Shown here: positions 1-64,000 of the stretch, piece after piece | Layout: the number at the start of each line of letters is the position of its first letter | Position numbering within the stretch: the stretch's first letter is position 1 | IMG/VR virus record: IMGVR_UViG_3300005253_000017 | Location: 39,841 to 103,840 of that record | Origin: a virus | Reading direction: 5' to 3' (one strand) | Length of the DNA stretch: 64,000 bases | Made by a program: the position numbers and the translations under genes | Notes under the pieces: generated by a model | What the model saw: only the letters and a program-made list of their open reading frames with translations | Told to the model about the DNA's origin: nothing | The model's database searches: none

Positions 1-130
1 TGCGATAGTCCCTGTGAGACTTGTATCGCCGGATATGAAGGCCCAGACCCAGAGGGAGACTATGACTGGATGATCTATCTTTCCAAGAAAGCTGCCCATG
101 AGGCAAGGAAGCAACTCTCTGCAAAAGAAA

Positions 131-268
131 ATGAGCAAGATTAGATACCATTTCGTAACTTTCCTGGTCATCGTCGGGTCGCTGCTGCTTGCTCCCCTGT
201 ACTTTCTTTGGTTCTGTGACAAGATAACCGGGGACTTGATTCGTGACCTATGGAAGGGGAAAAGATGA
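131..268 (+). CDS. small membrane protein (45 aa, not in ORF track)
   Basis: ATG131..TGA268, MSKIRYHFVTFLVIVGSLLLAPLYFLWF...; hydrophobic stretch; ATGA overlap with next gene. Confidence 0.5.
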   Translation: MSKIRYHFVTFLVIVGSLLLAPLYFLWFCDKITGDLIRDLWKGKR

Positions 269-1203
269 AAATTCTATTATGGGGCGATGGGCATTTACGG
301 GTTCGGACACCGCAGGGCCGGACCGATGAGAATTTCATGGAAACTTGTCTTGGCAAAGTTCAGCAGATATTGGAAATCTGCATTGTAGAAAAATGCGATG
401 CTATGATACAGACTGGGGACTTCTTTGACTCACCAAACCCTAATGGTGAATTGGTTAGCGAAGTCATCGCACGTCTTCGATGGCAAAAAGAGGAACTTGA
501 AAAATGCCGCTTCTTTGTAATACATGGACAGCATGATTTGTCATATCATACTGAAGCCTCTATGAGACGGTCGATGTTAGCAATTTTGGCTGCTGCTGGA
601 GTAGTTATCCCCCTTCGAGTTGGAAATGGATGGTGGGATAGAGGCGATAAGGAACATTTCTCAGGTTCTTGTTTCGGTCAGGAAATCCTCCCCGTGACAT
701 TGACATCAGGTAATACGTTTGAAGTCCTCGTCGCCCACGTGATGGTCGGCGACCGCCCGTTGTGGCCTGGGCATGACTTGACCGGACCAAAGCAGTTCAT
801 GCGGAAGCATCCTGGATATGACCTCTACGTGCTGGGTGACTATCACTATCCGTTTTCCGTTCAAGTAGGAAATATCTGGGCCATCAACCCCGGAGCCATG
901 CTAAGATTGACTAGAAGCAAGAGGGACCGGGAACACCGGCCGAAGGTTGTCATCTTCGACACCGAGACACGAGAGCCAAGGGATATCTACCTAAATGTAG
1001 AACCGGCAGAAAGTGTGTTTATTGAGAAGGATGAACCAATGGAGCAGGACGAACATAGGTTTGACGAGTTAGTGAGCAAACTCAAGGAAACCGGCGAAAT
1101 CGGCGTATCGTTTGCTGACAACCTCGCCGCCCATTTTGAGGCCGATGACACGCCGAAAGAAATTCGAGAGAAAATCCTGGAACACCTGACGAGCGGGGTA
1201 TAA
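265..1203 (+). CDS. Mre11/SbcD-like metallophosphoesterase nuclease
   Basis: Motifs GDGH, GDFFD, HGQHD, AH, GDYH, INPGA; start placed at ATG265 by ATGA overlap. Confidence 0.9.
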   Translation: MKILLWGDGHLRVRTPQGRTDENFMETCLGKVQQILEICIVEKCDAMIQTGDFFDSPNPNGELVSEVIARLRWQKEELEKCRFFVIHGQHDLSYHTEASMRRSMLAILAAAGVVIPLRVGNGWWDRGDKEHFSGSCFGQEILPVTLTSGNTFEVLVAHVMVGDRPLWPGHDLTGPKQFMRKHPGYDLYVLGDYHYPFSVQVGNIWAINPGAMLRLTRSKRDREHRPKVVIFDTETREPRDIYLNVEPAESVFIEKDEPMEQDEHRFDELVSKLKETGEIGVSFADNLAAHFEADDTPKEIREKILEHLTSGV

Positions 1204-1209
1204 TAGGGT

Positions 1210-1482
1210 ATGAGCGACATAACCAAGAAGACCAAGGAAGCAAAGATAGCCCTCGACAAGGCCAGGACGAAAAGGGCCGAGTTGATAGGCCGTCGAAAGC
1301 AACTGCTGGAGACATTGGGCACCAAGTGGGGCATCGGCACGGTTGAGGAAGCCGAGAAACGGATAGAGACCTTAGAGGTTGATACCGAGGAAAAGGAAGA
1401 GCAACTTCGGGAACGGGTATCTGACCTTGACGATATGATGGCAGAGATGAAAGGAAACGGCAATGGATGCGAATCAAGTTAA
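1210..1482 (+). CDS. coiled-coil protein, possibly part of split Rad50 system
   Basis: Charged helical heptad character; lies between Mre11 and Rad50 C-half. Confidence 0.6.
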   Translation: MSDITKKTKEAKIALDKARTKRAELIGRRKQLLETLGTKWGIGTVEEAEKRIETLEVDTEEKEEQLRERVSDLDDMMAEMKGNGNGCESS

Positions 1483-1870
1483 CGATGTCATTGACAAGCT
1501 CGCAGACAAGATGGGTATGGCGGCAGATAAGGTGCAACCATTGGCCGAACGGGTTGTTTCTGAATTTCAATCTCAGGCAACCGTAACGGCAATATGCTGT
1601 GGAATATTGGTAGTTATTGGTATTGTCTTGCTGCCATTCTTGCTTCGCATGGGAATTCGAGCGACAAAAGAAGAGAGGATTATTAAAAATCCTGGCGGAT
1701 ATTATGAGGGGCGTGGATATCCAGGACGGGCAAGTGCCCGAATGGCTGTAGGATTCGCTTCCAGTATTATAACTACAATTCTTACATTCGTTTGTGCTGT
1801 GGAAACGATTATTCATGTTCGCCATGCTGTTGCCCCCACCTATTATCTCTTACAAGGATTGCTGGGTTGA
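1463..1870 (+). CDS. hypothetical membrane protein
   Basis: Two hydrophobic segments; overlaps neighbours. Confidence 0.6.
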   Translation: MDANQVNDVIDKLADKMGMAADKVQPLAERVVSEFQSQATVTAICCGILVVIGIVLLPFLLRMGIRATKEERIIKNPGGYYEGRGYPGRASARMAVGFASSIITTILTFVCAVETIIHVRHAVAPTYYLLQGLLG

Positions 1871-2490
1871 CTAACCTACAACAACATTCAGAGTTTCTGA
1901 TAAAGACTTTGGCGGAGAGGGACCGGCTCCAACAGGAGCTTGACAAGACCTCCCGTGGGAAGGAGAATGCGCTGTCAGGTGTGCTGTTGAGTGGGAGGGC
2001 CAGGGATATTGTCAATTCTGTTTTAGTTCTGACACAGGAGAAAGTTTGCACTTTTGTAGAGGACGTGGTCTCCCTGGCCCTCTCCGTAGTTTATGGTGAT
2101 GAGTACAAGTTTGAGCTGGAATTCGATGTCAAGCGAAATCAGTCCGAGGCCACGCCGTGGATTCTCAAGGACGGCGATAGATTCTCGCCGAGGGAAGAGG
2201 TGGGCGGCGGAGTGCTGGATGTTACATCGTTATCTCTGAGGTTCGCTTTCTGGTCCCTAATGGTCCCCAAGCCTGCCCCGGTGTTTATACTGGACGAACC
2301 GGGGAGATTTCTGTCGAGGGACAAGCAGGGGCAGTTCGGGAGGATGCTGAAGGAGCTTTCCGAGATGCTGGGCGTCCAGATAATCATGGTAAGTCACAGT
2401 ACGGATATAATAGAACAGGCAGATAAGGCATACGAGGTCGTTCAGGAGAACGGCGTGAGCAAATGCCTACCGATAGGAGAAATGGCATGA
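1867..2490 (+). CDS. Rad50/SbcC-like ABC ATPase, C-terminal half only
   Basis: Signature-like EVGGG, Walker B FILDEP, H-switch VSH; no Walker A; likely TTG start overlapping upstream TGA. Confidence 0.85.
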   Translation: MTNLQQHSEFLIKTLAERDRLQQELDKTSRGKENALSGVLLSGRARDIVNSVLVLTQEKVCTFVEDVVSLALSVVYGDEYKFELEFDVKRNQSEATPWILKDGDRFSPREEVGGGVLDVTSLSLRFAFWSLMVPKPAPVFILDEPGRFLSRDKQGQFGRMLKELSEMLGVQIIMVSHSTDIIEQADKAYEVVQENGVSKCLPIGEMA

Positions 2491-2810
2491 AGGTAAGAAA
2501 GAAAATCAGTAAGAAGGCTTTTATGAAACTGGGGCTTTCATCGGGAGTTAAGGAACTCTTTGAAGAGACATTCAAGGGACAATGGCCAATATCTATCCAA
2601 AGGGCCGTGAAATTTGCCTATGGAACCCTTGGTGATGCTTTCATGGGACTCGAAATAATGAGGTGGGCATTGACGGGGACGCCAGAAGAGGTTCGTTGGC
2701 AATATAGGAATATGGCTATTAAGAATAAACAGAATAATGGTCCCTGTTACTCACGAAACAGAGACATTAGGCGAGCATATAAAAGAAACGATCTAAGGTT
2801 TGCAGGATGA
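2487..2810 (+). CDS. hypothetical protein
   Basis: ATGA-coupled on both sides. Confidence 0.55.
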   Translation: MKVRKKISKKAFMKLGLSSGVKELFEETFKGQWPISIQRAVKFAYGTLGDAFMGLEIMRWALTGTPEEVRWQYRNMAIKNKQNNGPCYSRNRDIRRAYKRNDLRFAG

Positions 2811-3349
2811 GACTCAGACTCAGTATGGACAACTATCTCTGGAAGCTAGCCTTTCAAGTGGCCGAGCGTTCCACATGCGATAGGTTCAAGGCCGGGTGCG
2901 TGGTGGCCAAGGATGGAGTTATCGTAGCGACCGGCTACAATGGGTCGGTGGACGGGGAGCCTCATTGCGATGAGGCGGGACATGAATTGATTCACGTGAT
3001 GAATTTTTCAGCTAATTCAGAAGACAATATCATCACACATGGAGATACTATTGTCGCTCACTGTATTCGCACCATCCATGCCGAAATCAACTGCATCATC
3101 AACGCGGCAAAGGTTGGGCAGTCCCTGGAAGGATGCGATTGGTATCTCAATGGTGTGCCGTGTAAGCCCTGCTCTATGGCGATTGCCAGGCTATATCCAC
3201 ACAGAATCTTTTTTCCCTCTGACATATATCCCGCCGAGGGTATAATAGAGTGGTGGCAGAATCGATTAGGCAGAGGTCCGTTTGTTACACCACGCGAAAT
3301 CATTACAAAACCGTCAAATAGTCTCAAAGAAATAGGAGTCATGGAATGA
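2807..3349 (+). CDS. dCMP deaminase
   Basis: RSTC, TGYNG, HAE, PCKPC zinc-deaminase motifs. Confidence 0.92.
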   Translation: MRLRLSMDNYLWKLAFQVAERSTCDRFKAGCVVAKDGVIVATGYNGSVDGEPHCDEAGHELIHVMNFSANSEDNIITHGDTIVAHCIRTIHAEINCIINAAKVGQSLEGCDWYLNGVPCKPCSMAIARLYPHRIFFPSDIYPAEGIIEWWQNRLGRGPFVTPREIITKPSNSLKEIGVME

Positions 3350-3552
3350 AACACTGGGATAGGTTAGAATTGGCGACGCAGAACAAGGTGTGGGATATTC
3401 TTCGACAAAGCCCAGATGCAAGCGTAGATCGTTTTTCTACTCATAGCTTAGAACATCTTATAGACGACCTGATTGACGTGCTATTTGACGACGACCGTCT
3501 TGTAGAGGAAATGAAACAGTTGTATGAAACCAGGAAAGGAATTCAGATATGA
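3346..3552 (+). CDS. hypothetical protein
   Basis: ATGA coupling. Confidence 0.5.
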   Translation: MKHWDRLELATQNKVWDILRQSPDASVDRFSTHSLEHLIDDLIDVLFDDDRLVEEMKQLYETRKGIQI

Positions 3553-3857
3553 AGAAGGTAACGATGTGCGTAGTATTGATGGCAGTCCTCGTGGGGCTGA
3601 TGGGTTGTGCCAATATCCCGACCGGTGTGAAGTCTGCCCTCTACACGGCGGAAATCACCCTATCGGAGACGGTGAAGGACGCCGAGGCCGGGACGAGGGA
3701 GCCGTGGGCTATCCCCCCAGATTCTACCCCCGAGGAAGTCTTAGGTTCCCGCCTGGAGCAAGTGGAACTGCTGCTTAAGACAATGGAACAGGCGGCCAAG
3801 AACCTCCAGGCGGTCTCGAACTTTTTCCGCACAGGCAAGGAAGCACCAGGAGAATAA
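3549..3857 (+). CDS. putative lipoprotein
   Basis: MKK + hydrophobic core + lipobox LMGC. Confidence 0.7.
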   Translation: MKKVTMCVVLMAVLVGLMGCANIPTGVKSALYTAEITLSETVKDAEAGTREPWAIPPDSTPEEVLGSRLEQVELLLKTMEQAAKNLQAVSNFFRTGKEAPGE

Positions 3858-3858
3858 C

Positions 3859-4176
3859 ATGATCGAGCAAGGAGACTATTTCGTGGTGCAACGCGGATAT
3901 CGGAGTTATATCGATATCGGTGGGTGTTTCGTTTACGACCGTTCTTACATGGGGTGGGTGTTCAAGGTAGTCGTAATCAGCGGAGAGATGGTCGTCTGCG
4001 ATTGCGTCCATGTTTCCAACCCCGAGAGAGACTACCAGCGCAAGCAGATCGGTGAACGGTTCAACCTCAACAAGCGTGAACTTGACCTGCACCGTGTAGG
4101 CCAAGGCTACCTCGACGCGCTGGAGATCAAGCCCACACCGCAGAGGAAGGGCATCAGCGCGTGTAATTATGAATAA
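3859..4176 (+). CDS. hypothetical protein
   Basis: AGGAG RBS, operon packing. Confidence 0.55.
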   Translation: MIEQGDYFVVQRGYRSYIDIGGCFVYDRSYMGWVFKVVVISGEMVVCDCVHVSNPERDYQRKQIGERFNLNKRELDLHRVGQGYLDALEIKPTPQRKGISACNYE

Positions 4177-4624
4177 CATCTTGCTAACCATGATGGTCTC
4201 CTTTTCGGTCGGTGGATGCGGTACGGCGGGCGGTGTTGTATTGAGGAATGTCGGTGACCCCGGCATAACCCTTAATGCCCCTGCTGCCCGTCGTGCCCTA
4301 GACTTACTTCGCCAGCACGAGTCGGTGAATGGAACCCAGATGGTGGGCGATGGCGGACTCGCCCAGGGATGGCTGGGTCAGCATGAGGCCAACTGGAACG
4401 AGGGCTGCGAGTACATTGGCCAAGACTGGCAGTGGCCGGAGGATACGCGAGACCTCTGGAAATGCGAGATGGTGGCAATGGCTTATTGGTGTAAGTATTC
4501 GCTGGAGTACCTCGATAGAACCGAGGAGCTGATACGACGACACAGACTTCCGTTCGCACCCTACCGAATTGACAATGACACCTATTTGAGGAGAGTATTA
4601 TCGTGGCAGAAAATGAAGGACTGA
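4169..4624 (+). CDS. hypothetical exported protein
   Basis: N-terminal hydrophobic segment ending VGGC. Confidence 0.5.
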   Translation: MNNILLTMMVSFSVGGCGTAGGVVLRNVGDPGITLNAPAARRALDLLRQHESVNGTQMVGDGGLAQGWLGQHEANWNEGCEYIGQDWQWPEDTRDLWKCEMVAMAYWCKYSLEYLDRTEELIRRHRLPFAPYRIDNDTYLRRVLSWQKMKD

Positions 4625-4992
4625 CAAGCGACCTGTCGCAAGCAATCGCCACCAAGCTTATCGAGCTGATGCAAGAGATGTTCGATGATGAACAGGAAAT
4701 CTTTGACATCGTGAAACCCATCATTCCCGCCCTTGTGGGATTGGGCATTCAGGAAGGGATTGAGGCTGCGGAAACAGCCCTAGCCGGTCTTGGCGAGGAT
4801 GATACATATCTAGCCTGGAAGACAATCATTCAGGCCAGTAGTCCGGAAGGCCGCATCGACATCATGGAGCGAACCCGGCAGATGGCGATTGAGGATAAGA
4901 TTAAGAAGCTAAAACAGGAGAAGGCAAGATGGGACGTACTCAAACTTTCATTGCGAATAGCTGTCTCTATGTTGGGCTTGCTGTTGCTCTAG
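4603..4992 (+). CDS. hypothetical protein with hydrophobic C-terminus
   Basis: GAGGAG RBS; ends IAVSMLGLLLL. Confidence 0.55.
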   Translation: MAENEGLTSDLSQAIATKLIELMQEMFDDEQEIFDIVKPIIPALVGLGIQEGIEAAETALAGLGEDDTYLAWKTIIQASSPEGRIDIMERTRQMAIEDKIKKLKQEKARWDVLKLSLRIAVSMLGLLLL

Positions 4993-5441
4993 TCGCTCTG
5001 TCCGGCTGTGACGGTGTAGAGAAGGATGCCTTTAAGGCCGATGTCAACGCCGAGATAAAGGCCAAGATTGCCTCACCTGAGTTCCAGGCGGCGTTGGCCA
5101 GGGATATCAAGGGCAAGATTGAGTTTCGGCTTGAGCAGGAACTGAAGCAATCCGTGGGACAGCAGACGGGCGGACTGAACATAGGGATGATAACTTTGGA
5201 CACATCCTGGCTGACTTGGCTGTCGCCGATTCTGTTCGGTCTGTTGGTATTCATCTGGTTGAGGAAGCGGAAGGCTATCAAGACGGTGGATATGCTAGTG
5301 AAGGGCATTGACGACGAAGCAATTGAAAGATTGGAAAGCCCTGCTCCTGCTAGAGAACGATTCCGTTCAATGGCCCTATCGAGAGGACTGGAAAAATTCC
5401 TGAGAAAGAGAATCAAGAAAGTACGAAAGTCCCGTCGTTGA
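4929..5441 (+). CDS. putative lipoprotein with internal TM helix
   Basis: Lipobox LSGC; TM WLTWLSPILFGLLVFIWL followed by RKRK. Confidence 0.6.
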   Translation: MGRTQTFIANSCLYVGLAVALVALSGCDGVEKDAFKADVNAEIKAKIASPEFQAALARDIKGKIEFRLEQELKQSVGQQTGGLNIGMITLDTSWLTWLSPILFGLLVFIWLRKRKAIKTVDMLVKGIDDEAIERLESPAPARERFRSMALSRGLEKFLRKRIKKVRKSRR

Positions 5442-5995
5442 TTACCTCATCGGGTATCCTATTTCCCTTAGAAGGATTCACCGAAGACGACGTGACGCTA
5501 GAGGACATCGCCTACCATCTATCTATGATAAGCAGATGGAACGGGGTAATACAAAAGCCGTTTTCCGTTCTGGAGCATTGTCTATACTGCGAGGAACTGG
5601 TGCGACATAGCTTTTATGGTGCATCCGTTACAACACGACTTTATGCTCTATTACACGATGCACACGAAGCATATACCGGAGATATCCATACCGCCCTCAA
5701 AAAGAAGTGCCCCTATATCGAGGAGTTTCAGCAACGGCTGGATATTGTCATTTACAAGAAATTCGGTATCGAACCCCCCGATAAGCTGATTCTGCCTACA
5801 ATTGAATGGGCGGACCGGAAGGCCAAGCTTGGAGAGGCATATCAATTCTTACCTCGTGGGGCGTACAAGGCAATTTTAGGCGATAAGAAACCCCCGGAAC
5901 TGTTGCCTATCGGGTGCTCATATGGTGACAAACGAGAGAAGGCCCGACAGAGGTATACTAACACATTGAAGGGGTTGCTTGGTGAGATTAAGTGA
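5438..5995 (+). CDS. HD-domain phosphohydrolase (YfbR/YfdR-like nucleotidase)
   Basis: EDIAYHLS..R, SVLEH, LLHDAHEAYTGDI, AD motifs. Confidence 0.88.
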   Translation: MITSSGILFPLEGFTEDDVTLEDIAYHLSMISRWNGVIQKPFSVLEHCLYCEELVRHSFYGASVTTRLYALLHDAHEAYTGDIHTALKKKCPYIEEFQQRLDIVIYKKFGIEPPDKLILPTIEWADRKAKLGEAYQFLPRGAYKAILGDKKPPELLPIGCSYGDKREKARQRYTNTLKGLLGEIK

Positions 5996-7293
5996 ACAAG
6001 AGTCTTCTTCTTCTCTGTCAAGAGGCTAAGGTTGAACCCCTTGGCTTGATGCATCTTGCGGCGGTATCGGAGGACGAGGGCTGGGATACGACAATTAAGC
6101 CAGTAGATTTCAATGAAGGATTTTATAGTGAGGATGTAGCATCTGATATTATAGGATTTTCTCTCTATACTGGAATTCACAAACGGGCATATCAATGGAT
6201 GGGTCGTCTTCGTGAGATTGGCCGAAGAGTTATCGTTGGCGGTCCTCATGCATCCTACTTTCCTAAGGAATGTGCTGAGCACGCCGACGTGGTAGTGGTC
6301 GGAAGGGGACAGGAACCCCTGAGACAAATCCTTAGCGGGAATATGAAGTCAAAGATTATCTGTGGTAACAATACAGAGCCCCTATCAATACCGTCAAGGA
6401 AGGGATTCTACGCCAACTATCCAGATTATAAGGCAAGCCCCATCAAGTCGATGATGGCAAGTCTGGGGTGTCCCTATAAATGTAGCTATTGTTACAATAG
6501 CATGAAGCGGATATTTCCTCACCGGTCCCGCGACGTTGGCGACCTCCTAGTAGAACTGGAACAACTGGAAAATCTGTCTCAGGAAACACAGCTTATCTAC
6601 TTCCAGGATGATGTATTTGGCATGGACCTGACTTGGCTTCAGGAATTTGCCGAGCGATGGTCATTCCCCTATCATGCCCAGACACGTATCGAATTCCTAG
6701 ACCCGCAGAAAGAATCCGCCCGCAAGAGGATAGCGTTATTGAAAAAGTCAGGATGTACCGGATTGACTGTGGCTATAGAGACGGCCAATGAGACAGTGCG
6801 CAAGGATGTTCTCGGTAGGACAATGACTAACGAAGCTTTCTTTCGGGCATTCGATTGGCTATCTATGCGGAACTTCAAGGTAAGAACGGAACAGATGCTG
6901 GGATTGCCGACGCCCGATCCACTGGAGACGGACCTAGATACTCTAAAAATGAACGTGGAACTAAGGAGAGAGACGGGTTTGCCGACAATGGCCTGGGCGT
7001 CGGTTTTCGTTCCCTACAAGGGCACAGAGATATGGCGATACTGTAAGGAGCACGGATACTATAATGGGGAGAACGATGACGCTCCGGCGAGCTTCTTTGA
7101 GAAATCAGTATTGAATTTCTCCGATGACTGCAAGGACCGCATGAAGTGGTTAGCCGATAATTTTCATCTTTTGGCATTGATTCCGAATGGCCACAAGGTA
7201 GCGAGACAAGCGGTGTATAATGATATGAAGGACTTGGCGAGTTTGACCAAGTATCACCTGTATGACTCGGAACTGTATGGAGTGAAGAAATGA
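5992..7293 (+). CDS. cobalamin-binding radical SAM protein
   Basis: PLGLMHLAA, VGGPHAS, GCPYKCSYC, FQDDVF. Confidence 0.9.
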   Translation: MNKSLLLLCQEAKVEPLGLMHLAAVSEDEGWDTTIKPVDFNEGFYSEDVASDIIGFSLYTGIHKRAYQWMGRLREIGRRVIVGGPHASYFPKECAEHADVVVVGRGQEPLRQILSGNMKSKIICGNNTEPLSIPSRKGFYANYPDYKASPIKSMMASLGCPYKCSYCYNSMKRIFPHRSRDVGDLLVELEQLENLSQETQLIYFQDDVFGMDLTWLQEFAERWSFPYHAQTRIEFLDPQKESARKRIALLKKSGCTGLTVAIETANETVRKDVLGRTMTNEAFFRAFDWLSMRNFKVRTEQMLGLPTPDPLETDLDTLKMNVELRRETGLPTMAWASVFVPYKGTEIWRYCKEHGYYNGENDDAPASFFEKSVLNFSDDCKDRMKWLADNFHLLALIPNGHKVARQAVYNDMKDLASLTKYHLYDSELYGVKK

Positions 7294-7574
7294 GCCATGA
7301 TAACCGATTGTGCCCGCGGTGCGAAGCCCTGGCCGTAATGTTCTCGGACCATGAGGTAAATAATACCACTGGTATGGGCCTGAGATGCGCGAACCGATGC
7401 GGTTGGATTTTGACTATGAAGGATGTTCAGAAACGATTAGACGACGCGATAGAATCTCTACGTTGGTTGGTACACTTGCATTCAGGAGTAAGTAAATCCG
7501 GAGGGAAGCCAAACAGCGATGAATGGGCAGAAGCCATTAGTGTAGCGTGTTCGGAATTAAACAGAGCGGAGTGA
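7290..7574 (+). CDS. hypothetical Zn-ribbon protein
   Basis: CPRC...CANRC. Confidence 0.5.
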   Translation: MSHDNRLCPRCEALAVMFSDHEVNNTTGMGLRCANRCGWILTMKDVQKRLDDAIESLRWLVHLHSGVSKSGGKPNSDEWAEAISVACSELNRAE

Positions 7575-7578
7575 AAGA

Positions 7579-8463
7579 ATGACGGAAGACAAAAAGAAAA
7601 CAATGGTAGCCTCGCCGTTCGTCGGCGAACTTGGCTGGGAATTGTTCACGTGGCAGCCGGTGATGAGGAACCATTTCCTCCAGAGTGGCTGTGACCGAAT
7701 GGTAGTCTACACGGACCAGCCGGGTAAGGAGAGCATCTACCAGTTCGCGGATGAGGTTCGGGTGATGGATAACGTGCCCTCCCATGAATCCGAATGCATG
7801 TTATGGCACAACTTCAACGAGGGTTTCAAGCTGGAACTGGATGCCCTGATAAAGGAAACACTAAAGCTGGGCAAGGAGGAATTCGGCGAGGACACGCAGT
7901 TCTTCACCTACGCGATGTTCCAGCCGAAGTTCAACTACGAATTCTATGAAAGAGGAGCCCCAGATTTGCTGAGGGCGGACCCGAATTTTGCCTTCGAGGC
8001 CGTTCGCATAAAGGATGCCCCAGTAATTGCTCTCTGCATCCGAGACCGGCCGATGAGTGACTATCGAAATTGGGAATTCGAGAACTGGTACGAGCTGGCC
8101 GACCTGCTGTTGGCGGACGGATACAATGTTATGGCATTGGGCCGTATACGAGACTTGGCCGAGTGGAATATGCCAGGGGGCGTCATGGACCTTGTAAACA
8201 AGACGAGTATCAACGACGCCATTAACTATATGTCAGGATATTGCGACTTGGCCGTGGGCGGTGGAACCGGTCTCCACCATATCGCCTCCCGCTGCGGCAA
8301 GGACCACATGGCCTGGGGAACCGAAAGGACCCAGCTGAGGCTCTGCGAGACTAACTGGTTTGGGGCCAAACAGCACTGCTATGTCTGGGGATGGGACCCT
8401 GATGTGGACCAGGTGTACGAATACGTTTCCCACTTCCTGACCCAAGGAGAATTCAAGCCATGA
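7579..8463 (+). CDS. glycosyltransferase, GT9/heptosyltransferase-like
   Basis: RNWEFENWYEL, DLVNKTSI, VGGGTGLHHIA resemble GT9 C-domain. Confidence 0.7.
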   Translation: MTEDKKKTMVASPFVGELGWELFTWQPVMRNHFLQSGCDRMVVYTDQPGKESIYQFADEVRVMDNVPSHESECMLWHNFNEGFKLELDALIKETLKLGKEEFGEDTQFFTYAMFQPKFNYEFYERGAPDLLRADPNFAFEAVRIKDAPVIALCIRDRPMSDYRNWEFENWYELADLLLADGYNVMALGRIRDLAEWNMPGGVMDLVNKTSINDAINYMSGYCDLAVGGGTGLHHIASRCGKDHMAWGTERTQLRLCETNWFGAKQHCYVWGWDPDVDQVYEYVSHFLTQGEFKP

Positions 8464-9203
8464 CAGACAGACCGCAGGTAATGCTGACATTTGACGACGG
8501 AACGGCGGACCATTTCGACGTTGCTCACCTCCTAAACGACTATGGATTAAAGGGTACATTCGGAATTGTTACGGATAAGATAGGCGCTGTTGGGTTCCTA
8601 CTGAGAGAGACCGTATCCCAAGACATGAAGGATATGGGTCACTGCATTTGTAACCATTCTAACACACACTCATGGTCTGGTAACGGTCAACCAAAGCCCG
8701 GCGTGCCCGTCCTTGACAAAGACGGACTGACTGCCGACTACCTGGAGGCCAAGAAGATGCTCAATGATGTGGGTCTCCACGGCGACATCCTGATGCTGCC
8801 TTTCGGTTCTACCAATGTAACCGGACCCGATCACCTCCAGGAACTGAAAGAGGAATTCCGCTGGATACGGATGACGATAGGGACGCCGGTGCCGGAGAAC
8901 CTTGGATGGTGGGCAATGACAGGCGGCAAGAGACTGTATCCAAGTGGATATAATGATCCAGTGATAGGTATTACAGCTGCAGCTGATGTCCGGCATCCCA
9001 ACGCCGTCAGGGAGGCCGTGGACAACGCCATAGCCTGCGGGTCGCTGGCCGTGCTGGTCTACCATAGGGTATGCCACGTGGTGGGCGATACGATGGACGT
9101 GACCTGGAAACGCTTCCAGCAAGACATAGACTACATCGCGGATAGGGCAGGGGCTGGCGAGATTGATTGCGTAACGCCATTGGATTTGGTGGGAGAAAAG
9201 TAA
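8460..9203 (+). CDS. polysaccharide deacetylase (NodB/CE4)
   Basis: LTFDDG, NHSNTH, LPFG, LVYH. Confidence 0.88.
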   Translation: MTDRPQVMLTFDDGTADHFDVAHLLNDYGLKGTFGIVTDKIGAVGFLLRETVSQDMKDMGHCICNHSNTHSWSGNGQPKPGVPVLDKDGLTADYLEAKKMLNDVGLHGDILMLPFGSTNVTGPDHLQELKEEFRWIRMTIGTPVPENLGWWAMTGGKRLYPSGYNDPVIGITAAADVRHPNAVREAVDNAIACGSLAVLVYHRVCHVVGDTMDVTWKRFQQDIDYIADRAGAGEIDCVTPLDLVGEK

Positions 9204-9400
9204 TGGACTTATGCTCAAAATACATGAGAGACCCATCTGAAAAACCGGAATGGGAATACAGTGTACCTTGCTCAATATGTGGGGTTGATATCATAACGGG
9301 CTGTAATATAATCGACCCATCCCCAGATGCATGTCCCAACTGTTTCTATGAGGGAAAGCTTTGGGCTGCCCAGCAAGCATTCAAGAGCAAACAAAAATGA
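9203..9400 (+). CDS. hypothetical Zn-finger protein
   Basis: CSIC...CPNC; TAATG coupling. Confidence 0.5.
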   Translation: MDLCSKYMRDPSEKPEWEYSVPCSICGVDIITGCNIIDPSPDACPNCFYEGKLWAAQQAFKSKQK

Positions 9401-9782
9401 ATCCGGGAGAGAAGTGATGAGAACGTACAACGCAATGAAAGCGGCTAAAAATTTGCTGTCACGAGCAACTTGGCGACGCGCTTATGTTTATGAGGAAGAT
9501 ACAGCCAAAGCGGAAGAGAGCATTGCCAAGGTGCTAAGGAAGGCTTACAAGGCCGGGCGAAGGGATGAACAGGCAGATAACATGTTTCAATTTTCCCCAC
9601 TCTTACAAGTTACTGATGAAGACGGAAGGCATTGGTTCGACGGTCCCGAACTGGGTAATTGTGAACTCTGTGGTTTATCCGGGCATGGAGGCGAGCATTT
9701 TATCAACGGTGGAGTAGTTTGCGACAACCCAGATGGTCCGTGTGCATGTGGTGCTTGGCATCATAATGGAAAACCTCATTAA
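9327..9782 (+). CDS. hypothetical Cys/His-rich protein (true start probably ~9417)
   Basis: C-terminal CELC...GPCACGAWH. Confidence 0.5.
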   Translation: MHVPTVSMRESFGLPSKHSRANKNESGREVMRTYNAMKAAKNLLSRATWRRAYVYEEDTAKAEESIAKVLRKAYKAGRRDEQADNMFQFSPLLQVTDEDGRHWFDGPELGNCELCGLSGHGGEHFINGGVVCDNPDGPCACGAWHHNGKPH

Positions 9783-9800
9783 CAAAAGAGACAAAGATCA

Positions 9801-9896
9801 ATGAGCCATAGAAATAAACACAGCAAGGGCAGGCGACGGCGAAAAGTAGGCTCCACAAAGCGCCGGAACCGCCGAAAGCAGAGGAAGGACAAGTAA
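9801..9896 (+). CDS. 31-aa very basic peptide (not in ORF track)
   Basis: MSHRNKHSKGRRRRKVGSTKRRNRRKQRKDK; fills the gap between neighbours. Confidence 0.6.
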   Translation: MSHRNKHSKGRRRRKVGSTKRRNRRKQRKDK

Positions 9897-9897
9897 C

Positions 9898-10128
9898 ATG
9901 GCTAATAGTGAAATCCCTGCCAATAATCCGATACAAGGAAAGGGTTGGAAAAAGATATTCGATGAGGACACAGTAAAAAGAGTATGCGAACAGATAGCTG
10001 ATTGGGATAACTGGGAACATGAAGAGTTCTTCGATTTAGCATGGGCAGGTGAAAAGCTAGATGAGAAACCTAAGGCTGTTCATCGCATGGTACAGTTTAT
10101 CATGACGCGTGCAAACGATGAGATATAG
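9898..10128 (+). CDS. hypothetical protein
   Basis: Operon packing. Confidence 0.5.
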   Translation: MANSEIPANNPIQGKGWKKIFDEDTVKRVCEQIADWDNWEHEEFFDLAWAGEKLDEKPKAVHRMVQFIMTRANDEI

Positions 10129-10131
10129 ATT

Positions 10132-10995
10132 ATGAGATACGCTGTAGGCATACCGACGTGCGGGCGAGAAGAACTACTGTGGACTACGCTGCGGGCGTTT
10201 GTCAATCAGGACCATCCACCGGAGCGGATATTCGTGGTAGACAATAATGATGACCACTATGCCGAGTATTCGGAGTATTGTGTTGCCGATCCTGGGAAGC
10301 CCGTTTATTGTAACACCAAGATGTGGAAACCACCAGAAGACCTACAGGATAAAGTCACTATTGTTGGAAATGACTACTTCGTATTCGGTGATTCAGCAGG
10401 AGGCCAAACAGCCCTGCGGCATATGACGGAGGCCAAGTTCGATGTGGGCATACGATGGGACGACGACCTTGTGCCGGAGCCCGACTGCATCGGCAAGTTG
10501 GTCAAGCTCGTTATGTATACGAACACACCCGTGGCTGGGGGCATGTATCCGTCAAACAACCCAGACTATCCGAATCCTGATATTAAGTTGCCGCACTCCA
10601 CCGGCATGTCTTTCCGTGACGAGGGCGGGGGTATTCATTCAGGCGACGGACACCGAAAGCATCTGCAGTTTTTCCGCTGGGAGGGCCGCAATCGATTACT
10701 GCCAGCGAACTACTTGTATTCATCCTTTGCGTATGACATCAAGACGGCCAATCTTGTCGGTGGATTCTGTATAGAATACTCTCGTCACTCATTCCGAGCC
10801 GATACCGACTTCGCGATGAGAATGAACAAGGTGAAGCCTCCCCTGATGATCGATACGTCCGCCGTCGCCATCCATCATTGGGGCGAGGGTGGGACGAGGA
10901 CGATCAAGGACGAGGAGAAAACGGAAATGATGAATCACGACTTAGAGTTGTTCGCTCGCCGGATGAGGAGTATGGGAATCAACCCGGACTACTGA
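10132..10995 (+). CDS. glycosyltransferase family 2
   Basis: VGIPTCGR, VVDN, WDDD (DxD), GGF, ADTDF. Confidence 0.88.
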   Translation: MRYAVGIPTCGREELLWTTLRAFVNQDHPPERIFVVDNNDDHYAEYSEYCVADPGKPVYCNTKMWKPPEDLQDKVTIVGNDYFVFGDSAGGQTALRHMTEAKFDVGIRWDDDLVPEPDCIGKLVKLVMYTNTPVAGGMYPSNNPDYPNPDIKLPHSTGMSFRDEGGGIHSGDGHRKHLQFFRWEGRNRLLPANYLYSSFAYDIKTANLVGGFCIEYSRHSFRADTDFAMRMNKVKPPLMIDTSAVAIHHWGEGGTRTIKDEEKTEMMNHDLELFARRMRSMGINPDY

Positions 10996-11567
10996 TGGAA
11001 TTCGAATACACACAAGATTGGTATGAGACTGAATACCACAGAGGACTGACCGATAAGGCTGAGATAGACCCAGCAACTTTCCATCCTGAACGAGACACGG
11101 AGTGCCTGACGGACCTCGACCTCAGCAGGGAACACGATATTCTCGTGTGCGGTTGTGGGGGAGGCGATGACACATGGCTGATGGTAAACAAATTCGGCCT
11201 GAAGCAACTAATTCATGGAATAGATTGGAGCCAACCTGCGGTAGATTTTTGCAACCAATACTTTGATGGACAGATGAAAGCCATCCAAGGCTGCGTATCA
11301 AATATGCCATACGCGGAGGGGACGTTTGACCGTATACTGGCAATGGATATCACCGAGCACTTGCCAGGATTCATCTACCTTGTATTCCTGACAGAAGTCC
11401 GCCGAGTATTGAAGGTGGGTGGCAAGGTAGCGATATTGCCGGGGATGACATTGTTGCCTGAGCACGTCAATTTGATGCCTCTAGAAATTACTCTCAAACA
11501 CGTTAAGAGACTCGGATTCAAGACACTCATAGTAAGGGACGAGTGGATAATAGCGGAGAAGGTATGA
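10995..11567 (+). CDS. class I SAM-dependent methyltransferase
   Basis: LVCGCGGG, GIDWS, FDRI, TEHL, RVLKVGG; start at TGATG overlap. Confidence 0.88.
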   Translation: MEFEYTQDWYETEYHRGLTDKAEIDPATFHPERDTECLTDLDLSREHDILVCGCGGGDDTWLMVNKFGLKQLIHGIDWSQPAVDFCNQYFDGQMKAIQGCVSNMPYAEGTFDRILAMDITEHLPGFIYLVFLTEVRRVLKVGGKVAILPGMTLLPEHVNLMPLEITLKHVKRLGFKTLIVRDEWIIAEKV

Positions 11568-11845
11568 AGAGATACGGAAATGTAGAACAGACGATTGTCA
11601 CAAAACGGGAATGTATTGAATTACGATGCGACCTGTGTGGGCGAATAGCGGAGAATCCCAATTGGGAATCCGGTCCTTTTGAATACTGTACTGTTGGAAC
11701 GGGTAAAGGCTCTTTAAAATCGACATCTTCAGTAGATGGTGACTTTGATTGGCAGGAATTGGATTTATGCCACGAATGCGCCGACTGGCTGATAGATGAG
11801 ATACGACACCATCGCATTACACGGGAACAAGAAGACAGATTATGA
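11564..11845 (+). CDS. hypothetical Zn-finger protein
   Basis: CDLCG...DLCHEC. Confidence 0.55.
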   Translation: MKRYGNVEQTIVTKRECIELRCDLCGRIAENPNWESGPFEYCTVGTGKGSLKSTSSVDGDFDWQELDLCHECADWLIDEIRHHRITREQEDRL

Positions 11846-12804
11846 ACCTCGCATGGCTAGTAACTCCCGAGCAGTCAGTTCCCCCGCCCATGTACGGGGG
11901 CGCGGAATGCGTAACCGATATCCATATTCGCCACCTAATCAGAATGGGACATACGGTTGACCTCTATTGTGGACCTAACAGCTCCTGTCCAGCGACGAAC
12001 GTAATAGAGGCCCACAAGCCGTCCATGACCGAGGAAGACTATCTTGTAAAACGCATCGAGGAAAACTGGAAAGACTACGACTGCATCATCGACTATTCGG
12101 CCTACCACATAGCCGGACAGAAATTTCCCAATGCTTTGTCCCTGATGGGTGGCGACCCGTTCAAGAAGTATCCCCACGATAAGGTCAGGAATCGAGTCTA
12201 CAAAAGCAAGGAATTCGGCCGTCACTATGACTGTGGAAACCATCCTGTACTCCATAACGTTATCGAGTACGACCCCAGTTCCGTTCCGCTTGGAGCAGGC
12301 GGCGAATACGTTCTCTTTGTGGGAATTATCCACCGCTGCAAGGGCATTCACCTTGCCGGGAAAGCCTGTAAAAAGCTCGGGCTAGACTTCATAGTCGCGG
12401 GACCAATCCGCGACGAGGAATACTGGGAGGACATCAAGGACTATGCCACGGAATACGTCGGCGAGATAGGGTATGACAAGAAGCATGAGCTTATGTCTAA
12501 CGCCTATGCTTTTGCCCACCCAGTCCAGTGCTGTGACTGCGACCCCCTCGGACCAAAGGAAGCGATGTTAAGGGGAACCCCGGTTATCGCCTGTCCCAGC
12601 GGCGGTGTATCGGAGTCCGTTACGCCGGGAGTTAGCGGATACTTCGCAGTCAACGCAAAGCAATTCGAGAATGGATTCGAGTCCGTGTTCGCCCTCAACC
12701 GGGAGCTAGTCCGACAGGATATCCTAGCGAAGATTGACCCCATTCTGATAACCGATACATTGATAGACCTGTGCCGACGGGTGAAGGAGGGAATCTCTTG
12801 GTAG
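11842..12804 (+). CDS. glycosyltransferase family 4 (GT-B)
   Basis: VPPPMYGGAE, FVGIIHRCKG, EAMLRGTPVI. Confidence 0.9.
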   Translation: MNLAWLVTPEQSVPPPMYGGAECVTDIHIRHLIRMGHTVDLYCGPNSSCPATNVIEAHKPSMTEEDYLVKRIEENWKDYDCIIDYSAYHIAGQKFPNALSLMGGDPFKKYPHDKVRNRVYKSKEFGRHYDCGNHPVLHNVIEYDPSSVPLGAGGEYVLFVGIIHRCKGIHLAGKACKKLGLDFIVAGPIRDEEYWEDIKDYATEYVGEIGYDKKHELMSNAYAFAHPVQCCDCDPLGPKEAMLRGTPVIACPSGGVSESVTPGVSGYFAVNAKQFENGFESVFALNRELVRQDILAKIDPILITDTLIDLCRRVKEGISW

Positions 12805-13754
12805 AAAAGGTTCTAGTGCATGAGGCAAATGCCTTTTCCTACAACGACCCGAGCGGGATCAGTGTCAGGACGATCCTAGACAGCATTGCAGAGGCGTTCC
12901 AGGGGATGGGATATCAGATTACGCGATGGCAAAGCCAGACATCGAACTATCCCCTCTCCATAAAGTTCAAGTATGCTATCTTTTGGGGAGGAACCCAATC
13001 GTGGTTTCCCCCGGTGAAGATGAATTGCATAGACCATGGAACCGAGATACTCTATGCAGAGGTGGACGACTTCGGGCGATACTGGGAAGAAGGTAAGGGT
13101 GACGACATGCCATTCATCCTCTGTCGAAGTCTAAGCCCCTTTGCCCCGAACATCGGGGGTGTCGGCGGATCGAGAGTAATGGGAACTGAATTTCCATCCA
13201 ACGGAGAAGATGTCTCCGTCCGAGATGGTGACTTGCTAGTAATTCTCCAGCACGAAAAAAATCTTAAACTGCACCGCGATGTCTGTCCCATCTACCGGGA
13301 CAGTACGGAATGGCTAAAGGACTTGGTAAACTGCTCTGTCCTTCCCATTAGGGTCCGAAAGCATCCTTCCTACAAGATACTTCAAAGCACATGGGATATT
13401 ATCAATCAATATCCCAATGCCCGGTGGGACGATATTGATGACTTGGACGAGTCAATGGGACAGGCCACCGCCCTGGCGTGTATAGACTCCCACTGCGGTG
13501 TCAGGGCGATCAAGGAGGGCATTCCCGTCCTGACCTATGGAATGGCCGTCTACAGGCATCCTGGCGTATCCTGGCGGTGCGTGGGATGGGAGGATACGGT
13601 GAAATACACAAACCGACTGAGACGAAAGAAGTGCGACTTAGACCGAGGAGCTATGAGGGAATTCATCGGATATCTGGAGCGGAATACGTGGAAGCTCTCG
13701 GACCTACCGGAGAGACTGGAACGGTTTCTAGGAGGTGAGACCTTTGTTCCTTGA
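12771..13754 (+). CDS. capsule polysaccharide synthesis protein (KpsS/KpsC-like GT)
   Basis: VILQ, VRKHP, IDSHCGVRAIKEGIPVLTYG pattern. Confidence 0.7.
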   Translation: MPTGEGGNLLVEKVLVHEANAFSYNDPSGISVRTILDSIAEAFQGMGYQITRWQSQTSNYPLSIKFKYAIFWGGTQSWFPPVKMNCIDHGTEILYAEVDDFGRYWEEGKGDDMPFILCRSLSPFAPNIGGVGGSRVMGTEFPSNGEDVSVRDGDLLVILQHEKNLKLHRDVCPIYRDSTEWLKDLVNCSVLPIRVRKHPSYKILQSTWDIINQYPNARWDDIDDLDESMGQATALACIDSHCGVRAIKEGIPVLTYGMAVYRHPGVSWRCVGWEDTVKYTNRLRRKKCDLDRGAMREFIGYLERNTWKLSDLPERLERFLGGETFVP

Positions 13755-15186
13755 TGCGAAAGAGTTTGGCAATGTCTCCCATCCCCAAGAGGACTACCAG
13801 AACTGGGCTGAGATGGGATATGGAACCAGGTTGTCAAGGAAACTAGAGATTGATATTACTTCTCATTGTGATTTGAAATGTCATAACTGCGACAGGTCTT
13901 GTCGTCAAGCTCCTACTGAAAACTATATGACGGTTCAGCAGATATCGGCCTTCGTCCGGGACTCTCTGTCTTACACCAAAACCAAACCCTGGGACCTCAT
14001 CAAGCTAACCGGTGGAGAACCCAGCTGTCACCCGGAACTAAGGAAAGTCATCGAACCCTTTTTACGGTATAAACAAGCCTATCCGACCCTGAAAATGTGG
14101 TATAACACTCACGGATGTGGACAACGTGCTCAAGAGAGTATGGGGCTTGCCCGTTCTTGTCCCTGGATTAACCACGTGAATAGCAGTAGCAAGACAGGCC
14201 CTATCGTCCCAACACATGATAGTTACAACAAGGCCCCGGTTGACTATGGGCTACCCGGTGCTGTCTGTCCCCGACCATGGGACTGTGGGATGAGCCTGAC
14301 ATACTATGGCATTTATCCCTGCGGGCCAGGCGCGGCAATTGCCCGCGTGTTCGGCCTTGATATCGCCATTCAGTCTATGTCAGCCTTGACGCATGAAGCG
14401 ATACTAGAACAGTTGGAAGTCCTTTGCCCCCTGTGTGGACACTCTCCCACCGATATCAAGGAGTACAACATTGGGGCAAAAGAAGTCGTCTCGTCCTCGT
14501 GGGAAAAGGCGTATAATGATTATAGAGAGAAGCCCCCAAAGATGAGACGAATCTACGACAGATTGCCACAGTTCAAAGGTGTATGGAGTAGTAAGAAAAG
14601 GCAAGCGGCGATAGACATGCTGGCGGCGATTGACGAAGTTTTCTCGCTTCATGGAGTTGGGTGGATGCTGATTTATGGAACGTTGTTGGGATGCATACGC
14701 CACGGGGGACAGATTCCGTGGGACGATGACATGGACATCACGATTAACAAAAATGCTGCGGGAGGATTTGCGGACGCCCTGGATGACCTCCACGAAAGGG
14801 GATACAGTTGGGCGGAGGAAGATTCTCCCCAAAACGGACACTACCTGAAGATGTTTCCTAAAACCGGCGAGCAGGAGCGATACTACCGCAAGCCGTTCGT
14901 GGATATCTTCTCATATGTGGAGACGGAGGATAAGATTGACTTCTGCTCGAATGGACAGACGCCCCCACCTCTAAAGCCATTTTCAAAGACAGATATTTTG
15001 CCACTGGTACGACGGGACTTCTGGGGCCTATCACTTCCGACGCCGAATAAATCGTCGGTGTTTCTGGACCGACACTACCCCGGTTGGGACAAGCAGTGTG
15101 TAAACTTTAAGCGAAACAGATATAGCTTATCGAACCTGAGTATGAGCATTGACGAATTGCGGCCCTTTCACGAGTTCAAGATATGA
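13735..15186 (+). CDS. radical SAM - LicD-family phosphotransferase fusion
   Basis: N-term CDLKCHNC and TGGEP; C-term YGTLLGCIRHGGQIPWDDDMDI and VDIF. Confidence 0.88.
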   Translation: MRPLFLDAKEFGNVSHPQEDYQNWAEMGYGTRLSRKLEIDITSHCDLKCHNCDRSCRQAPTENYMTVQQISAFVRDSLSYTKTKPWDLIKLTGGEPSCHPELRKVIEPFLRYKQAYPTLKMWYNTHGCGQRAQESMGLARSCPWINHVNSSSKTGPIVPTHDSYNKAPVDYGLPGAVCPRPWDCGMSLTYYGIYPCGPGAAIARVFGLDIAIQSMSALTHEAILEQLEVLCPLCGHSPTDIKEYNIGAKEVVSSSWEKAYNDYREKPPKMRRIYDRLPQFKGVWSSKKRQAAIDMLAAIDEVFSLHGVGWMLIYGTLLGCIRHGGQIPWDDDMDITINKNAAGGFADALDDLHERGYSWAEEDSPQNGHYLKMFPKTGEQERYYRKPFVDIFSYVETEDKIDFCSNGQTPPPLKPFSKTDILPLVRRDFWGLSLPTPNKSSVFLDRHYPGWDKQCVNFKRNRYSLSNLSMSIDELRPFHEFKI

Positions 15187-15776
15187 AACAACGAGAATAC
15201 AAAGACTATGAGGCGTATGTTCAACACCAAAAAGAGGCCCGCTGGTCGGGTAAGGAGGAGGAATACTTCAAGCTTCATCATAAGAAGCACTTAATAGAAT
15301 TTAGATTGTGGTTTGCGACAGCCGTTCCCCATATTACCTTCAAAGACTCTAGGTCGATATGCCTTGGTCCATCGTTCTGTGCAGAGGTGGTAATACTCAG
15401 GGAGTTAGGAAGCAACTGCATTGGATTGGACCTGATTGCGACACCGCCCTGGAGCATTGCAGGTGACTTCCACAATGTGCCATTCGGAGATAAAGAATTC
15501 GACTTTGTTTATAGCAACGCCCTCGATCATGCAAATGACTTGAACAAGTTTGTATCCGAAGCAAAAAGGATAGTAAAACCAGATGGGTTGATAATGTTTC
15601 ATCTACATTTAGGCCAGGGATGTGACAGGGGATACGAGTCTATGTCTATTCAGATTCCAGAGGATATCTTACACAGATTGCCGGAATTTGAGGTATTGCT
15701 AAACCAACCCATCGATCCCTATCCATCAGGCAGCAGAAACATGAACTGGACATTATTATTGAGGAAACCGAAATGA
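15183..15776 (+). CDS. SAM-dependent methyltransferase
   Basis: IGLDL, GDFHNVPF, FDFVYSNALDH, RIVKPDG. Confidence 0.82.
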   Translation: MKQREYKDYEAYVQHQKEARWSGKEEEYFKLHHKKHLIEFRLWFATAVPHITFKDSRSICLGPSFCAEVVILRELGSNCIGLDLIATPPWSIAGDFHNVPFGDKEFDFVYSNALDHANDLNKFVSEAKRIVKPDGLIMFHLHLGQGCDRGYESMSIQIPEDILHRLPEFEVLLNQPIDPYPSGSRNMNWTLLLRKPK

Positions 15777-16186
15777 TAGTAGGATACACAGTAGGCACAT
15801 TCGACCTATTCCATGTCGGGCATTTGCGATTGCTTGAAAAGGCGGACGCAATGTGTGATAGGCTCATCGTAGGAGTAAACCGGGATGAGTATATTATGGA
15901 TAGAAAACCCAAGCCAATTATCCCGTTGGAACAGCGAATCGAAATTCTCAGGAGCTGTTGGTTTGTTGACGAGGTTGTCGTGCCTCCCCTTGACAAAATA
16001 GAGACATGGCAAATTCTACGATTCAATGTGTTTTTCATGGGCGATGACTGGCAGGGAACGTTAGAATGGATTGACCGAGAAGAAGAGTTTATCGAAGCAA
16101 ATATCCCTGTCGAGTTCATCTATCTTCCAGTTACTGAGGGTATAAGATCAAACAACATACGGAGGCGATGCTGTGATTCGGGATAG
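15773..16186 (+). CDS. TagD-like cytidylyltransferase
   Basis: GTFDLFHVGH (HxGH), LIVGV, GDDW. Confidence 0.9.
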   Translation: MIVGYTVGTFDLFHVGHLRLLEKADAMCDRLIVGVNRDEYIMDRKPKPIIPLEQRIEILRSCWFVDEVVVPPLDKIETWQILRFNVFFMGDDWQGTLEWIDREEEFIEANIPVEFIYLPVTEGIRSNNIRRRCCDSG

Positions 16187-16598
16187 TGACCTAGTACGAG
16201 TGTTACAAGAGGATGGAATAAATGATGTTGATATCCACACATTCGTAGACTGCGATATAACCAATCTTGCGAAAATTCGATGTTTCATGGGCAAGGAGGG
16301 GAATTGGGCAGTGCGAGTGACCTACAATAAGCACTTCGGAGGTGTAGTCATCCAACAGATGCCGGGAGAAGGGAATCGGTTTCATTTTCATCCCAATGCC
16401 GCTGAGTGTTGGGTAATATTAGAGGGAACGTTCATCTGGTGGATACATGGGGCTCCTCAGCACGTCACCGCCGGGGATATTGTAAATGTACCTGCCGGGG
16501 CTCACCATAGAATACGAGTGATAGGCGACAAACCTGCCGTTCGGTTCGCCGTTACGGTGCCTGACGTAGTACACCAATTCGAGGATGATAATGCCTAG
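16173..16598 (+). CDS. cupin-domain protein
   Basis: HFHP..AECWVILEG, AGDIVNVPAGAHH. Confidence 0.88.
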   Translation: MIRDSDLVRVLQEDGINDVDIHTFVDCDITNLAKIRCFMGKEGNWAVRVTYNKHFGGVVIQQMPGEGNRFHFHPNAAECWVILEGTFIWWIHGAPQHVTAGDIVNVPAGAHHRIRVIGDKPAVRFAVTVPDVVHQFEDDNA

Positions 16599-17325
16599 AC
16601 ATGTGTTCATCACTGGCGGTTCACGGGGCATAGGCAGAGCGACGGCGGAAGCGTTCCTAGAAGAGGGCGACTACGTTACGATCATAAGTCCCAATACAGT
16701 CATGACAGCTGTGAGGGAATTAAGGAAGAAATTCCCCGAAAGAATCAGATGTGTTGAAGGGGATATATCTGATTCAGATGCCGTGCCCCAACATATGAAT
16801 AAAGCAAGGGCAATGTTGGGTCCGATAGAAGTGCTGGTAAATTGTGCGGGTATTTTTACTCCTAATACTGAACTGACTACTATATCTTCTTGGAATAAGG
16901 TGATCGCTACTAACCTTACTGCCTGTTTTCTAACAAGTCAAGAAGTAATAGGCCACATGATGCACGCGAGGCGGGGAAAGATTATCAATGTCTCATCTAT
17001 CGCAGGTTTATCATACTCCAAATTGGGATCGGAGGCCTACACGGTAAGTAAGGCCGGAGTAATCGCGCTTACAAAACACCAAGCGGCAACTTATGGACCG
17101 TGGAATATCAATGTCAACTGTATTTGTCCCGGTCAGACACAAACCGATATGCTCAAATCTTGTTATTCACCCAAAAGTGATGATGAAGAGATGTTAATGA
17201 AAAACATACCAATGTTAAGGTTCGCCCGCGCCTATGAACAAGCAAGTGTAATAGTCTTTCTGGCGTCAGAAGCCGCCAGCTACATCAACGGAGCAATAAT
17301 CAACGTGAGCGGAGGCCAACAATGA
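16585..17325 (+). CDS. short-chain dehydrogenase/reductase
   Basis: TGGSRGIG, LVNCAG, YTVSK, PG. Confidence 0.92.
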   Translation: MIMPRHVFITGGSRGIGRATAEAFLEEGDYVTIISPNTVMTAVRELRKKFPERIRCVEGDISDSDAVPQHMNKARAMLGPIEVLVNCAGIFTPNTELTTISSWNKVIATNLTACFLTSQEVIGHMMHARRGKIINVSSIAGLSYSKLGSEAYTVSKAGVIALTKHQAATYGPWNINVNCICPGQTQTDMLKSCYSPKSDDEEMLMKNIPMLRFARAYEQASVIVFLASEAASYINGAIINVSGGQQ

Positions 17326-18059
17326 AAACGATAGCGCTAGTGGCGGCAAAGGGAACAAGCAAACGGGTAGAAAGTAAGAGCATTCGGCCATTCGCGGGCA
17401 TGAACCTCACGACCCTGAAACTTCAGACACTACTGAAGGTCAAACATCTTGATGGAATCGTGCTGTCATCGGAAGACCCGGCCGTCCTGAACAAGGCCGC
17501 CCAATTCCGAATCCTTCAACACAAGAGAGATGTTTATTTCTCCTTGGACACAACACCAATGAGCGAGGTTTACCAGCATCTGGCTAACGCAGTAATGAAG
17601 AACTTCGGGAACGATACCGTGATAGTCTGGACGCCTATAACAAATCCGCTGATTCTGCCAAAATCATTTGATGAGGTAATCGAAACGTATTACGATAGAG
17701 TCGCTAACAGCCAACACAAGACGTTCAATTACGATTGCCTTCACACAGTTACGAGGATTCATGACTATATATTTGATGGGTGGAACAGAAAGCCAACAAC
17801 TTTTACTTCATTCGCCGGGACGCGCTCGAACCAAATCCATGCCTTCAAGCTCAACCTCGGAGCCTGTATCCTTCCGGCCAGTAAAATGCGAAAATGGAAA
17901 AGCATTCTAGGCGAGACGCCATATTTCGAGTTTGTAGACCGAAACGAGTTCATGGACATCGACTACCCGGAGGAATTCGCGTTTGCTGAAATGCTCTATC
18001 GGTCGCGGGAAAAATCCAAGCCTATGCCGAAGCCAACAGCAAAGAAAGAAACCAAATGA
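17322..18059 (+). CDS. CMP-ulosonate synthetase-like cytidylyltransferase (NeuA/KdsB family)
   Basis: AAKGTSKRVESKSIRPFAG, TNPL, DIDYPEEF. Confidence 0.82.
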   Translation: MKTIALVAAKGTSKRVESKSIRPFAGMNLTTLKLQTLLKVKHLDGIVLSSEDPAVLNKAAQFRILQHKRDVYFSLDTTPMSEVYQHLANAVMKNFGNDTVIVWTPITNPLILPKSFDEVIETYYDRVANSQHKTFNYDCLHTVTRIHDYIFDGWNRKPTTFTSFAGTRSNQIHAFKLNLGACILPASKMRKWKSILGETPYFEFVDRNEFMDIDYPEEFAFAEMLYRSREKSKPMPKPTAKKETK

Positions 18060-18997
18060 AGATACTCGTAACAACCCACCCATTCGGTGATCCCAATCCG
18101 ACACCAAGAAGGCAGCTCGACGGGCGGGATGTCATCTATAACCCCGAGGGCCGGAAGTTGAAGAAGGGCGAGCTGAAGAGAATTCTGATTCAATGCCAGC
18201 CTGACATCATCATAGCCGGGACGGAAGAATACGCGGAATGGACACTCGACCTCGTGTCCAACCTTGCCATGATAAGCCGAGTTGGAATCGGCATCGATGG
18301 CATTGACCTGAAGGTTTGTGAAGAACGGGGGATAGTAGTCACCAACACGCCAGATGCCCCCAGCAATGCGGTGGCTGAACTCACCATCTGTCAGATGCTC
18401 AATATGCTCAGACGGGTCCAGGAGGCCGACAGGGCCATGAGGGAAGGTAATTGGTATCGCCATATCGGCCGGGACATCCGAAGCTGTGACATCGGGGTGA
18501 TCGGCTGTGGGCGGATAGGCAGATTGGTCTTGGAGAAGGTGGCGGGCCTCAAGCCCCGAAGGATATTTGCCAACGATATTATCCCAGAACGTTGTCGGGG
18601 AATAGAAAGAACGGAGCCGGAGAGCAAGCTACAGATATTCGCTTCCTGCGACATCATCACCATTCACATTCCCTTCGAGGAAAGGAACCTCCACTATGTC
18701 GGGCCGAGGGAATTCAATTTGATGAAACCGGACGCCTGTCTAATAAATATGTCACGGGGAGCTATCGTAGATGAAGGCGCTCTATATGACTGGCTGGAGG
18801 TGGGAGACGGTTCTGCGGCAATAGACGTGTTTACCAAGGAGCCATACTCGGGGCCACTGGTGAAGCTAGATAACGCCTATCTCACGCCCCACCTTGGCAG
18901 CTGTACGCGAAAGAGTAGATTCGACATGGAGGTGGGAGCGGTTGAAGAGGTGCTAAATCTTCTGGAGCACAAGGAATTCAACAATAGGGTGGTATAA
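18056..18997 (+). CDS. D-2-hydroxyacid (phosphoglycerate-like) dehydrogenase
   Basis: SRVGIGIDGID, NAVAE, GCGRIG, INMSRG, DVF..EP, TPHLG. Confidence 0.92.
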   Translation: MKILVTTHPFGDPNPTPRRQLDGRDVIYNPEGRKLKKGELKRILIQCQPDIIIAGTEEYAEWTLDLVSNLAMISRVGIGIDGIDLKVCEERGIVVTNTPDAPSNAVAELTICQMLNMLRRVQEADRAMREGNWYRHIGRDIRSCDIGVIGCGRIGRLVLEKVAGLKPRRIFANDIIPERCRGIERTEPESKLQIFASCDIITIHIPFEERNLHYVGPREFNLMKPDACLINMSRGAIVDEGALYDWLEVGDGSAAIDVFTKEPYSGPLVKLDNAYLTPHLGSCTRKSRFDMEVGAVEEVLNLLEHKEFNNRVV

Positions 18998-19206
18998 TGA
19001 AAACTAGGAGTGTCGAAGATATTGAAAAGCCTTTACGATACGGATTCGATAAGAGGGGGGCGGCAGACGGTTTTGAAAGTGCCGTAAATTGGCTAATTAA
19101 GGCAGCCGCTAGTTGGGCAGTTACTGCACAAACGGAAGCGGCAAATGGGGAGTGGTGGCGACAACAATATTGGAGTCAACATGATAAGAGTAGAAAGACT
19201 GATTAG
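18997..19206 (+). CDS. hypothetical protein
   Basis: TAATG coupling. Confidence 0.45.
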   Translation: MKTRSVEDIEKPLRYGFDKRGAADGFESAVNWLIKAAASWAVTAQTEAANGEWWRQQYWSQHDKSRKTD

Positions 19207-19456
19207 AGCCGGGTGTCCGCTGTGTGATATGCAACGACTGACCAAGTGGTACGAGGTTACGGAAACATATATCATCTGTAACTGCAAGAGCTGCGGGACG
19301 CCCATGCTTGTCTGGCGGGACCACGACCCGCCGAGCGAGGGACAGCGGGAGCAATTGTTGCGGATAGCAAGGATGAAATATCCGGGCATGGAGATTGACG
19401 AGGAGCAGAGGACGATAAAGGACCACTATCACTTTCATATCGGGAGGAAGAAGTGA
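19181..19456 (+). CDS. minimal HIT-like protein
   Basis: CPLC near N-term, C-terminal HYHFH triad; GGAG RBS before ATG19181. Confidence 0.6.
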   Translation: MIRVERLIRAGCPLCDMQRLTKWYEVTETYIICNCKSCGTPMLVWRDHDPPSEGQREQLLRIARMKYPGMEIDEEQRTIKDHYHFHIGRKK

Positions 19457-19635
19457 GGGATAAGAAGGGTACGTCAAGTCCAGGGGCAACTACAAAGCCC
19501 AGTGCTATTGAAGAATACAGAACCATAATTGAGAGAAGAAAAATGGAGCGGGAAAAGCGGGCGAAGCGACTGAAGCAATTCCAAGAGCAGGCCGAGAACG
19601 GGGAACCGTTGGAGTATAATGAGACCTCGCGGTGA
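19453..19635 (+). CDS. hypothetical protein
   Basis: GGAGG RBS, GTGA overlap. Confidence 0.45.
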   Translation: MRDKKGTSSPGATTKPSAIEEYRTIIERRKMEREKRAKRLKQFQEQAENGEPLEYNETSR

Positions 19636-20080
19636 AAGAATCAGCCAGAAATATCCTTGGCGTCGAGATAGTTATGGTAATTATATCTGTGCCCTGTGTG
19701 GCAAATGCTGCAATGGACGGCGAAAGTACTGTTCTACTGAATGTCAAGACGTAGTTTATATTGAATGTGATCCTGGTTTCGCACGAATGAAAGTTCGACA
19801 ACGTGACCACGGAGTGTGTGCAATATGTGGACGGGATTATGGAATGTTAAAAAGAACACTTCGTCGAGTTCGAGAAATTGATTGGGTAGCTTGGGATTGG
19901 ATTAGAGAGGCACTTGGACTCGGTAATCGAACACATTTCTGGGAGGCGCACCACAAGATAGCTGTTGCCAATGGGGGTGGTGGTTGCGGGCTCAATGGGT
20001 ACGAAACAATCTGCTTTAGGTGTCACCCAAAATTGACCGGTGTGCAACGAAAGGCAAGAAATCAAGACAAGGGTGAATAG
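19619..20080 (+). CDS. HNH endonuclease-like protein
   Basis: RDHGVCAICG, WEAHHK, ETICFRCH. Confidence 0.82.
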   Translation: MRPRGERISQKYPWRRDSYGNYICALCGKCCNGRRKYCSTECQDVVYIECDPGFARMKVRQRDHGVCAICGRDYGMLKRTLRRVREIDWVAWDWIREALGLGNRTHFWEAHHKIAVANGGGGCGLNGYETICFRCHPKLTGVQRKARNQDKGE

Positions 20081-20278
20081 AGCGTATAATGAAATATAGG
20101 TTCGGTTACGGTCGATGCCGTACCTGCCGACGGTTGCTCGCCTCGACTAAACAGGGATTGGCGTACCGGCATGGGCATACGAAACGCAGACCGACGCCGT
20201 GCAAGGGTTCAAAAGAACCATTAACCAATAGGCGAATCAGGCCCAAGCATGCTGGATATCTTTGGTGAACGGTGAATA

Positions 20279-21214
20279 ATGACAACGAACAAGCTCCAGC
20301 AAACCCTCAAGGCTCTCAGGATACCATTTCAGGAATCTACAAAGTGCCTGAACATCAACTGTCCATTCTGCGTGGGCAAGTCAAGCGGGCGTAGGGATGA
20401 CAAGTTTCGCTGCGGGATATTCCCGAACGTCTTACGATACTATTGCTTTAGGTGTCACCGCAAGGGGAGCTTCTACGATATCCTCAGTACCCTGCTGGGA
20501 TATACCCGAAGTGAATACGCTCGGACCGTAGACAAAGCCCCGGACCTACAGGACAAGGACGTGCTGGATATCATACGGGAAAATCTACATGGTGTTCCTA
20601 CGGTCAAGGCCAAGAAGGCGGACAAGATAGAGTTGCCCCCAAGTAGGGGGGTCACCCCCGAACTGGTGGGGGATCAGCCCCTACTCAGGCAATTCCTAGT
20701 CGATAGGGGAATCAGCCTACGGACCTGCAGTGACTACATGGTACGATATACTGGTGTAGCCGGACAGCATGCACAGAGACTCATCATCCCGATATATGAC
20801 GACAACCAGAATCTCGTGGCCTGGCAGGGAAGGGACGTTTCCAGCAAGGCGAAGCTGAAATACTTTACCAACGGTCCCATCATGGACTACCTGTACTGGA
20901 CAGTATCAGTAGAACCGCCGTACAGAATCTATCTGGTAGAGGGAGCGATAGACTGCTGGCGTATGGGGCACAATGCTGTGACATGCTTTAGCAAACAGCT
21001 CACGCGGGGACAGAGGGCAAAGCTGGTGACAGACGACTACATAAAGGAACTAGTGCTGTGCTGGGATTCGGATGCGTATAATGAGGCGAGGGGAACTGCA
21101 TTAGATTTGGCACCGATAATGAGAACCGGGGTGGTCCGCCTGCCGGAGGGCGAGGACCCCGACAGTTTGGGGGCGAAGGCAGTAAGGGAGCTTGATATTG
21201 AATGGCTAAACTGA
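20279..21214 (+). CDS. DNA primase (Zn finger + TOPRIM)
   Basis: CPFC...CFRC, RLIIP, WQGR, VEGAID, WDSD, DPD. Confidence 0.9.
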   Translation: MTTNKLQQTLKALRIPFQESTKCLNINCPFCVGKSSGRRDDKFRCGIFPNVLRYYCFRCHRKGSFYDILSTLLGYTRSEYARTVDKAPDLQDKDVLDIIRENLHGVPTVKAKKADKIELPPSRGVTPELVGDQPLLRQFLVDRGISLRTCSDYMVRYTGVAGQHAQRLIIPIYDDNQNLVAWQGRDVSSKAKLKYFTNGPIMDYLYWTVSVEPPYRIYLVEGAIDCWRMGHNAVTCFSKQLTRGQRAKLVTDDYIKELVLCWDSDAYNEARGTALDLAPIMRTGVVRLPEGEDPDSLGAKAVRELDIEWLN

Positions 21215-22605
21215 ACCAGCACCTCCAGGACTCATTTCTGAGATTAGCACTCACTGACACCGAGTTTCTGAAGCTCACCATAGGACGAATGAAGCCGAAG
21301 TTCTTCACCTCCTACCTAACAGAGAACATCGCCCAACTCTGTTACGACTATTACGCCCAGTTCCAAGAGGCACCGAACCAGCACTTCAAGGACCAGCTCT
21401 CTAGGTTTTTGGAAGACAAGCCCGACGACGAGATAGAAGAATACCGCAGATATCTCAAAAAGCTGGAGGAGCTTCACGAGCCAAACAAGGCTTTCATCCT
21501 TTCCCGCGTACACGAGTTCGTGCGCGTGCGAGAGCGCGAGATAGCGTTGGTCAGGGCATCCGAACTACTGGTTAGGGAGAACGACCTAGAGGGTGCCGAC
21601 AACGTCCTATACGCGGCCCTACAGTCCGGCATACCGGAGGAGGACGCGGGGCTGGACTACCTTCGGGACTATTCTAATATCACCAATAGGGAACGGGAGA
21701 CATATTTGGTTCCTACGGGGATTCAAGCATTGGATAGACTGATAGGGGGATACAACAGGGGACAGCTTTTGGTCTGTTTAGGGGGATACAAGGCAGGCAA
21801 GACGTTCTTTCTCTCCCACCTTGCCAAGACTGGCCTTCACCATGGCCTGAACATACTCCATATCTCAAACGAGGTCTCGCAGTGGGTACAGGAACTTCGG
21901 TACGATATGATGTTCACCGCTAGGGGAAGCAAGCGGATCGGTCAGGAGGTAGGCTATTGGAAATGGACCCCAGCTAAGGGACATCAATATCATACATCCA
22001 AGATTCGGTCCGTATACCAAACTGACGTGGCAATAAAGGCTCGCAAACGGATGCAGCGGTTCGGGGGCAGACTCAGGATCAAGAAATATCCCATGGGCCA
22101 ATGTAGTCCGCCTGAAGTGGAACGTTTCCTCAATTACCTGGAGGCGTTTGAAGACTTTACCCCCGATATTCTGCTCATTGACTACTTGGATATTATGGAC
22201 CTGTCGGGGTTTGGCAAGGAACTTAGGCATCAGTTGAACGGGGTCTACATCTGGGCGAAGGGACTGGCAGACCGTAGAAATATCCTCGTGGCAACGGTGT
22301 CCCAGGTAACTAGGAGCGCTTTGAAGAAACGGTATGTATCGCAGAGGGACGTGGCGGAGGACGCCAGGAAATGCGGGAATGCCGATATCATGTTGGCAAT
22401 AGGTAGGGGAGACAATGAAGTGCGAAACAACCTGGCTGGTATTTCAGTAATAGCCAACCGCGAGGGACAACAGGACGTAAGCTGCACGATAAGTTTATGC
22501 TATGATTTGGGACAGTTCTGCATCTCGTCCTGGATAGGCGTGGACGTGGACAACGAGATATTTGAGATAGGGAAAGAGGATGAAAAATCCCAAGGACCTA
22601 ACTGA
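21202..22605 (+). CDS. DnaB-like replicative helicase
   Basis: PTGIQALD, GGYKAGKT, SNE, LIDYLD, VSQ. Confidence 0.9.
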   Translation: MAKLNQHLQDSFLRLALTDTEFLKLTIGRMKPKFFTSYLTENIAQLCYDYYAQFQEAPNQHFKDQLSRFLEDKPDDEIEEYRRYLKKLEELHEPNKAFILSRVHEFVRVREREIALVRASELLVRENDLEGADNVLYAALQSGIPEEDAGLDYLRDYSNITNRERETYLVPTGIQALDRLIGGYNRGQLLVCLGGYKAGKTFFLSHLAKTGLHHGLNILHISNEVSQWVQELRYDMMFTARGSKRIGQEVGYWKWTPAKGHQYHTSKIRSVYQTDVAIKARKRMQRFGGRLRIKKYPMGQCSPPEVERFLNYLEAFEDFTPDILLIDYLDIMDLSGFGKELRHQLNGVYIWAKGLADRRNILVATVSQVTRSALKKRYVSQRDVAEDARKCGNADIMLAIGRGDNEVRNNLAGISVIANREGQQDVSCTISLCYDLGQFCISSWIGVDVDNEIFEIGKEDEKSQGPN

Positions 22606-23989
22606 AAAAGAGGTAAAGTCAATCCTTTGGGGTGTCGATTTTAAGACGAAGCCTCTCCATCACCAGGCAGTCTCCCTCATCTGGGCAGCGGACGCCGGGA
22701 AACGGATAGCCTACTGGCATGACATAGGAACGGGCAAGACCCTGACGAGCCTGTACACACATCAACTCTGGGGGACTAGAAGGCTCTTGGTAGTATGTCC
22801 CAACTCAGTGGTCGAGGGGTGGGAGCAGCAGATAGCTGAGCACACCGATCAGAGTTATCATCTATTGAGGGGAAGCAAGACCGAGAGACGGGCGATGATT
22901 CAGAATAACGGCGATATCTGGATTGTCAATTATGAGGGACTAAGGGTGTTGTTCGGTGATTACCACGGAGAGGGCAAAGAGAAACGATGGCTCCTGAATC
23001 GGCATCTAATCAAGGAGGCTGAATTCGACGGTATTGTATTCGATGAGATGCACCACCTGGCTCATTCTAAGACCATTCAATCCAAGGCAGCTGTTGCCCT
23101 GAGCAGCAGCGCGGTTCATGTCATAGGAATGACAGGCACGCCCATCTCAACAGGGGAGGCCGATCTATGGGCGGAATATTATGCCCTGGATGGGGGCGAG
23201 ACGTTGGGGACGGGCATAATGGCATTCCTACGAAAGTACTTTGAACAGGACTACTGGGGGAAATGGAGGATCAAGAAGGATGAGCTAGAGAATATCCTAG
23301 AGAGAATATCACCGACCACGTTAAGGTATTCTAGGGACGAATGCTTCGATTTGCCCGAGCGTATGTACGAAGAGCGGTATTGCGACATGACAGCCGAGCA
23401 GAAAAAACTGACACAGGAGATCATCGGGGATAAGACAATCGACAGCAGAAACAAGGGCAACAAGTTCTCGCAGGTCGCGGGCGGCTTTTTGATTAAGCGA
23501 ACGGGCACAACAAGGCTGAAGAAGAATCCCAAGCTTGACGAACTGAAGGAGGTCATCCGGGGGATGGTAGGCAAGGGCATCGTATTCCACGCCTACATTG
23601 AGGAGGGAAGGATGATAGAGGAACGACTGACCAAGATGGGCATAGGTCACGCGGGCATCCGGGGTGAAGTCAAGGACCAGGCGGCGGAGCTGCGGCGATT
23701 CAAGAGCGACCCGAAGTGCCGCGTGTTGGTCGCCCATCCCCGGAGCGGGGGCGAGGGACTAAATCTCCAGCACGCTTCAACCGCTATCTTCTACGGCAAC
23801 GGGACGTTCGGAGCGGGGGTGCGGAGCCAGGCGGAGGGGCGCATCTGGCGGCTGGGGCAGGAGCAGGAGTGCCTCTACATCGACCTGCTCTGCCGGGATT
23901 CAGTGGACGAGCTGCGGCTGGACAGGGTGGAATCCCAGGCCGAAATCGCGGAAAAGGTGACCTCCTGGGTGGAAAAGCATGGGGGCTAA
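22580..23989 (+). CDS. SNF2-family helicase
   Basis: DIGTGKT, VVCP, DEMH, MTGTP, GGEGLNL, QAEGRIWRLGQ. Confidence 0.92.
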   Translation: MKNPKDLTEKEVKSILWGVDFKTKPLHHQAVSLIWAADAGKRIAYWHDIGTGKTLTSLYTHQLWGTRRLLVVCPNSVVEGWEQQIAEHTDQSYHLLRGSKTERRAMIQNNGDIWIVNYEGLRVLFGDYHGEGKEKRWLLNRHLIKEAEFDGIVFDEMHHLAHSKTIQSKAAVALSSSAVHVIGMTGTPISTGEADLWAEYYALDGGETLGTGIMAFLRKYFEQDYWGKWRIKKDELENILERISPTTLRYSRDECFDLPERMYEERYCDMTAEQKKLTQEIIGDKTIDSRNKGNKFSQVAGGFLIKRTGTTRLKKNPKLDELKEVIRGMVGKGIVFHAYIEEGRMIEERLTKMGIGHAGIRGEVKDQAAELRRFKSDPKCRVLVAHPRSGGEGLNLQHASTAIFYGNGTFGAGVRSQAEGRIWRLGQEQECLYIDLLCRDSVDELRLDRVESQAEIAEKVTSWVEKHGG

Positions 23990-24103
23990 GTCTTTGTTTT
24001 ATAAGGGCTTACAAAGAAGGTGAAAAAAGACTTGGTTTTTTTCTATTTTGGGGTTTACTTTTGGCCGATGTAACGTATAATGATAGTAGAGTGAAAATCG
24101 AAT
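23987..24103 (+). promoter_or_regulatory. early promoter copy 1 with upstream imperfect palindrome
   Basis: TTTACT 24054-59, 16 bp, TATAAT 24076-81; repeated at 52248-52362. Confidence 0.8.
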
Positions 24104-24127
24104 AACCTTGAACTAGGAGACAAGGAC

Positions 24128-24586
24128 ATGAATCAAGAACGACAATACCAGGCTACTGAAAGTTGCCATCCTGACTGGTCTCTTGCTGCACCAGAACCAA
24201 CGAAACCACGACCGGGCGAAATTGTTCGCCTCTCAAGGCCCAGCATAGGACGTCCTGATTTACCTGAGCACACCTATATCCGTATTGTGAAGTTCCAGAA
24301 AGACCCGATTAGGGAACCCGGCAGACCATCACTGCTGATTACAGAAGCCGAGAACAATATCGGTAGTTGGGTTGCCTATTCTCGCGGACAAGCGGAAGCG
24401 ATTTTCAAGGCCTCGCCGCCAGCCCCGCCATCCGATGAATATCAACGAGGGAGCGGGGCTTGGGATGCATGGCGTCTTGGATATGCCGACGCATTAGATG
24501 GTGTTGCCTCAAGCCATCGTGTACTGCCTGGGGGCTTAACGACAAGCTATAATCAGGGATGGAAAGCCGCCAACGCCGTATCGTAA
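24128..24586 (+). CDS. early hypothetical protein
   Basis: AGGAGACAAGGAC-ATG RBS. Confidence 0.7.
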   Translation: MNQERQYQATESCHPDWSLAAPEPTKPRPGEIVRLSRPSIGRPDLPEHTYIRIVKFQKDPIREPGRPSLLITEAENNIGSWVAYSRGQAEAIFKASPPAPPSDEYQRGSGAWDAWRLGYADALDGVASSHRVLPGGLTTSYNQGWKAANAVS

Positions 24587-24598
24587 GGAGATAAGGAC

Positions 24599-24799
24599 AT
24601 GACGAAACGGCTACAACACGGCGAGATGTGGGAACCCTGCCCTGAATGCGAGCAAGAACCAGTATGCACGCTTTGCGGCTTTTGTGTAAACTGCTGTATC
24701 TGCCCCGATAAGACAAACGGGCAGCCAACAGCAGGGTCACCCATAGCCAAACGGATGAACTTAGCCCTTGGCACGCTTGGGTTTGATAAACCTAAATAA
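24599..24799 (+). CDS. early Cys-rich protein
   Basis: CPEC..CTLCGFCVNCCIC; AAGGAGATAAGGAC RBS. Confidence 0.65.
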   Translation: MTKRLQHGEMWEPCPECEQEPVCTLCGFCVNCCICPDKTNGQPTAGSPIAKRMNLALGTLGFDKPK

Positions 24800-24811
24800 G
24801 GAGACAAGGAC

Positions 24812-25009
24812 ATGACTAAGCATTACATCGATGCCGAAACGGTTCACAACTGGATACAGCGATACCGAGACCTTCCCTACTTCAACGACTTGTCAGTAGG
24901 GGCCAGCATCGCAATAGCCAAGTTTAACCGTCGCAAAACCGATATGACGGCAGGCGACTATGCTCGCTATCTCTGTGAGACATTCCCCGTAGAATTCCTG
25001 TACGGCTAG
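24812..25009 (+). CDS. early hypothetical protein
   Basis: AAGGAGACAAGGAC RBS. Confidence 0.65.
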   Translation: MTKHYIDAETVHNWIQRYRDLPYFNDLSVGASIAIAKFNRRKTDMTAGDYARYLCETFPVEFLYG

Positions 25010-25019
25010 GAGACAAAAA

Positions 25020-25406
25020 GTGACAAAACATTATGGTAAAGAGCCGTGGGAGATGACGCGGGAACAGTTCAAGGCGTTTCAGCCCACCGTTCCTGAGTGG
25101 TTTGAAGAGGGACTTGAGGCAAGGGGACGGGCTAGATCATTCATCAGTCAGCGAACACTTCATACTGAAAGTACACTGGATTACGAATTACCAGATGTGG
25201 AGCAAGCAAAGTGGGGGATGCGGACATATCGTGATGCAGCGGATGCTGCCAAGAATTGGCTTGCTGAGCATCCTGAATATGTCTCAGACCACGAAGACGC
25301 TGTATATGAAGCTGTGGCTGAAGGCAAGCCCGTCCCCCTCTCCGTCCTTCAAGAATACAGAGGGCAGGGGTGGGCTGATGATGCAATGATAAAGGAGACA
25401 CTATGA
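25020..25406 (+). CDS. early hypothetical protein (PWEMT...GKPVP motif)
   Basis: RBS AGGAGACAAAA; motif pair recalled from large phage polyvalent proteins, unverified. Confidence 0.6.
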   Translation: MTKHYGKEPWEMTREQFKAFQPTVPEWFEEGLEARGRARSFISQRTLHTESTLDYELPDVEQAKWGMRTYRDAADAAKNWLAEHPEYVSDHEDAVYEAVAEGKPVPLSVLQEYRGQGWADDAMIKETL

Positions 25407-25771
25407 GCGAACAAGCCAAAGTTGTCGTAGAACCCATCGAGATACCTTTACATTCCGAGCAAGAACTACGGGAGATTGCCCAAGGCATACAGACTGGGGC
25501 AATCTGGACGCATTTGGACTGCCCGGAACCGACAGACTTGGTAATGATGTTCATGCCATTCGCACTAATGGAGCCGAAACTAAAGCACAAGCTTCGCACT
25601 TCCGACATTGGGCTAATCTACGAACACATCAATAGGGCAGGACCGCGAAGTATTAACGGACGGCCATGTTTCGTCTCTTTCAAGCTGTTGAACGAAGCCG
25701 ACGCCGACAAGGTTCAGGGATACTGTCGGGAGCTTCAGAAATCAGTGGAAGTCGCGGGAGAAACCCCATGA
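25403..25771 (+). CDS. early hypothetical protein
   Basis: AAGGAGAC RBS, ATGA coupling. Confidence 0.65.
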   Translation: MSEQAKVVVEPIEIPLHSEQELREIAQGIQTGAIWTHLDCPEPTDLVMMFMPFALMEPKLKHKLRTSDIGLIYEHINRAGPRSINGRPCFVSFKLLNEADADKVQGYCRELQKSVEVAGETP

Positions 25772-26001
25772 CGACAAGCAAAAGATTCTGGATCGGAAGC
25801 CTGTACCAGTCGGCAGCGATAATGTATGTTGATAAAGATGGTCGCTATGACTACTGCCACCCTGATCAACCTGCACGTAGGTTGTGGAAAACTCGCGGTG
25901 GCGCGGAGCGAGCATTGGCTAAGATCGAAGTCGGTCCGGCAAAATCTTGGGGTCGCTGGTTCGTTTATGAAAAACAGGAGACAACCGATGTACGCCTGTA
26001 A
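25768..26001 (+). CDS. early hypothetical protein
   Basis: GGGAGA RBS, ATGA coupling. Confidence 0.55.
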   Translation: MTTSKRFWIGSLYQSAAIMYVDKDGRYDYCHPDQPARRLWKTRGGAERALAKIEVGPAKSWGRWFVYEKQETTDVRL

Positions 26002-26281
26002 CGAATCTCTCTGTGACATAGACTGCGAGGGCAGCACAAACTGTGAATGTTTCCGCTGTGGCTTGCCTGTGTGCAAAACTTGTAGCCATCATATGCCCTA
26101 TCTTCACTTCGGCACAAGGCGCATCTGTCGTTCATGCCGCCTGGAAATGAAAGGGGAAACCAAACGCCTGCAGAAGCGAGTCAGGCAGCTAGAACGAGAA
26201 GTCGTCGAGTTGACCAAGATCAGAGACCTTGCCCGCAAGACCCTTATCAAGTTCGCGGGCATGAAGGAGACAAGGAAATGA
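25988..26281 (+). CDS. early Cys-rich zinc-finger protein with coiled tail
   Basis: AGGAGACAA RBS; CFRC, CKTC, CRSC. Confidence 0.6.
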   Translation: MYACNESLCDIDCEGSTNCECFRCGLPVCKTCSHHMPYLHFGTRRICRSCRLEMKGETKRLQKRVRQLEREVVELTKIRDLARKTLIKFAGMKETRK

Positions 26282-26571
26282 TAGAGCATTCTATCAGCAG
26301 CGAGACTTACTGTTCTGCGGGAGACCTGTATGACGCATGGGCTGACTTCACTCCAGAGCGTTGGCGATATCCCCAGCTCGACACGTTGAAAGACCTGATC
26401 GGTGCGCTTGGATACGGGAGCGTAACGGATTTTCTCAGCAGCAACCCAGACGCGATCAGCGCTGTGGTACGTTCAATTATCAGCCAGATGGCGAGTAGGC
26501 CAGAGTGGAAACAGAGGCTCACCGATGCCATGGAAGTAGATGATGATGCAACAGCAAAGGAGACCTCATGA
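26278..26571 (+). CDS. early hypothetical protein
   Basis: AAGGAGACAAGGAA-ATG. Confidence 0.6.
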   Translation: MIEHSISSETYCSAGDLYDAWADFTPERWRYPQLDTLKDLIGALGYGSVTDFLSSNPDAISAVVRSIISQMASRPEWKQRLTDAMEVDDDATAKETS

Positions 26572-26777
26572 CCCACGAACAGACCCTCAAGGAAGTCGAG
26601 TACCTCAAGGAATGTCTCGACAGGTTCGCCGGGCTATTGCCCCAAGGCAGGACCTCCTCATTCTACGCGGCCTGGCAGAGGTGCCTCCTCAGGTGGCAGC
26701 GGGAGGTCGGGCACGCGGTAGAATATTTCGATTCCAAGGCGGATTCTGATTGCCTTCCATTGAGTCACAAGGTATAA
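26568..26777 (+). CDS. early hypothetical protein
   Basis: AAGGAGAC RBS. Confidence 0.55.
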   Translation: MTHEQTLKEVEYLKECLDRFAGLLPQGRTSSFYAAWQRCLLRWQREVGHAVEYFDSKADSDCLPLSHKV

Positions 26778-26781
26778 GGAG

Positions 26782-27006
26782 ATGGACATGAAATTCCATG
26801 CATCCAATAAAACGTATAAGGAGACGATCATGCGATTCGGCGCCCTCAACAAGATGAACAAACAGTATCACGCACTAGTCGAAATAAGTAACGCAGTGGA
26901 ACGACTGATCTCTTTAATCGACAATGAGCATCTCCGATCAGATTTGCCCACGGCGGTTCGGTCACATTTGGCCGAAATTGAAATCCGTCTGAAGGATGTG
27001 GAATGA
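26782..27006 (+). CDS. early hypothetical protein
   Basis: AAGGAGA RBS. Confidence 0.55.
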   Translation: MDMKFHASNKTYKETIMRFGALNKMNKQYHALVEISNAVERLISLIDNEHLRSDLPTAVRSHLAEIEIRLKDVE

Positions 27007-27010
27007 AACA

Positions 27011-27078
27011 GCGGGACCGGGTTTCTCTTGGCGCTTCGTGGCGTCACTTGTCTCCTTCCCGGTCCCGCACCATTTTTC
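27011..27078 (+). ncRNA. hairpin with anti-RBS bulge, terminator-like
   Basis: 11-bp stem GCGGGACCGGG/CCCGGTCCCGC enclosing CTTGTCTCCTT; followed by ACCATTTTT. Confidence 0.6.
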
Positions 27079-27093
27079 TGAAAGGAGCATATC

Positions 27094-27297
27094 ATGGTAT
27101 TACATATGACAGATGCCGAGTATATCGAAAAACTAGAAGGTACGGAACGTAGACTAAACCGGGACAAGAAGGCATTACTGGAAGCATGCGAGGCTTTTGT
27201 TAAAGCATGGGAGAAATCGCACCAATTGGAAAAGACGGACGTAGCAATGAGAAAAGCCCGTATAGCCATCGCACTGGCTAAGGAGACCACGCCATGA
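27094..27297 (+). CDS. hypothetical protein
   Basis: AAGGAG RBS. Confidence 0.55.
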   Translation: MVLHMTDAEYIEKLEGTERRLNRDKKALLEACEAFVKAWEKSHQLEKTDVAMRKARIAIALAKETTP

Positions 27298-27875
27298 TAG
27301 CAACAGCAACCCCACAGCCCCCGTCCCTTGAGAGCTTCGAGAAGCTCATTCACCAGCAGGCGTTCTACTGCTGGCAACGATTACTGGCCCCCAAAGCGCT
27401 GGAGATGGATGACCTCCACCAAGAGGGGGCCTTGGTCTACCTCCAGGCAACCGGGAAGTGGAGGCCGGATAGGGGTAAGTTCATCACGTTGTTTCACCTC
27501 ATGCTCCAGCACCATTTCGCCAGGATTCTCAGCAGGGCTCACAGGACACATCTGCCGACCTACGAGATGGGGATATCGGATGAGACGGCGGTTCCCTGGT
27601 TCATTGCCGATCCCCCGGATACGCGGGAGGCAACCCGGCGGATTATCGACCACTTCTACGAGATCGTCTCCCGACTGTCCTGGCGGTTCGTGCGGGAACT
27701 TCTCGACCCCTCAGAGGCGTTCCAGGACTGGGAACGAGGGCGATACAAGAACCCCGCCAAATCGCCAAGAACGCGGAAATGCCGGGTAGTCAGGTTCATG
27801 GGCCTGGACCGTTCGGAAGTATCCGCAATACGGCGAGAATTGGCGGTCAAGTTATCGCGGGGATTGGTCGCCTAG
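27294..27875 (+). CDS. sigma-70 region-2-like phage sigma factor
   Basis: EMDDLHQEG..YLQATGKWRPDRGKFITL resembles DL.QEG..GL..A..FDP.RG.F.T. Confidence 0.7.
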   Translation: MIATATPQPPSLESFEKLIHQQAFYCWQRLLAPKALEMDDLHQEGALVYLQATGKWRPDRGKFITLFHLMLQHHFARILSRAHRTHLPTYEMGISDETAVPWFIADPPDTREATRRIIDHFYEIVSRLSWRFVRELLDPSEAFQDWERGRYKNPAKSPRTRKCRVVRFMGLDRSEVSAIRRELAVKLSRGLVA

Positions 27876-27947
27876 GGGCTGAGGAACGCTGAGGATCGTT
27901 TGTAAGCGACGCTAGGGGGAGGATGGGGGTTTTATTCCTAGGCCTTC

Positions 27948-28142
27948 TTAGGGTGGGGCGGTAGGGGCAGATTTAGCGGCCTCATCGAGTTTCGCGCATT
28001 GCTGGCGAGCGACCATCCATCCCTGGCTATTTTTAGCAATAATCTTTTTCTTGTGGGCTTTACACGTATGGCCGAACCCACACTGCCGTTTGTCATCGCA
28101 TAAACGGCAGAGAACAAGAATTCGTTGAATTATCTCATTCAC
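27948..28142 (-). CDS. small Cys-rich protein at end of tail module
   Basis: CRLC..C..C..C; GTGA/ATG coupling. Confidence 0.5.
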   Translation of the reverse strand: MNEIIQRILVLCRLCDDKRQCGFGHTCKAHKKKIIAKNSQGWMVARQQCAKLDEAAKSAPTAPP

Positions 28143-29203
28143 CGTCTGTGTCCTACAGGAACAAGCTGTTGACCCCCATAATTATTGCTGATAGAATTAT
28201 CACTATCGATTAAAGTCCCGTCTGTGTCATCCAAGACAACAAAGCTTTTCTCGCTAAAGTAATAACTTGCCCTCGTCTGACCATTGGCAGTGCATATCCC
28301 TACACCGCCTTGATGATCCCCTGTATCGGAAGCATCATAGGACCAAATTACATTTCCACCGTGATCTAATTTCCAAACACTTGCGTATTCTCCTGCGGCA
28401 CCGGGCCAATCATTTGTACGCCTGGTGAAAACACGAACTCCGTCCGAGTCCGCCCACAAACTATCGACGCTGTTCCCAAACTTCTTGGACCAGTTAACTG
28501 AACCAGTGAGAGAAAACTGCCAAAGTGTGACATTATCGGGAGTACCACCGCCTTCACTGGCCACGTAGTAATAATCACTATAATGCATGCAATCTGTACC
28601 TCTATCGCTCATATCATAAGCCCAGGTCATATCCGAAGTCGCGTCGTCGATTTCCCATACTGTTGCCCAATCAGAATTAGGCAAACTCCAAGCTCTGGCC
28701 CTATATCCAGTCACCAGAATCTTGTCCCCCGCAGGTCTACAAGTTACCCCATTTAACCATACGGCCCCACTTCCCCAATTCCACTTTTCACTAATTGAAC
28801 CACCAGAATATTCTAACTTTCTGAGATCAGAAAGGTGAGAACCAGCCTGACCGGCAACGAAACAATAATCATGAGAATCATCGCTAGGACAAGAACAATG
28901 CAAGCCAACAAATATATTTCCAGAATAATTTGCTAATAGAGTCCCATCGTCTACATCTATTATCCAAGTCCTCCCGCCCGCCTCTATAACATTTGACCAT
29001 ACTTTATCACCATAATGACCAATACTAAGCCAGTAATCATTAGGAAACGGGGGTGGACGGGTCCAACATACAGGGGTAATTGATGGGGGGAGACGGGAAA
29101 GACCTCCATTTATTAATATCTGATTACAGCATCGCCGGTGGACAGCAAACCCTGTCGGAGTGACAAGGAACCTACCCGTAATTGGGGAAAGCATAAATGA
29201 CAT
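28139..29203 (-). CDS. minor tail protein, beta-propeller-like
   Basis: Repeated W-x-[YK] blades (DGTL, VNWSK, VIWSY); position after tape measure. Confidence 0.65.
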   Translation of the reverse strand: MSFMLSPITGRFLVTPTGFAVHRRCCNQILINGGLSRLPPSITPVCWTRPPPFPNDYWLSIGHYGDKVWSNVIEAGGRTWIIDVDDGTLLANYSGNIFVGLHCSCPSDDSHDYCFVAGQAGSHLSDLRKLEYSGGSISEKWNWGSGAVWLNGVTCRPAGDKILVTGYRARAWSLPNSDWATVWEIDDATSDMTWAYDMSDRGTDCMHYSDYYYVASEGGGTPDNVTLWQFSLTGSVNWSKKFGNSVDSLWADSDGVRVFTRRTNDWPGAAGEYASVWKLDHGGNVIWSYDASDTGDHQGGVGICTANGQTRASYYFSEKSFVVLDDTDGTLIDSDNSISNNYGGQQLVPVGHRR

Positions 29204-29667
29204 TAGCAGGCATCCACGTCAAGTGTCTCGTTAGCGTCGTAGAGAAAAAAGACATCGTCTTCATCGTAAAATCCTGTTCCTATTTCCCCATCCGATAGGT
29301 CAGAGGGGACATCAAGAGGACCAAAAGCTGGACGCCTCTTAAGAGGGGTCATAGCAGAGCCTAGTTCCTCTCCCCCGGTGCTAATTGCCGTAGCAGGGAG
29401 GGTCCTTACTTGATAGGTCCGGTTACATTTAGTATCCTCGTCACCATCCGTTGATCCCCCATCTTGCCATACTCGTACAGCGAACATACCGTCAGTTGTT
29501 ACAGAGCTAAAGTCCGCCTTAATAAGAATCTCGCTGCCCGTGTAGTCAACCCTAATGCCGGGCGCGACGCCCTTAATCTGCTGGCGAACTGCCCTGACTA
29601 TGCGGTTGAGTTCGGCGGCCGAAAGTCTCTGCCCCCTCTGGAAGTCTGGTATTATCTCTTTGCCCAT
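29203..29667 (-). CDS. minor tail protein
   Basis: GQRLSAAELNRI N-terminus; synteny. Confidence 0.65.
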   Translation of the reverse strand: MGKEIIPDFQRGQRLSAAELNRIVRAVRQQIKGVAPGIRVDYTGSEILIKADFSSVTTDGMFAVRVWQDGGSTDGDEDTKCNRTYQVRTLPATAISTGGEELGSAMTPLKRRPAFGPLDVPSDLSDGEIGTGFYDEDDVFFLYDANETLDVDAC

Positions 29668-29671
29668 ATCA

Positions 29672-30496
29672 TTACCAATTGTCGGGGTTTAGATTGGTTG
29701 CGAAGTCATTCGTTCCATAAACCCTATTGCCGTCCTTGTTAATAATAAATTCCCATACTGACTCCCCCTTAAAGTGACTTACATCGCTAGTCTTATAGAC
29801 ATAGAAGAACTCATTCCATGTATGTAGTTGTTTGAATGCAAACTTATAGGTCAATTGGTGTATTTGGTTTCCCTCGGCATCAGCTCCCTCCTGAAGATCA
29901 GCCCCAAGAAAGAGTAATTTCTCTTTTCCATATACAAATCCCTTAATAGTTACATTGCCGGCATTCACCTTGCCCATAGAATCTAAGATGAGAGCTTTTC
30001 CGTTATTAGCTATAAGGCTATTTATCGTACCCATTACGGTGACGGTAGCTGTCGGAAATATCATCACTGCGGAAATATCAGTGTTACTGGTGATCTCCTT
30101 ACAGTCAGCAAATGCTGCGGCGTCAGAGAGCCTTAGCCCCTCGCCGATGGTAATGCCCTCGCCACCACCCTCCCAGTGCTCGTTCCAATTGTCCCAATTC
30201 TCATCCGGCTGCTTGGAACTACTGCCGAAGCCGCCATTGGGATCGGTATATATTACCGTAACCAGGGCGGTCTCAGGACCTCCGTCCGTGGTATCGGGAT
30301 CACCTAAGGGAGCAAATTCTACTCTCGTACATTCAAGATATGTATAGTCGGAATGGGTAAACCCAATAAGCGTCCGGCAGTCGGACCTTGTCTCCCAGTC
30401 GTGTGTATATACCTCCGTGACGCCAGAATTTTCGTTGCCGAACCGTTCCCTATACGATTGCCACTGCTTCGTCAGATTTGCTACATCAAAGGCCAT
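29672..30496 (-). CDS. tail tip/hub protein
   Basis: Immediately downstream of tape measure. Confidence 0.6.
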   Translation of the reverse strand: MAFDVANLTKQWQSYRERFGNENSGVTEVYTHDWETRSDCRTLIGFTHSDYTYLECTRVEFAPLGDPDTTDGGPETALVTVIYTDPNGGFGSSSKQPDENWDNWNEHWEGGGEGITIGEGLRLSDAAAFADCKEITSNTDISAVMIFPTATVTVMGTINSLIANNGKALILDSMGKVNAGNVTIKGFVYGKEKLLFLGADLQEGADAEGNQIHQLTYKFAFKQLHTWNEFFYVYKTSDVSHFKGESVWEFIINKDGNRVYGTNDFATNLNPDNW

Positions 30497-30505
30497 GTTT
30501 TCACC

Positions 30506-33139
30506 CTAAATAAGTACCATTCCTATTGCCACGTTTTCCGCTATTTTCTTTAACTCTTCTCGCATTTCTTTTTGAACTTCTAGTTGCTTCATTTGCGTAT
30601 TGTCCTTCAACAGAGCGGACTGGAGATTCTTATAGATATCTGTCAGACCAGTCCAACGACCGGCGGATGGCCCCTTTGACTCCTTTTCCTGTGCTCTCTC
30701 TCGTTCCTTTTGCAAATTAGCTGCCCAATTTAGCATCCCCTGTGCTTGAAGTTTCTGTCCCATGCCTATACCAAGAGACTCCCAAAACTTCTTCATCAAC
30801 TCTTTCCCAACCCTCGTTACCGCAGCTTTCTCCTCTGGCGTCTCAGCTAATTTCATAGCCCCGGCGACTCTTGATTGAATTTCCCACTTTTGTAAACCAA
30901 CCCCGGAAAGAACAAATCGATTCAATTGGTCTTTTCTATCCCTCTCTATCTCCTGTAGTTTTGCCCAACGAATTTCACCCAGCATCTTTGATTCATCATC
31001 CCATACCTGACGAGATACTTTCAGTTCCCCTGCCGTCTGAAGCTTTCTTACCCGTTTAAGCAACTCTTCTTGCGCTTTGAAATAATCTCTGTCCGCTCCA
31101 AGCCTAGCCGCCCCCCTTGTATCTCCTCTTGCTCCAGCCAACTGAATGCCGAGACCTCCCATCTTTTTATGGGAAACGAGAAGGGCCGTTCTCGCTATCG
31201 ATGCAAGTCTTACGGCCTCCTCCTGTTTCTTGAGCAACTCCAGGCGCTTCTTTTCCTGCTCAATCAGCTTATGGTTTTGATTAAGTTCCTCCCGTTTCTT
31301 ATTTATTATCTGCGCCAACACCACATTATTATCTACCAAGGCCCCCAGTGCTGCCCGATATCCGAGTAAGTCTGTTGTTCCTCCCCCACGGATTCCTCCA
31401 AAGTCCGCCCATTTTTGTATTTCAGCACGGATGGCCTCACCCCTCTTTTGAAGGGCTTCTACAATCATCTCAGACCCACCAGCTCCACCTGCTTCCCGAC
31501 CAGTGCCGAACAATGTACTAAATTCCTCTTTCAAAGACCTAATTTTTTCGTTGGTTGCAGCTGCAGCCTGGCCCATCTTTTGGAGTTCCGCAATTCGTTC
31601 TGCAGACCACTTGGCGGATTGACTTTCCGCGAATTTGGCAACTATCACAGCAATAATCGCTGCAATCCCAACCGGACCGGCAACGGTGCTCATTATCCCC
31701 GCTCCGCCAGCACCGGCTGCCAGACCACCGGCACTCGCGGCACCATAAGTTGCCATTCCAGGGACCGCACCACCAGTAACTGCCGCCGCTCCCCCGGCAA
31801 CAAACCCCTTGCCCGCCATCGCGGCTGCCCCAGGTCCCACACCAAGCATCATGTTTCTCTGCGCGATAGACGCGGCAATCGCCGACGTGGTATAGGCTAC
31901 ATTCGCAGTTGTTGCAGTTACAGTTGCTGCAGTCGCTTTAACCATAACCGCTGCAACCAACTTGAGCCCCAGAACCATCTTGTGAAGTCCTAATACTAAC
32001 AGAGATACTGCAGGAACAATAAGCACAAGCTGCTTCGCCCACTTAGGCAAAACACTCAACAGATCAAGTAATTTCTCCAGAAACTTGATAACAACCTTAA
32101 TGGCCGGAACGAATGCCTCTCCGAATTCTACGGCAACCAAACCCAATTGACTTTTCAACTGTTTCAAGTGGTGGGATAATGTATTTGTCGCTTTACCGAA
32201 CGCCTCTGAGGTCATCCCAGCCGCATTCTGCATTATCGACAGATCATAGGCATGTCCCTCTGCATCCTGCATCGCAGCCGCCACAGCCTTAATGCCTCGA
32301 ATGTTCGGGAACAACTTTGCTACCTGCTCGGCAGACAGTCCGTTCAATTCCTGGAATATCTTGACCAATCCCTTAGCTCGAAGTGCTGCCGTACTTAACT
32401 CAAAACCGAGCTGCTTCGCCAGCTTCGCTCCGTCTTCTGTCGGTTTTAAGAAGGCTCTAAGGACGCCGACTACGGCCGTCATGGCTTGGTGGGCGTTAAC
32501 ACCAGCACGGGTCACAGTTGCTATCGTGGCCAGCAATTCATCAAGGGACAGCCCCGTTGTCGCAGCAGTTGCAGCAACCATACCCAACGAAGATGCCAAT
32601 TCCTCAAACGTCAACTTGCCTCGCTTGACCGTGGCAAACAATTTATCAGAAACTATCGCCGCGTCATCGGCAGAAATCTGATAGGCATTCAAAACAGTCG
32701 TAATAACATCAGCGGAATTAGCAGTAGATGTAAAACCTGCCGCCGCCGCTCTTGATGCTACTCGCAAAACATCCAACGCTTTCTCAGGAGCAACCGACGC
32801 GGACAAAATATCATAGAGTCCCTTGGCCAACGTAGCTGTCGATTCCCCAAACTCTACCGACATATTCTTCAAGGCTTTTTGATATTGAGGCAGATGTTTC
32901 ATACTGCCTTCATCCAGCATCGTAGAAACCATGGCTACCTGTCGCTCAAACTTCGCATAGGCATAAACGGCTCCGGCAATGGCAGCGCCGGAAATCAAAA
33001 ACGCCCGGCGAGCTGTCGCTGCCATTTTGCCCATAACCATACTGGTTTTCTGGAGACGACTATGGAAAGAGGTCAGCTGGGCATTGATCTTGCCCAGACC
33101 AGTCTGTCTTACCTCAACATATAGGTCCGCAAGTTTCAT
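30506..33139 (-). CDS. tail tape measure protein (TP901-like core)
   Basis: 877 aa Ala-rich helical; FERQVAMVSTM, GLYDILSA, DKLFATVKRGKLTFEELA. Confidence 0.93.
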   Translation of the reverse strand: MKLADLYVEVRQTGLGKINAQLTSFHSRLQKTSMVMGKMAATARRAFLISGAAIAGAVYAYAKFERQVAMVSTMLDEGSMKHLPQYQKALKNMSVEFGESTATLAKGLYDILSASVAPEKALDVLRVASRAAAAGFTSTANSADVITTVLNAYQISADDAAIVSDKLFATVKRGKLTFEELASSLGMVAATAATTGLSLDELLATIATVTRAGVNAHQAMTAVVGVLRAFLKPTEDGAKLAKQLGFELSTAALRAKGLVKIFQELNGLSAEQVAKLFPNIRGIKAVAAAMQDAEGHAYDLSIMQNAAGMTSEAFGKATNTLSHHLKQLKSQLGLVAVEFGEAFVPAIKVVIKFLEKLLDLLSVLPKWAKQLVLIVPAVSLLVLGLHKMVLGLKLVAAVMVKATAATVTATTANVAYTTSAIAASIAQRNMMLGVGPGAAAMAGKGFVAGGAAAVTGGAVPGMATYGAASAGGLAAGAGGAGIMSTVAGPVGIAAIIAVIVAKFAESQSAKWSAERIAELQKMGQAAAATNEKIRSLKEEFSTLFGTGREAGGAGGSEMIVEALQKRGEAIRAEIQKWADFGGIRGGGTTDLLGYRAALGALVDNNVVLAQIINKKREELNQNHKLIEQEKKRLELLKKQEEAVRLASIARTALLVSHKKMGGLGIQLAGARGDTRGAARLGADRDYFKAQEELLKRVRKLQTAGELKVSRQVWDDESKMLGEIRWAKLQEIERDRKDQLNRFVLSGVGLQKWEIQSRVAGAMKLAETPEEKAAVTRVGKELMKKFWESLGIGMGQKLQAQGMLNWAANLQKERERAQEKESKGPSAGRWTGLTDIYKNLQSALLKDNTQMKQLEVQKEMREELKKIAENVAIGMVLI

Positions 33140-33351
33140 TCAGGTATCTTCGGTCCCTTCATTCCAGTCTTTCTATTGATATACTGACGTATCATTTCGG
33201 GGTTTCGTTTGATGCGTCCTTTACCCTCGCCCTTCATCATACTCTCTATTTCAAACACATCGCCTAGCCTGTCAGCAAACTGAGAGGGAGTCAACCCCAG
33301 AATGTGTTCCTCCGTATATCCTGGATAATAGTGGATCAACAGCGAGAACAC
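33136..33351 (-). CDS. tail assembly chaperone, frameshift (GT) segment
   Basis: Reached by -1 shift at A AAC CCT. Confidence 0.7.
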   Translation of the reverse strand: MFSLLIHYYPGYTEEHILGLTPSQFADRLGDVFEIESMMKGEGKGRIKRNPEMIRQYINRKTGMKGPKIPE

Positions 33352-33362
33352 ATAATCCCATC

Positions 33363-33788
33363 TTAAGGACTCACCTCTTCGTCCGGAGGGTTTACAGCAT
33401 CACCGGCCCCGATGCTTTGAACTACAGCAGAAACTTCCTCCAAGTTCTGCATGTCTACGAGTTCACTTACACCGTCTAGTGTAAGGTCGGGATGTTTTTT
33501 GCTGAGCGATTTCCACAGTAGAAACCTTACCCCATCCAGGGAGTTCATGTGTTGCTCTACCGCAAGGGGGTCCAACCCCTGTCTACAAAGTTCGATGATG
33601 ATTTCCTTGCGTTCTGCTACAGGCAAATCCTTTGCCTCCAACATAAATATATTGAGTTTTTCACTACGAATGTGTTTCTCAAAATCTGCAAGGTCGCCCA
33701 ACGTGATTGGACTAAATTCGTACTCCTTGCCCTTAATGGTAAGGGTTACACCCTTCCCGGCAGCATTTGCCAAACTATCCTCGGCCAT
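33363..33788 (-). CDS. tail assembly chaperone (G)
   Basis: Between tail tube and tape measure; slippery site near its end. Confidence 0.8.
   Translation of the reverse strand: MAEDSLANAAGKGVTLTIKGKEYEFSPITLGDLADFEKHIRSEKLNIFMLEAKDLPVAERKEIIIELCRQGLDPLAVEQHMNSLDGVRFLLWKSLSKKHPDLTLDGVSELVDMQNLEEVSAVVQSIGAGDAVNPPDEEVSP
33387..33393 (-). other. -1 programmed frameshift site AAACCCT
   Basis: In-frame A AAC CCT; -1 frame is open into 33136..33351. Confidence 0.75.
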
Positions 33789-33829
33789 TACTACACCTCA
33801 TATATTCGCTCTCCTAAGAGCAGCATTTA

Positions 33830-34480
33830 TTATGCACCAGCGCCAGTAGTCGTCTCAAACGACACAAGATCATCGCCCTGGAATGTCAACGTCTTTGTCA
33901 CTAATTCGCCCACAGGAACACTAGCACTAAGTCCGCTAATGTATCCCCAGCCCGTCAGGTAATCGGAGGTAGTGTCATTGAAGTAAAATTGAAGCACTAC
34001 CTTCTCATCAGTATCCATATAGAGACTGATAAGGTCCTCTTCGCCTTCCAACCAGTACCCTTCTGCTGTGCCTGTCCATCCCTTCAAGCCCGCCTTAAAC
34101 GTCCGCCAGCCCGAGCTGTCAAACTCGGTCGAGTCAAGTACATCGCACGTCAGGTCAACCGTCCAATTCGTGAACCCGCCTAGCGTAGTATGCGCGGCGA
34201 AATACGAATAGTCTCCCTGCACACGCCTACTGTCCGATACCGCGACTGTAAACGTTACCACGCCTCGCGGACTGATCTCATAATCCACATTGCGCACCAT
34301 GGTCGTATTGAGCACAGTATCACTCTGCCGGATAATTACGTTATCCCAATCGGGCATCGTGTTGTCCAAGTAAAACACCGTAGCCGAATCGTTACCCGTA
34401 CCAAGATTCTCATTGGATATAGGGGTCGTCACGTCCGATGCGATCTTAAACGCTCCCAAATAGCCTGTTACTGCGGCCAT
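33830..34480 (-). CDS. tail tube protein paralog 2 with inserted domain
   Basis: GWRTFKAGLKGWTGT shared with 34512..34895. Confidence 0.8.
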   Translation of the reverse strand: MAAVTGYLGAFKIASDVTTPISNENLGTGNDSATVFYLDNTMPDWDNVIIRQSDTVLNTTMVRNVDYEISPRGVVTFTVAVSDSRRVQGDYSYFAAHTTLGGFTNWTVDLTCDVLDSTEFDSSGWRTFKAGLKGWTGTAEGYWLEGEEDLISLYMDTDEKVVLQFYFNDTTSDYLTGWGYISGLSASVPVGELVTKTLTFQGDDLVSFETTTGAGA

Positions 34481-34511
34481 CTTTCCACCTCCTCCCGAGG
34501 TTTAGTTGTCA

Positions 34512-34895
34512 TTAGAACCTAGACAGGTCGCTAGTACCCTGGAACGTCACCGTCTGGGTCTGCACGCCATCCACGGCGACCGCCGGACTCCAGCCATTGC
34601 ATATGGCGTTCCCGGTTAAGCCCTCAGTCGTGTCACTGAAGTACAACCTCAGGACAGCCGTGCTGCCGACATCCGAGGGCTGAATCTTCTGGGTCGAGTC
34701 CACGTATAGCTCTATCGTCCCGGTCCACCCCTTCAAGCCAGCGGTAAAGTTCCTCCATCCTGTCGATGAAAAATTCGTGGTGTCCACCATGTCACCAGTC
34801 AGGTCCAAACTCCACGAATAACAATTGTAGGTCAGGTCGCTGTCGATGATAACACCGAAGTCAACCGTTCCCTTGTAGCCTGTTATTGCAGCCAT
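34512..34895 (-). CDS. tail tube protein paralog 1
   Basis: SWSLD..DTT..GWRNFTAGLKGWTGT..TFQGT. Confidence 0.82.
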   Translation of the reverse strand: MAAITGYKGTVDFGVIIDSDLTYNCYSWSLDLTGDMVDTTNFSSTGWRNFTAGLKGWTGTIELYVDSTQKIQPSDVGSTAVLRLYFSDTTEGLTGNAICNGWSPAVAVDGVQTQTVTFQGTSDLSRF

Positions 34896-34922
34896 CTTAC
34901 TCCCTCCTACTAATTAAACGAG

Positions 34923-35315
34923 TTAAACGTAACTCATCATGTAATCCGCTGTCATCATCCAGCAGTCCTCAAGCCTCACCGGGCCTGTGCTGCCCTCACG
35001 CGAGCACCCTATTGCGGTGTCGCTCTCATATACAATCACGGCCCTATCGAAGACAGAGACCAACTTGTCAAAAATACTTGTTATATAACTCGGCGATTGA
35101 TTCTTGTCGAAGATTGAAAACTGTACTATTGACTCGTCCCAGGAACTAGACAAGGCAAACGTGTTCATCTGCTCAGTGCTGATTACAGAGTAGACGACAT
35201 ATGGCATCGTCTTATCCTGGTTAGGAACGTATCCATAATAAACATCGCTGATGGCCGCATACAGGGCGGCGTCGCTTCGTACTTCCCTCAAAATTGCCCG
35301 TGTCAGATTCCTAAT
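34923..35315 (-). CDS. tail terminator/completion protein (start uncertain: ATT35315 or TTG35291)
   Basis: MPYVVY, VQFSIF; synteny. Confidence 0.78.
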   Translation of the reverse strand: MRNLTRAILREVRSDAALYAAISDVYYGYVPNQDKTMPYVVYSVISTEQMNTFALSSSWDESIVQFSIFDKNQSPSYITSIFDKLVSVFDRAVIVYESDTAIGCSREGSTGPVRLEDCWMMTADYMMSYV

Positions 35316-35781
35316 CCTTCATTCTCCTAGAAAATATCGCCATAATTGCTTTCTTGCTTTTGTGTAACGCCGGACGCATGAAAGGTCTCGCTGATTCTCT
35401 CTTTGATACCCCGGCCGCCTTTGCCATCTTCGGTGTTCCCAATTCCAAATGCTTGCCATAAAAAACATTTGTCCCCACCCTGGCTATCGGCAACGTGGGA
35501 TGCATCTCGTGAGTTATGCTTCGTCTCAATGTTCCTGTCTGCACTCGCGGGGGCTCGCCGGGCTTGGATGAATGACTGCCAATCTTACCCGGCCTCTTTC
35601 CCGTTCCCGGCTCCCTTCGCCTGCCTTCAATGGACTCCAGGAAACCGGAAGCAGTTCGGCCGCCCCGAACCATAAGGCCCTTGGCATTTTTCTCTACGAC
35701 CAGGGCGGCCTCGCGCACGCGTCTGCGAGCCTCATTTTGTATCTTAGAACTCACCTTGTTCCCATGCCATATCAGGGCCAT
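35311..35781 (-). CDS. HK97 gp10-like neck protein
   Basis: PGEPPRVQTGTLRRSI, VGTNVFYG.HLELGT, ARPFMRPA. Confidence 0.85.
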   Translation of the reverse strand: MALIWHGNKVSSKIQNEARRRVREAALVVEKNAKGLMVRGGRTASGFLESIEGRRREPGTGKRPGKIGSHSSKPGEPPRVQTGTLRRSITHEMHPTLPIARVGTNVFYGKHLELGTPKMAKAAGVSKRESARPFMRPALHKSKKAIMAIFSRRMKD

Positions 35782-36113
35782 TAGAGAGCCCCCTTCAGCT
35801 CTCGGGCTTCGATTTCTAAGTGGTGTCCCATCTTGTCAATGTTCCTCACTAGCGTTACATCGTATGTCTTGCCACCATAGACCAGCTGATTCTCTTCAAC
35901 GATGCTGTACGTTGCCGGGCAAAATACCTTTAGATTGACCTCCGTCCGCTCGCTGCCATACCGGATTGCCTCCGCTCCGCTCATCGGCTGGATGCGGCAG
36001 GGAACGTCGGTGTACTTCGTAGTCGTGGTGGTCGTCTGACCACCAAAGTCATCTGGAGTGAAAGTTATCGTCTGTACGTTCATCTTACTATTCATCAGGC
36101 TACGAAAGCTCAT
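35781..36113 (-). CDS. head closure (SPP1 gp16-like) protein
   Basis: DDFGGQ, VPCRIQP, YDVT..HHLEI. Confidence 0.82.
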   Translation of the reverse strand: MSFRSLMNSKMNVQTITFTPDDFGGQTTTTTTKYTDVPCRIQPMSGAEAIRYGSERTEVNLKVFCPATYSIVEENQLVYGGKTYDVTLVRNIDKMGHHLEIEARELKGAL

Positions 36114-36115
36114 GC

Positions 36116-37003
36116 TTAAAATCCCATAATGTACGATCTTTGGTACGGAGCCAATTTCATAGCTATCATATTACTCACTGAATCCTTACCAGAAGAGCTA
36201 AATATAGTATCTACACGGTCAGCAATTGTGTACGCATAGTCGCCCAGTTTTTCGCTGCGAAGCGATGCATCTTTCTGCGATAGGTCAAACAGGAACTTGA
36301 CCAATTCCAAAGCCGCGCTCTGTATCGGTTCCGGTATTTCGGCTCTCGCGTATCCGGCCCTATAGTCTACGAAGATATTCCTCCGCCCAGCTGTCCATAT
36401 ATACGGGTTATACAGTAGGGCCTGGTCGGCGTCATAAATCTCGTAGTCATCCTCACACTCCTGCGGTATCTCTAGGTCCACATATACGTTTCTGGCATCC
36501 CACGCGGGCCTGACAATCAGGTCGGCGCTGGAGAAGGCCCCATATGTGGAGAATACTGTACCCTCCCAGTCGGTCACCGCAGACACCGTTAAGGCCATGA
36601 GGTCCATCGTAACACTGTCGCTCATTACCAATGTATCAGTTGTCCATACCCCGCTCGTCACCGACCGAAGCCTGATGGAGTTTGAGGTCACACTTGCGGT
36701 CGCCCGCGAGCCTGTGCCCGTGTATCGCAACCTAAGAGCGTAGTTTGTATCCACGGATATCCGGTTGATCCACTGCAGCGGATAGTTCTTCAGGGCCAGC
36801 ATCTTATGTCCCCTACCAGAGTGGACCTCCTTGGTGTAGTCTTGTTCAGTAATGTCACAGCCGAGTTCCTTCTGAATCATCACGCACGCCTGCGTCACTA
36901 GGGCATCCAGTAACCTATCATTATCGGTCTCAGCCGCCGCAATATTCATATATCTCTTCGCATCGGCTAGGGAGACTAGGGCTTTTGTGCTGGGCACCGC
37001 CAT
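36116..37003 (-). CDS. head-tail connector with inserted domain
   Basis: LVSLADAKRYM, YRAGY..IPEPIQSA, SEKLGDYAY. Confidence 0.82.
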   Translation of the reverse strand: MAVPSTKALVSLADAKRYMNIAAAETDNDRLLDALVTQACVMIQKELGCDITEQDYTKEVHSGRGHKMLALKNYPLQWINRISVDTNYALRLRYTGTGSRATASVTSNSIRLRSVTSGVWTTDTLVMSDSVTMDLMALTVSAVTDWEGTVFSTYGAFSSADLIVRPAWDARNVYVDLEIPQECEDDYEIYDADQALLYNPYIWTAGRRNIFVDYRAGYARAEIPEPIQSAALELVKFLFDLSQKDASLRSEKLGDYAYTIADRVDTIFSSSGKDSVSNMIAMKLAPYQRSYIMGF

Positions 37004-37356
37004 CAGACAATCGCCTCCTGTACATGAACCGTAATATCCTTCGTGTAATTCACCTTGTCATTCGCATCTGACACCCAGAACTCACCCACGAATATCCCGT
37101 AGTTATCGCTGAATGGAACCCAGTCGGCAGTCGTTATGGTAATCGTGACTATGCCCGAAGTGTCGCTGGCGGATATATTGTCCGAGCCAACCCCACTAGT
37201 ATCCCGTATCATATATCGCTGCGAGGCTCCCTCGTCTGTCCGCAGCCAGAATTTGGTGCGGGAGTCCACGAGATTCAATGCGGTATTATCGGTATCAGAT
37301 AGCGTTATCTGCCAACTCCTCGTATCGCCCTTCTTCAATATCAAATCAACGGCCAT
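37003..37356 (-). CDS. BppU-N-like virion protein
   Basis: LKKGDT..ITL.D...LNL..GIVTITIT.AD; 5 SD. Confidence 0.62.
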   Translation of the reverse strand: MAVDLILKKGDTRSWQITLSDTDNTALNLVDSRTKFWLRTDEGASQRYMIRDTSGVGSDNISASDTSGIVTITITTADWVPFSDNYGIFVGEFWVSDANDKVNYTKDITVHVQEAIV

Positions 37357-38861
37357 TAACTGGTCACCGCCTTTGTCTTCGTAGTAGTCAAAATCCCACT
37401 GGTTATCCCGGTCGTACTCCTAGTCCCACTACTCATGCTCAGAACCGACGAAGTTATCCACTGGCTCATGGTCTCCGCAGCTATCGCAACCACAGCGGTC
37501 GCCAGTAAACTCCTAATTTCTTCGTCGTTGGCCATCGTATCGCCGACATTTGTTGCAATCGCGGCGGCAACAACATTGCGGATACTCTCCACAAACGCGG
37601 CGGTCTCGGCGGAAATCCTGACAGTCCCGGTTGCTTGAGAGGCTAGCACACCCTCTATCCAACCGTATGTCTCGCCAGTTGTGGATATTTTAGCAGCCGC
37701 CTTGAGGGAATAAATAATCTGGGCGACTGACAGGTTATCAACCGATATCCTAGCAATCGCGGATGCGACTGACTGAATTACCTGTTCATCTGCGGAAAGA
37801 ATACCGATGGGAGCACTGGCAATCGCAGAGGCTTGTGCAGCCCGTATGCCTTCGACAAAGACCAGTAATTCTGCGATAATGGTATTGATTTTTGCTGTGG
37901 CCGGGACGGACGAAACACCCTCTACCATCACTTGGAGTTCTTCGATGCTGTATATTTTTCCGACGGTGGTAATTGTGTTGATTGTCTCAACCGCAGCATG
38001 AATGTCACTGGACAACCGAACTATTGAAGAAGCTATCGCAGACCGAACAGCTTCAGCCATGGCCTGAATGTCCGTCGTTAATCGCACAACACCGGAAACC
38101 TGGGCTGACCGAACAGCTTCAAGGAATACGCTCTGCTCCTCGGCCATTGAGACAATAGCGGTCGCCTTGGAAGACAATATCTCCACGGCAGCAGAAAGAA
38201 TTTGAGTAACCAAGCTGACTATCGCTGTAGCTTTGGCATTCTCTACACCCTCAGCCATCGCTTGGGTCTCGGCAGTGGGAAGTCTGACCGGAGAATCCGT
38301 AAGTTCTGCTATCAGAGTTTGCACATAAGTAATAGCAACTTCTATGATGCTTGCTATCGCCGAGGCATTGGTGGTCTTAACACCTTCCGTAGCAGCGAGA
38401 ATCTCAGCCAGCTTAGAAGCAATCGCGAATGCCTTAATAGATTCGACGCCTTCTACATTGATCAGGGCTTCCGATAACTTAATGACTGTTGCCGTCGCTT
38501 TGGCAGATTCAACGTCTTCAATGAAGGCCCAAACCTCGGAAATCAGCGAAGCAATGGCAGTCGCCTTGGCATTTTTGATGCCCTCTACATTGATTAGGGC
38601 CTCTGCCAATTTGCTGGCGATGGCGGTTGCTTTGTCCGACAACACTCCCTCAATATTTGCTAAAGCCTCGGCCAGCTTGGCTATAATCGATGTAGCCTTG
38701 CTAGAAAGAACGCCCTCAATGTACTCCGTCCCCCCGGCAACCACCACGGCAGGAAAACCCGCCGTTATATAAAACGTATTGTCAGCAGCGCCGGGAGACT
38801 GCCCAGAGTCCTTAGCAACCGCTAATCCAGCCGTGATGTAATATTTATTCACCGCCGCCAT
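37356..38861 (-). CDS. fibre-like protein with ~22-aa repeats
   Basis: EGVLSSKATSIIAKLAEALANI-type units; start at TGATG overlap. Confidence 0.7.
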   Translation of the reverse strand: MAAVNKYYITAGLAVAKDSGQSPGAADNTFYITAGFPAVVVAGGTEYIEGVLSSKATSIIAKLAEALANIEGVLSDKATAIASKLAEALINVEGIKNAKATAIASLISEVWAFIEDVESAKATATVIKLSEALINVEGVESIKAFAIASKLAEILAATEGVKTTNASAIASIIEVAITYVQTLIAELTDSPVRLPTAETQAMAEGVENAKATAIVSLVTQILSAAVEILSSKATAIVSMAEEQSVFLEAVRSAQVSGVVRLTTDIQAMAEAVRSAIASSIVRLSSDIHAAVETINTITTVGKIYSIEELQVMVEGVSSVPATAKINTIIAELLVFVEGIRAAQASAIASAPIGILSADEQVIQSVASAIARISVDNLSVAQIIYSLKAAAKISTTGETYGWIEGVLASQATGTVRISAETAAFVESIRNVVAAAIATNVGDTMANDEEIRSLLATAVVAIAAETMSQWITSSVLSMSSGTRSTTGITSGILTTTKTKAVTS

Positions 38862-40180
38862 CAGACATCCCAATCCAAATCTATCGCGACACTCCTAATA
38901 TCCGCACCAGAGTTCACATTGTAATCGTCGGTATCCGAATCTATGTAATTCTGAGAGGTAGTCTCGGCAATATGGTTAGTATCATCACCGTAAGAATGCA
39001 TACCTCCCGCGATGTTCTGTAGGTCGCCGTTGGTATTGTCATACATCACGTTGTAATCTTCATAATTCGATGCCTCCCCGGAACCTTCCACCTGCTCAAT
39101 TCCATGGTCCGGATTGCCCGTAAATCGACATCCGACAATGGTTACATTTTCCATTCCAGAAAGTGTTGTTACTCCACTTCCACCAGTGGCGTCAGCTCCG
39201 ACACAGTTGGCCATCAACTGGCAAATACGAAGCTGGGCATATTGATCGTTCCCGTTCTCATACGCAAGACAGCCGACAAAGACGGTGAAGTTTCCGGTAT
39301 TCAATGCACCATTCGCGGTATTCCCCTCAAAAAGGCTGAACAAAATGTGGCAACGGGAATTTAGATAATACAAGCCACTCGAAGTATTGTCTCGAAAGAT
39401 ACAGTGAACAAAGCGGCAATCCAGAAAGTCATTGTTGCTATCAAGACCATCCGCGCCATTATTGGACCAGATGCACCATTCGTATGTATGGAAATAGACG
39501 TACTGATCATCAGTAGTAACCCCATCGGCATTGGCATTTGTAAACTTGAAGTTCCTGAACTTATAACGATGGGGATTATTTGAAAGCAGTATACAATTAT
39601 CGGGGTTGTCACCGACCCCACAGTCTGCGTCTACAGTTACGAGATAGCTACTCCCATCCCCCACTGCCCAACTACCATCCACTCCCTCGAATGTAATGTT
39701 CCCGTTAGTGTTGTCACCGGCCTGGGTGTCCAAATCAAGGCCCGTTGCGGCGGCCACCGTCATGTGCGCTCCCGCGCAAGCGTCGGCCTGGGTGGTGTTA
39801 TATACACCATCGGCGGTACTCACATCACTCACACGATCTCCGGAGTCTAACTCAACTATCATTTCAGTGGCCGTTATCTCGCAAAGGATTCCGTTCCAAT
39901 CGTCGCCATTAGCCCCTCCACCGTCATTGTGATTTTGAACATCGTCACTAACGGCCCAACCATCACCTGTCTTATCTGAATCCACGGTAATCTTCGCAAG
40001 ACGATTTAATTCGCAGGTCCCGGTCTTGACCTTGCATGTATCACCCACGAGCGTAGCAGCAGTTACGGTATCGAACGCCTTCTGAAGTCCGTACGGACCC
40101 TGCCACTGGGAACCGTCGCTATCAGTTCCGTCCTGAGCAACGGCCCACGTTCCGGCAGGATTGCAGTATCGGGTAGCCAT
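38861..40180 (-). CDS. beta-helix virion protein
   Basis: Periodic C.F..N...G repeats. Confidence 0.7.
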   Translation of the reverse strand: MATRYCNPAGTWAVAQDGTDSDGSQWQGPYGLQKAFDTVTAATLVGDTCKVKTGTCELNRLAKITVDSDKTGDGWAVSDDVQNHNDGGGANGDDWNGILCEITATEMIVELDSGDRVSDVSTADGVYNTTQADACAGAHMTVAAATGLDLDTQAGDNTNGNITFEGVDGSWAVGDGSSYLVTVDADCGVGDNPDNCILLSNNPHRYKFRNFKFTNANADGVTTDDQYVYFHTYEWCIWSNNGADGLDSNNDFLDCRFVHCIFRDNTSSGLYYLNSRCHILFSLFEGNTANGALNTGNFTVFVGCLAYENGNDQYAQLRICQLMANCVGADATGGSGVTTLSGMENVTIVGCRFTGNPDHGIEQVEGSGEASNYEDYNVMYDNTNGDLQNIAGGMHSYGDDTNHIAETTSQNYIDSDTDDYNVNSGADIRSVAIDLDWDV

Positions 40181-40641
40181 TACTTGGCCCTCCCGTCTTC
40201 ATATATATAAACTTCCTTCTGAAACTCCTGTGTCGTCACGCCATCAGCGTCCACGACCTTGACGACCCGTACCGAGGGTGACGTCGGCTCAAGGGAGTTC
40301 TTTTCCTCTCGATATTCCTTCTCATCAACATCAACCCATTGTTTCTTGGTCCCAATTCGGTGCTTGCAGTCCTCGGCACAGGCGGGAACAATGCTCTGTT
40401 TAACCCACGACGGATGTTCATGCCCGCAAAAGGATTTCTGCGACCAGTTTCCACCGTTCACGGTCCACGACAGCGGTGCTACACAGTTGACAAAGTTGCC
40501 TGCATCGACGGTTACATACTTCACGTCCTTGCAGATTTCCGTTCCAGATCGAGCCTGAGTATAGTTCCCGCCCGTTACCCTATCGCCCTCCTTGAAGGGC
40601 GGCTCCTTGAAGCTCAAATTGCCGCGTTTAATAGTCGCCAT
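40180..40641 (-). CDS. hypothetical virion-module protein
   Basis: GAGG RBS; GGNY/GNF/GGNW short repeats. Confidence 0.6.
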   Translation of the reverse strand: MATIKRGNLSFKEPPFKEGDRVTGGNYTQARSGTEICKDVKYVTVDAGNFVNCVAPLSWTVNGGNWSQKSFCGHEHPSWVKQSIVPACAEDCKHRIGTKKQWVDVDEKEYREEKNSLEPTSPSVRVVKVVDADGVTTQEFQKEVYIYEDGRAK

Positions 40642-40661
40642 TGTTCAACCTCATCCAATAA

Positions 40662-42653
40662 TCAGAGTTTCATTCCCATACTTACGGTCAAGACTTCCCC
40701 ATCCCCAACAGTTATAGCAGTACTCAGAGGCATAGAAGCGATCAATAACCCAGCGACATCGCTAGTAGAAAGAAAAGCCAACTTCGCTGCATCAAATTCA
40801 CCCGCACCACCAGTAAATGTTACCGTATCCAATCTCACACCATAAGTAGTCGTAAAATCAGAGATAGTAAACCCCACATCTGAACTCGCCACACTCTGTC
40901 TTGCATATCCAGTCCCTGTTACCTCTGTTAAATTAGCAATGGTATCGCTTTCCAACAATGAGTTATCCGTTGCCAATCCCACATAAAAATTCGTCGGGAC
41001 TATGTCTTCTTCGGAAAATGCAATTTCCATCACATACCGAAGACCTTCGGCATGAATTTCAGCAGTCCCCGCAAATTCATACGCCCCAATATCCCAGGCA
41101 CTACCTTGCGGGCGACTGATACCGTTAAGGTCTTCGGCAATGTCCACCCCGAAGGCAGCAAAGTAAGTATCGATGATATTTGAGATCAGCGTGCCATCAC
41201 CAGCGTCCTTGCATGGCGATCCAGTTGGGATAGTGAAGTCGCTATTGTCCGGGTCAGTAAAGTCCGGATCGCTCTCGATGCAGTCCTGTCCCTTAGATGT
41301 TGCGGCCTGAAACGCCGCAAGATTGTAGCTTGTGCCTCCCCACCGGATTACCGTGGCAGAGCCGCCATCATAGAACGAATTGTTCTTCACCGTCGAGTCA
41401 TTATCTGGCGAGTTTACGAAAATATGATACCCAGTCGCTTCGTTGATTGTGTCGAATATATTATTCTGAATATGCTCGACGGCCTGTATTACTGAAGAAT
41501 ACCCTGTCGGAACGTCGTGGCAGGTATTATTGACGACGTAGCGCACCGCCGAACCCCACAAGTTGATTGCGGCATGACAGTACCCGGTTGCGCCATTAAA
41601 TGAATCGGTGGTGATGTCGTGAATGTCGTTTCCAATCACATACACGGTCCCTGATGCGCCCTCACCCGCCCGGATTCCGAACTGCTCGTCATGTATGTGG
41701 TTGAAGATAATCCACACATTGTCCGGTGAATACTGGTATCCAATCCCAGCACCGTCGCCGTCAGCTAGGGCGTTCGAGTAACACTCGTTTTCGCTGAATA
41801 CGACATAGCTCGACTGCTTAGTCCAGAACGCAGTCTGCTTGTTACTGTACCCCTTGTTCCCTGCGATATAAATGTGATGAACGTAAGAATTGTCAGTTTC
41901 GGGCCAAGGGTTAGCCTGAACGCCACTGCCGCTGTTCTGGTAATATAGGCTCTCCAGAACCCATATATTGTTAGAGTATATTGCTATGTATGTCCCCATT
42001 ATGTCTTGGTCTTCTTCGGGCGGAAGCTCCCAGTTACCATTATCATGTACGTCATTGTCATAGAACACGATGTTCGTAACGGGAGACTCCGCGGTCCCCA
42101 ACGTGGTCAAGGCGCTGCCGCTAGGATTGAGATTCCCATGCACATTGCAGGTGCGTGTTGCGGCGTAACTACACGGCGAGTAGAAGCGCATCTGACCCGT
42201 CGCACCACCAGATAGGTCATCATCCGCATCCTTAAACTCGATATTCTCGACGATGAAGTATGTTCCATAGACATAGACGCGGCCAAGCAGTTTCGCGCTT
42301 CCGCCAACTGTTCCCCGGATAAATACTGGGAGTCCCGACGTGCCGGATGAGGTTATGCCGATAGTGCTGACTGGGTAGGCGGGCGCGTTGTGTATCTCGC
42401 AGACGCTACCAGCCGAGAATGTCGTGGGAACGGTCAATCGCGGCGTAGACGGGGAGCCGAGTGGGTTCGCCGTGTCGGTGGCGCTGCCGTGGTCGGGGTC
42501 GATGTAATGGGTGTACGGGCCGTCGCTGTTCGTCCTATATGACTCAGCCCCGCCGCCGTAATCATAGGTATACGAAACATCGGAATACTCCCAATGGGTC
42601 TCGTCAATCCCGAAGGTTGGTGTCGGTATTCCTTTTCGTCCAGCCCAAGCCAT
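40662..42653 (-). CDS. pectin-lyase-like beta-helix tailspike with C-terminal anchor domain
   Basis: N.IHD repeats, GSPCKDAG, RPQGSAWDIGAYEF; C-term paralogous to 42685..43119. Confidence 0.78.
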   Translation of the reverse strand: MAWAGRKGIPTPTFGIDETHWEYSDVSYTYDYGGGAESYRTNSDGPYTHYIDPDHGSATDTANPLGSPSTPRLTVPTTFSAGSVCEIHNAPAYPVSTIGITSSGTSGLPVFIRGTVGGSAKLLGRVYVYGTYFIVENIEFKDADDDLSGGATGQMRFYSPCSYAATRTCNVHGNLNPSGSALTTLGTAESPVTNIVFYDNDVHDNGNWELPPEEDQDIMGTYIAIYSNNIWVLESLYYQNSGSGVQANPWPETDNSYVHHIYIAGNKGYSNKQTAFWTKQSSYVVFSENECYSNALADGDGAGIGYQYSPDNVWIIFNHIHDEQFGIRAGEGASGTVYVIGNDIHDITTDSFNGATGYCHAAINLWGSAVRYVVNNTCHDVPTGYSSVIQAVEHIQNNIFDTINEATGYHIFVNSPDNDSTVKNNSFYDGGSATVIRWGGTSYNLAAFQAATSKGQDCIESDPDFTDPDNSDFTIPTGSPCKDAGDGTLISNIIDTYFAAFGVDIAEDLNGISRPQGSAWDIGAYEFAGTAEIHAEGLRYVMEIAFSEEDIVPTNFYVGLATDNSLLESDTIANLTEVTGTGYARQSVASSDVGFTISDFTTTYGVRLDTVTFTGGAGEFDAAKLAFLSTSDVAGLLIASMPLSTAITVGDGEVLTVSMGMKL

Positions 42654-42684
42654 AGCCTACACACCTACCACCCTACTTACTGTT

Positions 42685-43119
42685 TTAACCTTCCAATTCA
42701 AGCTGCATTGCTACCTGGAGCGAGTCACCTGTGGTCAATGACCGCGCCGTACCTAAGTCGGCGGCCGCCATCGTAATGCCACCGTCTCCACCCACATCAG
42801 ACATAATCATTGCTACGGCTCCAGCCGTTTTCCAACCAACACCGCTACAGGTAAATGTCTGGGTGAGCGTCGTGGCAATTACGTCAGCCCCGGTGATATC
42901 CGACACGGTGAACCCAACGTCAGACGTCGCCACGGTCTGCCTGTTGTATCCATTTGATCCGGGCGTTTCTATCTCAGTCCAGTCAGACCAAGCGTCGGTC
43001 TCCGCAACTCCGGTATCCGAGATAAGTGCCAGGTAAAAATTCGCGGGCACAGTATCTTCCTCACTGAATGAAACCTGAAGCACGTACTTCAGTCCTTCTC
43101 TTACCCATTCTGATGCCAT
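42685..43119 (-). CDS. virion fibre/anchor protein
   Basis: FYLAL..E...NGYNRQ pattern; 5 SD. Confidence 0.7.
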   Translation of the reverse strand: MASEWVREGLKYVLQVSFSEEDTVPANFYLALISDTGVAETDAWSDWTEIETPGSNGYNRQTVATSDVGFTVSDITGADVIATTLTQTFTCSGVGWKTAGAVAMIMSDVGGDGGITMAAADLGTARSLTTGDSLQVAMQLELEG

Positions 43120-43131
43120 CTTACATCCCTC

Positions 43132-43374
43132 CTACTTCAGCATTGCCCAAGCATTCAGTATGCCAAGGCCACCTAAAAACGCTATCAATAACCAAAGGCG
43201 CAGTCGCACCTTGTCCAATCTCTTTGTCAAAGGACACGTCTCTTCCCTAGTAGCCATATGCTCTGACATAATCTCTCTAGCACCCTCGCGTCCGGCCTCC
43301 AATGCGATATCCCTGGCCCACTCATCGAGAGGCACGCGAATCTTAATCTTGCTGCCGTTCACGTCATCCGACAT
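43132..43374 (-). CDS. small protein with C-terminal TM (holin-like?)
   Basis: LWLLIAFLGGLGILNAW. Confidence 0.5.
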   Translation of the reverse strand: MSDDVNGSKIKIRVPLDEWARDIALEAGREGAREIMSEHMATREETCPLTKRLDKVRLRLWLLIAFLGGLGILNAWAMLK

Positions 43375-44548
43375 TCTTTAGACCCACCCTCTTTCCCAGT
43401 AATTCCTCAAACAGGGTGATGAACTGTTGCGCTGTATTCGCCGAATCGAATTCCCGTTCAGCTGTTTCCCTGTTGCGCTTCATCTCTCGGTCTCGATTAT
43501 CTCTCCACGCCTTCCATGCGGATTCTATCGCTTCAGCAAATTCGGGGAGGTCCTCAGGCTCCGCCGTAAATGGCGTGTACTGATTGCCGGTACCGGCGAC
43601 TACCTGAAGCCCACAGGCTAGGGCCTCCCTAACTGTCCGCGTCGCCATCCTGTGGGGCGTTATCAGTATGTCAGCCGCCGAGTATACGTCCCGTAGGTGA
43701 TGAACCATTGGCAGCAGTTCGCCCAATATCTTTCGTTCCTTGAGACAATCGAATAATACGTTCTTGCCCCGCCCATTCTTATCCACCCCGTAAAAGTGTA
43801 TCCTCGCTTCCGGGCACTTCTGGGCGAACAGGACAAAGGCGTTCAATACATGGAAGGGGTCCTTATCCATTCGCCAGATGTCGGCCACGACCACGTTTGG
43901 CTTTCCGGCCCGTCCACCAAAGTCATAATCGGTATCCTGCCTGGTCCAGTATTCCAAGTTAACAAAGGGAGAGAACGCACGCACATCCGGGAACACGAGC
44001 CTCCAGTAATGCTCAAATCCCGGCCACAGCGTTACCATCGTCTTCCATCGGGGTTCGTCATTCATCTTCTTGTAGATACTGTATATCGGGGTGGCTCCGC
44101 TCTGCTCAATCCTATATGAGCTATTCGGCCTCCCATGGGCAACGTGAATCCAAGGGCCTTTGTGATCAAAGAACTGCTTATCAACCCCACTGTGACTCAC
44201 GATAATATCTGACTCGATGGCGAAGCTTGGGGGAGCAATGCACACACCCCTGTCCGCGTGCCAGTCAGGCGGTCGGAAGGGAATCTGCTGTTCGTCAAGA
44301 ACGATGTCAAACTCCTCATCGCATTTGGGACACTTGCCCTTCTTCATCTTCCGCTGGACCTTACCGTCAACTTCTTTCCGGGAAGGTCGGGGGTCCACTA
44401 TATGAGCGTTGATGCCCAGCTTCCGCTCGGCCAGCACCAGGTCGCGGGCGGTCTCGTACATCCCACAGGCGTGCGGAGTCGCGGGAACCACGTGCGCCAC
44501 CTTTAACTTCTTAGGTCGTCTCTTAATTTTTGTCTTCTTCTTTATCAT
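43364..44548 (-). CDS. GT4 glycosyltransferase inside the virion module
   Basis: CGMYETARDL, RMDKDP, YSAADILI, VREALACGLQVV. Confidence 0.85.
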   Translation of the reverse strand: MIKKKTKIKRRPKKLKVAHVVPATPHACGMYETARDLVLAERKLGINAHIVDPRPSRKEVDGKVQRKMKKGKCPKCDEEFDIVLDEQQIPFRPPDWHADRGVCIAPPSFAIESDIIVSHSGVDKQFFDHKGPWIHVAHGRPNSSYRIEQSGATPIYSIYKKMNDEPRWKTMVTLWPGFEHYWRLVFPDVRAFSPFVNLEYWTRQDTDYDFGGRAGKPNVVVADIWRMDKDPFHVLNAFVLFAQKCPEARIHFYGVDKNGRGKNVLFDCLKERKILGELLPMVHHLRDVYSAADILITPHRMATRTVREALACGLQVVAGTGNQYTPFTAEPEDLPEFAEAIESAWKAWRDNRDREMKRNRETAEREFDSANTAQQFITLFEELLGKRVGLKNVG

Positions 44549-44551
44549 TAC

Positions 44552-45163
44552 CTACTCATCATATTCATGCAACCCCACAAGAAACTTGGCGGTCGCGTTG
44601 TTTGTTGCATTCCAGCAACGAGCATAGATTTTTAAACCCACATCTAGTCGAGGCATCTGAAGTTCGACAGGAGCACCATTTGATTTAGTGCCCGTGGTTA
44701 AATTTTCAGCTAAAAATTCCGAGAAATCGCTATCAGCTATCGCGTCCGACAGCACGTCGCTCGTGCCCGCTCCCACATAATAGATTCGGAATTTATAGAG
44801 GGTATCCGCCGACAAATCGTCGATGAGAATATGGTGCATATCAAACTTCGTCTTGCCAACCCCTACCGGCGTGTCCGTTGTCCCAATCACAAGGGCCTCA
44901 TCATTGGCATCTGTACCATAGGTATTGGCCCCAGAAATACATGTAAAGTCAGAAAGAGAATCCGTCGTACCCCAAGCACTAACACCGACCTGCGTGGCCC
45001 GCTTGCCAAACCAACACTCACGGGAATGATGGTGGGTTTCAAGTGTCCCGGATTCAATGTTTGTATCAGATACGATTTGGGCAACATCAGACAACTGAGA
45101 ACCCAAGACGGCAACTTCCGCTGTTACATATGTCGATGATACTCCAGCCGCATTCCAAGTCAT
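44552..45163 (-). CDS. putative virion protein
   Basis: Position; beta-rich; 6 SD. Confidence 0.62.
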   Translation of the reverse strand: MTWNAAGVSSTYVTAEVAVLGSQLSDVAQIVSDTNIESGTLETHHHSRECWFGKRATQVGVSAWGTTDSLSDFTCISGANTYGTDANDEALVIGTTDTPVGVGKTKFDMHHILIDDLSADTLYKFRIYYVGAGTSDVLSDAIADSDFSEFLAENLTTGTKSNGAPVELQMPRLDVGLKIYARCWNATNNATAKFLVGLHEYDE

Positions 45164-45167
45164 TTAT

Positions 45168-46496
45168 TCACACTCCCACCCCGCACATTGCTAGGCTACC
45201 GACTGCAGGGGCGAACTCGACATCCGAGTTGCCGGTTCCATCGACAGACCCGTATCCCTGTATCGTGCCTCCGACACTCATATCGAGAGCCGTAATCGTT
45301 CCAAGCCGTATCGTCCCGTTGGTGTTAGCGATGTCTGCAGCGGCGATGCCGGTGGCGTTGAGGTTGCCGGAACACTCAACATCCGCTGTGCCAAAGTCGA
45401 TCCCGTTACCAGCGTTGTTAGCCGCGTTTCCGTAACGGAGACTTGCAATCTGATGATAACCTGAACCAAAATCAATCTTCCCCCAGCGACCCGCACTGGC
45501 AGCAGGCGTCCCTAAGACAACCTCGCTCTCGCCTCCTTTGATGTCGAATGTTACCATATCAAGCGTGACAGTTCTGTCGCCGCTGCTGCCGTATATGCGA
45601 ATTACTCCAGTACCTGTGTTGAGATCTCCATCCATTGTAAGCACGTTGCCATCATAACCTTGAAGATTAAATAGCGCATTATTGAGGGTGATGCCTGCTC
45701 CGCTGGACCGGCTTCCGCTAAGATTGATTGTCGTATTAGAACTTGCGGTACCTGCGAAAGACCAAAAATTGTCGGGAGGAAAACGCACATAGAATAGGTT
45801 AGCACCTTGATAAGTACCTGACCCAGCGAGTTTCCTACAGTAGAACGTGCCGATGAGCGTGCCAACGACACCTGCTGCGATGTTTAGTCCAGCAAGCGCA
45901 TTACTGGGGCCAGCGTTGATGAGACTCCCCGTACCTGACATCGTCCAATCGCCAGTCGTGGTGATTGTTCCTGCACAAATGATGCTACCTGCAATATCGA
46001 AGTCATTCCCGCCGTCTGCGAAGGTCCCGGTTACCACTTGGAAGTTATCCACCAGCGAATCCGCTTGGAGCGTGACTGTAGAACCTGCATTGAGGATAAG
46101 TCCAAAGATGCGTACACCAGCGGTTAGTTGATATGCTCCTCCACCGTCAAAGTTCAACCGCCCGGTCATGCCGGTCATGATGAGGTTAGCACCTACCGTG
46201 ACATGCCCGGCTACGAGGATGTCCCCGCCTCCGGTGAACGTCCCGCTGAGATTGGTAATCACCCCGTCGCAGTCGATGTCGTTGTTCATGCTGACTGAGC
46301 CGGTGAACCCGGTCATGGTCAACCCGCCGATATTGACATTATTATCCATCGTCGCGGCACCGGAGTTGACCGTAAAGATTGCAACGTCTCCCGCTCCGGG
46401 CGGAGCGACATCCTGAACACCGTCGTCCGCGTCACACCAGTTGTCCGGCGCGCCGGGCCAGTTGAAGGCGGCTTGTGGAGCGTACTTATTTGCCAT
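45168..46496 (-). CDS. Gly/Thr/Asn-rich beta-solenoid virion protein
   Basis: NW...NW...PGAGDVAIF start typical of passenger-like solenoids. Confidence 0.65.
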   Translation of the reverse strand: MANKYAPQAAFNWPGAPDNWCDADDGVQDVAPPGAGDVAIFTVNSGAATMDNNVNIGGLTMTGFTGSVSMNNDIDCDGVITNLSGTFTGGGDILVAGHVTVGANLIMTGMTGRLNFDGGGAYQLTAGVRIFGLILNAGSTVTLQADSLVDNFQVVTGTFADGGNDFDIAGSIICAGTITTTGDWTMSGTGSLINAGPSNALAGLNIAAGVVGTLIGTFYCRKLAGSGTYQGANLFYVRFPPDNFWSFAGTASSNTTINLSGSRSSGAGITLNNALFNLQGYDGNVLTMDGDLNTGTGVIRIYGSSGDRTVTLDMVTFDIKGGESEVVLGTPAASAGRWGKIDFGSGYHQIASLRYGNAANNAGNGIDFGTADVECSGNLNATGIAAADIANTNGTIRLGTITALDMSVGGTIQGYGSVDGTGNSDVEFAPAVGSLAMCGVGV

Positions 46497-46573
46497 CAGA
46501 TCGGCTCCAGGGCCGGTTCCTCACTGGCGAGGTCGATCTTCGTAACTCGGAAAGCTGTTACTGTTTTAGACAT
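46496..46573 (-). CDS. 25-aa peptide (not in ORF track)
   Basis: AAGGAG RBS, MSKTVTAFRVTKIDLASEEPALEPI, TGATG coupling. Confidence 0.45.
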   Translation of the reverse strand: MSKTVTAFRVTKIDLASEEPALEPI

Positions 46574-46586
46574 CCTACTGTACTCC

Positions 46587-46976
46587 TTACGATGTGGCCT
46601 TACTGACCTTTACCCCACCGTGAACACCCGAAGTGCTCGCAACCAGTGTAAGGTACTTGCTAGAAGCGCTTGTCGGGATACCGTCAGCGGCGAGACCAAA
46701 TTCGATCATAACCCCCCCCTTAGTCGCAAACTCAGCCGGACCCCAAACGCTTACCTCGCTAGTTCCCGCTCCGTCGTCATCATAGTAGATACCGACCGAC
46801 CCGGCCGCGTCCATCGTAAAGTGCATCGCGTGAAGCCGCTGAACCGATGTGCCCGTAGGTGCCAGGAGGGTTTGCCGTCCGGCGGCAGGCAATGAGACTA
46901 CGACGGACGTAAAGGTAAGCCCCGCTCCGACAGCAGATTCCATTGCCACCAATCCTGAAGCTGTATTCCAAGCCAT
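46587..46976 (-). CDS. putative virion protein
   Basis: Operon packing; beta-rich. Confidence 0.6.
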   Translation of the reverse strand: MAWNTASGLVAMESAVGAGLTFTSVVVSLPAAGRQTLLAPTGTSVQRLHAMHFTMDAAGSVGIYYDDDGAGTSEVSVWGPAEFATKGGVMIEFGLAADGIPTSASSKYLTLVASTSGVHGGVKVSKATS

Positions 46977-47363
46977 TTATCTCACCATCCATCTCACGGC
47001 CGTCATCGCGTCACTCGCCGTATTGCATGCCGCCCTAAATCTAGTAGCATAGGCTCCCTTGAGTCTCATCCACAACATCCCGGTTGATCCTACTCCTAAC
47101 GCAGTCATATCCGTATCACAACCCAACAGAGGTTCTTGTATACCTGTAGTAAAATCTGACGCTGTACTTGCTACCGTATGAAAGCTCGCGGACGAATGGG
47201 GTTGAACCTGAATGTCGAAGGAGACAAAGACATTTCCCACGTCTGAATTTCCGACTTCAGCCCACAGGTATTCCGCCCCCTCTCGAACTACTATTGTTTC
47301 CAGAACCGTAGTGTCCGAATCTACAGCTACGTCGGAAATTGTTCCCTTCCAGCCTGTAACCAT
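46977..47363 (-). CDS. putative virion protein
   Basis: AGGAGG RBS; 5 SD. Confidence 0.65.
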   Translation of the reverse strand: MVTGWKGTISDVAVDSDTTVLETIVVREGAEYLWAEVGNSDVGNVFVSFDIQVQPHSSASFHTVASTASDFTTGIQEPLLGCDTDMTALGVGSTGMLWMRLKGAYATRFRAACNTASDAMTAVRWMVR

Positions 47364-47501
47364 CTTTCCCTCCTGCTAATGGTGGTGGGGAAGGGCGCAT
47401 TGAAGTGTCGCTATTCCCGGCCATCACATTTGGTGCTCCGCCCCACGGGACTGCTCAGGAGCACGATGTCTATTGTGCGTCCCGTGGTAAATCTTTGGTT
47501 G

Positions 47502-47861
47502 TTACTCTGCGTCTTCGTCCTTCACAGAACGACGTTTTCTCTCTGTAGTCTTTGTCTCAAGGATAATCGCCATGGATTTAAGCCCCTTCATCTCATCATC
47601 CTTCTTAATCGCAATCAGTTCCTCAGCCACACGCCCCGGAACCCACATCTGGGCGGTCTCGTGATTCCACTTCACGGTCTTCTTTCCGTTAGGGTCAATT
47701 TCCTCTTCCTTTGTCATGTGCAACATCTTACTATTGATTCGCACATAGTTAGGAGACTGAACCTCAATCAATACATTTGCATCTTCCGTATCCGGATCGA
47801 AATTGTGCCCCTTCTTGGGGTTCCATTCCATCGTCTGTCCTACTGTCGCTTCTGCCATCAT
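47502..47861 (-). CDS. hypothetical protein
   Basis: GGAG RBS; charged. Confidence 0.6.
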   Translation of the reverse strand: MMAEATVGQTMEWNPKKGHNFDPDTEDANVLIEVQSPNYVRINSKMLHMTKEEEIDPNGKKTVKWNHETAQMWVPGRVAEELIAIKKDDEMKGLKSMAIILETKTTERKRRSVKDEDAE

Positions 47862-47966
47862 TTACTTACTCCAAGCTCCGTTCATTTCGCAACGGGCCTT
47901 AATCCTAACCGAAGGCGGTAGCCCCCGGATAGGAGACAATATACTCAAGCCAATGGGGAAGCTCTA

Positions 47967-48434
47967 TCATACCACCATGCGCACGTGACCCACATTCGAT
48001 CCAGCGTCACTCACCCAAAGTGTTCCCACAGGGCCAGTTGGGGCCACATCGGACAGCCCAGAGAGCACCAAGACATCCGAGTCGGCCTTATAATACATCC
48101 GATAATCAATATCATCACCAAACTGAAGCTGCTGCGTATCGGAGAACTTTACGTCCGCCCCAGAAATCGCCCAAGTTCCACCCAAAACCACTAAAGACCC
48201 ATTCCAAGTCATCGTGGCGTCGCCGCCGTCACCTAACTGAAGTTCTTGGGTATCCGAAAAACGAATATCGCCACCCTTAAACTCAAATGCCGTATATGTG
48301 GTGTTGTACCGCATTCCCACATCGCCGTCATTGCCGAAGTAAAAATATGCATTGTCCCGCATAAATACAGCGTCGGGATACTTCTCCATCGCGGAATTTG
48401 TTTGGCGGGTTGAATCAATTGCAATCGTAGCCAT
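47967..48434 (-). CDS. putative head fibre/decoration protein
   Basis: Three F.D...L.[FL]GD..D repeats; 5 SD. Confidence 0.65.
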   Translation of the reverse strand: MATIAIDSTRQTNSAMEKYPDAVFMRDNAYFYFGNDGDVGMRYNTTYTAFEFKGGDIRFSDTQELQLGDGGDATMTWNGSLVVLGGTWAISGADVKFSDTQQLQFGDDIDYRMYYKADSDVLVLSGLSDVAPTGPVGTLWVSDAGSNVGHVRMVV

Positions 48435-48546
48435 TTGCTACTCCTATCGTCCCAATCCCAACCCAGGCTTCATACGTGCTAGCCACTCGGGCGGGTAGGA
48501 CGGCCAGAATCCCGAGTCTTTTACACACTTGCCCATATACAAAATA

Positions 48547-48584
48547 TCAGGGTCGAGGGAAAGGAGACAAAACCTCGACCCTGA
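48547..48584 (-). terminator. perfect 12-bp hairpin with anti-RBS loop, followed by TATTTT
   Basis: TCAGGGTCGAGG-TTTTGTCTCCTTTC-CCTCGACCCTGA on - strand. Confidence 0.65.
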
Positions 48585-48651
48585 CTCCCTCCAAAATCAT
48601 GCATGCCTTCTTCGCACGCATGCCCTCTACTTCTTACTTAACTAACTGCGG

Positions 48652-49164
48652 CTAGAACGCGGCTCTAGCGCCACGCCACCTCGCCTCAGCCAGGTTATGG
48701 CCAATGAACACCTGCGAACACTTACCGCCTGTCCCATCTGAATCGTACTGAACTTTCACATATCTGCCAACATTAGGACAAGTGATGACATAAATCGCGG
48801 CCTCGTTGATTGTCGAAATCTTGTTGGAACTGACGGTGATATCGCTAACGGTATCCTCAAACGCCAGAATTGCGTACAATTCGGTGTCTCGGGTATCCGA
48901 AACGATCTCAACCAGTCGCGTCCCATCGGAGACTACGGCAGTAATCTGTGTGCCGGAACCAGCCCCGAAGTCGCTCACATTCGAAGTCCAAACCTGAATG
49001 TTTGCCATATCGGACTGGGAGGGCACAGTATCAACATAAAGAACCAGCGTGCCATTATTTGCATTGCCAGTGTCCAGCTCCTGCAAGAACAGGTCGCTAC
49101 CAGTGGCACCCGTAGATTCACGCGCGCCGAGTGAAAACTTACTTACTGAAAGTATGCCCTTCAT
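48652..49164 (-). CDS. capsid decoration/cement protein
   Basis: Directly after MCP; RYVKVQY; 7 SD. Confidence 0.7.
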   Translation of the reverse strand: MKGILSVSKFSLGARESTGATGSDLFLQELDTGNANNGTLVLYVDTVPSQSDMANIQVWTSNVSDFGAGSGTQITAVVSDGTRLVEIVSDTRDTELYAILAFEDTVSDITVSSNKISTINEAAIYVITCPNVGRYVKVQYDSDGTGGKCSQVFIGHNLAEARWRGARAAF

Positions 49165-49178
49165 TCTCTACGCACCTC

Positions 49179-50285
49179 CTACGTGCTAATACCCTTGATA
49201 ACAACAAAGCCCTCGCCATGCTTGATCATTGATCCAACATGTTTTGTAAGTCGGAGCCCAATCTGATCAGTCGTGAAGTACACGTGTTCTGATGTCTTAA
49301 TACTGAAACCCTGTCCATCGCCGATTAAGAGTTCGCTCCAAATACCGCCCACAATATAGCTCTCCCCTGAGGAGGGGCGGTTGGTAACAGAAATCTTGGT
49401 GGTAGTCTTAAGGGGAGCGCCAAAGATGTTATCCAACTTGGCGACCCCGATGCCTGCAGACCCTGTAAGCAGATAGCGACCATTAGCATCTTTCAGCTGG
49501 TCAAGGTCGTTCTGGGTACGGGGGTGCATGACCCACCCGGTGATCTCATTAAACGCATTGAGGCGAACATTGTACATGGCATCCTTGATATTGTCTACGC
49601 CAACAGCGGCCGACAAATCAGTGGACAGCACTCTGGGCTGGTAATAAATGCCCAGCGGACGCTGCCCGCCAGGGCCTTCCAAGAACGCAAGGTCCTCTTC
49701 AAGCGCAAGCTCGCGGGCGAGTTCGTTACGAACTACGTCCTCCATGTTCACTCGTGCGTTTCGCAGAATCTCTGACGACATCTTATACAGACACACCATC
49801 TTTTTGAGTTCCAGGGTATCTCGCCCGAATCCCAATCCGGTATCTTCATTAATTGTTGAGGCTTCGCTTCCCCAACTAATCGCGGGACCTTCGGTGATCG
49901 AATTGAACTCGATCTTGTCAGTTCCCGTGACAGGCATAATTCCAACACCAGGCATGTTCCGTACGACCGCCTTATCCTTGAGCAATCCAATTACACTGGT
50001 GCTCAGAATGGGCGGAACGAACACGCCGCCGAGGTTACCAGCGTCCTGACCCAGGGCCTTGAAGAGCTTTTCCTCTTCAGGGGCCTGCTTCCAAACAAGG
50101 TCACCATAGATAACCCCGCCGATATACTTAATCAGCGAGAGGTTTTCCGCAGTTACTTGAATGTCCGCAGGATCAGTCGTGTCGCCACCGGACTTGCGCG
50201 TTTGTGTTTCCGTCTTCACAGTTGTTGCTTTGGCCAATCCCGACTTCGCAGCTTTGATAAGCTTATCTAGTTCGCTCTTCTTCAC
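49179..50285 (-). CDS. major capsid protein (HK97 fold)
   Basis: GGVFVP, A.WGSE, DLAFLEG.G..RPLGI, WVMHP, LKDANGRYL, IFGAP. Confidence 0.93.
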   Translation of the reverse strand: MKKSELDKLIKAAKSGLAKATTVKTETQTRKSGGDTTDPADIQVTAENLSLIKYIGGVIYGDLVWKQAPEEEKLFKALGQDAGNLGGVFVPPILSTSVIGLLKDKAVVRNMPGVGIMPVTGTDKIEFNSITEGPAISWGSEASTINEDTGLGFGRDTLELKKMVCLYKMSSEILRNARVNMEDVVRNELARELALEEDLAFLEGPGGQRPLGIYYQPRVLSTDLSAAVGVDNIKDAMYNVRLNAFNEITGWVMHPRTQNDLDQLKDANGRYLLTGSAGIGVAKLDNIFGAPLKTTTKISVTNRPSSGESYIVGGIWSELLIGDGQGFSIKTSEHVYFTTDQIGLRLTKHVGSMIKHGEGFVVIKGIST

Positions 50286-50302
50286 TGTTACGTCCTTCCT
50301 GA

Positions 50303-51457
50303 CTAACCTTCATTTACTTGCTCTTCCATTGCCTCTGCAACTAAACGTTCGGCTTCGTCATCGGGGATTTCTGGGTCATCCTCGGCAGCCTGTCGTGCAT
50401 CCAGTGCAGCAAGTACACCTTCGGTGACCTTCGGGATCAGGCTCTCAGTGATTTCACTGACGAGCTTGGCCGTGTCTACCGAGGGGGCAGTTGCCGGACT
50501 CTTGGCAGGCTCCTCCGTCGTTTGCGTCTGGTTCCCCTCCGAAGTATTTTCTACGGCAGGTTCAGTTTCGTCAGACATTTTATCAACCTCTATCTCTATA
50601 GGTTCTACTTCCTCGGTTTCCGAGGCAAGTTTGATAACTGCTACCATGGCATCCTTCGCATCCTGCGGCAGGTCGTCCATGTACAAATTGATAGTCTCGG
50701 CGTGCTCGGCCAGTCCCTTGGCGAGATCGCCGTCCATCTCAGGGTCAGCCTCAATACCAAGCAGGGTGCTCAGTATCTCCAGGTCATGTTGTTCCGCCTT
50801 TGTCACTCGTTGTGCTCCCTCCAACATCTTCCGGGCCTGTGCCTGCAAACTCTTTTTCTTAGTGGCCGGGATATTCTCCTGAGATATCTTGGCAATCGCG
50901 TCCCTCAAATGGGGTAGGTCAATATTGCCTTCTGCATTCCTCACAGGGAAGTGTCTTAAAGACCGAGGCAAAGTCTTGCCCTCGCCGTCAACCTTGCCGC
51001 CCTTCTCGACATACAGGAACGAGCCATCCGGCAGGTCGTTGACAAACTTGGCAGTCCATTCGGTCTTACCCAGCTTCTTGGGGTCGTTCTTGGCTAGCCT
51101 ATGGACTGTGGAATTCTTAAATCCCCCGTTAGAGGTCCCCTTGTTCTCCGTCACGTACTCACAAACAACTGATACATGCTCGGTCCCAATCGGCCAGTAG
51201 CTCACGTGGAACGATTGAGGGTCGGTCACCTTCTTGCCGTTGACCTTCAGCATGGTGGTCTCCGGCGTGCCCTTGCTCTGGAAGTCAATCGTTAGCTCAA
51301 AGTCCGCCTTGTCTAGTTCCACCGGCATCCCGTCGGCATTTTTGTAGAATAGGAAGGGAGTCAGGTTGGCGGGACGGTCTACAAATGAAACCTCATCAAT
51401 CACAAGGTCTCGAAGTCGCCGCCTTCGTTTTCGTCTCTCGTTTGTCATGCGTGCCAT
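50303..51457 (-). CDS. capsid scaffold with protease-tail motif and DUF6582-like domain
   Basis: LRDLVIDEVSFVDRPAN; NDLPDGSF..RHFP..DLPHLRDA; acidic low-complexity C-term. Confidence 0.75.
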   Translation of the reverse strand: MARMTNERRKRRRRLRDLVIDEVSFVDRPANLTPFLFYKNADGMPVELDKADFELTIDFQSKGTPETTMLKVNGKKVTDPQSFHVSYWPIGTEHVSVVCEYVTENKGTSNGGFKNSTVHRLAKNDPKKLGKTEWTAKFVNDLPDGSFLYVEKGGKVDGEGKTLPRSLRHFPVRNAEGNIDLPHLRDAIAKISQENIPATKKKSLQAQARKMLEGAQRVTKAEQHDLEILSTLLGIEADPEMDGDLAKGLAEHAETINLYMDDLPQDAKDAMVAVIKLASETEEVEPIEIEVDKMSDETEPAVENTSEGNQTQTTEEPAKSPATAPSVDTAKLVSEITESLIPKVTEGVLAALDARQAAEDDPEIPDDEAERLVAEAMEEQVNEG

Positions 51458-51640
51458 AGTCTTGTCCAGATATTGTTCCCCTCACGCCTATGGCACGCGC
51501 CCGGTGGGGAACCGGGGCGTCCGCCAAAAAGGGAACTAACTTCTATCCGAACATTCAAAAACAAAGTCGAACTGGGGTAAATATTTAGGGTAATCTTTAC
51601 AGGGTATGGCTATTAAGGACAAAAATATTTCATTTTTCTC

Positions 51641-51669
51641 TTGCTCTTTGTATCCAAAAAGGGTATAAT
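51641..51669 (+). promoter_or_regulatory. sigma70-type promoter of HNH gene
   Basis: TTGCTC-17bp-TATAAT, then GGAGG RBS. Confidence 0.7.
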
Positions 51670-51687
51670 GATACCGGAGGCTTAAAA

Positions 51688-52281
51688 ATGGCGATATTTT
51701 GCATATCATGTGGGGCTGCTCTCAAAACGAAGAAAGCCAATCAGGTTTACTGCTCTTGTCGATGTCGGCCAAAAGGCTACCGTCTCGACGGACAGAGGAT
51801 AGAGCGAGTATGGACACAATCCGCTGAAACCAAGCGAAAGATTAGCATTTCCCTAAAGCGACGTTTCGCAACAACATGGCGAAAGGAAAATCCAAGGCCC
51901 TGGAATATCGAGGGAGAATATCCGGAAAACTGGAGTCTAATAGCCAGAGTCATCCGCAAACGGGACAAATACAAATGTCAGCTTTGCGGAAGGGCAAATA
52001 GCCACCATGTTCATCACATCAATGAGATCAAAACCGACAACTACCCAGAAAACCTTATCACCCTCTGTAAGATTTGCCATCTTACTAGATGTCATCGACA
52101 CGCCCACACAAAATGGACCATAGAAAAGACGACAAAAGAATGGGTCCGCCTCTGGAGTCGAAACCGGAACCGCTGGATAAGCCATTTCAGGATACTCATG
52201 TGGCAGCCAGAGATGAGGATTCTCAACGAGGCAGCAGACGAGGAGCTTACCTCTTTACAAACAAAGGACTTACAGGGATAA
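51688..52281 (+). CDS. HNH endonuclease
   Basis: RDKYKCQLCG, HVHHI, N.PENLITLCKICH. Confidence 0.88.
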   Translation: MAIFCISCGAALKTKKANQVYCSCRCRPKGYRLDGQRIERVWTQSAETKRKISISLKRRFATTWRKENPRPWNIEGEYPENWSLIARVIRKRDKYKCQLCGRANSHHVHHINEIKTDNYPENLITLCKICHLTRCHRHAHTKWTIEKTTKEWVRLWSRNRNRWISHFRILMWQPEMRILNEAADEELTSLQTKDLQG

Positions 52282-52362
52282 AAAAATACTTCGTTTTTTC
52301 TTATTTTAGGGTTTACTTTTGGGATGGGGAACGTATAATGATAGTAGAGTGAAAATCGAATA
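52248..52362 (+). promoter_or_regulatory. early promoter copy 2
   Basis: TTTACT 52312-17, 16 bp, TATAAT 52334-39; shares AACGTATAATGATAGTAGAGTGAAAATCGAATA with copy 1. Confidence 0.8.
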
Positions 52363-52386
52363 GCCTACTTTTGAAGGAGACAAGAA

Positions 52387-52641
52387 ATGGCAGACCTCAT
52401 CGACGGACAGTATTGCTTTTACGTTGACGAGACGATGTTCGTAGAAGGTAAGGGCTTTCGCCCAAGCATCATCGTTAAAGGTCAGCAGGGACACTTCCCC
52501 AACGTCGGCGCCGGTGTCAAGCCTTGGTATTGGGGAGAGGATATCAAGACTGCGAGAGCAATCACTGCTGGACGCAACAAACGATTAGGCCTCTCTCAAG
52601 CTGACGTTAACAAGCTCGTAGCAGAGTCCATGAGAACGTAA
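52387..52641 (+). CDS. early hypothetical protein
   Basis: AAGGAGACAAG RBS. Confidence 0.7.
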   Translation: MADLIDGQYCFYVDETMFVEGKGFRPSIIVKGQQGHFPNVGAGVKPWYWGEDIKTARAITAGRNKRLGLSQADVNKLVAESMRT

Positions 52642-52735
52642 GCCGAAACCGGCCCACTCAGTAGTGGCGGTAGGAGTGTAAGTTGCGGGCCGGTCGTCGG
52701 AGGTTCGGTTCCTCCGGCTTGACGAGGCAGCCGAA
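52642..52735 (+). ncRNA. type II hammerhead ribozyme
   Basis: GCC-GAAA-stem III CCGGCCC/GGGCCGG-UC, stem I GTCGGAGG/CCTCCGGC, core UUGACGA, GGC, loop I/3' tail pseudoknot. Confidence 0.85.
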
Positions 52736-52755
52736 AACAGAAGAAGGAGACGATC

Positions 52756-53283
52756 ATGGGCGTCAGTACTCATATAACATTGCCAGCACAGGTGAGGGTA
52801 GGCGATGTCGCCAAGGTCATTGGCGCGTGCGTCGGGCTGAAGAAAAAGTGGCACGACCTTGGTAGAGGGCATAAATCGGTGGATGTCGTAGGCATCAAGG
52901 TCCTAAATACCTCTGTGCACAGCATGGTCAGAATCGTCTGGCAGAATGGGAAGGGCAATTCCCATCTAAAGTCCGGCGACTTGTATTATCATTTTGAGAC
53001 CGGCGACGAACGAAGCGGAAGGCTGCTCAGTTGTTCCTCCTGGGCACCATGGATCGCCCTAGGACGCAGGCTAGTAGACTTCTTCGGCGGGTCCATCGAC
53101 TACAACGACTGCGACTCAACCGATATTGACTATCAACAGAGGTGGAAAATCTGCCTCTGTCTTGCCGACGATGATGAAGAGTGGGATGACCTCCAAGAAC
53201 GTATCATGAAAGTCAAGCCCATCACTGAGGCTGAAATCCTTGCAGCTGACAGGGACGCTTCATATCCCTTAGAATCCAGATAG
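52756..53283 (+). CDS. early hypothetical protein
   Basis: AAGGAGAC RBS. Confidence 0.7.
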   Translation: MGVSTHITLPAQVRVGDVAKVIGACVGLKKKWHDLGRGHKSVDVVGIKVLNTSVHSMVRIVWQNGKGNSHLKSGDLYYHFETGDERSGRLLSCSSWAPWIALGRRLVDFFGGSIDYNDCDSTDIDYQQRWKICLCLADDDEEWDDLQERIMKVKPITEAEILAADRDASYPLESR

Positions 53284-53292
53284 GAGACAACC

Positions 53293-53466
53293 ATGGAAAT
53301 GTCACGAGCAGAACTATTCCGTACTGTACTCAAAGGCCGAAAGGCCCAAGAAATCGTAATGATGCTGATGTTCGGCAGGGTGGATTATGGTTCCGCCTTA
53401 TCCCTCTTGACCGACCATGAACTTTTCAAGGCAGTCAAGGCGTGTCAGAAGAATGGGTTGATATGA
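53293..53466 (+). CDS. early hypothetical protein (57 aa, not in ORF track)
   Basis: TAGGAGACAACC-ATG, MEMSRAELF..., ATGA coupling. Confidence 0.6.
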   Translation: MEMSRAELFRTVLKGRKAQEIVMMLMFGRVDYGSALSLLTDHELFKAVKACQKNGLI

Positions 53467-53705
53467 AACGCCTCAAGCCAGAACCCCGCAACAGGCGGCT
53501 CCCCGGCACCTCACTGGTAGTCCGCGTGTTGAATACCGAGGAAGTCAACCGAATCATCAGGGAGCTGAAAAAGGCAAAGAAACTGACCCTCCATAGGGGA
53601 GGCAACTCCCACGTCACGATACACGACGCCAAGGACCCCGAGGTCAAGTGTATAATAATGGTGGACCTGACCCAAGAGGCACTGGGCAGGCATGTGAAGG
53701 ACTAG
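53463..53705 (+). CDS. early hypothetical protein
   Basis: ATGA coupling. Confidence 0.55.
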   Translation: MKRLKPEPRNRRLPGTSLVVRVLNTEEVNRIIRELKKAKKLTLHRGGNSHVTIHDAKDPEVKCIIMVDLTQEALGRHVKD

Positions 53706-53719
53706 GAAAGGAACAAATC

Positions 53720-53986
53720 ATGATAGCACTAGACATCTCTACCGCCGTAGAAATTCTTTCAGCAGTTTACTGCTCTGGCGACCCTATCTGGTGGCGAGGG
53801 AAAGAAACTGATCCGGCCGAGCTAGAACACCAAGTCGAGAATGCGTATAACCTCCTCGACAAACCCGAACCCATGGCACACTCCGTCCGTATCATCTATT
53901 ACGGAGGAACTGCCAACGGGTATGGCATTCGCAAGATTAAGGGTACGCTCGCGGGAATGGTCCGCGACCGACTAATGATTAAATAA
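53720..53986 (+). CDS. early hypothetical protein
   Basis: AAGGA RBS. Confidence 0.55.
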   Translation: MIALDISTAVEILSAVYCSGDPIWWRGKETDPAELEHQVENAYNLLDKPEPMAHSVRIIYYGGTANGYGIRKIKGTLAGMVRDRLMIK

Positions 53987-54004
53987 CCCAAAAAGGAGCA
54001 AGAT

Positions 54005-54394
54005 ATGTCATTCATTCGCTGTCTATCAAACCCCGAGTCACTTTACGTGTATCACAACGTATATGGTTTCATCAACTGGATAATGACGCTACCTAACGGG
54101 GAGAGGTTCCAGATGAATATCCCGCCCCGCACTTTCTATGGGCTGGTCCGAAAATATGTTCGAGAATACTTCACGCTTCCAGTGAAGTGGGGCAAGATGT
54201 CAATAGACGAGGTATGGACATCTCAAAAGACCGGGAAGATGCTTGGTGAGCTGAACAGCACTGAGTCACGCCTTCAAGGCGAAGCGGACCTGAAGATTCG
54301 CGTTTGCTACGAGGACCAAGAATGTTTCCTCTGGGATGTAACTTGGGACACAGTCGTATATGGCGTTGCACATACACTGGGACTGTGTGTATGA
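54005..54394 (+). CDS. early hypothetical protein
   Basis: AAGGAG RBS. Confidence 0.6.
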   Translation: MSFIRCLSNPESLYVYHNVYGFINWIMTLPNGERFQMNIPPRTFYGLVRKYVREYFTLPVKWGKMSIDEVWTSQKTGKMLGELNSTESRLQGEADLKIRVCYEDQECFLWDVTWDTVVYGVAHTLGLCV

Positions 54395-54645
54395 AAAAGA
54401 AGAAAAGGAGAATGACCATGGCAGACTACCAAGCAGAATTGAGAGCACAGCGAAAATTTCGGAACGATGCGATGAAAGAGGCAAAGAGGCTCGACGTCAA
54501 AATTGACAAACTCAAGGCGGACAGAATCGCGTTATTAGCAGTAGCCGTTCGTGCCCGCGAATGTCTTATAAACACTTTCTACAGAGATGCCGGAGTGGTC
54601 CACCAGCTCAATGAAACCATTGCACAGGCAGAAAAAGGAGAATGA
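54391..54645 (+). CDS. coiled-coil hypothetical protein
   Basis: ATGA coupling. Confidence 0.55.
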   Translation: MKKKKRRMTMADYQAELRAQRKFRNDAMKEAKRLDVKIDKLKADRIALLAVAVRARECLINTFYRDAGVVHQLNETIAQAEKGE

Positions 54646-54646
54646 A

Positions 54647-54826
54647 ATGACCCTCAAAGAAAAACTCCGCAAGCGCCTCCAAAGGCTCCAAAAAAGAAGC
54701 TACGAGGTATTGCATTCGCTCCACGAAGAAGATTGGGCGGGAGTCTCTACCGACCTCTCCAATGCCAAAGAGGAAATAGAAGAAGCCTTTAACTGCCTAA
54801 TGCATCTGTACAACCCGGACGAATAG
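54647..54826 (+). CDS. helical hypothetical protein
   Basis: AAGGAG RBS. Confidence 0.5.
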   Translation: MTLKEKLRKRLQRLQKRSYEVLHSLHEEDWAGVSTDLSNAKEEIEEAFNCLMHLYNPDE

Positions 54827-54829
54827 CAA

Positions 54830-55912
54830 TCACACAAACTTTATCGGTTTACTTGCCGTCGCCATCAGGTGAGAATCTCGGTCGAGCCTGTCCGCCTCTT
54901 TGGGGACGTCCAGCTCGCGTAGCCGTTCATTCAGCTTCGGGTGGAACCATGCGATTCTGCTGGCCTGGAGAGGCTTAATCCCCGTCGCCAGCCCGCTCCC
55001 GTCCACGTCGTGGGAGAACCGGTCGTCGCCGTTCCCGTCCACGTCGAGGCAGTTGGTGTAGGTCTTCGCCAGGCCCGCCATGATCTCATCGGTCACAAGC
55101 TTGATCCCGGCCCGCCAGCACTCGATGAGGAACTCCATCGTCACGACCATGTGCGTCGTGTCCTCGATGGGCGTGGGAACAGGATTCTTGTCGGCGGTGT
55201 ACTGCTCGTGGTTGACCCGCTCGGACGGGGAGTAGTTCCATTCCAAGTGGTCATCTACCCGCTTCATGCGGCGGATGGTGAAGCGGGCCAGGCGGGTAGC
55301 CCGGTCGCGGTGGGGTATGCTGCCTGTCGCCAGAGAGAGGAACAGGTACGCCCGGGCCAACGCTGCCATGACGTTGATCGGCATGGGGTAGTCGGGTTGA
55401 TGATGAGCGCCGATATGAGCCTCGCCATCCGCAGGCCCGACAATAAAGTGCTCATCCCACAAATCAAGCGCCTCAGCAGATGACTTGATACACCGATTGA
55501 CAATGCTCTTCCGCGTAGCGTAGAGGTCCGAGACCGACTTCACGAGATAGGCGAACTTGAGCAACGCGCCTGTGATGTGCCCGGTGTCGTTGACGTATGT
55601 CTGAGGCGGGACTGTTCTCCCGCCCGACGCCCAGATGGAGTACCAACCGGGGACCACCGCGCCGAAGCCCGCATCGATCATCCCCCACTTGTCCGAGCGG
55701 TTCGCAAGAATCGCCTCGACGTAGCCCTGGGCGCGAATCAGGTACTTGACCTCGCCGGTGGCCTCGTACGCCACCAGGAGCGTCCGCAGGGGCCGTATCT
55801 GCCACGCGAGATCGTGACCATCACGCTGGAATAGCCCCTCGAACAGATACGGGGCGAACATCAGCCTATCGTAACTAGCCTTTGCAATGTCAAATTGCTC
55901 TTGTAACATCAT
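54830..55912 (-). CDS. alpha/alpha-toroid (six-hairpin glycosidase/epimerase-like) protein
   Basis: AYEATGEVKYL.RA, LATG..HRDRA, W.Y, ED.TH motifs. Confidence 0.55.
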   Translation of the reverse strand: MMLQEQFDIAKASYDRLMFAPYLFEGLFQRDGHDLAWQIRPLRTLLVAYEATGEVKYLIRAQGYVEAILANRSDKWGMIDAGFGAVVPGWYSIWASGGRTVPPQTYVNDTGHITGALLKFAYLVKSVSDLYATRKSIVNRCIKSSAEALDLWDEHFIVGPADGEAHIGAHHQPDYPMPINVMAALARAYLFLSLATGSIPHRDRATRLARFTIRRMKRVDDHLEWNYSPSERVNHEQYTADKNPVPTPIEDTTHMVVTMEFLIECWRAGIKLVTDEIMAGLAKTYTNCLDVDGNGDDRFSHDVDGSGLATGIKPLQASRIAWFHPKLNERLRELDVPKEADRLDRDSHLMATASKPIKFV

Positions 55913-55927
55913 TCTATCCTTTCACTA

Positions 55928-56533
55928 TTACAGACCTTCCAAGTATCCATTTAACATGAGCCTACTGACAAACACGAAATGTCCGGCAATAGGCGGGCTC
56001 ATCGCCCGCACCATGCCGATTAATTCATAATTTTCATTGTATACACCGCCGCCTGAGGAGCCGAAATGAACATGATTGGTCAATATCCCCATGCCCCACA
56101 TCTCTCCTCCCATTATCCCGTTCGACAGGAAGAACCTATTGCCAGGATAGCCTGACACCCACAGGGGATTGCCAAGACTGGGGAGACTGTTGCCCACCTT
56201 AACAGAGCGGAACTGACAGTCGTTCATTATCACCCGAACAATGGCAATATCCTCCCCGGAGTCGGTGAGCACGACTTCCCCTAACAGCATTTGGTGATCG
56301 GTTATCGCCCCTATGTGGTGACGATTGTAAAAGGTGATATTAACATACTCATTATCCAGTACCACGTGCTGGGCCGTCAGGATATACACCTCGTCCAGCG
56401 GGCCTTGGTTCACCCTCACAATCGTCCCCGAACCCTTGTCGTCTATCAACACGGTAGACTGGGCTATGTCCACAAAAGAATTCCCACACCCAATTAGTAG
56501 GACTGGGAACAGCAGAAACAAAAACTTTTTCAT
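55928..56533 (-). CDS. trypsin-like serine protease, lipoprotein
   Basis: Lipobox LIGC; ILTAQHV, DIAIV, GSSGGG. Confidence 0.88.
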   Translation of the reverse strand: MKKFLFLLFPVLLIGCGNSFVDIAQSTVLIDDKGSGTIVRVNQGPLDEVYILTAQHVVLDNEYVNITFYNRHHIGAITDHQMLLGEVVLTDSGEDIAIVRVIMNDCQFRSVKVGNSLPSLGNPLWVSGYPGNRFFLSNGIMGGEMWGMGILTNHVHFGSSGGGVYNENYELIGMVRAMSPPIAGHFVFVSRLMLNGYLEGL

Positions 56534-57382
56534 CCACCATCAACTCCCCCCTCAAATCTAATATTCAACTCCGGCGTACTGGGGAGGTCTGCCATACATA
56601 TTCGTCCCTTGCCAAAACAATCGGGGCAGACGTCACCCAAAATGCAGTCTCTTCTTTCGGTGGATGTTGGATTCTCAATCAATTTCACGCCAAGTCCATC
56701 ACAGATTGGACATTTTTTTGTTTGTTTTTCACTCATCATATAAACACACATCCATCTCCAGAGCATTCTTCTCTATCAACTCTCCGATAGCCTTAGCGAT
56801 TTCCTCTGTCTCACAGGTGAACCTGACATACCCATATACGTCATGAATATCTACGTGGCTCCCCTCAATTTCCGCAAATAGCATTTCGCTCATCCATTGG
56901 TTAAATCCCATTTTGCTGCCCTTGCGGCATCAACGGCAGCTTCAAGTTTAAGTAATTCCTCACTGTCTAATTCATCGTCGTCGTAGTTATACCGTTCAAA
57001 TTCGTACTCGTACCACCCAAGTAAAGATTCAAGGGCGGATATAATATTGCGTAATCGTTCAATCTTAGTCATCTTGATTAACCCAAGATGCTGGTCTTCC
57101 GTATCCATCAACTTCTTCTTCCCAAAAACCTGACTCCATCGTCGGTTCATAAAGATCACAGACGAAACTGGGATTGATCAAAGGAAACACGTCGCACTCT
57201 TTTCCGCTTTCATCATCATACCAAATTCTCCTCCAAGGATGGAGACAGCCTGGAGGATAAGGGTCCTCTTCATGCGGATCATAACAGAAAGATTTGCAGG
57301 AACGACAGTGTGATGAACCTCTTCTGTAATTGGTAGTCCGCCTTATGGATTTCTTTGCAGATTGAAATGTTTTCTTAGGCAT
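56530..57382 (-). CDS. run of four small hypothetical genes (56530-56766, 56729-56911, 56890-57159, 57065-57382)
   Basis: Overlapping - strand ORFs, two Cys-rich; starts uncertain. Confidence 0.45.
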
Positions 57383-57548
57383 TCTTCAAACCCATCTTCT
57401 TCTATATATAGTCCCTCGTCCATCACATTTATCACAAGGACCCAATCCAACAGAACGCCCGTTAATTTTGGAAAGTTTCATGACTCCCGAACCTGGGGGG
57501 TCACAATCCAAACACTCCACAATCTCACCCAGTACCTTTTCTCTCTTA

Positions 57549-58715
57549 TCACGCATCCTTCAAGTTCCACCTAGTAAAGTTGAACCACCCATATTTCGGA
57601 TGTACCAAGAAGCTCACCTGGAAGGGGTCACTGAACCGCCCACTCTGGGCGTCCAGCTCTGTGCTCCCACAGAGACACCCGCACTGTATTCCCAAGGGAC
57701 CGGCCCCAGCCACATGCCAGTGAGCCCTCAACCTATCATCGAATCTCTTACCGACCCTCATCCTTTTCAAAGCCTCGCGTCCGTCCTCGCGGGCGAACCC
57801 GTAGTAGGGCAGTCCCATGTAAGCCCTAATGCTGTCCCCGTGGTCGGCCAGATATCTCTGACCCGCAATGTCAACCTCGGCCTTCTGAGCATCATGGGAA
57901 ATCCACTTCACGTTCTTGTGGTCCCTCAGCATCTGCCTACACAATTCACCGATGACATGATTCCAAGAATTCGTGCCCCTATGCTTAGAACCCTTCTTCT
58001 TGGTCAACCTAGAGTGGTTGTCAACCTTCAGCTGATGGACAACGACATTGGGGAATATACCAGCCTGAACGGTGAGGAACCTACTGATCAAATGACTCGC
58101 CTTGACTACCGCCTCAGGCAGCGGGAACTCGGCGTAGGCTATCAGCTCGTCGTGGATGTTTCCGGTTATCATATCGCCCATGATCGGCACGTGAAGCTCG
58201 TTTATCTTGTGTCCATGCCTCTCAGTCAATACCCATTTCGCGACCTTGTCGGCTAGGAAATCTACTCGCCGCTCTGCTATCGCATAATTGAAGGCATTGA
58301 ATCCCTCAACCTCGCCCTCGTCTATCTGCTCGCCAATATGCCAGTCAGCTATAGGCGAACAGGCGGGAGTCTCAGTGTCGCTTACGTGGTCCTTCGGCAG
58401 CTTAATTCTCTTGGGAACCGGCAAGATTGGGACAGCTCCCAATATCTCATCGCTAATACGAAGAGAGTCGCCTAGGAGCTTCCTCAAATACGTGTTAGTG
58501 GACTGGAGGGAACGTACACGGGCCTCAGACGCGATTAAGCGAGACTGCACCGACTCCTCCTCCCTCGCGTCTTTGGCGATATTAGAAACAGACCCATAGC
58601 CATACGGGGTACCTGCCGCCTTAAGCTCCCTATGGGTCTGCTTTATCTTACCCTCGTTCTCTCCCAGCGCCTGCAATATAGTCTGTCTGTCGTCTTCTGT
58701 TAGCTTGCTTCTCAT
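57549..58715 (-). CDS. calcineurin-like phosphoesterase with N-terminal helical domain
   Basis: ADWHIGE, GDMITG, DNH, HGD, AHWH. Confidence 0.8.
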   Translation of the reverse strand: MRSKLTEDDRQTILQALGENEGKIKQTHRELKAAGTPYGYGSVSNIAKDAREEESVQSRLIASEARVRSLQSTNTYLRKLLGDSLRISDEILGAVPILPVPKRIKLPKDHVSDTETPACSPIADWHIGEQIDEGEVEGFNAFNYAIAERRVDFLADKVAKWVLTERHGHKINELHVPIMGDMITGNIHDELIAYAEFPLPEAVVKASHLISRFLTVQAGIFPNVVVHQLKVDNHSRLTKKKGSKHRGTNSWNHVIGELCRQMLRDHKNVKWISHDAQKAEVDIAGQRYLADHGDSIRAYMGLPYYGFAREDGREALKRMRVGKRFDDRLRAHWHVAGAGPLGIQCGCLCGSTELDAQSGRFSDPFQVSFLVHPKYGWFNFTRWNLKDA

Positions 58716-59139
58716 TTATCCTCCTGAGCTTTCTTCATTACCGTTCCCACCTGTTCTATTATACCCCCAACAATCTCGTCGGTCTCTTGGGAACGTAATA
58801 GGGTTACAAACGGATTGAGCCATTCGGCGTAATATTCAATGTCAGGTTTCCTGAAAAAGAACTCAATAAAATCTCCGTCGGGAAAATACTCAGCTATCGC
58901 ATCCTTATTCATTTATACTCCTTCGGATAAAATTCCGGGCACTCCCACACCGGCGTCGTAATACCTGTGAGCACGTCGAGCCGATACAGAGCATTAGCAA
59001 TCGGACAATTCAAATTCCTATTACCTTCCGTGTTAAGTTCATCGCATCTATAACACAAGCAATATTTCTGGTGCTTGCCCTTCAAGTCTTCCTCTACTGC
59101 AACCCAGGTTCCATGATGGATATATCTGACAACCGCCAT
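58712..59139 (-). CDS. two small hypothetical genes (58712-58912, 58909-59139)
   Basis: AGGAG RBS, ATGA coupling. Confidence 0.55.
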
Positions 59140-59314
59140 GTTATTCTCCTAACAATTCAGTTCCATGCTCACAGGGATGACTATCGTTTCGCCGTTTTTA
59201 CCGGCTTGTGACAATACTTCCCAAACTTTACTTCATACACCAACTCTGCGGGCCGCCAGACGAACATCCCAAGCTCCATATCATGTACCAAGATGTATCC
59301 GTCTCTTCTATCTT

Positions 59315-59452
59315 TCATTTGAACCACCTTCCCAATCCCCGACCAGTAACCTTGCCAGCCATTCGCCTGGCGATTCTCTTGCCTGTCTTGCCCTTACTCA
59401 CGGCGTTCACATCGCCAATCATTTTTGCCAACCAATATAGAAGTGCTCTCAT
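59315..59452 (-). CDS. 45-aa basic small protein (not in ORF track)
   Basis: MRALLYWLAKMIGDVNAVSKGKTGKRIARRMAGKVTGRGLGRWFK; coupled to neighbours. Confidence 0.6.
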   Translation of the reverse strand: MRALLYWLAKMIGDVNAVSKGKTGKRIARRMAGKVTGRGLGRWFK

Positions 59453-59453
59453 A

Positions 59454-59858
59454 TCACCACCATAAGTTCCTCAGATGCTCACCGAACAACTCCAGGCCGT
59501 CGTCAATTTTCATGTCCGTCGACACAGTTTCATCCACGTCACCATCATATGTCTTTATCAGCAGGTCGAACGCCTCTGTCATCTGATCAATCTTCTCGTC
59601 CCATTCTTCCTCAGTCATACCGGAAGGATAGCCGTTGTTAATCTCCTTAAACCGCCTCAGCCTCGGCAGAACGAACTTAGCGATTGGAATATCCAGATTC
59701 CAGGTATTATCATCTGACCACCCACGAGTCAACCTCTGCCAGAGGAACCGGAGCTTTCGCCTAAAAAGATAGAATCGGGTAGGCTCAGGAAAGGCCTCAT
59801 TTACTCTTTCAATCGCTTCGTCCATCTCTTCCTCATTCAATACTCTGAAGTCATTCAT
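59454..59858 (-). CDS. conserved-type phage hypothetical protein
   Basis: RGWSD..WNLD..LPRL..F..GYP..EEW..GLELF...NLW. Confidence 0.65.
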   Translation of the reverse strand: MNDFRVLNEEEMDEAIERVNEAFPEPTRFYLFRRKLRFLWQRLTRGWSDDNTWNLDIPIAKFVLPRLRRFKEINNGYPSGMTEEEWDEKIDQMTEAFDLLIKTYDGDVDETVSTDMKIDDGLELFGEHLRNLWW

Positions 59859-59864
59859 ACTCTA

Positions 59865-60773
59865 TTATACCCCATCCAGCTTGCTCTCCAGCCTTCGCCT
59901 AAACATATTTGCGGCCAAGCTCCCTATCGCTTTCCTGGCAGGCTTATCGATAACAGCTTCATCCTTAGACTCCTTCAACACATCATCCACCATTGCCCGT
60001 ATGACCTCCCCAGTATGCTCCACACCCTTCTCACCAACCATACTGCCCAATACGTGGGACAGGCGCATCTCAGTCACCCATTCCTCGGCTATCTCGTTGG
60101 CCTCAGTCAATACCTTCAACTTAGCGGAGTCTGTGACCTTCCTGGGGGTAACTGTTTCCTTGAACTCGTCTGACTTGTGCTTGGCGATTATCCTCTTACC
60201 ATTGTTCTTTCTAACCTCTATCAGGGGCCGAAGGACAATGCCTTCTCTTCGCTTATCCATCTTTCCAAGATTACGCCCCGCCTGGACAGAGAAAGCACCC
60301 CTCAGGCTATTTAAGACTTCAATATCGGTAGAAACTCTCGCATAATGAACGAACTCCAGATTCAACTGCAGGGCAACATCGGCAGCCTGTGGAACGGACA
60401 ACCACATATCGCCAATCTTGACCTCGAACACGATGAACTTTATCTGGTCGCCATAGGTCTCTTGCATACCCTGAATCTTGCCGCCGTACGCCTCACCGAA
60501 CACGACAACTTCAGGCAGACCGAGGGCCTCGAACCTCTTTTCCAGATCGTCCTGGTCAAACAGACTTATGAAAGTTTCATGTTTACATCCACCAGCGAAG
60601 AAGGAAAGAGGGGACGGAGAGATAATACCTCTTACTTCCTTCCAACTAATATGAGCCGACGTACCGTGAATCTTCTCTAAAGCGTAGCACTCCCGGAACA
60701 GCAGAATATCTTGATTCTTGTACAGGTTGTCAATATTCATATAGCTCATATCAGTCTCCTTCAACCATCCCAC
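59865..60773 (-). CDS. RNA ligase (Rnl2-like nucleotidyltransferase)
   Basis: EKIHGT (motif I), FGEAYG, REGIVLRP, AKHK. Confidence 0.85.
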   Translation of the reverse strand: MGWLKETDMSYMNIDNLYKNQDILLFRECYALEKIHGTSAHISWKEVRGIISPSPLSFFAGGCKHETFISLFDQDDLEKRFEALGLPEVVVFGEAYGGKIQGMQETYGDQIKFIVFEVKIGDMWLSVPQAADVALQLNLEFVHYARVSTDIEVLNSLRGAFSVQAGRNLGKMDKRREGIVLRPLIEVRKNNGKRIIAKHKSDEFKETVTPRKVTDSAKLKVLTEANEIAEEWVTEMRLSHVLGSMVGEKGVEHTGEVIRAMVDDVLKESKDEAVIDKPARKAIGSLAANMFRRRLESKLDGV

Positions 60774-61561
60774 CCAGCAAATCCTCTATGTACTGTGGAC
60801 TCATGTGCTCCCTCAACCATATTGTACCCTCTGGCAATCCCTCACCGTATTCGATACGGTACATTTGCCAAGATTCCATGCCCTTCGGGGGATTGTTCAT
60901 CAGCATCTCAATGAGTCGGGGTTTAATGGTCATGAGTGAGACTGCCTGTCCATTTCACAACCTTGTATTCGCAAATCATCACAATGTTGACACTGACAAT
61001 TTGGATGATTATGAGATTCCGGGGGCGGTGATACGTTAGTGCCCCCACTAGGTGGATACCGACCTTCCTTAGCCGAGCAAGCCGCTAATTGCTTCATCAA
61101 GGCTTCTGATAGTCGGGGTGGCTGGATATGGCGCGCTTTGCCGCTCACGTTCATTGTGCGGAGATACGCACAATAGGCTGAGAAATACGTCTCGCAGACA
61201 GTTTTTATCGCTTCCTCACCGTTCATCTTACCTCCTGCATAGCCTTCATCTCTTCCGGGGTCAATTTTAGAAACGCTTGATATCGAAGCAGGTCATTTTC
61301 TTGCAAATCAACTCTTGGGGGGACATAGAAAATTCCCGGTCCAAAAAAATTCCATCCCTTCCTCACGGTAATCCACCATGAATCTCCCACTTGTATGGCA
61401 GTTTCTGAAGAGATTGGCATATCCTTTTCATATGCCCCCTTCTTATGGGCATATGCCCTAGCCTCTGCTTCATTCTCGGCACTTAGCCGGGGGCTCTGAG
61501 ACGACCCATCCATGTCCGTATTCCAGAGAATCCAGACTTCCTTAAATTCCGGTTCACTCAC
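60751..61561 (-). CDS. three small hypothetical genes (60751-60933, 60930-61226, 61223-61561)
   Basis: ATGA coupling, AGGAG RBS. Confidence 0.5.
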
Positions 61562-61585
61562 ATCATTCTCCTATTCCATTATACG

Positions 61586-61659
61586 TGGGCAGAGGCAGAC
61601 TCGAACTGCCGACAACCGGGATTTTCAACCCCGTGCTCTACCAACTGAGCTACCCGCCC
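61586..61659 (-). tRNA. tRNA-Phe (GAA)
   Basis: GGGCGGG-TA-GCTC AGTTGGTA GAGC, CGGGG TTGAAAA TCCCG, GGCAG TTCGAGT CTGCC, TCTGCCC-A; no encoded CCA. Confidence 0.92.
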
Positions 61660-61894
61660 TTTCCTCAGCTTCCGCCTGCTTAATAAGAAGATCAGCGACA
61701 ATAGCTGTACAATATCCAGCGATCAATATATTCGTACCGATTTCGACATCCCCCGCCAACACTGCTTCTTCCGACGTGTTAGTCATCACCTCAACGATTT
61801 CCCTTAGTCTGACATCATCGCAATCTTCACGTAGCTTCTCTAACAGGACGTGGGTAAACTGCGGCGCTTGTGTGTTCTCAGAAATCGTTGTCAT
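61625..61894 (-). CDS. hypothetical protein running into tRNA-Phe
   Basis: GAGGAG RBS; stop lies in the anticodon loop. Confidence 0.55.
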   Translation of the reverse strand: MTTISENTQAPQFTHVLLEKLREDCDDVRLREIVEVMTNTSEEAVLAGDVEIGTNILIAGYCTAIVADLLIKQAEAEERAGSSVGRARG

Positions 61895-61936
61895 AATATC
61901 TCCTCTTCCATTACACCCTATCGGCCAGATCGTCCA

Positions 61937-62227
61937 TTATTTCTTCGTCTTCAACTTATTTGACTCGGGCCAGTACGTTCGATGTCCCTTGCCTCGTCTA
62001 TCGTTTCGATAACATTCATGCCAATGCCAATAAGCCGGACCCCAGTTCTCGTCATGAAGACACCAAGCGAAGAAGAAGGCCGCCGGAATCCAGGCAATTA
62101 CGGCCAGGACAAGGACGATGGCTCCCACCAATACTAGCATGGGAAGGGACGTCACCACTCGGCCAATCTTGCCTATTTTTGACCATCGCCATAGCCAATA
62201 ATTTCGATTTCTCTCTGTCTTTTCCAT
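61937..62227 (-). CDS. hypothetical membrane protein
   Basis: Long hydrophobic segment. Confidence 0.55.
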   Translation of the reverse strand: MEKTERNRNYWLWRWSKIGKIGRVVTSLPMLVLVGAIVLVLAVIAWIPAAFFFAWCLHDENWGPAYWHWHECYRNDRRGKGHRTYWPESNKLKTKK

Positions 62228-62245
62228 ATTCTATTATACTCCCAC

Positions 62246-62319
62246 TAGTCAAGACGGGAGTCGAACCCGATATTTCAGGCTTATAAGGCCAGCGTGGTTT
62301 TCCGTTCCACTCCTCGGCA
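62246..62319 (-). tRNA. tRNA-Ile(UAU)-like, degenerate
   Basis: D arm GTGG/CCAC, loop CTTATAA, GGG TTCGACT CCC; four stem mismatches and G at position 8. Confidence 0.6.
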
Positions 62320-62333
62320 ATGTCTTCACTTCA

Positions 62334-63530
62334 TTATACACCGACCATCTCGTATTGCCCGCAAATTCCTTCGATCATCGTTGCCAGCACATCGGCGTTC
62401 TTCTGTCCGAGCAGGGGCTTCCACATGCAGCCGGGCTGGTCTCCGGCAGCAATCGCCTGGAGGAGAGGAGTGAAGGCTTGGGGTCTCCCCCTAGTATTAA
62501 AACTAGTATGGCAAGACGAACAAAACGCAATAAGATTGCTTGGATTACTGTTCATTTTGTCCTCATCAATGTGATGAACGTCTAGATTCTTCCCGTTCTT
62601 CTCTGCGGATTTCCCACAAAGTTGACAAACATGGTTATCACGATCACGAATGCTTTGCTTGAGATCAGATGTCCATTTAAGGGAATATGGTTCAAAGGAC
62701 GAACCTCCCTTCCAATTATAATGATTCTGTCCACTTATTTTACGTCTAGCTTCAGCTGATTTTTTAATCCCCTTATGAGATTCACTCATTTTACATTTCG
62801 TTTCCTCTGAATGCTTTTTGCCATAATTAGGATTTCTTTCCCCGGAATTTATCTCACTCAACTTTTGTAGCGTTTCTAGGGAAGGCCTAACGCCCCTATG
62901 CGATTCACTCAATTTTCGCCTTTCTTCGGGGTCTTCATAACGTCCTGTTTGAGATTCACTCTGCTTATTACAAATCTTTCGGCTAAAAAGAGACACATTA
63001 GGATATCGCCTCCTATATTCAGCCATTGTTATGTTATGCGTCTTTAGATGAAAACCAGTAAGCACCTGAAAACGCTTATCACACTCTCGACAAACAACAT
63101 AGTCCTCCCCCTCTATCAATCCGCTAACATACAAATCTTCCTTTGGAGGGCAAAGTTTTAATCCCCTCTCCAAACAAGATTTCCTTTGTGCTTCACACAT
63201 TTTGTGTAAAGTTTCCGGGGAGTGTTTACGCCCCGCAGACTTCCTGCCTATTTTACGTTTAGTTTCTTCAGAATGTTTGTACCCCTTCATCGATGCAAGC
63301 CACTTGCTTATCCATTCGGGAGAACGTTCGCGGCCGCTGTTTGCTTTGCTCCGTTTATCATGACTATTTTGACTGACAATCAATGCGCCAAGATGAAGCT
63401 TCAAATAACTATCCTTTGTCATATGATGTATCTGCGTCAGATGCATGCCAAGTTCTTTCTGCCTTCTCCCACACACCTGACAAACTACATAATCAATGCC
63501 TTCCACCTTTTCAAAAAAGGACCACATCAT
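62334..63530 (-). CDS. HNH homing endonuclease with NUMOD3-like repeats and two C2H2-like fingers
   Basis: HSEETKRKI repeats, NWKGG, RDNHVCQLCG, DVHHID, NLIAFCSSCH. Confidence 0.9.
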   Translation of the reverse strand: MMWSFFEKVEGIDYVVCQVCGRRQKELGMHLTQIHHMTKDSYLKLHLGALIVSQNSHDKRSKANSGRERSPEWISKWLASMKGYKHSEETKRKIGRKSAGRKHSPETLHKMCEAQRKSCLERGLKLCPPKEDLYVSGLIEGEDYVVCRECDKRFQVLTGFHLKTHNITMAEYRRRYPNVSLFSRKICNKQSESQTGRYEDPEERRKLSESHRGVRPSLETLQKLSEINSGERNPNYGKKHSEETKCKMSESHKGIKKSAEARRKISGQNHYNWKGGSSFEPYSLKWTSDLKQSIRDRDNHVCQLCGKSAEKNGKNLDVHHIDEDKMNSNPSNLIAFCSSCHTSFNTRGRPQAFTPLLQAIAAGDQPGCMWKPLLGQKNADVLATMIEGICGQYEMVGV

Positions 63531-64000
63531 TCCTCATCCATTTCTTCAGATTCACTTGTGGCCCGACCAGCCATAGAAAATCCGGTGATTTCCTGAGTCT
63601 CAGTTATTGCTTTCCAGAGGCCCGATTCTGACTCTGGTATATAACAGGCAAGATACCAACAATTTTTAGGAATGACGGTATCATCCTTAATCATCTCGCT
63701 AGTCGTAAACACATTTTCCACGACAGGAGTCAGCACAGCATTTCCAGAATGCATGAACTTCATCTGCCCACCCGTTTTTATCATCCACGATTTCATCGCT
63801 TTGTACACAGCTTCCGGGGTCGCCCAGTCACCTTGCGAATCCAGCTCATCATCAGTCGCTTCATCATAACCAAAATAAACCGCGCCAGCCACTATCCTTT
63901 CAGTTTCCGATTTCAAAAACGGAACGCTTCCCTTCTCCACTTTCCCGGAGGCCGCCTCCACGCTCGTCTTGAATCCGTGAACTGCCAACCATTTCTTGGC
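63527..64000 (-). CDS. XkdF-like prohead protease core (5' end probably outside window)
   Basis: ERIVAGAVY, DSQGD, MH, VVE, W, EITGFSMAG; frame open to window edge. Confidence 0.82.
   Translation of the reverse strand, partial: AKKWLAVHGFKTSVEAASGKVEKGSVPFLKSETERIVAGAVYFGYDEATDDELDSQGDWATPEAVYKAMKSWMIKTGGQMKFMHSGNAVLTPVVENVFTTSEMIKDDTVIPKNCWYLACYIPESESGLWKAITETQEITGFSMAGRATSESEEMDEE

Follow-up and report, generated by a model that had tools for sequence, protein, structure and literature searches.

Hairpin loops complementary to an early-gene ribosome-binding tag in an uncultured phage: candidate RNA elements acting on a sigma-like gene and early genes

Introduction

What might be the function of a stable hairpin (here called H1) that lies between two cistrons of an early phage operon, shortly ahead of a sigma-like gene, and that holds unpaired a stretch complementary to the ribosome-binding sites (RBSs) of early genes? 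The locus lies in the 103,840-bp IMG/VR record IMGVR_UViG_3300005253_000017, the genome of an uncultured phage that is recorded as complete, with direct terminal repeats. We analyzed bases 39841-103840 of this record (the window, 64,000 nucleotides in length), and coordinates refer to the window unless they are given as genome positions. The original prediction, made from the letters of the DNA, was that the hairpin could be a small RNA or feedback element that silences many early genes through one shared seed.

A DNA search of a phage collection with 26000-28200 as the query found no close relative among deposited phages. The gene blocks and start regions used throughout rest on a crude, simple gene call made for this analysis. 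The major head protein gene (49179-50285, minus strand) was assigned from PHROG, and metagenome homologues of its product are 36-57% identical. Because some of these capsid homologues are named as proteins of Phycisphaerae MAGs, the host may belong to the planctomycetes and not to the Firmicutes, even though the phage makes strong use of Shine-Dalgarno (SD) sequences; we offer this as a lead only. A tRNA-Phe gene is predicted by both ARAGORN and Rfam (61585-61659, minus strand), and a second tRNA-like match was returned by Rfam only (62246-62319, minus strand, 38 bits).

Results and Discussion

Structure and location of the H1 hairpin

H1 spans 27011-27068 on the plus strand and is recovered from the sequence, from the RNA fold, and by a hairpin scan. 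Its outer stem is perfect over 11/11 bp (GCGGGACCGGG at 27011-27021 with CCCGGTCCCGC at 27058-27068) and GC-rich (10 GC among 11 bp). Within it, a 7-nt 5' internal loop (UUUCUCU) and an 11-nt 3' internal loop flank an inner helix of 7 bp (27029-27035 with 27040-27046) that is capped by the tetraloop UCGU. The 3' internal loop, which we refer to as the anti-RBS loop (27047-27057, plus strand; CUUGUCUCCUU, equivalent to CTTGTCTCCTT), abuts the 3' arm of the outer stem. The perfect stem, the inner helix, and the unpaired segment had all been described in the original prediction, and sequence and fold reproduce them exactly. The fold has an energy of -35.6 kcal/mol (z = -3.3, 200 shuffles), and the mean unpaired probability of the anti-RBS loop is 0.94 in local fold contexts, as expected for an exposed seed; in several longer folds the loop is predicted to pair with the start of the sigma-like gene. 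All folds computed here are pseudoknot-free. Among intergenic hairpins genome-wide, H1 and a second one, H2, rank as the two strongest. Rfam returned no match for H1, either up to E = 10 at 26800-27300 or at the gathering score over the whole window, and an exact-pattern scan for the 3' half of H1 also gave none.

The hairpin begins 5 nt past the stop codon of the last early-cassette gene (26788-27006, plus strand) and ends 25 nt upstream of the ATG of a 67-aa gene of unknown function (27094-27297, plus strand; SD AAGGAG at 27083-88). It occupies the sole sizeable gap in early operon E1, the 87 nt from the stop at 27006 to the ATG at 27094. The sigma-like gene (27294-27875, plus strand, 193 aa) is the second gene downstream, in agreement with the earlier placement of the hairpin near the end of the first early cassette. 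Just upstream of H1, the hexamer at the -10 position is degenerate (TGGAAT) and gives no recognizable promoter, and for this reason a discrete small RNA, one form of the original prediction, is not supported in this genome.

Four nucleotides past the stem there is a run of five U residues (U5, 27073-27077, plus strand), possibly a weak terminator tail or the U-rich leader of the next gene. H1 could accordingly be viewed, like H2, as an intrinsic terminator or attenuator that stops most early transcripts short of the sigma genes and also stabilizes their 3' ends, with a loop sequence that is functionless. We think this unlikely as the full explanation. It draws on the GC-rich 11-bp stem so close to a stop codon, on the unique operon gap, and on the retention of U5 in a relative (L003, described below), and partial read-through would set the sigma level, since the sigma-like gene has no recognizable promoter of its own in the window. 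However, a terminator scan leaves H1 and its U run unlisted, because the U run lies 4 nt past the stem and 36 nt are enclosed. H1 shares with Rho-independent terminators a GC-rich stem after a gene, but it lacks their short loop (3-8 nt) and their U tract at 0-2 nt, having instead a branched interior and a displaced U run.

The overall shape of H1, 58 nt between cistrons with an 11-bp lower helix, an internal loop of 7 x 11 nt, and a 7-bp upper helix, calls to mind another class of RNA signal. The RNase III sites among the early genes of phage T7 consist of two helices around an asymmetric internal loop. It is very unlikely, in our estimation, that H1 is an RNase III-type processing site that separates the early and sigma messages. 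The resemblance is one of shape, and processing provides no reason for the loop to complement an RBS tag or to recur in a simple hairpin such as H2.

An early-gene ribosome-binding tag matches the H1 loop

The complement of the anti-RBS loop, AAGGAGACAA(G), differs from a generic SD sequence and extends beyond it. As AAGGAGACAAG it occurs exactly at 24798, 26264, and 52374, each time 2-5 nt ahead of an ATG, and as TAGGAGACAAG it matches at 10/11 positions at 24114; these are the RBSs to which the loop had been matched originally, and the matches hold. When up to one mismatch to AAGGAGACAAG is allowed, there are 8 matches versus 1.33 expected, a count reached in 0/100 shuffles. Tagged RBSs are found on the plus strand in operon E1 at 24114-24124 (first gene), 24585-95, 24798-808, 25007-16, 26264-74, and 26818-27, and in early operon E2 at 52374-52384 (first gene), 52744-53, and 53281-90.

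The tag is associated with a particular kind of promoter. Host-type early promoters precede E1 (24054-24081, plus strand) and E2 (about 52312-39, plus strand, with the -10 element at 52334-39), and a third lies on the minus strand at genome position ~24073. The three are near-identical, with an A/T-rich upstream region, a -35 element TTTACT, and a -10 element TATAAT, and each leads into a conserved leader and then a tagged RBS of the form (T/A)AGGAGACAAG. RBSs of the GGAGAC type are almost confined to genes behind these promoters and to the sigma-like gene. They precede 8/12 genes of E1, 3/8 genes of E2, and 7/48 genes of the left arm, mostly beside the third early promoter, versus 0/52 genes in the middle block, 1/24 in the late structural block, and 1/18 in the right arm.

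When start regions are ranked by their predicted pairing with the H1 loop, as had been suggested, the top-ranked ones mostly belong to tagged early genes, with duplexes of -14 to -18 kcal/mol versus a mean of -10. On early-gene RBSs the loop would form 10-11 bp at about -17 to -18 kcal/mol, and part of this complementarity comes for free, because a CUCCUU loop matches any strong SD. The complementarity between loop and tag and the specificity of the tag for one class of genes are direct observations.

The genome also contains more than 30 promoter-like motifs that lack a -35 element, gnGTATAAT(A/G)(G/A). They occur genome-wide, are co-oriented with genes, and often lie in the 3' end of the preceding gene (e.g., at window positions 1199, 3241, 18993, 20085, 58763, 59869, and 61583). 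These are probably the middle and late promoters, recognized with the help of the phage sigma-like protein.

A second hairpin with the same loop motif behind the capsid genes

H2 (48546-48585, minus strand) consists of a 13-bp stem and a 14-nt loop, UUUUGUCUCCUUUC (48559-48572), followed by AUUUUGUAU. It lies behind the major-capsid and decoration genes, 66 nt past the stop codon of a 170-aa gene that comes after the major head gene, and its loop has an unpaired probability of 0.94. The loops of H1 and H2 have in common the 10-mer TTGTCTCCTT (that is, UUGUCUCCUU), which in H2 is on the strand opposite to H1 and in sense with late transcription. The chance of a shared 10-mer in these two loops is about 1e-4 (135 position pairs over 4^10). 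As the same 10-mer is displayed in the loop of the other strongest intergenic hairpin, we take the H1 element to be beyond chance. The H2 loop is complementary to the tagged SDs, and the genome thus carries an anti-SD motif in a 3' untranslated region (UTR). H2 is not a hidden RBS, because its reverse strand has no start codon after the motif. At the gathering score, Rfam gave no match to H2 in the window.

With respect to termination, H2 is the stronger case. It sits at the classic site after capsid genes, and its GC-rich stem after a stop codon and its adjacent U-rich tail (AUUUUGU) fit a Rho-independent terminator well. Unlike those of such terminators, the loops of H1 and H2 are large (14 nt in H2) and conserved in sequence. 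A terminator or stabilizer role may coexist with an anti-RBS role, mainly at H2, and would leave the loop unexplained.

Four sense copies of TTGTCTCCTT are present in the genome, versus about 0.1 expected per strand. The two beyond H1 and H2 are exact copies inside open reading frames (ORFs), at 47218-47227 and at genome position 2686-2695 (both minus strand), and neither is in a convincing hairpin. We rejected both as elements, the first for its stem of only 6 bp (z = +0.46) and the second for its position within a 524-aa ORF. A third candidate hairpin (47920-47963) was likewise set aside; it does not display the motif, because its CUCCUA is base-paired to UAGGA. Scanning generically for hairpins with a T run behind them gave output too noisy for use.

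Predicted pairing of H1 with the sigma start region

The assignment of the sigma-like gene rests on a match to Pfam Sigma70_r2 with an E value of 6e-4, below the curated cut-off, and on a separate profile search in which the listed PDB hits are nearly all sigma-factor region 2. The translation start region of this gene (27280-27301, plus strand; SD AAGGAGAC, AUG at 27294) is the predicted long-range partner of 27033-27057 in H1. Of the two predicted helices, one joins 27050-56 to the sigma SD at 27281-87 and the other joins 27037-44 to 27289-96, a segment containing the AUG, giving 7-8 bp over the SD and 8 bp over the AUG. The pairing has a probability of 0.76-0.99 in 6/9 fold contexts, in competition with the local hairpin. 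It requires that the hairpin of about -33 kcal/mol be opened, or else that a pseudoknot form.

In a comparison of start regions the sigma gene ranks 4th of 183, at -29.7 kcal/mol (mean -19.9, sd 4.5), and a shuffle that preserves the anti-SD gives p = 0.04, which is of modest significance. In a genome-wide RNAduplex search with a 45-nt probe, which returned many spurious strong duplexes, the sigma start region fell outside the top 15. In L003, C27042 is replaced by U and G27291 by A, a single compensatory change that preserves this base pair of the long-range helix, and the cognate H1-sigma energies of the window and L003 exceed the cross energies. Overall, these predictions make the pairing of H1 with the sigma start suggestive but not decisive. 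The H1 loop could also form a pseudoknot with the SD of the intervening gene at 27094, but this pairing is weak (6 bp, -8.5 kcal/mol).

H1 and the tag in relatives

Two metagenome contigs (L002 and L003) encode sigma proteins that are 95-96% identical to that of the window. In L003 the local identity is ~88% and the genes on both sides of H1 differ, and the outer stem and both internal loops are unchanged, with all three changes located in the inner helix. L003 has a perfect GGTATAATGG 7 nt upstream of the stem, so in this relative an RNA could start at the hairpin. In L002 the sigma gene is present and no H1 was found within 2.8 kb, which implies that H1 is dispensable in that lineage. A 95%-identical sigma protein, P0001, is encoded on a 103-kb contig, and a scan of genome contigs with P0001 returned no matches.

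The gene at 26788-27006 is missing in L003, where 9056-9073 corresponds to window 26768-27010. Short repeats, GGTATAA.. and ..GGAATGAAACA, occur at the junction and resemble a pair of degenerate copies of a single GTATAAT promoter, the pattern that insertion of a gene cassette into the sigma operon promoter might leave.

Two more distant relatives, G1 and G2, were examined as whole records. In G1, with a sigma protein 38% identical to that of the window, the early-gene cluster is tagged (T/C)AGGAGACAG, that is, CAGGAGACAG, and a single reverse copy of the 9-mer, CUGUCUCCUG, is found in the sigma leader about 80 nt before the sigma SD, directly after a TGTATAAT promoter motif. In the minimum-energy fold of this leader, CUGUCUCCUG is paired with the SD of the sigma gene itself, CAGGAGACA, around a very stable hairpin (z = -3.7). 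Both H1 and the G1 leader thus carry exposed stretches that complement the RBS region of a gene lying further along in their own operon. Tag and anti-tag of G1 depart from those of the window at both flanking positions, and the departures are complementary (ACAA with UUGU in the window, ACAG with CUGU in G1). Cognate tag/anti-tag duplexes reach -17.7 and -20.0 kcal/mol, versus -13.7 and -13.9 for cross-phage ones, a gain of ~4 kcal/mol. Based on these two lineages, tag and anti-tag appear to have changed together.

In relative G2 (sigma 32-34% identical), an 11-bp hairpin with the loop UUCCCGUCCCUUU lies 70 nt before the sigma gene, and no clear early RBS tag was found. Locus L055 is identical to G2 in the sigma region and L057 is too distant, so that neither is informative. 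Neither the G1 nor the G2 hairpin upstream of sigma is followed by a U tract, in contrast to what a terminator would predict, and termination leaves unexplained the shared 10-mer, the class-specific RBS match, the conserved loops with covarying stems, and the co-variation in G1.

We therefore consider sigma a likely cis target of H1, given that H1 lies upstream of the sigma gene in three lineages and that the G1 and window folds predict the pairing. This position and these folds suggest that, for H1, cis control of sigma is at least as likely as trans silencing of early genes. The idea of a base-pairing seed is retained from the original prediction and is strengthened by the early-specific tag, the same loop in H2, the unchanged loop in L003, and the joint change of tag and anti-tag in G1.

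H2 in relatives

Searches of IMG/VR with the single sigma and capsid proteins returned no matches, and a profile built from capsid homologues led to seven IMG/VR loci with 45-53% identical capsid proteins. H2 is syntenic in 7/7 of these relatives: a strong hairpin, whose loop measures 11-16 nt or whose interior is branched, lies 20-80 nt past a gene of ~167 aa that itself comes after the capsid gene. In L004 the loop is UUUGGGUCUCCUUUC, the flanks UUUUGGAGGGA and AUAUUUU are as in the window, and 7/13 stem pairs are changed on both sides. The loops of L007, L009, and L006 are CUUUUGGCCUCCUUUC, CGUUCCUCUCCUU, and UUCCUUCUUCCU, respectively, and GUCUCCUUUC or CCUCCUUUC is kept in the loops of L004 and L007. 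The loops of the remaining 3/7 relatives (L005, L008, and L010) are unrelated and contain no anti-SD. In a covariance-model alignment, 10/13 stem pairs are changed on both sides, a level that 0/500 shuffles reach, and slid controls score far lower. The structures, their conservation, and this covariation are observed, and because the hairpin is syntenic, the stem covaries, and the loop is conserved in some lineages, the alignment indicates that H2 is a structured element that has been conserved, and that its loop is under selection in some members of the family. No consistent cis target for H2-type loops was found across the relatives, and the capsid hairpin loop of G1 (UUCCUUCUUCCU) mismatches the GGAGACAG tag of that phage. 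A further hairpin with the loop UUUUGGUCUUCUUUC was found in record G2 with the H2 covariance model (L045 10432-10494, minus strand, E = 0.013-0.037), away from the capsid genes.

What the relatives share is a large C/U-rich loop (CCUCCUUUC, CCUCUCCUU, UUCCUUCUUCCU, UUCCCGUCCCUUU) rather than a fixed sequence, as might be expected if the pyrimidine-rich loops served not as partners for mRNA but as binding sites for a protein (ribosomal protein S1, an RNase, or an RNA-binding protein of the phage) or as mimics of the 16S rRNA 3' tail. The end of the L007 loop, CCUCCUUUC, matches the usual 16S 3' end. In T4, S1 participates in phage control of SD regions (PMC3014915). We nevertheless regard such a role as improbable, since the loop follows the RBS extension of each phage, UUGU against ACAA in the window and CUGU against ACAG in G1, which a protein would not need, and no candidate protein was identified.

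The motif might alternatively act on DNA or on the other strand, as a minus-strand RBS, a double-stranded protein site, or a recombination scar. On the minus strand, AAGGAGACAA is followed immediately by a GTG with a frame open for at least 49 codons; H1 lies at a mosaic boundary, where the gene upstream is missing in L003; and the 10-mer occurs twice in sense inside ORFs. Such a role is nonetheless highly improbable. A minus-strand gene from the GTG at 27047 was rejected: its SD-to-GTG spacing of 4 nt is shorter than that of any gene of the phage, its frame runs antisense to a real gene, and the different flank in L003 would alter its product there. In H2, moreover, the reversed motif leads to no start codon, and both copies are in loops of covarying stems, which points to RNA.

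A proposed mechanism and its known counterparts

Based on these features, we put the chances at about even that H1 works as an RNA anti-RBS element, damping the translation of sigma and early genes. The stable stem would hold the 11-nt pyrimidine-rich internal loop single-stranded, this loop would pair with the SD tag of the GGAGAC(A) type, and the pairing would block 30S binding. H1 would ride on the early transcript, at its 3' end if U5 terminates some RNA polymerases and otherwise internally in read-through RNA. Because it travels on this transcript, it could reach the sigma start region, 220 nt downstream, in cis (8 bp at the SD and 8 bp at the AUG); early-gene RBSs could be bound either in cis or in trans. 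Late in infection, H2 would provide this anti-RBS abundantly and contribute to the shut-off of early and sigma translation. We infer that the RNAs pair in the cell and that pairing represses translation. Our guess as to the main targets is sigma for H1 and the early genes for H2. Three observations speak for the early genes as targets of the loop as well: it fits the early consensus better, the tag is class-specific, and a second copy lies on the late strand.

A more elaborate version, which we consider distinctly unlikely, is a temporal switch made of RNA only. Early and sigma genes carry GGAGACA(A/G), and the H1 anti-tag would close the sigma start until the tags of early mRNAs titrate H1, so that titration would time the early-to-middle switch; later, H2, an anti-tag on the most abundant late message, would silence the tagged genes.

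Known phage and bacterial RNAs provide partial precedents. In c4 RNA, exposed loop segments base-pair with the RBS region of a gene further downstream and thereby prevent its translation. This antisense RNA belongs to phages P1 and P7 (Rfam RF01695; Citron & Schuster 1990, cited in PMC2864571). It is like H1 acting on sigma, being a phage hairpin RNA from the same operon as its target. In contrast to c4, which uses two loop segments, H1 has one internal loop, gives no match to RF01695, carries a seed that matches about 18 early RBSs, and has a second copy in a late 3' UTR. Among bacterial regulators, RNAIII and RsaE use C/U-rich hairpin loops to pair with G-rich SD regions of several mRNAs. 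RsaE is among the C-rich-loop regulatory RNAs of Gram-positive bacteria covered in PMC6158497. Such RNAs stand alone, with promoters of their own, and target generic SDs, whereas the genome with H1 shows no promoter for it and the H1 seed extends 4-5 nt past the SD into a phage-specific tag.

In the icaR mRNA of Staphylococcus aureus, UCCCCUG, a pyrimidine anti-SD motif in the 3' UTR, pairs with the SD region, which prevents initiation and generates a substrate for RNase III (PMC3868564). The layout is like that of H2, and of H1 if H1 forms a 3' end. Unlike icaR, which acts on its own single SD, the seed here is 10-11 nt long, is displayed by a hairpin, and is matched to the tag of a temporal gene class. 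For the tag itself, the closest parallel is T4, in which RegB with S1 inactivates early mRNAs via an extended early-specific SD motif, GGAGRAYARAA (PMC3014915). The T4 motif and the tag GGAGACAAGGA have the same marking role in translation start regions. In T4 the reader is a protein endonuclease, whereas the only matching reader found here is a complementary RNA loop; it is possible that a RegB-like enzyme also reads the tag in this phage. A literature search on anti-SD loops in phage terminators found nothing relevant. As judged from sequence features, the H1/H2 element belongs to none of the families compared.

Should the pairing prove real, the phage family would use an extended SD tag to mark a temporal gene class, and complementary RNA loops rather than a protein would read it. 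This would be a compact and evolvable way to program the order of gene expression, in which control of sigma is tied to the amount of early mRNA. A tag and anti-tag rule, if true, would predict early genes and regulatory RNAs in uncultured phages, and tag/anti-tag pairs would be orthogonal parts for synthetic translation control.

Other structured RNAs

Several further structures were encountered. An Rfam Hammerhead_II ribozyme match (52641-52736, plus strand; 41 bits versus a gathering score of 37) occupies the space separating the first two genes of E2, immediately ahead of the tagged RBS at 52744. If self-cleaving, this ribozyme would cut the early message between cistrons. Upstream of the capsid gene, a 384-aa gene has its ATG directly after an 11-bp hairpin (51449-51498, minus strand) and no adjacent SD, and GAGGGG lies within the 28-nt loop of this hairpin, which may bring together a split ribosome-binding site. 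Finally, G1 has an intergenic tandem array of five hairpins (L049 18692-19102), with stems of 9-11 bp and loops of 30-32 nt, all of which contain UGUCACCC.
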